This document shows positions 1 to 20,000 of a DNA stretch of 20,000 nt, piece after piece. The DNA lies in IMG/VR virus record IMGVR_UViG_2643221571_000003, positions 50,261-70,260 of that record; one strand, given 5' to 3'. This DNA comes from an uncultured virus (IMG/VR IMGVR_UViG_2643221571_000003). Its lineage: Duplodnaviria; Heunggongvirae; Uroviricota; Caudoviricetes. The translations under genes and the position numbers were made by a program. Under the pieces are notes generated by a model. It made no database searches, was not told the origin of the DNA, and was given only the letters and a program-made list of their open reading frames with translations. Positions within the stretch are counted from its first letter, which is position 1; the number at the start of each line of letters is the position of its first letter.

Positions 1-405
1 GATTGCTGGCAGGTATGCGCAGATTGGTATCAGCGTGAGTGGGGGCTTGAGTTCGAAGCCTTCCAGCGCACTGATGGCTGGTGGGAGAGTGAGGAAAACG
101 CCAGTCTGTACGAGGAGCAATACGAGGCTGCTGGCTTTGTTCGCGTGGACAGGCCACAACGTGGAGACCTAATCGTCATGCAGGTCGGCCGTACTGCTCA
201 CCCTAATCACGCCGGGGTATACTTGGGCATCGATCCGGCACTGCCTGGCGAAGACTCTGGGGTGTTTGGCCCGGGCCCGTTCCTGCTGCATCACCTATAC
301 GGTAGGCCTTCCGAGATAATTATCTACGGGGGCCCTTGGCATAATCGAACACGGCTGATATTGAGGCAAAAAAAACCAAGTTCGGGAAACCATGGTTCGG
401 ACTGA
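1..405 (+). CDS. Phage tail assembly protein K (NlpC/P60 family), 5' part outside window
   Basis: Frame 1 is open from base 1: DCWQVCADWYQREWG...GDLIVMQVG...PNHAGVYLG...LLHHLYGRPS. This gives the NlpC/P60 DC...H pattern of lambda gpK-like proteins, in the expected position upstream of I and J. Confidence 0.9.
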   Translation, partial: DCWQVCADWYQREWGLEFEAFQRTDGWWESEENASLYEEQYEAAGFVRVDRPQRGDLIVMQVGRTAHPNHAGVYLGIDPALPGEDSGVFGPGPFLLHHLYGRPSEIIIYGGPWHNRTRLILRQKKPSSGNHGSD

Positions 406-407
406 TT

Positions 408-905
408 TTAAGCGTCACTTGGTACCATCGCGGCGCATCTTCTAACCTGTGTTGCAAGAGCACCTACAATGACGCTGTTATCGAGCGTCTTGGAGCTTTT
501 GGTTTGCTTTGTATAGTTTTCGGAAATAGAATTATCTAGATAGGCAAGTGCTTGAATTGAAAGTTTTGATACTAGTTTCGATGCGGCGGCTTGTACCGCA
601 AAATTGCTATCCTTAGAATTAACCACCGCATCACCGAGTTCTTTATATATAGATTTCGCTTCATTGCAGTACTGTGTGCGAACTTCGAGCTTTTTCGTTT
701 GTAAAAAAGTTTCTCGCTCGCGAGCGGATTTTGCATTTTCTAGAGATATTAAATTGTCTTGTTTGGTCTTCTCCACTGAAAGCACGTGTTCTTGTTTTGC
801 GTTTTCCAAGTCCGTATTGGATTTGTTGTTAGAATAAGTAGAGTAGCCCGTAGCTAGGGAAGTGGCGACTACAGAAACGATTGCGACCCAGTTAGAACTG
901 CTCAT
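408..905 (-). CDS. Hypothetical membrane-anchored protein (antisense moron); ORF track start 992, likely start ATG 905
   Basis: MSSSNWVAIVSVVATSLATGYSTY hydrophobic N-terminus, then a charged helical segment. AT-rich relative to the tail genes and opposite in strand to the late operon. Confidence 0.7.
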   Translation of the reverse strand: MSSSNWVAIVSVVATSLATGYSTYSNNKSNTDLENAKQEHVLSVEKTKQDNLISLENAKSARERETFLQTKKLEVRTQYCNEAKSIYKELGDAVVNSKDSNFAVQAAASKLVSKLSIQALAYLDNSISENYTKQTKSSKTLDNSVIVGALATQVRRCAAMVPSDA

Positions 906-1017
906 TTTTTTATTTCGCACCCTTGAAGTAAAAGGGCAGTATAATAGCGAATAGCTATGTTCAATGCACCTGCCACACGCTATTAACTTCATGTGATTTC
1001 TGCTTTCGGTGCCTCAT

Positions 1018-1026
1018 TGCTACAGT
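1018..1026 (+). promoter_or_regulatory. Candidate extended -10 promoter (TGcTACAGT) for the lipoprotein gene
   Basis: TG-n-TACAGT ends 25 nt upstream of ATG 1052; RBS-like GAGGG in between. Confidence 0.4.
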
Positions 1027-1051
1027 CCCGTCAAACCATAGAGGGTACGGC

Positions 1052-1474
1052 ATGCGGATTTTGATAGCGGCGGTAGCGGTGGCGATGCTGGCGGGATGCG
1101 CCTCATCGGCGATATCGGTTAGGGACGCGAAGCCGGTACTACTGGATGAACTTTACGCCTTCCAGTCAAAGCCCTCCGGGGAAAGCGGAAGAATCACAGT
1201 TGTGCGCGACTCCGGCGCTATGGGCTCGGGTTGCGACATCGTTGTCTATGTTGACGGCCGAAGGGCTGCAAAAATCGGCACCGGGCAGCGGGCAACATTC
1301 TACCTTCCGCCAGGCTCGCCCAATCTCGGCACTGGCCTGGCGGGCTCTGGCTTGTGCGCAGGCGCCGCAATTCGAACGATAGCGGCGACGGTGCAGCCTG
1401 GAAAGGAAAGCCTGTACCGTATCAGTGGCGACATGGCCGGCTTCTACATTGGCCCCTATGTCGATTACAACTGA
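1052..1474 (+). CDS. Prophage lipoprotein (DUF2846-like), moron
   Basis: Signal peptide with lipobox MRILIAAVAVAMLAGC; beta-rich body (ITVVRDSG..GSGC..VYVDG...LPPG); followed by its own terminator. Confidence 0.85.
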   Translation: MRILIAAVAVAMLAGCASSAISVRDAKPVLLDELYAFQSKPSGESGRITVVRDSGAMGSGCDIVVYVDGRRAAKIGTGQRATFYLPPGSPNLGTGLAGSGLCAGAAIRTIAATVQPGKESLYRISGDMAGFYIGPYVDYN

Positions 1475-1489
1475 ACCAAGAAAGCCATG

Positions 1490-1512
1490 AAGCCGCCTCC
1501 GGGCGGTTTTTT
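1490..1512 (+). terminator. Rho-independent terminator
   Basis: AAGCCGCC-TCCG-GGCGGTTT hairpin running into a T tract. Confidence 0.8.
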
Positions 1513-1526
1513 ATTGTCCGGAGAAA

Positions 1527-2123
1527 GTGATGCAGGCATCAGCGATCAATTACCAACCTATGACAACGATTCGACTTCACGGGCAACTCCGTCAGTTCGG
1601 GAAGTCCTTCAGGCTCGCGGTAAAGTCGCCCGCCGAGGCCATCAAGGCACTATGTGTGCAAATCCCGGGGTTCGAGCGGTTCCTGTCTAACGCCAAGTCG
1701 CGCGGGCTTGAGTTCGCTGTGTTCCGCGATAAGCGCAATATAGGCGAGAGGGAGTTGAGCTATAACGGCGCCGGTGACATCCGCATTGCCCCCGTGGTTG
1801 TAGGCAGCAAGCGCGGCGGTATTCTTCAAACCATCGTCGGAGCAATTTTGATTGTTGTGGGTGTGATTTTTTCAGCAACGCCTTTCGGCACACCGCTTAT
1901 CGGCGCAGGTATCGGGCTCGTCGCCGGCGGCGTAATTCAAATGCTCAGCCCGCAGGCAGGCGGACTCAAGACCAGCGCGGCCCCAGAGAATACCCCTGGC
2001 TACGCCTTCGGTAGCGCCAAGAACACCACGGCATCCGGCAACCCGGTCCCGCTCTGCTACGGCAAGCGTCGAGTCGGTGGGGCAATTATCAGCGCTGCGA
2101 TTTATGCCGAGGATGAAGTATGA
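1527..2123 (+). CDS. Phage tail assembly protein I (lambda gpI-like)
   Basis: TIRLHGQL..FG, SPAEAIKALC, IRIAPVVVGSK, Gly-rich hydrophobic segment, GNPVPLCYG.RRVGGAIISA. Start is GTG 1527 or ATG 1530. Confidence 0.92.
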   Translation: MMQASAINYQPMTTIRLHGQLRQFGKSFRLAVKSPAEAIKALCVQIPGFERFLSNAKSRGLEFAVFRDKRNIGERELSYNGAGDIRIAPVVVGSKRGGILQTIVGAILIVVGVIFSATPFGTPLIGAGIGLVAGGVIQMLSPQAGGLKTSAAPENTPGYAFGSAKNTTASGNPVPLCYGKRRVGGAIISAAIYAEDEV

Positions 2124-2150
2124 TTTCGTCTTTTTCCATATGAGGTCGAC

Positions 2151-2762
2151 ATGGAAGCTGGCGATTTTTTCAGAGGCTCGGTGAATCACCTCAGTCGAGC
2201 AAAGGCTCTTTATACTCAAGGAAAGCTAAAGCCGGAGTACTATTTCTATAGTGCTTTAGAACTTAGGTTCGGGATTGAATCTCGGCTCAGAGAATATCTT
2301 CAGCACCAAGAGCACGTCGCGGAAAAAAAGAAGCGCGGTTGGCAAATTGCTGCACTGGGAAGAGATGTTGAACAAGCCTTTTATGGGTGCGTGCAGGAGG
2401 TAAGGATTGATGTCTGGTCTGGCGGTTATCCAATGATAAGGTGTAAATATACTCCCGTAACTCCAGAGCTCCGCAGTATTGGTGAGCGGTTGGGAAACTA
2501 TCTTCACGCGCCCAAGAAAGATGATCTTCGACAGTTGGAGCAGTGGAGGGACTTTGAATCAATGCTTGATCAAGGGATCTCCTTATTAGATTACGCATGT
2601 AGTGGGAATCTGCTCGGAGTACCATTGGTGCAGTCCGGTAACAAACGAGGTAGTTTAAATTTAAGCGTACCAGATGAGCAAAACGCATTGCTTAAAGAGC
2701 TTCTAAAGTGCGGTGCGGAGTTGGAGTTAAACGTCAGCTACTGTAAGCCAGCAGGGCTCTAA
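2151..2762 (+). CDS. Hypothetical protein, candidate HEPN-like RNase (moron)
   Basis: RBS GAGG; AT-richer than flanks; N-terminal helix YSALELRFGIESRL and R-x5-H motif RLGNYLH (R113/H119). The ORF is solid; the function is inferred. Confidence 0.6.
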   Translation: MEAGDFFRGSVNHLSRAKALYTQGKLKPEYYFYSALELRFGIESRLREYLQHQEHVAEKKKRGWQIAALGRDVEQAFYGCVQEVRIDVWSGGYPMIRCKYTPVTPELRSIGERLGNYLHAPKKDDLRQLEQWRDFESMLDQGISLLDYACSGNLLGVPLVQSGNKRGSLNLSVPDEQNALLKELLKCGAELELNVSYCKPAGL

Positions 2763-2780
2763 AAGCCCAAAAGAACTATG

Positions 2781-2804
2781 CCCGCCAACTGAGCGGGTTT
2801 TTTT
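2781..2804 (+). terminator. Rho-independent terminator
   Basis: CCCGC-caactga-GCGGG followed by TTTTTTT. Confidence 0.8.
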
Positions 2805-2819
2805 CGCCTGGAGGAAAGC

Positions 2820-5800
2820 ATGGGCGCAGTACGCAAGATCGACATCCACGGCGCTAAGGGCGGCGAAGAGAAACCAAAAACGCCGACAGAAGCCCCGGAC
2901 AGTCTGCGCTCGGTTGCCGTCGCCAAAATGCTGATCGCCGTGGGCGAGGGTGAATTCGAAGGGACGCCAACGGCCAGGGATATCTACCTCGATAACACTC
3001 CGCTGCAAGACCCTCAAGGGAACATGAACTTCCCGAACGTGAAGTGGGAGTGGCGCACCGGGGCCGTGGACCAGACCTATATCCAGGGGATCCCGTCGGT
3101 CGAGAACGAGACCACCATCAGCACCGAACTGCGCAGCGGCACCCCGTGGGTTAGGGCGATCAACAACACTCAGCTTTCCGCTGTGCGCGTGCGTTTTGCC
3201 TGGCCGGCACTCCAGTCCGTGGACGCTGGGGGCAACATCAATGGGTACAGGATCGAATACAAGGTTGAGCTGGCCACTGATGGGGGCGCCTATCAGCCGG
3301 TGCTGAGCGAGGCTGTCGATGGCAAGACCACCAGCGTGTACGAGCGCACCCGCCGTATCGATTTGCCCAAAGCCACGACCGGCTGGTTGATGCGAATCAC
3401 CCGCATCACACCAAACCAGAACAACAATAAAATTTCGGACACCATGCAGATTGCCGGATTTACCGAGGTGATTGACGCGAAGATCCGCTACCCAAACACG
3501 GCACTGCTCTACATCGAGTTTTCTGCCGAGCAGTTCCGTAGCATCCCTGCCGTGACGGTCGAGACCAAGCTGAAAAAAATGCAGGTGCCGAGCAACTACG
3601 ACCCTGTGTCGCGCTCGTACAGTGGCGTTTGGGACGGTACCTTCAAGCAGGCCTGGACCGACAACCCTGTCTGGATGACCTACGACATAACCACCGCCGA
3701 TCGTTTCGGCCTGGGCCGTCGCATCAAGCCGTGGATGGTGGACAAGTGGGAACTGTACCGAATCTCGCAATACTGCGACCAACTGGTGCCGGACGGAAAG
3801 GGTGACCAGGAACCGCGCTTCATCTGCAACTTGAACCTGCAGAGCAAAGCTGATGCCTGGTCACTGCTGCGCGATATTTCGGCGATCTACCGAGGTATGA
3901 TGTACTGGGCCCAGGGCCAGGTGTTCACTCTCTCGGATATGCCGCGCGCAACGGACTTCGACTTTGCCTACACCCGGGCAAACGTCATCGACGGCAAGTT
4001 CACCTACTCGAGCGCGTCTGAGCGCACCCGCTACACCCGTGCACTGGTCAGCTACGACAACCCGCTGAACAACTACGACACCGACGTCACGGCTGTCACC
4101 GATCAGAAGCTACAGCGGCGCTACGGCGACAACCCGCTGGAGATCAGCGCTATCGGCTGCACTCGCGAATCGGAGGCCCAGCGCCGCGGTAAGTGGGCGC
4201 TGCTGACCAACTCCAAGGATCGGGCCGTAACCTTCAAGGTTGGTTTGGATGGCCGTATCCCGCTGCCTGGCTACGTGATCCCGATTGCTGACGAACTGCT
4301 GGCCGGCCGTGCCATTGGCGGGCGTATCTCAGCGGTAAAAGGCAAGGTCATCAAGCTGGACCGCGACACCCAGGCCAAGCCCGGCGACCGACTGATCCTC
4401 AACCTGCCTGACGGTAAGTGCGAGGGGCGCACCGTGCAACTGGTCAGTGGCCGGCAGGTTACGGTTACCGTGGCTTACTCCGTGACGCCTGAGCCGGAAC
4501 TGGTCTGGGCATTGGATACTGACGACTTGGCCGTCCCACTATACCGGGTGGTCAGCGTGGCCCGGCCAGAGCCTGGGGTCTTCGAAATATCGGCTGTTCA
4601 GTACGATCCGAGCAAGTTTGCGCACATCGACACAGGCGCTCGCCTGGAAGATCGCCCGATCAGCGTTATCCCGATCACCGTGGTACCGGCGCCGCCCAGT
4701 GTCACGCTGACGTCGAGCTACGCGGTTAGCCAGGGTATTGCCATCAGCACCATGAACATCTCGTGGCCTGCCGTAACTGGTGCCGTCGCTTATGAGGTGG
4801 AGTGGCGTAAGGACAACGGCAACTGGATCAAGGTACAGCGCACAGGCTCAACGAGCGTGGACGTCACCGGGATCTACTCGGGTGCGTACCTGGCCCGGGT
4901 GCGGTCGGTAAGCGCATTCGAAATCTCGTCGATCTGGAAAAACTCCAGCCTGACCAACCTGGAAGGGAAGGTTGGCCTGCCGCCGGCGGTGTCGTTCCTG
5001 ACCACCACCAGCTTGATCTATGGCATCGGCATCCAGTGGGGATTCCCACCAGGTGCGGAGGACACCCAACGGACGGAACTCTGGTACAGCGAGTCGCCCG
5101 ACTTGACGACGGCGGTCAAGCTGAGCGACTTCAGCTACCCGCAGGCCTCGCACGAAATGTACAGCCTGTTGGCGGGGGCAAGTCTGTTCTTCTGGGCGCG
5201 CTTGGTCGACCGGACCGGCAACGTAGGCCCGTTCTGGCCTGTACCTGGTGCAGTCCATGGCCAGGCCAGCACCAAGCAGAGCGACTATGAGGCCTACTAC
5301 GCCGAGAAGATCGGCAAGGGCGCCCTGTACCAGAGTCTGCGCGAAGAAATCGAACTGATTACAGGCGATGGGCCTGGCTCAGTAAATGAGCGCCTCGAGG
5401 AAGCCAAGCAGGAGCTGGAAGATCTGATCAAGCAAGTGAGCGATGCCCTCGCTTACGACCCGGAAAAGCCCTATCTGAAGGGCGACATCGTGCGTCTGGA
5501 TCAGCGTCTCTACCAAGCGAAAGGCCCTGTGCCTGTGGGAGCAACGCCGCCCGACGTCACGTACTGGATCGATATCGGCACCATCCTTGAGACCACTGAT
5601 GCACTGGTGTCCCAGGTGCAGATCATCGAAACCAAGATCGAGGAAATCGACGGCAAGGTGTTGGCCACCGCCACCTCAGTTGAGGCGTTGCGCTCAGCTG
5701 CCCGTGGTGACGACGGCGCCGGCGATCTGGCCGACGCAATCAAAGGCTGGACGTCTACGGCTGATCTTGCTGTAGAGCGTAAAACCCGAGCCAGCGAATA

Positions 5801-6686
5801 CGATGCGATGGCTCAGCAGCTGCTTACCCTGGGTGCCCAGGTAGGCGACAACAAGTCGTCGCTGACTGTCCTGGAACAGGTTGTTGCATCGAACCGCGAG
5901 ACGTCCGCAGCGCAGATCAACAAACTGAATAGCGATCTGTCTGCAGTCGATCAAAAGGCATCCGGTACCGCTCAGGCGCTCACCAGCCTCGACACAAAAG
6001 TCACCAACCTGGACGGGAAAATCACCTCTCAGGCGTCTAGCAATGAGGCGCTTCGGGCTTCTGTGCGCGGCGATAACGGTTCTGGCGAACTGGCGGGAGC
6101 AATTAAGGCGTGGGAGTCAACGGCCAGCTTTGCGGCCGAGAAGGTTGTGCAGGCGAGTGCAAACGAGGCTTTGACCAAAACTACGGAAACGCTGCAGTCG
6201 AGCATCGGACAGACAAGCGCGTCGGTTCAAACGGTGAGCGAGACAGTGGTACGGCTCGACGGCAAGGTTTCGGCACAGACCACCATGAAGGCTCAGACCA
6301 TCGTGGATGGTAGGAGGGTGGTGTCTGGTCTGGCCTTTGGTTCGAACGGAGAGCAATCGGAATTTCTGATCTTCGCTCAGCGCTTTGCGGTGGTGAACGA
6401 GGTGGACGGAAAGGTTGATCCGATGTTCGTCCTTGAGAACGGCCAGGCCGTATTCAACACCGCGATCATCAGCAAGGCGATCATCCAGGAAATCATCTTG
6501 GGGATGGTGCTTCGTTCGCCGACGGTGGACTCGAAAGGGCGGCCACTGCTGGAAATCAATATCCCGGCAGGCACGCTCACTCTTCGTGGTGAAGGCACGG
6601 ACGGCGCGAGCTTGCTCGATAACAGCGGCCTCTCGGTGTTCGACGCGAATGAGAAACGTCGCGGCAAGTTCGGGAGGCTTAACTGA
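2820..6686 (+). CDS. Phage tail tip / host specificity protein J (central fibre)
   Basis: 1288 aa with gpJ-like motifs (GAKGG, IYLDNTPL, YPNTAL, WDGTFKQAWTDNPVW, GCT.ESEAQRRGKW), FN3-like segments, a coiled-coil region and C-terminal QSEFLIFAQRFAV. Confidence 0.95.
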   Translation: MGAVRKIDIHGAKGGEEKPKTPTEAPDSLRSVAVAKMLIAVGEGEFEGTPTARDIYLDNTPLQDPQGNMNFPNVKWEWRTGAVDQTYIQGIPSVENETTISTELRSGTPWVRAINNTQLSAVRVRFAWPALQSVDAGGNINGYRIEYKVELATDGGAYQPVLSEAVDGKTTSVYERTRRIDLPKATTGWLMRITRITPNQNNNKISDTMQIAGFTEVIDAKIRYPNTALLYIEFSAEQFRSIPAVTVETKLKKMQVPSNYDPVSRSYSGVWDGTFKQAWTDNPVWMTYDITTADRFGLGRRIKPWMVDKWELYRISQYCDQLVPDGKGDQEPRFICNLNLQSKADAWSLLRDISAIYRGMMYWAQGQVFTLSDMPRATDFDFAYTRANVIDGKFTYSSASERTRYTRALVSYDNPLNNYDTDVTAVTDQKLQRRYGDNPLEISAIGCTRESEAQRRGKWALLTNSKDRAVTFKVGLDGRIPLPGYVIPIADELLAGRAIGGRISAVKGKVIKLDRDTQAKPGDRLILNLPDGKCEGRTVQLVSGRQVTVTVAYSVTPEPELVWALDTDDLAVPLYRVVSVARPEPGVFEISAVQYDPSKFAHIDTGARLEDRPISVIPITVVPAPPSVTLTSSYAVSQGIAISTMNISWPAVTGAVAYEVEWRKDNGNWIKVQRTGSTSVDVTGIYSGAYLARVRSVSAFEISSIWKNSSLTNLEGKVGLPPAVSFLTTTSLIYGIGIQWGFPPGAEDTQRTELWYSESPDLTTAVKLSDFSYPQASHEMYSLLAGASLFFWARLVDRTGNVGPFWPVPGAVHGQASTKQSDYEAYYAEKIGKGALYQSLREEIELITGDGPGSVNERLEEAKQELEDLIKQVSDALAYDPEKPYLKGDIVRLDQRLYQAKGPVPVGATPPDVTYWIDIGTILETTDALVSQVQIIETKIEEIDGKVLATATSVEALRSAARGDDGAGDLADAIKGWTSTADLAVERKTRASEYDAMAQQLLTLGAQVGDNKSSLTVLEQVVASNRETSAAQINKLNSDLSAVDQKASGTAQALTSLDTKVTNLDGKITSQASSNEALRASVRGDNGSGELAGAIKAWESTASFAAEKVVQASANEALTKTTETLQSSIGQTSASVQTVSETVVRLDGKVSAQTTMKAQTIVDGRRVVSGLAFGSNGEQSEFLIFAQRFAVVNEVDGKVDPMFVLENGQAVFNTAIISKAIIQEIILGMVLRSPTVDSKGRPLLEINIPAGTLTLRGEGTDGASLLDNSGLSVFDANEKRRGKFGRLN

Positions 6687-7027
6687 TGGCTGAATACGGG
6701 CTGGCTACCTGGGACGAGAACGAGGTTCAGCAACTTGGCCCCGCATCTTTCACGCTACGCACCGTTTTCTCAACGCTGGTCACCTTCTCTGGACCGGTCA
6801 CTGGCGCCGGCGCTGCGCAGGTCTTCTCTGTGCCAGGGGTGACCCCACTAAACTGCATCGCTATCGTTGTGCCGATTGGGCCATATACAACCGGGTTACA
6901 CACAGTAGTTCAATACGAACCTGAAATACTTACCGACCAAATCAGGGTGTGGAGGGGGCACAGGACCGCTGTTGATGGACGGTTTGGGACTGGGACCCAG
7001 CGCCTTATAGTGTCGAGGTACAAATAA
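6686..7027 (+). CDS. Tail tip-associated hypothetical protein
   Basis: Start overlaps J stop (TGATG); MAEYGL.TWDE N-terminus typical of genes following J. Confidence 0.75.
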   Translation: MAEYGLATWDENEVQQLGPASFTLRTVFSTLVTFSGPVTGAGAAQVFSVPGVTPLNCIAIVVPIGPYTTGLHTVVQYEPEILTDQIRVWRGHRTAVDGRFGTGTQRLIVSRYK

Positions 7028-7707
7028 TGAGCTGGGGGTTTGAGTTCAAGAATAATGACGATGTCGTTATTCTCGATTCTGAATATGCGCGTCTTTCAAT
7101 TCTCTCTAAAGGGCGTTTTGTCCCTACACAAGAGTCTGGTCTTGGCTCTTCGACAAACTTTGAGAGGGTTATAACCACTCAAGAACCACCGCTGGTATTT
7201 GTCAAGCCTGACAATGTTGGAATAATTGCTGGTCTCTGTAGGGTCCTCATACTTGGGTCGCCGGGCAACTGGAAAGGCTTTTACGTTCGAGCATATGACG
7301 TGAACACGGCTCAGCCCAGGGGTAACTACTTTGCAGCAGCATTCTCAGCAAGCCCTACAGCTCTATGGGGAGGCCGACTTTATGATCAGAATGAGTCTTT
7401 GATTTTTGACACGGGAACTCCCAGCGCAGTGTTCAGCAAATCTTTGGCCTCTTGGAGTTACGTGACATCAGGAAGTGACGCGCAAGGCCAGACTATGGTT
7501 TATTTTAGTGTCCCTTTTGTCTTCTCTAGTAATGAGTACATGCTGATTAATAACTTCGGCATGGATGTTGCCGGGAGTTCATTTCGAGCTTCAGCTTTGT
7601 ATTGTTGGTGGGATTTCCCCGCGAATCGGTTATGGGCGATTACTGTAGGGGTAACACCACAAAACACTCTTTATATACCTGCTGTGTTCGCGAAAATGCA
7701 AGCGTGA
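7027..7707 (+). CDS. Tail tip-associated hypothetical protein
   Basis: Coupled to previous gene (TAATG); MSWGFEFKN...ILDSEY and WGGRLYD...IFDTG repeat-like motifs seen in post-J tail proteins. Confidence 0.75.
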   Translation: MSWGFEFKNNDDVVILDSEYARLSILSKGRFVPTQESGLGSSTNFERVITTQEPPLVFVKPDNVGIIAGLCRVLILGSPGNWKGFYVRAYDVNTAQPRGNYFAAAFSASPTALWGGRLYDQNESLIFDTGTPSAVFSKSLASWSYVTSGSDAQGQTMVYFSVPFVFSSNEYMLINNFGMDVAGSSFRASALYCWWDFPANRLWAITVGVTPQNTLYIPAVFAKMQA

Positions 7708-7753
7708 CTCTTGAGGTTAATCCTTCTGTTATAAATTTTGATTGGAGAAAAAC

Positions 7754-8515
7754 ATGGCTTCTTGGTTTTCAGAAGGGACCGTTACCGTTACGAACGGCAA
7801 CGCCGTTGTAACTGGTGTCGGTACAAAGTTTTCTAACTGCCGATCCGGCGACATGTTTGTCGGTCCAGATAACGGCATCTATCAGGTGATCAATCCTTCG
7901 AGCGACACATCCATCTCGATCTCGCCTGCATATCGTGGCGCCACCTCCGCAGGCGCCGCCTACGGCATCGTGCCTGTTAATGGCTACCCAAAGGCTTTGG
8001 CTGATGCGGTTAATCTGATGGTTCAGCAGTGGGGCTCTACGCTGGCCGGCCTGGGCACCGTCTCAACCGAGAACGTGGTGCCAGTTGCAAAGGGCGGCAC
8101 TGGCGCCACAACTCAGGCAGCCGCAAGAACGGGACTTGGTTTGGGTACGGTGGCACCACTAAACACGGGCCGGGCGCCAGGTAATGTACCGACAACGGAA
8201 ATGATTGGCTTCGTCGGAAGTCAGTCAACTGTGTCATGGACGGCTGAGGTCAACCCCGGCATCGATAATAAGGTTTTCGCATCGGCTGATTTTGCTGGAA
8301 ACCCTCAAGGAGGCACGGGGCTTTACTACCGTCAAACCATTCAGTTTGGCATCACTGGTAACCGGCTGATGATTGCCTGGCCGTATGGCGTTGCGGGCAA
8401 CACTGGCACTATCAAGCTGCGATCGATCTACAACGGGGGCTTCACTCCTGAAATTGAGTTGTATCACACCGGCAATACCACTCGTGCCCAAGACGGCACT
8501 TTGAAGGCGATATGA
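7754..8515 (+). CDS. Side tail fibre protein
   Basis: ATG 7754 after GGAG; N-terminal GTVTVTNG..VTG.GT.F, VPVAKGGTGATT.AAAR.GLGLG fibre motif, C-terminal YHTGNTT..DGTLKAI. Confidence 0.85.
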   Translation: MASWFSEGTVTVTNGNAVVTGVGTKFSNCRSGDMFVGPDNGIYQVINPSSDTSISISPAYRGATSAGAAYGIVPVNGYPKALADAVNLMVQQWGSTLAGLGTVSTENVVPVAKGGTGATTQAAARTGLGLGTVAPLNTGRAPGNVPTTEMIGFVGSQSTVSWTAEVNPGIDNKVFASADFAGNPQGGTGLYYRQTIQFGITGNRLMIAWPYGVAGNTGTIKLRSIYNGGFTPEIELYHTGNTTRAQDGTLKAI

Positions 8516-9078
8516 CTATGGCAAGAGCAGCAATCAATATCGTGGGCCAGACAGGTGCTTTGTTTGATATCACGTCGCTGGGCGGCAAGGACGTCGACAG
8601 TTACCGAGAAAGCGTGGGCGTGTATTGCGTCACCGGCACCGAAGGGATGGTCCCATTTCCGCCAGTGGATCAGGGGTGGGGATACTCGTTACACCCATCG
8701 GAGAATACTGCCCAGGTGGATGTCGTTTTCAGTGATGGTCTATTGACTGTCACGGTCACAATGGATGGTGAGCCCTACGACATGAACACGATGATCACAC
8801 TGCACATTTTAGTGCCAGATCTGCCACACGAAGATATACCCCCGACGCCGCCGATCACGACCAATCCACTGGGCGTTGCTCAGGCCGAGATTCAGCGTCT
8901 GCGGGCCATCGCGGATTACGCCGTTGCACCCCTACAAGATGCGGTGGATGGCGACGAGGCCACGGATGCAGAGGTTGTCCTGCTCAAAGGCTGGAAGAAA
9001 TACCGCGTTGCGCTGAACCGAGTCCCCGAACAGGAGCAGTACCCGGACGCTATCGAGTGGCCAAGTGCCCCGGCGTGA
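8512..9078 (+). CDS. Tail fibre assembly/chaperone protein
   Basis: C-terminal LRAIADYAVAPLQDAVD...WKKYRVALNRVP.Q..YP..IEWP..P, characteristic of Tfa-like proteins; overlaps fibre stop. Confidence 0.85.
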   Translation: MTMARAAINIVGQTGALFDITSLGGKDVDSYRESVGVYCVTGTEGMVPFPPVDQGWGYSLHPSENTAQVDVVFSDGLLTVTVTMDGEPYDMNTMITLHILVPDLPHEDIPPTPPITTNPLGVAQAEIQRLRAIADYAVAPLQDAVDGDEATDAEVVLLKGWKKYRVALNRVPEQEQYPDAIEWPSAPA

Positions 9079-9098
9079 TTGCCATTAGCTGACCGATG

Positions 9099-9121
9099 CC
9101 CGCCTTGAGCGGGTTTTTTTT
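9099..9121 (+). terminator. Rho-independent terminator
   Basis: CCCGC-cttga-GCGGG followed by eight T. Confidence 0.8.
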
Positions 9122-9136
9122 CGCCTGGAGAAAAGC

Positions 9137-9562
9137 ATGACCACTACCGAAAAAGACCGAGACATCCTGGCGCGCACGCTGTGGGGCGAGGCCCGTGGCG
9201 AGGGACTTGAAGGTCAGATCGCCGTGGCCTGGACCATCCGCAACCGTGTGTTTGATGGTAAGTCCAAGTCGTGGTGGGGGGAAGGCTATGCCGGTGTGTG
9301 CTTGAAGCCCTGGCAGTTCAGCTGCTGGAACCAGAACGATCCCAACTACGCCTATCTGAGTGGCGACAAGCCGATCCCTGCCGGTCAGTTCGCTCAGGCT
9401 CAACGTGCAGCTGACCAGGTGATGTCGGGTGCGGTACCCGATCCAACTGGCGGCGCCACGCACTACTACGCAACCACCATGCCGAAGCCCCCGGCCTGGG
9501 CGGCAAAGGCCACACAGACGCTGCGCCTTGGTCAACACGTTTTTTTCAAGGAAGTGCCGTAA
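9137..9562 (+). CDS. Endolysin, cell wall hydrolase (SleB/Hydrolase_2 family)
   Basis: LARTLWGEARGEG..GQIAVA..I.NR, QFSCWN and DPTGGATHYY motifs. Confidence 0.9.
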   Translation: MTTTEKDRDILARTLWGEARGEGLEGQIAVAWTIRNRVFDGKSKSWWGEGYAGVCLKPWQFSCWNQNDPNYAYLSGDKPIPAGQFAQAQRAADQVMSGAVPDPTGGATHYYATTMPKPPAWAAKATQTLRLGQHVFFKEVP

Positions 9563-10068
9563 TGACGCCCGGGCAGATCCTTTGCGCGATCCTGCTGGCG
9601 CTGGCCATCGGGTTCGGCGGGGCGTGGCAGGTACAAGATTGGCGCATGGGCGAAAAGCTCGCCGAGCAGGGCGGGCAGTTCGAGAAGGAACTGGCCGCGA
9701 TAAGCAATGCGGCCGCCTCCCAGGTCCAGGCCGAGCAAGGCAAGCGCCTGGCCCTGGAGCAGCAGCTCGTCGGCCAGGACCAACAACACTCCAAGGAATT
9801 ATCCTATGCCCAACGCAACCAGGCTCGCCTACGTGACCAGCTTGCTACTGCTGATGTCCGGCTGTCAGTCCTCATCGAGGATTCAGCCAGTAGCTGCAAC
9901 GTGCCTACCACCACCGGCGCCGTCGGCGTGGTTCATGCGGCCCGTCGAGCCCAACTTGACCCAGCGCATGCTCAACGAATTATCGCCATAACTGATGAAG
10001 GTGATAACGGATTGATAGCGTTACGAGCATGCCAAGATTACGTCCGAGCTATCAACCACTCGCATTGA
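9562..10068 (+). CDS. i-spanin (Rz-like lysis protein)
   Basis: N-terminal TM helix, AWQVQDWR, coiled coil, C-terminal GD.GLIALRACQ.Y; follows the endolysin. Confidence 0.85.
   Translation: MTPGQILCAILLALAIGFGGAWQVQDWRMGEKLAEQGGQFEKELAAISNAAASQVQAEQGKRLALEQQLVGQDQQHSKELSYAQRNQARLRDQLATADVRLSVLIEDSASSCNVPTTTGAVGVVHAARRAQLDPAHAQRIIAITDEGDNGLIALRACQDYVRAINHSH
9806..9991 (+). CDS. o-spanin (Rz1-like lipoprotein) nested in Rz
   Basis: +1 frame inside Rz; RBS AAGGA (9793-9797); MPNATRLAYVTSLLLLMSGC lipobox; Pro-rich CLPPPAPSAWFM. Confidence 0.8.
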   Translation: MPNATRLAYVTSLLLLMSGCQSSSRIQPVAATCLPPPAPSAWFMRPVEPNLTQRMLNELSP

Positions 10069-10100
10069 AACTCAAAAATCCGAATGTGAGATAAGGCATA

Positions 10101-10610
10101 TCATTCGGATTCATTCAGCAGCGGGATCGTGAAAAAAACGCATCCGATCAACGTTGCAAATAAAGCTAACGTCTCTTCCAACTCCGGGTCTTCAAATAAT
10201 ATCGAGCGCGAATCTAGGGCGCATAGAGCACCATATAGCTGCCCATCAGGAAGGAAGATGGGAACACCTGCATAGCTTTCTATCGCATACCGTTTAACCA
10301 CCGCACGACTCGAGTATCTACCGTCTTCACTGATTTTAGGAATAAAAAGCGCCTTAGGATCTCTGCGGAGCTCGCTGCAAAGCGTGATTTCCAGCTCTAG
10401 TGTGTCACCTGCCTCTATCCCCATATGCATCGTGTCGTAAGCTGAGCAGACGATCCAGTCTGTTTCGGTGAACTTCGCGATCCCGGCAAATCGCATTCCA
10501 GTAAGGCGTGTTACAAGTTTTAAAATACTAGTGATAGCTTCCATCTCAGCCAACGCTGAACGCTCGTTTAAATTCAGCACAGAGTGCAAGCTGATTTCGG
10601 GCCTATTCAT
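10101..10610 (-). CDS. Stand-alone GAF domain protein
   Basis: LTGMRFAGIAKFTE..W, TLC, YAIESYAGVPIFLPDGQLYGALCALD: GAF signature; no kinase or output domain attached. Confidence 0.85.
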   Translation of the reverse strand: MNRPEISLHSVLNLNERSALAEMEAITSILKLVTRLTGMRFAGIAKFTETDWIVCSAYDTMHMGIEAGDTLELEITLCSELRRDPKALFIPKISEDGRYSSRAVVKRYAIESYAGVPIFLPDGQLYGALCALDSRSILFEDPELEETLALFATLIGCVFFTIPLLNESE

Positions 10611-10696
10611 ATTCCACCTGTGCTGTTTTTAATTGGGCGCGCCGCGTTGGCGTCTGAGATCCTACGATCAGCCGAAAATTGCGTTTGGCCGATTTA

Positions 10697-12322
10697 CTAC
10701 GTCCTGAATCGAAGAACCAAATCGTTTAGGTTAACGGCCAAGCGAGAAAGCTCGTTGCTCGCTGTAAGTGTCTGGCGGGTGCCTTCACTACTCTGCACTG
10801 CAAGGTCGCGGATGCTTATCAGACTACGATCAACATCCCGCGCGACGTGAGCTTGTTCCTCGGATGCGGTTGCAATTTGGATATTCCGATCGTTAATTTC
10901 GAGCACGGAATTAATAATTTGCCGCAGTGACTGGCCCGCTTGTTCTGCAGTATCTCGCGTGCTGTAGACCTCGGATGTGCTCTTTTGCATAGATTCAACC
11001 GCGGCAGAAGAACCGGCTTGAATCGTGGATATCATCTGTTCAATTTCTTGCGTCGATGTTTGTGTTCGGTGTGCCAGCGCACGAACTTCGTCTGCGACTA
11101 CTGCGAAACCGCGACCCTGTTCTCCTGCACGAGCCGCTTCTATCGCGGCGTTCAAAGCGAGTAGGTTGGTTTGCTCAGCAATCGCCCTGATCACGCTCAA
11201 AACTTTAGTAATGTCTTGAGCCTGGCCCGCGAGTTCTTTCACCTGATCTGATGATACCTCTACCAAGCCTGTCAGGCCGCGCATCGCTGTCAAGGTCTCA
11301 GTGACTTTTTGATTCCCGAGATCTGCAGATATGCTTGATTGCATCGCTGCTTCAGATGTGGAATTGGCGTTCCGTGCAACCTCTTCAACAGCCGCGCTCA
11401 TTTCAGTTACTGCGGTAGCAGCTTGCTCGATTTCGCTATTTTGCTGCTGAAGTGTGCGATCAGCGCTTTCAGTGATCGAAGTCATTTCGACGGCCGCGGT
11501 ACTTAGCTGGGTTGAAGCTCCCGAGATTTCTAAAATTGTGCGTCGCAAATTTTTCTGCATAAGATTCAGCGCATGCATCAATCGCGAAGCTTCATCTGAA
11601 CCTGTTATATCAAGATCATGGGTAAGGTCGCCAGCAGCGATATTTTCCGCCAATTTAAGTGATGAACTGATTGGACTTACGATGCTCCTAGTGAACAAGA
11701 TCGCCAGTGCTATGGTTAACACAAATGCAACAATCAGTACTGCTACCAGGACTTTTACACTATGGTTATATACGTCGGTCGCGTCTACTCCAGACACCAC
11801 GGCCTGGCGTGCATTTTGCTCTCGCAGTAGTGTCAGCTGCTCTTGATAAGCCGTAGCTCTTTGTGCCTGCTCTGTGTTGGCAAAATTCACAGCCTGATCA
11901 TGATCAGATGAATACAAAGCGATTACTTTTTTGAGGCCGTCGACGTAAGCACCCATAGCCTGATTCGCCTTCGCAAACTGGATTTCGTCCTGCTCTCCAG
12001 ACATCAAATGTGCACGATAGAAATCAGTTTTCACCTGAAGTGTCTGTATAGCTTCTTCGACCTTTGACAGCGAGAAATCATGCACCTCTGCCGTGGTGCT
12101 TGAGAGCATGCGGATACTTTCAAGGCGGGCGTGAAGGAGGGCGATCTGAATATCGTCAATGACCTGAATGCTTGGGAGGGAGTTTTGCTCAATGTCCTGT
12201 TCTGCAGCGCGCAGCCGATCAATTTGCAGATAAGAGAAGCCTGCCAAGCTGATCAGTAGGAGGGTGATTAAGCCAAAACAGACGAAAGCTCGTCGCGCGA
12301 TACTTAAGGATCTTAATTTCAT
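10697..12322 (-). CDS. Methyl-accepting chemotaxis protein (two TM, four-helix-bundle-type sensor, HAMP, MA domain)
   Basis: [36 protein letters not shown] signalling hairpin; HAMP IAAGDLT...GSDE; RBS GGAGG. Confidence 0.95.
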
Positions 12323-12832
12323 TTAGGCCTCCGAGGGCCGGATTTAGTAGCGTGGCTTTTCCACGTCATTTCAAGGATCACGAACGAAGGCAGCATTTTC
12401 ATGCGGCACAGTGACTTCCAGCTGCAGCTTGCAGGCATATACCTAAAACGCGGTATGCAAAAAAATGTATTGGAATGATAGACGTGCTAAATAATTGCGC
12501 GCTAAATAATATTGTGTGCGCTCGCTACGTACGGCTCACCAGTTTTGGCTGCGGGACGTCCGGGACGTGCCATGCTATAGGCGAGCAGTACAAGCACAGC
12601 ACATAGCAGGACTCTCCAGACATGCTTTCGTATGGAGGTCATTTTCGGATATGGACAGAGCACTATGGACAAGCGGCTTGCAGGTCTTTCATTTCTGCTT
12701 ACCCTGGGATGGGTGGTTGCGGTCATAGGGGTGATGTTTTTTTTTGGCGCTTAACCCGTCTCACCTGATGACTGAACTTATTGAATGCCCTTTGCCTCTG
12801 AAATACTACATCCACTCATTTGGATAGGTATT

Positions 12833-13120
12833 ATGAGCCTTGGCGCGAGATTGAAGTCAGAGCGATTGAGGTTAGGGTTGTCACAATCTGCTGTTGGTAG
12901 CATCGGCGGAATTGAGGTAAATGCGCAGGGGCGCTACGAAAGCGGCATTCGTGTTCCTCGGGCAGATTATTTAGCTGCAGTCGCGAAAGCCGGCGTAGAC
13001 ATATTGTTTGTCATCACCGGGGAGCGTAGTCAAAACGGCAACGCAGATTCTGCAAAAGCTGTGGAGGCTCTCGATAGTGCGACGGAATGTCTTGAGAAAG
13101 CTAAGGAACTGATCCACTAA
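12833..13120 (+). CDS. XRE-family helix-turn-helix regulator
   Basis: LGARLKSERLRLGLSQ..G.IGG.....Q.RYESG.R.PRADYL...GVD..FVITG. ATG 12833 preferred over 12785. Confidence 0.88.
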   Translation: MSLGARLKSERLRLGLSQSAVGSIGGIEVNAQGRYESGIRVPRADYLAAVAKAGVDILFVITGERSQNGNADSAKAVEALDSATECLEKAKELIH

Positions 13121-13815
13121 ATTTTGTACCCGTTTCGGCTAGTAGACTGGATCAGCTCTGGTCCCTTGTTCCGTGCATTATCCACGGCCGTATCGACCTT
13201 GAACCACTCGAACACCTCGGACGGTTCACCCTGGTGAAGCACCATTTGCTCGGCTCGCTCCATGGGTGTGGCTGGATCCAACCATTCCCGGGCCAGGTCT
13301 GGCGTCAGCACCACGGGCCGCCGGTCGTGAATGTCCACCATGCCCCCGGCGCTGTCGGCTGTGATGATGACGAAGCCGTCATGCTCACCCGGGCCTTCGT
13401 CTGCATCAGGTAGCTGGCCGATGGCAGCACAGAATATCGGTGCACTATCCCGCCGGCGGATGAGGTAAGGCTGCTTCTTCGGTCCGCCTTCGTCGACCCA
13501 TTCAAACCAGTTATTGATCGGCGTTATTGCACGGTGAGGCCAGATCGCCCGGAAGAACGGGCCGTGGGCGACTTTCTCGACGCGGGCGTTGATCGGCGCA
13601 GCGTGATCCTTGGCCCAGTGCGGTCGCCATCCCCAGCGCACCGGGTCGGCGTGTAGAAGATCGCCCTGCAGGTGTAGCAGCGCAACCGCTGTTGTCGGTG
13701 CCACGTTATACCGTTCAATTGGTTGATCGCCCACAGAGTTCGCCAGAGCGTTGGGCATGCTCAGCGCCGCAACGAAGTCGTGGATACCGCTGTACTGTGA
13801 TAGTCGTCCGCACAT
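13117..13815 (-). CDS. SOS response-associated peptidase (SRAP/HMCES/YedK family), abasic-site protection
   Basis: N-terminal MCGR (catalytic Cys2), RYNVAPT, INARVE, WFEW, IHDRRPVVL; RBS GGAG before ATG 13815. Confidence 0.93.
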   Translation of the reverse strand: MCGRLSQYSGIHDFVAALSMPNALANSVGDQPIERYNVAPTTAVALLHLQGDLLHADPVRWGWRPHWAKDHAAPINARVEKVAHGPFFRAIWPHRAITPINNWFEWVDEGGPKKQPYLIRRRDSAPIFCAAIGQLPDADEGPGEHDGFVIITADSAGGMVDIHDRRPVVLTPDLAREWLDPATPMERAEQMVLHQGEPSEVFEWFKVDTAVDNARNKGPELIQSTSRNGYKI

Positions 13816-13898
13816 AAGCATCTCCGCTCGTCGGCGCTAATGAACAGCCGGTCCCCGGCCAATCTCTACACTGTAGACACTGGCTCGAGGCATTCGTC

Positions 13899-14108
13899 AT
13901 GGCGATCAACATTGAACAAGTCACCGCAATGGAGGCGTGGTTTGCGCTACGCAATGATCCCGCATTCATATCGGTCACTCCTGAGGAACGCTACGAAACG
14001 CGGCTGGCCCTGGCGGATGACTTGAAGCAGCAGGGCCTAATTGATGATAACGAGTGGCGGGAGCTTACCGAGGAAGCCGTAGCAGCCTACGCGGATGAGC
14101 TTGGGTGA
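13899..14108 (+). CDS. Small acidic hypothetical protein divergent from SRAP
   Basis: 69 aa, RBS GAGG, helical; ADDL...GLID..EWREL pattern. Confidence 0.7.
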   Translation: MAINIEQVTAMEAWFALRNDPAFISVTPEERYETRLALADDLKQQGLIDDNEWRELTEEAVAAYADELG

Positions 14109-14452
14109 AGTTCATGCAGTGCTTTTAGCTCTGCCAGCAGCCGCTGATTTTCCCTGAACAGATAGTCCCTCTGCTCGGTAACAATCTTCACGCTTTGCAC
14201 CGAGCCAAACGACTGCTGGTGTTCCAGCATACTTATCTTTTCCAGCGCATCGGCAAGCTTTCCTTCGGCCTCGGCCTTTCCTGTCATGAGCAGGTCATTC
14301 ATTTGCACCAGCCCGGCGATATTGGCTCGAGCTCTGCGCAGCATGCGCTCGGTCTCGACCAGTTCTTCTACGAGAAGTGAGCACTGGTGCTGGTACATCT
14401 CCAGTGGAGTGGGGCAGCCGAGCCAATCATCGGTGTCCATGTCAACGTTCAT
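14087..14452 (-). CDS. Hypothetical coiled-coil protein, probably LexA-regulated
   Basis: 121 aa; DWLGCPTPLEMYQHQC then heptad-rich helix; SOS box 17 nt upstream. Confidence 0.7.
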   Translation of the reverse strand: MNVDMDTDDWLGCPTPLEMYQHQCSLLVEELVETERMLRRARANIAGLVQMNDLLMTGKAEAEGKLADALEKISMLEHQQSFGSVQSVKIVTEQRDYLFRENQRLLAELKALHELHPSSSA

Positions 14453-14469
14453 AGCATGAATCTCAGATG

Positions 14470-14485
14470 CTGTATGTGCGTACAG
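14470..14485. promoter_or_regulatory. LexA (SOS) box
   Basis: CTGT-ATGTGCGT-ACAG matches CTGT-N8-ACAG. Confidence 0.85.
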
Positions 14486-14544
14486 TAATCTGGATTTGGT
14501 CAGGTGGAAGGTTTGAAGCGACGAACTGCAGGGTTACCCGACGA

Positions 14545-14754
14545 TCAGTCGGGCGACATGAGGACTGCTAGAGTCAGCTTGATGAACTCTTCGTTCTCGT
14601 CGATGGTGTGCAGCGCGCCGCGAATATTCTCGGCCACATCCGCGGAGCCACGCTGCTCCACCCAGTTCGATAACTCCATGATGGAAGCCTCGAGGGCCAG
14701 CTGGTTTTCGTAGAGCTTGGAGAGTAGGGAGGGGAGAAGGTCTGAGTTGGGCAT
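14545..14754 (-). CDS. Conserved 69-aa hypothetical protein (copy 1)
   Basis: MPNSDLLPSLL...; RBS GAGGA; paralog at 18841-19050 with 56/69 identical residues by my count. Confidence 0.8.
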   Translation of the reverse strand: MPNSDLLPSLLSKLYENQLALEASIMELSNWVEQRGSADVAENIRGALHTIDENEEFIKLTLAVLMSPD

Positions 14755-14811
14755 CGGAGTTCCTCTGGTGGAGTGCACAGCTTAGCAGTGGTCGCCTTGA
14801 GGGGGGATTTG

Positions 14812-14831
14812 CGGTCGGCAGGACGCCGGAG
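14812..14831. repeat. 20-bp motif CGGTCGGCAGGACGCCGGAG (copy 1)
   Basis: Identical to 19106-19125; internal dyad CGGC-AGGAC-GCCG. Confidence 0.9.
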
Positions 14832-14959
14832 AGGGGTGAAAAAGAGTTCCAAAACTAAAGCCGCACCCCTTGTAGAATGCGGTCTGTAGCCCGATCACTT
14901 TTCCTTAGTAATGGAACCCCGCAGGCCTTTAAAGCCCTTGCCTGCTTGGATTTGCATAG

Positions 14960-15022
14960 CGGTCTTGAAAACCGGCGAACGTTAATAGCGTTCCCAGGAT
15001 TCGAATCCCTGGTTTTCCGCCA
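14960..15022 (+). mobile_element. attR: 3' fragment of tRNA-Ser(TGA), prophage boundary
   Basis: Anticodon arm CGGT-CTTGAAA-ACCG, long variable arm GAACGTT-AAT-AGCGTTC, T arm CAGGATTCGAATCCCTG, ending GCCA. No 5' acceptor strand or D arm upstream. Confidence 0.88.
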
Positions 15023-15026
15023 AGAT

Positions 15027-15221
15027 TTACACGAAAGCCCCGCGAATGCGGGGCTTTTGCGTTTCTGGAGGTCGGTCTACCGGGAATCTCTCTCCCTTCC
15101 AAACGGTTGCCCCGACTTCAAGGTCGTCGTTCTCGGCCAGTAGCTCATCAAAACTGTCGCAATTGACCAGCTCTTCATTGACTGACCAGGTTTCGTCGGG
15201 GATTGTGTTTTCTTCAGGCAT
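15027..15221 (-). pseudogene. Possible truncated phage-like gene
   Basis: Acidic protein-like N-terminus (WSVNEE..NCDSFDELL) whose frame runs into the terminator hairpin. Confidence 0.35.
15034..15058 (+). terminator. Rho-independent terminator (original tRNA-Ser terminator)
   Basis: AAAGCCCCGC-GAAT-GCGGGGCTTT-T. Confidence 0.85.
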
Positions 15222-15303
15222 GACTTCGTCCTTGCCGCTATAGCGGCTATCAAATTCATCGAGCGCAGAGGTATCGTTGCCTCCTTAGAAATGGAGGTGA
15301 GAT

Positions 15304-15537
15304 GTGGTCGTACATGGAATTGAATACCGTTTTTGCCGTGCTTCAAGCGTCGTCATAGGTCATGACGGCTTGGCTTTAGAGTGCTGGGAAGGCCAGAGGG
15401 CTCAGATGTTCGAGATCTTCCGGAATGACGAAACGCTGCGTTTCGAGGTCACCCTATTTGAGCCAAGTGTTCCCCTTGAATTGCTTGAATATGCTGTTCA
15501 AATTGCGCGGGATAGCCTCGGGGATTTTTGCCCATAG
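15304..15537 (+). CDS. Small hypothetical protein
   Basis: GTG start after strong RBS GGAGGTG; 77 aa; DGLALECW..FEIFRND..VPLELLE. Confidence 0.65.
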   Translation: MVVHGIEYRFCRASSVVIGHDGLALECWEGQRAQMFEIFRNDETLRFEVTLFEPSVPLELLEYAVQIARDSLGDFCP

Positions 15538-15607
15538 CCCCCGACTTAGGGTCATAGCGGCTGACTCATGGTTAAATGGTGGGAATTCTTAATGGAGGGT
15601 GTGAGTT

Positions 15608-15748
15608 ATGGACAACACAATCAAACGACCAATGTTCATTGTGGGCGCGTCACTGCTAGCCGTAGGCCCTGCCACCTCGATCCCCGGTTTCTGGATCCCT
15701 GGTATTGTCTTCATGGGCATTGGGATCTCCCAGAAGCCAAAGAACTGA
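15608..15748 (+). CDS. 46-aa small membrane protein (absent from ORF track)
   Basis: MDNTIKRPMFIVGASLLAVGPATSIPGFWIPGIVFMGIGISQKPKN; purine-rich GGAGGG upstream; two short hydrophobic segments and basic termini. Confidence 0.55.
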   Translation: MDNTIKRPMFIVGASLLAVGPATSIPGFWIPGIVFMGIGISQKPKN

Positions 15749-15991
15749 TAGCGTTACACAAACCACCGGCAAGAGGGGTCCAGCCCGACTGCGCGGCAGC
15801 CATCAGCTATTGCGGGAGCGAACCGGCGGTACGCACTGTACGGGTGGAGGTGCGGCCTTGGGCAGCCGCCGGGCTCAAGACATCCGACAGCTTGGCAGTT
15901 AAGGTTCGGGCTGTGCTAGCAGAGCGGCGGCAGCGGATCGGGTAAGAGCGGCACGTGTGGGTTTCAGTTGATACCTCCTTGGTCAACCGTC

Positions 15992-16777
15992 CTAAGGCGA
16001 GACTGAAGCATTATTTGTTTTCTGCTTGATCGAGTTTAATATTACGTCAACAGTGTGTGCCTCAGTAGTTCTTCCGTCACTTTTTTCTATAATTGATTTT
16101 GAACGCTGAGTATCGCCATACAGTTTATAGATGGCAGCTAAGAAAGCTTCAGCTTCACCAAATGGTGTGGCTTCGTAAGATTTTTCCGCGAACGAAATAA
16201 TCATAGGTTTTACTTTTTGTGGGTCTTGGCGGCTCAGGAGGTCGGAGGCTTTAAGCCTATAAATGGCAGAGATTAAATTCTTGTCCGCAAAAACTTGGAA
16301 TTCTGATTGTTTTCCTTCGGAAAGCTCATGGTTTATCTTGACTAAGAGTTTGTCCATAATGCCTATTGCTTTTTCGTGCTCTCCTTTAAAGTAGAGGGTC
16401 GTGGCACCAAGAAAAGCATAAGGGTTACTGTTTTCTTTATAGCATTTTTGAAATAAGCTAGCGTATTTTGCTCCTTCTTCCTTATTGTCGCTTATTGAGG
16501 CCAGGCCTAGCATTGAGCTGTAGATAGAGCATAGTTTGCTAATATCGGTTATGGTTTTTTCTTCTCTTAGTAGTAGGGTTCTTGCCTCGTTGTACTTTCC
16601 CTGCTCTATGAGTTTTGGGGCGTCGTACATATCGAGGTTGTCATCAGTCAACGATGCGCTGGCGTTCGCATACATTAAACTGCTTATGAATAAGGCTGAA
16701 AGGCCTACTAAATATTTTATTGGTGCTGAGGTTGTTTTATTCATTAGCAGGCTACGATATAAGTTACTCATTATCAC
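15992..16777 (-). CDS. Exported TPR-like hypothetical protein (start may be ATG 16744)
   Basis: Signal peptide ending ANASA; TPR-like helices (QGKYNEARTLL, KGEHEKAIGIM, LAAIYKLYGD); AT-rich. Confidence 0.7.
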   Translation of the reverse strand: MIMSNLYRSLLMNKTTSAPIKYLVGLSALFISSLMYANASASLTDDNLDMYDAPKLIEQGKYNEARTLLLREEKTITDISKLCSIYSSMLGLASISDNKEEGAKYASLFQKCYKENSNPYAFLGATTLYFKGEHEKAIGIMDKLLVKINHELSEGKQSEFQVFADKNLISAIYRLKASDLLSRQDPQKVKPMIISFAEKSYEATPFGEAEAFLAAIYKLYGDTQRSKSIIEKSDGRTTEAHTVDVILNSIKQKTNNASVSP

Positions 16778-16930
16778 TTTTCCATTTCAATCGCAGTAGG
16801 GCTGTTTTTTTGGGAGGCGGCCGCGGCCCCTAATCATTTTCGCACTATCGCCATGACCAGTCGAAAACCCGAACTCGCCTGATTTTCGGGATTTTTATTC
16901 CCACCCCATCCGTCAATAAAAACCGGCGTG

Positions 16931-17044
16931 TCAGAAAGATATCACGTTGCCCACGGCCGTATTGACCTTGAACCACTCGAATACCTCGGTTGGCTCGCCC
17001 TGATGCAGCACCATGTCGCTACATTGTGAAAGCCTTGCGCACAT
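16931..17044 (-). pseudogene. SRAP remnant with in-frame internal deletion
   Basis: Translates MCARLSQCSD-MVLHQGEPTEVFEWFKVNTAVGNVISF*, matching residues 1-10 and 191-214 of the intact SRAP at 13117-13815. Confidence 0.9.
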
Positions 17045-17108
17045 AGGCACCGCTCCGTCTGTCGAAATCCCTACAGAAAAATTGACCGCAAGCCGGCTGC
17101 AAAGTTAA

Positions 17109-17124
17109 CTGTACATTCGTACAG
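17109..17124. promoter_or_regulatory. LexA (SOS) box of rulAB
   Basis: CTGT-ACATTCGT-ACAG; TTGACC (17082-17087) upstream as a possible -35. Confidence 0.9.
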
Positions 17125-17144
17125 TGTTTATAGAAGGCTGCATC

Positions 17145-17570
17145 ATGAGCTTTACCATTTTAGGTCCTATATCCGAGGGCGGCACGAAGCTGCCTTTCTG
17201 CTCGTTTCGTGTACCTGCTGGGTTCCCATCACCGGCAGCCGATCACATCGAGCAGCATATCTCATTGGATGAGGTCCTAAATATCAGGGCGCCACACGTC
17301 TATCTGATCGCGATTACTGGCGAAAGTATGCAGGGTGCGGGGATTTTTGAGGGAGACCTGGCAGTTGTGGATCGGTCAATTGAGCCGGCCCACGGACACG
17401 TCGTTGTAGCTCTTTTGAACAACGATCCTGTCTGCAAGCGCCTGTGCAAGCGCGGCAAAGAGGTGATTCTCTTATCTGAAAATCCGAAATACCCAGCGCG
17501 GTATGTATTGGAGGGTGACGAGCTATCGATCTGGGGTGTGATCACAAGCACGGTGCGCAGTCATGTCTAA
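17145..17570 (+). CDS. rulA: DNA polymerase V subunit UmuD/RulA (S24 autopeptidase)
   Basis: VPAGFPSPA cleavage site, GESM catalytic Ser, VCKRL Lys; 141 aa from ATG 17145. Confidence 0.93.
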   Translation: MSFTILGPISEGGTKLPFCSFRVPAGFPSPAADHIEQHISLDEVLNIRAPHVYLIAITGESMQGAGIFEGDLAVVDRSIEPAHGHVVVALLNNDPVCKRLCKRGKEVILLSENPKYPARYVLEGDELSIWGVITSTVRSHV

Positions 17571-18837
17571 CGCGCAGGTCTTCGCACTGATTGACTGCAA
17601 TAGCTTCTATGCAAGTTGCGAGCGTGTCTTCCGTCCGGATCTGGCAAAGGTGCCCATTGTGGTGTTGAGCAATAACGACGGTTGCGTCATTGCCCGGAGT
17701 TACGACGCCAAGCCTTTCATCAAGATGGGCGAGCCGTATTTCCAAATCAAACATAAGCTGAAACAGCATGGGATCGTTCCTTTCTCATCCAACTACGCGC
17801 TCTATGGCGACATGAGCGAGCGAGTGATGACCCTGATCGAATCGATGGTTCCTGCCGTTGAGATTTACAGTATCGATGAGGCGTTTGCTGACCTGTCGGG
17901 TATTTCCGAGCTGGATGCTTTGGGGCGTCAGATCCGGGCGCGGGTATTGCGCTGCACTAGCATACCGGTGGGAGTTGGAATAGCGAGCACCAAGACCTTG
18001 GCCAAGCTGGCCAACCACACGGCAAAGCGATTGCAAGCTCAAACCGGTGGTGTGGTGAACATCACCGATCCGGTCAAGCGCGATTGGGTCCTGCGTAATA
18101 CTGACATCTGCGAAGTGTGGGGCGTAGGCCGCAAAATGAAGCTCCACTTCGACGCCATGGGCATAAAGTCAGCGATGGACCTGGCCAGGGCAGATCCTCG
18201 GACGCTCCGTAAGAAATTCAGCGTAGTGATCGAAAAGACGGCGCGGGAGCTGGCCGGCACATCGTGTCTGGAACTTGACGAGCCCGACCCGCCCAAGCAA
18301 GAAATATGCTGCAGCCGGATGTTCGGCAAACGGCTGACCGATCTGCCGCCGATCAAGGAGGCGGTGGCCACCTACATGATGCGCGCCTCAGAAAAGCTTC
18401 GCGCCCAAAACTCACTTTGTAAAAAGGTCCGCGTCTGCATCCGCACAGGCATGTTCAACCCCGAGGAGGGGAAGTATGCCAACGGCGTGGTGGTCGATAT
18501 GCCGTACCCCACCGATGACGTGCGCTTGCTCACGAAAGCCGCCGTCGATGCGCTCGACAGAATTTTCCGGCCGGGTTTCAAATACAGCAAGGCCGAGGTA
18601 ATGCTGCTCAACCTGTGCCAGCCAGGCGAATACACCGATGATCTTTTTGCAATATCGCGGCCGACCGAGGCAACCCAGGTCATGACTGTCCTTGATCAGA
18701 TCAATGAACGTTGGGGAAAGGGAACGCTTCGATCTGCCAGCGTACCTACCAACCCCGACTGGGGTATGCGTCGAGAGATGATGAGCCAGAGCTATACCAC
18801 TAAGCTGGACCAACTCTGGACGGTGGCCTGCAAGTAG
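17563..18837 (+). CDS. rulB: DNA polymerase V subunit UmuC/RulB (Y-family)
   Basis: LIDCNSFYASCE, VVLSNNDGCVIARS, YSIDEAF, TKTLAKLAN, C-terminal W.MRREMMSQSYTT; overlaps rulA; uninterrupted. Confidence 0.95.
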   Translation: MSNAQVFALIDCNSFYASCERVFRPDLAKVPIVVLSNNDGCVIARSYDAKPFIKMGEPYFQIKHKLKQHGIVPFSSNYALYGDMSERVMTLIESMVPAVEIYSIDEAFADLSGISELDALGRQIRARVLRCTSIPVGVGIASTKTLAKLANHTAKRLQAQTGGVVNITDPVKRDWVLRNTDICEVWGVGRKMKLHFDAMGIKSAMDLARADPRTLRKKFSVVIEKTARELAGTSCLELDEPDPPKQEICCSRMFGKRLTDLPPIKEAVATYMMRASEKLRAQNSLCKKVRVCIRTGMFNPEEGKYANGVVVDMPYPTDDVRLLTKAAVDALDRIFRPGFKYSKAEVMLLNLCQPGEYTDDLFAISRPTEATQVMTVLDQINERWGKGTLRSASVPTNPDWGMRREMMSQSYTTKLDQLWTVACK

Positions 18838-18840
18838 TGC

Positions 18841-19050
18841 TCATTCCTCCGTCATAAGGACAGCCAGCGACATTTTGATGAATTCTTCATTGTGGCCGAT
18901 TGTGAAAAGGGCGCCTCGCACATTGTCTGCCACCTCGGCGGAGCCACGTTGCTCAACCCAATTTGACAGCTCCAGGATGGACGCTTCGAGGGCAAGTTGG
19001 TTTTCGTAGAGTTTGGAAAGCAGGGAAGGGATTAGGTCTGAGTTCGGCAT
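18841..19050 (-). CDS. Conserved 69-aa hypothetical protein (copy 2)
   Basis: MPNSDLIPSLL...; RBS GGAGGA; paralog of 14545-14754. Confidence 0.8.
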   Translation of the reverse strand: MPNSDLIPSLLSKLYENQLALEASILELSNWVEQRGSAEVADNVRGALFTIGHNEEFIKMSLAVLMTEE

Positions 19051-19105
19051 CGTTGTTCCTCCGTGGAGCGAACAGCGTAGCAGGCAAATTATTGAGTTGG
19101 GAGAT

Positions 19106-19125
19106 CGGTCGGCAGGACGCCGGAG
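19106..19125. repeat. 20-bp motif CGGTCGGCAGGACGCCGGAG (copy 2)
   Basis: Identical to 14812-14831. Confidence 0.9.
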
Positions 19126-19131
19126 GAAGGG

Positions 19132-19164
19132 AATTGCGGAGCGGCTTCTAAAATTGCGGAGCGG
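19132..19164. repeat. Direct repeat AATTGCGGAGCGG x2 (candidate integrase arm sites)
   Basis: 13-bp perfect copies at 19132-19144 and 19152-19164, 20-bp period, 48 nt from the tRNA-Leu 3' end. Confidence 0.7.
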
Positions 19165-19204
19165 AAAAGATAAGGGCCTGCTCAGGTTTCCCTGGCAAGC
19201 CCTT
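19165..19204 (-). terminator. tRNA-Leu terminator hairpin
   Basis: Minus strand AAGGGCTTGC-CAGG-GAAA-CCTG-AGCAGGCCCTT followed by ATCTTTT. Confidence 0.6.
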
Positions 19205-19212
19205 GATATCTA

Positions 19213-19299
19213 TGGTGCCCGAACCCGGAATCGAACCGGGACGCCCTTACGAGCGGGGGATTTTAAGTCCCATGCGTCTACCAGTTTCGCCATTCGGGC
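19213..19299 (-). tRNA. tRNA-Leu (anticodon TAA)
   Basis: GCCCGAATGGCGAAACTGGTAGACGCATGGGACTTAAAATCCCCCGCTCGTAAGGGCGTCCCGGTTCGATTCCGGGTTCGGGCACCA: complete 87-nt cloverleaf with long variable arm and CCA. Confidence 0.97.
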
Positions 19300-19324
19300 G
19301 GTAGCGCGGTGTAGCAGGGTTGGG

Positions 19325-19353
19325 AATATATAGATCCTGTCGCTTCGGCGCAA
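19325..19353 (-). promoter_or_regulatory. Sigma70 promoter of tRNA-Leu
   Basis: TTGCGC-N17-TATATT on the minus strand, 25 nt upstream of the tRNA. Confidence 0.65.
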
Positions 19354-19472
19354 CCTCGAAACGCGCTTTCCTGCACAAAGATATGCGTGAAAAAGCGTGG
19401 CAGATCAGTCATCTACATGTTCGCCGAGTTAAGTCCTGATGAATTTATGCGGCGCAGGAACAAGCCTCATAA

Positions 19473-20000
19473 ATGACAGTCATAGCGATATGCCATCCCG
19501 GCAAATTGCAAAGGAATCAATTGATGCTCAGTGTCCGTAAGCATTCTTGGATGATGGCTTTTGGTGTAGCGGGCTTGTTGGGTGTGGCCATGGTCGGCCA
19601 GGCGCAGGCGGCGGGTGCGGTGCGTTGGGGAGAGTTCAGTGCATCGTCGACAGACAGATTGACGGGCGCCTCGGTAGAGGCGGGCAATACCTATGTGCTG
19701 AAGTCGTCGAGTATTTCCGTCGGCGATATCGAGGCGTTGCAAGCGGCGCAAAAGCGTAGCGAAAGCGAGCTGCAAAGCCTGAAAACCAAAGTGGATGGTC
19801 AGGATCGAGCATTTGACGAGTTCAAGCGTAAGGACGGGTCGAGTTCAAGCAGCAGTGACAGTCAGCTGTCGAGTCTCAAGCGCACAGTGGATGAGCAGAA
19901 AAATACCATAGACCGGCAGAAAGGCGAGATCGACGGCCTTAAACGCAGCCTGGATGATCTGAAACGCAGCGTTGAGACGTTGAGCAACAAGGTGAAGTGA
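19473..20000 (+). CDS. Exported coiled-coil hypothetical protein (true start probably ~19524-19554)
   Basis: Signal peptide ..GVAMVGQAQA, poly-Ser linker, C-terminal heptads; stop at 19998-20000; probably host gene. Confidence 0.65.
   Translation: MTVIAICHPGKLQRNQLMLSVRKHSWMMAFGVAGLLGVAMVGQAQAAGAVRWGEFSASSTDRLTGASVEAGNTYVLKSSSISVGDIEALQAAQKRSESELQSLKTKVDGQDRAFDEFKRKDGSSSSSSDSQLSSLKRTVDEQKNTIDRQKGEIDGLKRSLDDLKRSVETLSNKVK

What the first reader, a model, noticed from the sequence alone, without database searches (positions are those of the whole stretch)
13117..19212. Same terminal module twice, each beside a different tRNA att: SRAP, LexA-boxed gene(s), 69-aa ORF, 20-bp motif
Seen: module A (13117-14960) is intact SRAP(-), a small divergent gene, a LexA-boxed coiled-coil gene, the 69-aa ORF(-), the 20-bp motif, then attR in tRNA-Ser. 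Module B (16931-19212) is deleted SRAP(-), LexA-boxed rulAB, the 69-aa paralog(-), the identical motif, then tRNA-Leu. Order and orientation of the outer parts match while the middle SOS-controlled slot differs. The 69-aa paralogs are 56/69 identical with mostly conservative changes and many synonymous differences, so this is not a recent duplication. Known: SRAP proteins shield abasic sites and often neighbour umuDC. Inference: an att-proximal DNA-damage cassette of Pseudomonas temperate elements, with an exchangeable SOS slot and an uncharacterised 69-aa core protein.
Basis: partly seen in the sequence, partly recalled or inferred. Interest (0 to 1): 0.75.

Follow-up and report, generated by a model that had tools for sequence, protein, structure and literature searches.

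The report
Prophage-edge cargo block with tiny conserved gene
Two copies of the cargo region that Pseudomonas temperate phages carry next to their integration site lie here, each led by a small, very conserved acidic protein of unknown function, followed by DNA-damage genes that vary from phage to phage.

Summary
Both modules are present as described: SRAP (intact, or internally deleted), a LexA-boxed slot (a coiled-coil gene, or rulAB), a 69-aa gene (56/69 identical, dN/dS 0.09), an identical 20-bp motif, then a tRNA piece.

The block is the attachment-site (att)-proximal cargo region of temperate Pseudomonas phages, between the tail/lysis genes and attP, opposite the integrase.

- **Family:** the 69-aa family (phrog_12397) has no Pfam or NCBIfam match and was found in 229 of 301 Pseudomonas species genomes.
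- **Position:** it sits at the prophage edge pointing inward. Phage genes lie within 5 kb downstream in 38 of 65 loci and upstream in 1 of 65.
- **Coupling to the damage genes:** this is loose. SRAP lies near 23 of 79 copies, but the 69-aa gene lies near only 4 of 40 SRAP genes. It is an autonomous accessory gene (a 'moron'), not the core of a DNA-damage machine.
- **Motif:** it stays with the att arm and, with a conserved −10-like box, looks like a promoter for whichever cargo gene comes first.
- **"attR in tRNA-Ser":** this is a 63-nt fossil. The repeats that bound the 66.5-kb unit are tRNA-Leu, and a third module remnant lies outside the window.

The protein's function is unknown. The fold is an acidic helical hairpin.

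The parts
13117..13821 (-). Intact SRAP (SOS response-associated peptidase) gene, module A. The likely true start is the MCGR... methionine at 13815.
   Evidence: Pfam PF02586, E 9.2e-46; phrog_1599, 4.2e-76; translation.
13899..14108 (+). Small acidic 69-aa ORF divergent from SRAP. It is unrelated to the other 69-aa family.
   Evidence: ORF. Weak match to phrog_19595, E 1.1e-4. Homologs lie in the same place beside SRAP in L011, L018, L024, L047 and L064. pI 4.05.
14087..14452 (-). LexA-boxed 121-aa coiled-coil gene ('cc121'), the slot gene of module A.
   Evidence: No family match. 457 relatives, all named 'hypothetical'. It is the next gene after the 69-aa gene in 18 of 79 loci. It is 53% identical to VW6S_23 of phage VW-6S.
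14470..14485 (.). LexA-type box CTGTATGTGCGTACAG, upstream of cc121.
   Evidence: Pattern CTGT-N8-ACAG: 2 in the window against 0.21 expected. A box lies at about +253..+269 from the 69-aa start in 15 of the 18 loci with cc121 next (L025 and L076 have none, L070 has it at +1242).
14545..14754 (-). 69-aa acidic helical-hairpin protein, copy A.
   Evidence: phrog_12397, E 1.5e-38. 2485 relatives. dN/dS 0.09. AlphaFold2 pLDDT 88, two helices. pI 4.26.
14778..14788 (-). Conserved box CTGCTAAGCTG, an extended -10-like element (TGnTAnnnT), about 25-35 nt before the start codon of copy A.
   Evidence: CTGCTACGCTG with at most 1 mismatch in 69 of 79 loci and at most 2 in 77 of 79. That it acts as a promoter element is inferred.
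14812..14831 (.). 20-bp motif, copy A (core GGCGTCCTGCCGAC on the minus strand).
14861..14882 (-). Terminator-like hairpin between the tRNA-Ser piece and the motif. It would shield the 69-aa gene from read-through.
   Evidence: The same hairpin is seen in L020.
14960..15077 (+). Fossil att core: the 3' 63 nt of tRNA-Ser(tga) (14960-15022) plus its terminator hairpin.
   Evidence: No whole tRNA. tRNA-Ser transcripts diverge from the window exactly at 14960. 94% identical to the 3' part plus terminator of an intact tRNA-Ser in L044. The unit 14812-15075 is conserved in L054 (two copies), L020 and L041.
16931..17044 (-). Internally deleted SRAP, module B: 10 N-terminal and 27 C-terminal codons fused in frame.
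17109..17124 (.). LexA-type box CTGTACATTCGTACAG, between the SRAP remnant and umuD.
   Evidence: An identical box precedes the second rulAB copy at record position 1075.
17124..18837 (+). rulAB / umuDC-like translesion polymerase operon: umuD-like to 17570, umuC-like 17563-18837.
   Evidence: Pfam Peptidase_S24 8.9e-28; IMS 5.1e-34, IMS_C and DUF4113.
18841..19050 (-). 69-aa protein, copy B.
   Evidence: 56/69 identical to copy A. phrog_12397, E 1.1e-35.
19073..19083 (-). Conserved -10-like box CTGCTACGCTG of copy B.
19106..19125 (.). 20-bp motif, copy B.
19132..19164 (.). Two direct repeats AATTGCGGAGCGG spaced 20 nt apart, probably integrase arm-type sites of the tRNA-Leu att.
   Evidence: The same repeats lie between tRNA-Leu and the motif in L014, L016, L021, L023, L026, L060 and L064. 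That they bind integrase is inferred.
19213..19299 (-). Intact tRNA-Leu(taa), the attachment site of the unit.
   Evidence: ARAGORN. Rfam tRNA, 53.6 bits. Its 3' 59 nt are repeated at record 2922-2980 beside the integrase.

Best explanation
The two modules are copies of the cargo ('moron') region that temperate Pseudomonas phages carry between their lysis/tail genes and attP, on the att arm opposite the integrase. This is the position of the lambda b region.

Reading inward from the att site, the layout is:
1. Integrase-specific arm repeats.
2. A shared promoter-like element. It has a C-rich tract plus GGCGTCCTGCCGAC, placed at about -58..-45 from a predicted transcription start, and about 31-32 nt further on a TGCTA(C/A)GCT extended -10-like box.
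3. The 69-aa gene.
4. A variable slot, often with its own LexA box. It holds the coiled-coil gene, rulAB, or another unknown gene.
5. Often SRAP.

The 69-aa protein is an autonomous, strongly conserved accessory gene. It is a very acidic two-helix hairpin that most likely acts by binding another protein, not DNA. It is not an obligate partner of the damage-tolerance genes. Those genes are SOS-switched cargo that helps the lysogen, or the induced phage, copy damaged DNA.

The window holds two modules because the 66.5-kb unit bounded by identical tRNA-Leu repeats is a mosaic. It keeps a fossil tRNA-Ser att half with module A inside it, and has module B at its tRNA-Leu end. An older, third remnant (rulAB without the 69-aa gene) lies beyond the integrase.

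Shown: the anatomy, the conservation, the edge position and the loose coupling. Inferred: the promoter role of the motif, expression in the lysogen, the protein-binding mode of action and the history of the mosaic.
For: Edge position:
- Of 65 loci with at least 5 kb on both sides, phage tail or lysis genes lie within 5 kb downstream of the 69-aa gene in 38 and upstream in 1. The neighbour families were identified.
- An intact co-oriented tRNA-Leu or tRNA-Ser lies 163-218 nt upstream in 15 of 79 loci. Any intact or partial tRNA lies nearby in 31 of 79.
- Chromosomal genes such as Bax1-I and EamA lie beyond the tRNA.

Phage membership:
- The family is phrog_12397.
- Homologs occur in VW-6S and phiAH14b.
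- In VW-6S the order integrase, motif, LexA box, cc121 homolog, then lysis genes is seen in a free phage genome.

A real protein: dN/dS is 0.093 for the window pair, with a median of 0.080 over 1753 pairs.

Spread:
- 2485 clusters at 90% identity and 475 at 50%.
- 229 of 301 Pseudomonas species genomes, up to 13 copies each. Without the unpublished genomes G103 and G154 this is 227 of 299.

Motif as a promoter element:
- The core with at most 1 mismatch occurs 47 times in 1.47 Mb. By my own arithmetic about 0.5 are expected. 27 lie 50-100 nt before the 69-aa start, and 19 of the other 20 are on the same strand.
- The same motif, with a TA(A/C)GCT or TACTGT hexamer about 31-32 nt downstream, precedes the 69-aa gene, SRAP in L096 and the LexA-boxed cc121 homolog in VW-6S.
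- The motif also precedes DUF3606 in L060 and at record position 281, where only a weaker TACCGT/TACCCG-like hexamer lies at about that spacing.

Loose coupling:
- Among the 79 copies, SRAP lies within 3.5 kb of 23, cc121 is next in 18 and umuC in 11.
- The 69-aa gene lies within 4 kb of only 4 of 40 SRAP genes.

Mosaic history:
- Self-comparison shows record 988-2803 is 89% identical to rulAB of module B, and 2818-2980 is 92% identical to the stretch from the motif to the tRNA-Leu 3' part.
- The aligned junction is identical through the tRNA part.
- The integrase at record 3098-4132 is 76-78% identical to integrases that sit beside tRNA-Leu fragments in L028 and L079.
- Tandem copies also occur in 6 of 79 other loci.

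Fold and charge: AlphaFold2 gives pLDDT 88 with helices 6-34 and 38-66. pI is 4.26 and 4.41.
Against: - No transcription start, expression state or binding partner was measured.
- The sigma-70 consensus scan found no promoter anywhere in 13000-19400.
- The motif core (2 or fewer mismatches) is missing from the 110 nt upstream in 36 of 79 loci. These include a second conserved type of upstream sequence.
- The motif stays with the att arm when genes are inserted between it and the 69-aa gene. This fits a role in recombination as well as it fits a promoter.
- The 79 loci are the best-scoring 80 of 166 relatives, from related species, so the counts are not independent events.
- The gene clusters rest on crude ORF calls and on one Pfam-scanned representative each.
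- A 66.5-kb unit is large for this kind of phage. A chromosomal rearrangement or an assembly error could also give the Ser/Leu arrangement.
- The helical hairpin fold matches nothing specific, so the protein-binding mode of action is an argument from charge and shape only.
Confidence: 0.62

Rival explanations
1. One reading: one functional DNA-damage cassette in which the 69-aa protein is the constant core. It would work with SRAP and the SOS-slot gene, for example as a DinI-like modulator of RecA, LexA or UmuD.
For: - cc121 or umuC is the very next gene in 29 of 79 loci.
- SRAP lies within 3.5 kb in 23 of 79 loci.
- A LexA-type box lies within 3 kb downstream in 35 of 79 loci. About 2-3 would be expected from the density seen in the shuffles.
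- The protein is small and acidic, like known SOS modulators (recalled; for the charge).
Against: - 43 of 79 copies have no coiled-coil or umuC slot gene and no SRAP nearby.
- Only 4 of 40 SRAP loci have the gene, while about 12 of 40 have umuC.
- The gene has its own conserved promoter-like region with no conserved LexA box.
- Homologs also sit near cI, away from damage genes, in VW-6S and at record position 22216-22392.
- Only 4 of 72,556 plasmid records carry it, although rulAB is common on Pseudomonas plasmids (recalled).
- No Pfam match, including to DinI-type families.
Confidence: 0.15
2. The motif is a recombination accessory site at the outer edge of the att arm, bound by a host factor or an excision factor. 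The 69-aa protein would then regulate integration or excision.
For: - The motif always abuts the integrase-specific arm repeats.
- It stays there when other genes (DUF3606, small ORFs) are inserted between it and the 69-aa gene.
- It is shared by elements with at least four kinds of arm sequence.
- It lies on the arm opposite the integrase, where lambda carries its Xis sites (recalled).
Against: - The spacing to a -10-like hexamer is conserved in front of three unrelated genes. An arm site would not need this.
- The core motif is absent upstream of 36 of 79 copies.
- The protein has pI 4.3 and is a plain helical hairpin, unlike the small basic winged-helix excision factors (recalled).
- In VW-6S about 1 kb and a gene separate the integrase from the motif.
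Confidence: 0.15
3. The 69-aa gene is an ordinary chromosomal gene that happens to flank tRNA-Leu and tRNA-Ser. Phages would then integrate beside it rather than carry it.
For: - It lies directly after intact tRNA genes in 15 of 79 loci.
- In L028 it lies beyond the displaced tRNA-Leu fragment, outside the prophage whose integrase abuts it.
Against: - It is present in free phage genomes.
- There are up to 13 copies per genome.
- It is found beside at least four different att contexts.
- Phage tail and lysis genes follow on the inner side in 38 of 65 loci.
- The L028-type arrangement is what stacked integrations at one tRNA produce.
Confidence: 0.04

Closest known systems
Morons and the b region of lambdoid phages. 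Also the ctx gene next to attP of the tRNA-Ser-integrating Pseudomonas phage phiCTX.
   Same: - Accessory genes sit between the tail/lysis genes and attP, opposite the integrase.
- They are transcribed on their own and flanked by terminators.
- Their content varies between related phages.
- They are dispensable for phage growth.
   Different: - One tiny gene and one promoter-like motif recur across siphovirus-like and P2-like prophages with different integrases and att sites.
- Much of the rest of the cargo is SOS-controlled.
The SRAP-UmuDC gene neighbourhood, and SRAP in temperate phages (Aravind et al. 2013, PMC3765255; passages read).
   Same: - SRAP is divergent from a LexA-boxed umuDC pair, as in module B and in about 12 of 40 Pseudomonas SRAP loci.
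- SRAP was already noted in prophages.
   Different: - That paper does not mention the att-proximal position, the 69-aa gene, the coiled-coil gene or the motif in the passages I read.
- Here SRAP is also found with non-polymerase LexA-boxed genes.
rulAB of Pseudomonas syringae plasmids and integrative conjugative elements. Seen only as passages in PMC12388829 and PMC3390384; the rest is recalled.
   Same: An SOS-induced UmuDC-type translesion polymerase carried by mobile elements of Pseudomonas.
   Different: - Here it is carried at a prophage edge beside a tRNA att site.
- The 69-aa gene is almost absent from plasmids (4 of 72,556 records).
Small acidic phage or SOS modulators such as DinI, PsiB and the 69-residue helical Aqs1 of phage DMS3. 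Recalled, and only a likeness of kind.
   Same: Size, strong negative charge, a helical build and a phage or mobile-element origin.
   Different: - No sequence match to any solved structure (profile search at E up to 10) or to Pfam.
- The structural matches are generic hairpins.
- No target is known.

Membership tests
SRAP (PF02586) | Match to the family model over its full length. | tested here: met
   Module A: E 9.2e-46, profile positions 1-213 of 214. Module B keeps only 37 codons.
SRAP (PF02586) | Catalytic cysteine as residue 2, after the start methionine. | tested here: met
   MCGR... follows an in-frame methionine in module A. The remnant of module B begins MCAR.... That this residue is the defining one is recalled.
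UmuDC / RulAB (Pol V type) | An S24 peptidase gene directly followed by a Y-family polymerase gene. | tested here: met
   Peptidase_S24 8.9e-28. IMS 5.1e-34, IMS_C 2.1e-17, DUF4113 3.4e-18. The two ORFs overlap at 17563-17570.
UmuDC / RulAB (Pol V type) | SOS control through a LexA box. | tested here: inconclusive
   CTGTACATTCGTACAG lies directly before the operon. LexA binding and induction were not testable.
phrog_12397 (unknown function) | Match to the family profile over its full length. | tested here: met
   E 1.5e-38 and 1.1e-35, profile positions 1-68/69 of 69.
Moron (autonomous accessory gene of a temperate phage) | Lies between conserved phage modules and is present in some relatives but not others. 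| tested here: met
   It lies between the lysis/tail genes and att. It is absent at the equivalent place in VW-6S and L096, where the motif precedes another gene.
Moron (autonomous accessory gene of a temperate phage) | Has its own promoter and terminator. | tested here: inconclusive
   A conserved -10-like box and an upstream motif are present, with hairpins upstream (and the sequence). No transcription start was measured, and the consensus sigma-70 scan was negative.
Element integrated in the 3' end of a tRNA gene | A direct repeat of the tRNA 3' part at the far end, next to an integrase. | tested here: met
   tRNA-Leu: 59 nt are repeated at record 2922-2980, 117 nt from the integrase gene, and are identical through the tRNA part.
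   Only the 63-nt fragment plus terminator is present. There is no intact tRNA-Ser and no second copy in the 70,260-base record.
Excisionase / recombination directionality factor | A small basic DNA-binding protein, usually winged-helix (recalled). | tested here: not met
   pI 4.26 and 4.41. The model is two long helices with no strand. No Pfam match.
DinI / PsiB-type SOS modulators | Match to the family models. | tested here: not met
   No Pfam family at E up to 0.01. No NCBIfam match. No solved relative at E up to 10. A functional likeness is not excluded.
Known anti-phage defence proteins (PADLOC) | Match to any model. | tested here: not met
   No match for the 69-aa proteins, cc121, the small divergent ORF or SRAP.

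The most novel reading that the evidence does not exclude
The 69-aa hairpin would be a new class of small acidic inhibitor that nearly all fluorescens-type Pseudomonas prophages place at their att edge. It would act on a conserved host protein of the DNA-damage or induction pathway, such as RecA, LexA or a repair nuclease. In that way it would set the threshold for prophage induction and SOS mutagenesis. The shared motif would be the binding site of a common regulator that couples its expression to the integrated state.
Probability: 0.12. Interest if true: 0.75.

Novelty: new variant of a known kind. Interest (0 to 1): 0.45.

Why it matters
The gene occurs in about three quarters of the sampled Pseudomonas species, often in several copies. 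It is under strong purifying selection and is kept even in decayed prophage remnants. No function, family name or paper is attached to it.

Its fixed place and conserved promoter-like region make it an easy target for knockout, reporter and pull-down work in harmless laboratory strains.

The block also shows how SOS-controlled damage-tolerance genes (SRAP, rulAB and unknown LexA-boxed genes) travel on phage edges and pile up at tRNA genes. This bears on UV tolerance and mutability of plant- and soil-associated Pseudomonas.

Tried and rejected
- **Family searches.** Pfam, NCBIfam and PADLOC gave nothing for the 69-aa protein, cc121 or the small divergent ORF. The ESM Atlas returned only 'hypothetical protein' clusters.
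- **Structure searches.** Foldseek against PDB and BFVD gave no hit at E <= 1e-3. The wide VIA search gave only generic helical hairpins at Z about 8. A profile search of PDB sequences gave nothing below E 0.78.
- **Homodimer test.** Dimerisation stays an assumption.
- **RNA evidence.** Contigs of four RNA runs cover SRAP and part of cc121 but not the 69-aa gene. Contigs cannot show absence, starts or strand, so no inference on expression was drawn.
- **Non-coding RNA.** Rfam at a permissive threshold found no family at the motif.
- **Promoter scan.** The sigma-70 consensus scan found 0 promoters in 13000-19400.
- **A LexA box for the 69-aa gene itself.** CTG-N10-CAG overlaps the ribosome site in copy A but not in copy B (my reading). 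I rejected it because it is not conserved.
- **Origin of the 1.9 kb between the tRNA-Ser fossil and module B.** Only a 43-bp repeat matched in five related genomes, and little matched in the 79 loci. The origin is unresolved.
- **Plasmid link.** Only 4 of 72,556 records matched.
- **Literature.** Four searches found no paper on the 69-aa family, the motif, cc121 or phage VW-6S in the held library. Subscription journals are not covered.
- **Earlier notes of this scan.** None were found.

Full report
**The observation.**

Module A:
- An intact SRAP gene at 13117-13821(-), Pfam E 9.2e-46.
- A small divergent ORF at 13899-14108(+).
- A 121-aa coiled-coil ORF at 14087-14452(-), preceded by CTGTATGTGCGTACAG at 14470-14485.
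- A 69-aa ORF at 14545-14754(-).
- The 20-bp motif at 14812-14831.

Module B:
- An SRAP remnant at 16931-17044(-). It is an in-frame fusion of 10 N-terminal and 27 C-terminal codons.
- CTGTACATTCGTACAG at 17109-17124.
- An umuD/umuC-type operon at 17124-18837.
- The 69-aa paralog at 18841-19050(-).
- The identical motif at 19106-19125.
- tRNA-Leu(taa) at 19213-19299(-).

Comparison with chance:
- The motif occurs twice in the window and in none of 200 shuffles.
- The LexA-type pattern occurs twice against 0.21 expected.
- The paralogs are 56/69 identical. They differ by 30 synonymous and 17 non-synonymous changes, giving dN/dS 0.093.
- DNA homology between the modules covers the 69-aa gene and its upstream region, and it ends just past the motif.

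**Two corrections.**

First, there is no whole tRNA-Ser. A 63-nt 3' part begins exactly at 14960. RNA contigs of true tRNA-Ser from other organisms diverge from the window at that base. The piece plus its terminator, up to about 15077, is 94% identical to the end of an intact tRNA-Ser(tga) in locus L044.

Second, the tRNA-Ser piece points away from the 69-aa gene, while tRNA-Leu points toward it.

**The wider record.**

The window is the last 20 kb of a 70,260-base provirus record. The rest of the record shows the following:
- Self-comparison finds a second rulAB copy at record 988-2803, 89% identical to that of module B.
- This copy is followed at 2818-2980 by a degenerate motif, the arm repeats and the 3' 59 nt of tRNA-Leu, but no 69-aa gene.
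- A tyrosine integrase gene lies 117 nt further on, at 3098-4132(-).
- A lambdoid prophage follows: repressor, cro, replication genes, NinG, terminase, portal and tail genes.
- The tRNA part is identical in the two copies, while the flanks are 85-92% identical.
- Integrases 76-78% identical to this one sit beside tRNA-Leu fragments in L028 and L079.

By att logic, the integrated unit runs from record 2981 to the intact tRNA-Leu, which is 66.5 kb. It therefore contains both module A, with its tRNA-Ser fossil, and module B. The rulAB copy on the far side of the integrase is the remnant of an older element at the same tRNA.

This history is an inference. A chromosomal rearrangement or an assembly error could produce the same arrangement.

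A third, frameshifted 69-aa copy lies near the repressor at record 22216-22392.

**The 69-aa family.**

- It matches phrog_12397, unknown function, at E 1.5e-38. Nothing matches in Pfam, NCBIfam or PADLOC.
- The large protein collection holds 2485 clusters at 90% identity, all named 'hypothetical' and all from Pseudomonas where a name is given.
- A profile search of 1.84 billion representatives finds 475 clusters at 50% identity, all short proteins.
- A profile found it in 229 of 301 sampled Pseudomonas species genomes, with up to 13 matches in one genome. Without the two unpublished genomes this is 227 of 299.
- The median dN/dS over 1753 pairs is 0.080.
- AlphaFold2 gives a confident two-helix hairpin: pLDDT 88, helices 6-34 and 38-66.
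- pI is 4.26 and 4.41.
- Structure searches return only generic hairpins. No solved relative is detectable by sequence.

**Where the gene sits.**

I fetched 79 loci from one genome per species. These are the best 80 of 166 relatives, at 78-99% identity.

- An intact, co-oriented tRNA-Leu(taa) lies 163-218 nt upstream in 7 loci, and a tRNA-Ser(tga) in 8.
- Counting tRNAs within 700 nt and partial fragments, 31 of 79 loci show a tRNA att.
- Of 65 loci with 5 kb on both sides, phage tail or lysis genes lie within 5 kb downstream in 38 and upstream in 1. These include Rz, tail tip, tail fibre assembly, P2 gpU and gpD, and endolysin, identified.
- Beyond the tRNA lie ordinary chromosomal genes.

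The gene is therefore the outermost gene of siphovirus-like and P2-like prophages, and it points inward.

Two arrangements exist: integrase, tRNA-Leu part, 69-aa gene (L028), and integrase, reversed tRNA-Ser part, 69-aa gene (L024). Both place the gene on the att arm opposite the integrase.

In the free phage VW-6S the order is integrase, about 1 kb, motif, LexA box, a cc121 homolog (53% identical), then the lysis and tail genes. Its own 69-aa homolog lies between cI and the integrase.

**The slot and SRAP.**

- Directly after the 69-aa gene comes cc121 in 18 of 79 loci and umuC (convergent, with umuD and a LexA box) in 11 of 79. Seven of those umuC genes are full-length.
- SRAP follows within 3.5 kb in 23 of 79 loci, 19 of them full-length.
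- A CTGT-N8-ACAG box lies within 3 kb in 35 of 79 loci.
- A further unknown 248-aa gene sits behind a LexA-type box in L048, L061, L064, L068 and L069.

The coupling to the 69-aa gene is loose, however:
- 43 of 79 copies have neither the coiled-coil or umuC slot gene nor SRAP nearby.
- In the reverse test, the window's SRAP found 43 matches in 32 of 61 genomes.
- Of the 40 SRAP loci fetched with 4 kb on each side, 4 held the 69-aa gene and about 12 held umuC.

SRAP next to UmuDC, and SRAP in prophages, were described by Aravind et al. 2013 (passages read). Only 4 of 72,556 plasmid records carry the 69-aa gene.

**The motif.**

Aligning the 140 nt upstream of all copies shows two conserved blocks:
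- CTGCTACGCTG lies about 25-35 nt before the start codon. It has at most 1 mismatch in 69 of 79 loci and at most 2 in 77 of 79. It reads as an extended -10 (TGnTAnnnT).
- A C-rich tract plus GGCGTCCTGCCGAC lies about 32 nt further upstream. It has at most 2 mismatches in 43 of 79 loci.

Between the tRNA and the motif lie repeats specific to each att type. The tRNA-Leu type has AATTGCGGAGCGG twice, 20 nt apart. The tRNA-Ser type and at least two other contexts have different repeats. I take these to be integrase arm sites.

The core with at most 1 mismatch occurs 47 times in 1.47 Mb. Of these, 27 lie right before the 69-aa gene, and 19 of the other 20 are on the same strand.

Where another gene has been inserted, the motif stays at the att arm and the box stays with the 69-aa gene. 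This holds for DUF3606 in L060 and at record position 281, and for small ORFs in L011, L018 and L020.

The motif also precedes two other genes, with a TAAGCT or TACTGT hexamer 31-32 nt downstream:
- SRAP in L096.
- The LexA-boxed cc121 homolog in VW-6S.

This constant spacing in front of unrelated genes is why I read the motif as an upstream promoter element, at about 60% within this explanation. The alternative, an arm-associated recombination site, remains open. Nothing measured a transcription start, and a sigma-70 consensus scan was negative.

**What it most likely does.**

The block is a cargo region of the lambda b-region kind.

The LexA-boxed genes would be switched on by DNA damage. 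rulAB is a translesion polymerase (established knowledge of the UmuDC family). SRAP shields abasic sites (recalled). cc121 and the 248-aa gene are unknown. These genes would help either the lysogen or the induced phage genome to be copied across lesions.

The 69-aa protein has its own promoter-like region, bracketed by hairpins. One lies at 14861-14882. Another is an inverted repeat with a T-run just after tRNA-Leu, seen in the sequence.

The gene is kept intact in decayed remnants such as module B, and it occurs in tandem arrays in 6 of 79 other loci. An acidic helical hairpin with no DNA-binding features most likely works by binding a protein. I cannot name the target.

**Comparison and novelty.**

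The kind of thing is known: morons beside attP, SRAP with UmuDC, rulAB on mobile elements.

What is new:
- One uncharacterised small protein and one promoter-like motif are the constant features of this edge, across prophages with different integrases, att sites and tail types.
- Two further LexA-boxed gene families of unknown function share the slot.

Four literature searches found nothing on these in the held library.

**Limits.**

- The loci are related, so the counts are not independent.
- ORFs and clusters come from simple scripts.
- Expression, binding and the dimer were not tested. The complex predictor was not available, and the RNA contigs were uninformative for the 69-aa gene.

Noticed in passing
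outside the window: record 988-2980 (locus L007): A second, intact rulAB copy with an identical LexA-type box at record 1075. It is followed by a degenerate motif, arm repeats and a 59-nt tRNA-Leu fragment, but no 69-aa gene. This is an older module remnant, displaced by the prophage.
   Followed up: yes
outside the window: record 22216-22557(-) (locus L008 4216-4557): A third, frameshifted copy of the 69-aa family near the cI repressor. It belongs to a diverged subfamily that begins ...YSLPD.LERIYENQLALEA. VW-6S also has its homolog between cI and the integrase.
   Followed up: partly
window 10101-12322(-): A GAF-domain protein and a full methyl-accepting chemotaxis protein (4HB_MCP, HAMP, MCPsignal) are carried as prophage cargo, just inside module A. 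The same chemoreceptor follows SRAP in L042 and L071.
   Followed up: partly
outside the window: record 32399-32653(-) (locus L008 14399-14653): The prophage encodes a CsrA/RsmA-family RNA-binding regulator (Pfam CsrA, 9.1e-14).
   Followed up: no
outside the window: record 12441-12569 and 12572-12700: A perfect 129-bp tandem duplication in the early region of the prophage.
   Followed up: no
window 15206-15248: A 43-bp element, 84-98% identical to single sites in four of five related Pseudomonas genomes and to sites in L028 and L036. It is probably a small dispersed repeat.
   Followed up: no
window 15992-16777(-): A low-GC (about 40%, against 50-60% around it) 261-aa ORF with weak TPR-like matches only. 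It lies in the unexplained 1.9 kb between the tRNA-Ser fossil and module B.
   Followed up: partly
loci L048, L061, L064, L068, L069, L084 (e.g. L084 14021-14767): A 240-300-aa protein family with no Pfam or PADLOC match occupies the slot. A LexA-type box precedes it in L048, L061, L064, L068 and L069 but not in L084. It is another unknown candidate SOS gene of these prophage edges.
   Followed up: partly
locus L005 13835-14194 (phage VW-6S gene VW6S_23): The record annotates this gene as 'defense against restriction protein A, DarA'. It is a 119-aa homolog of the LexA-boxed coiled-coil gene (53% identical), with its own LexA-type box, so the annotation looks wrong.
   Followed up: partly
record 1-177(-) and loci L015, L060, L069: A 58-aa DUF3606 gene can take the first place after the motif, between att and the 69-aa gene. 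It is another small recurrent edge gene.
   Followed up: partly
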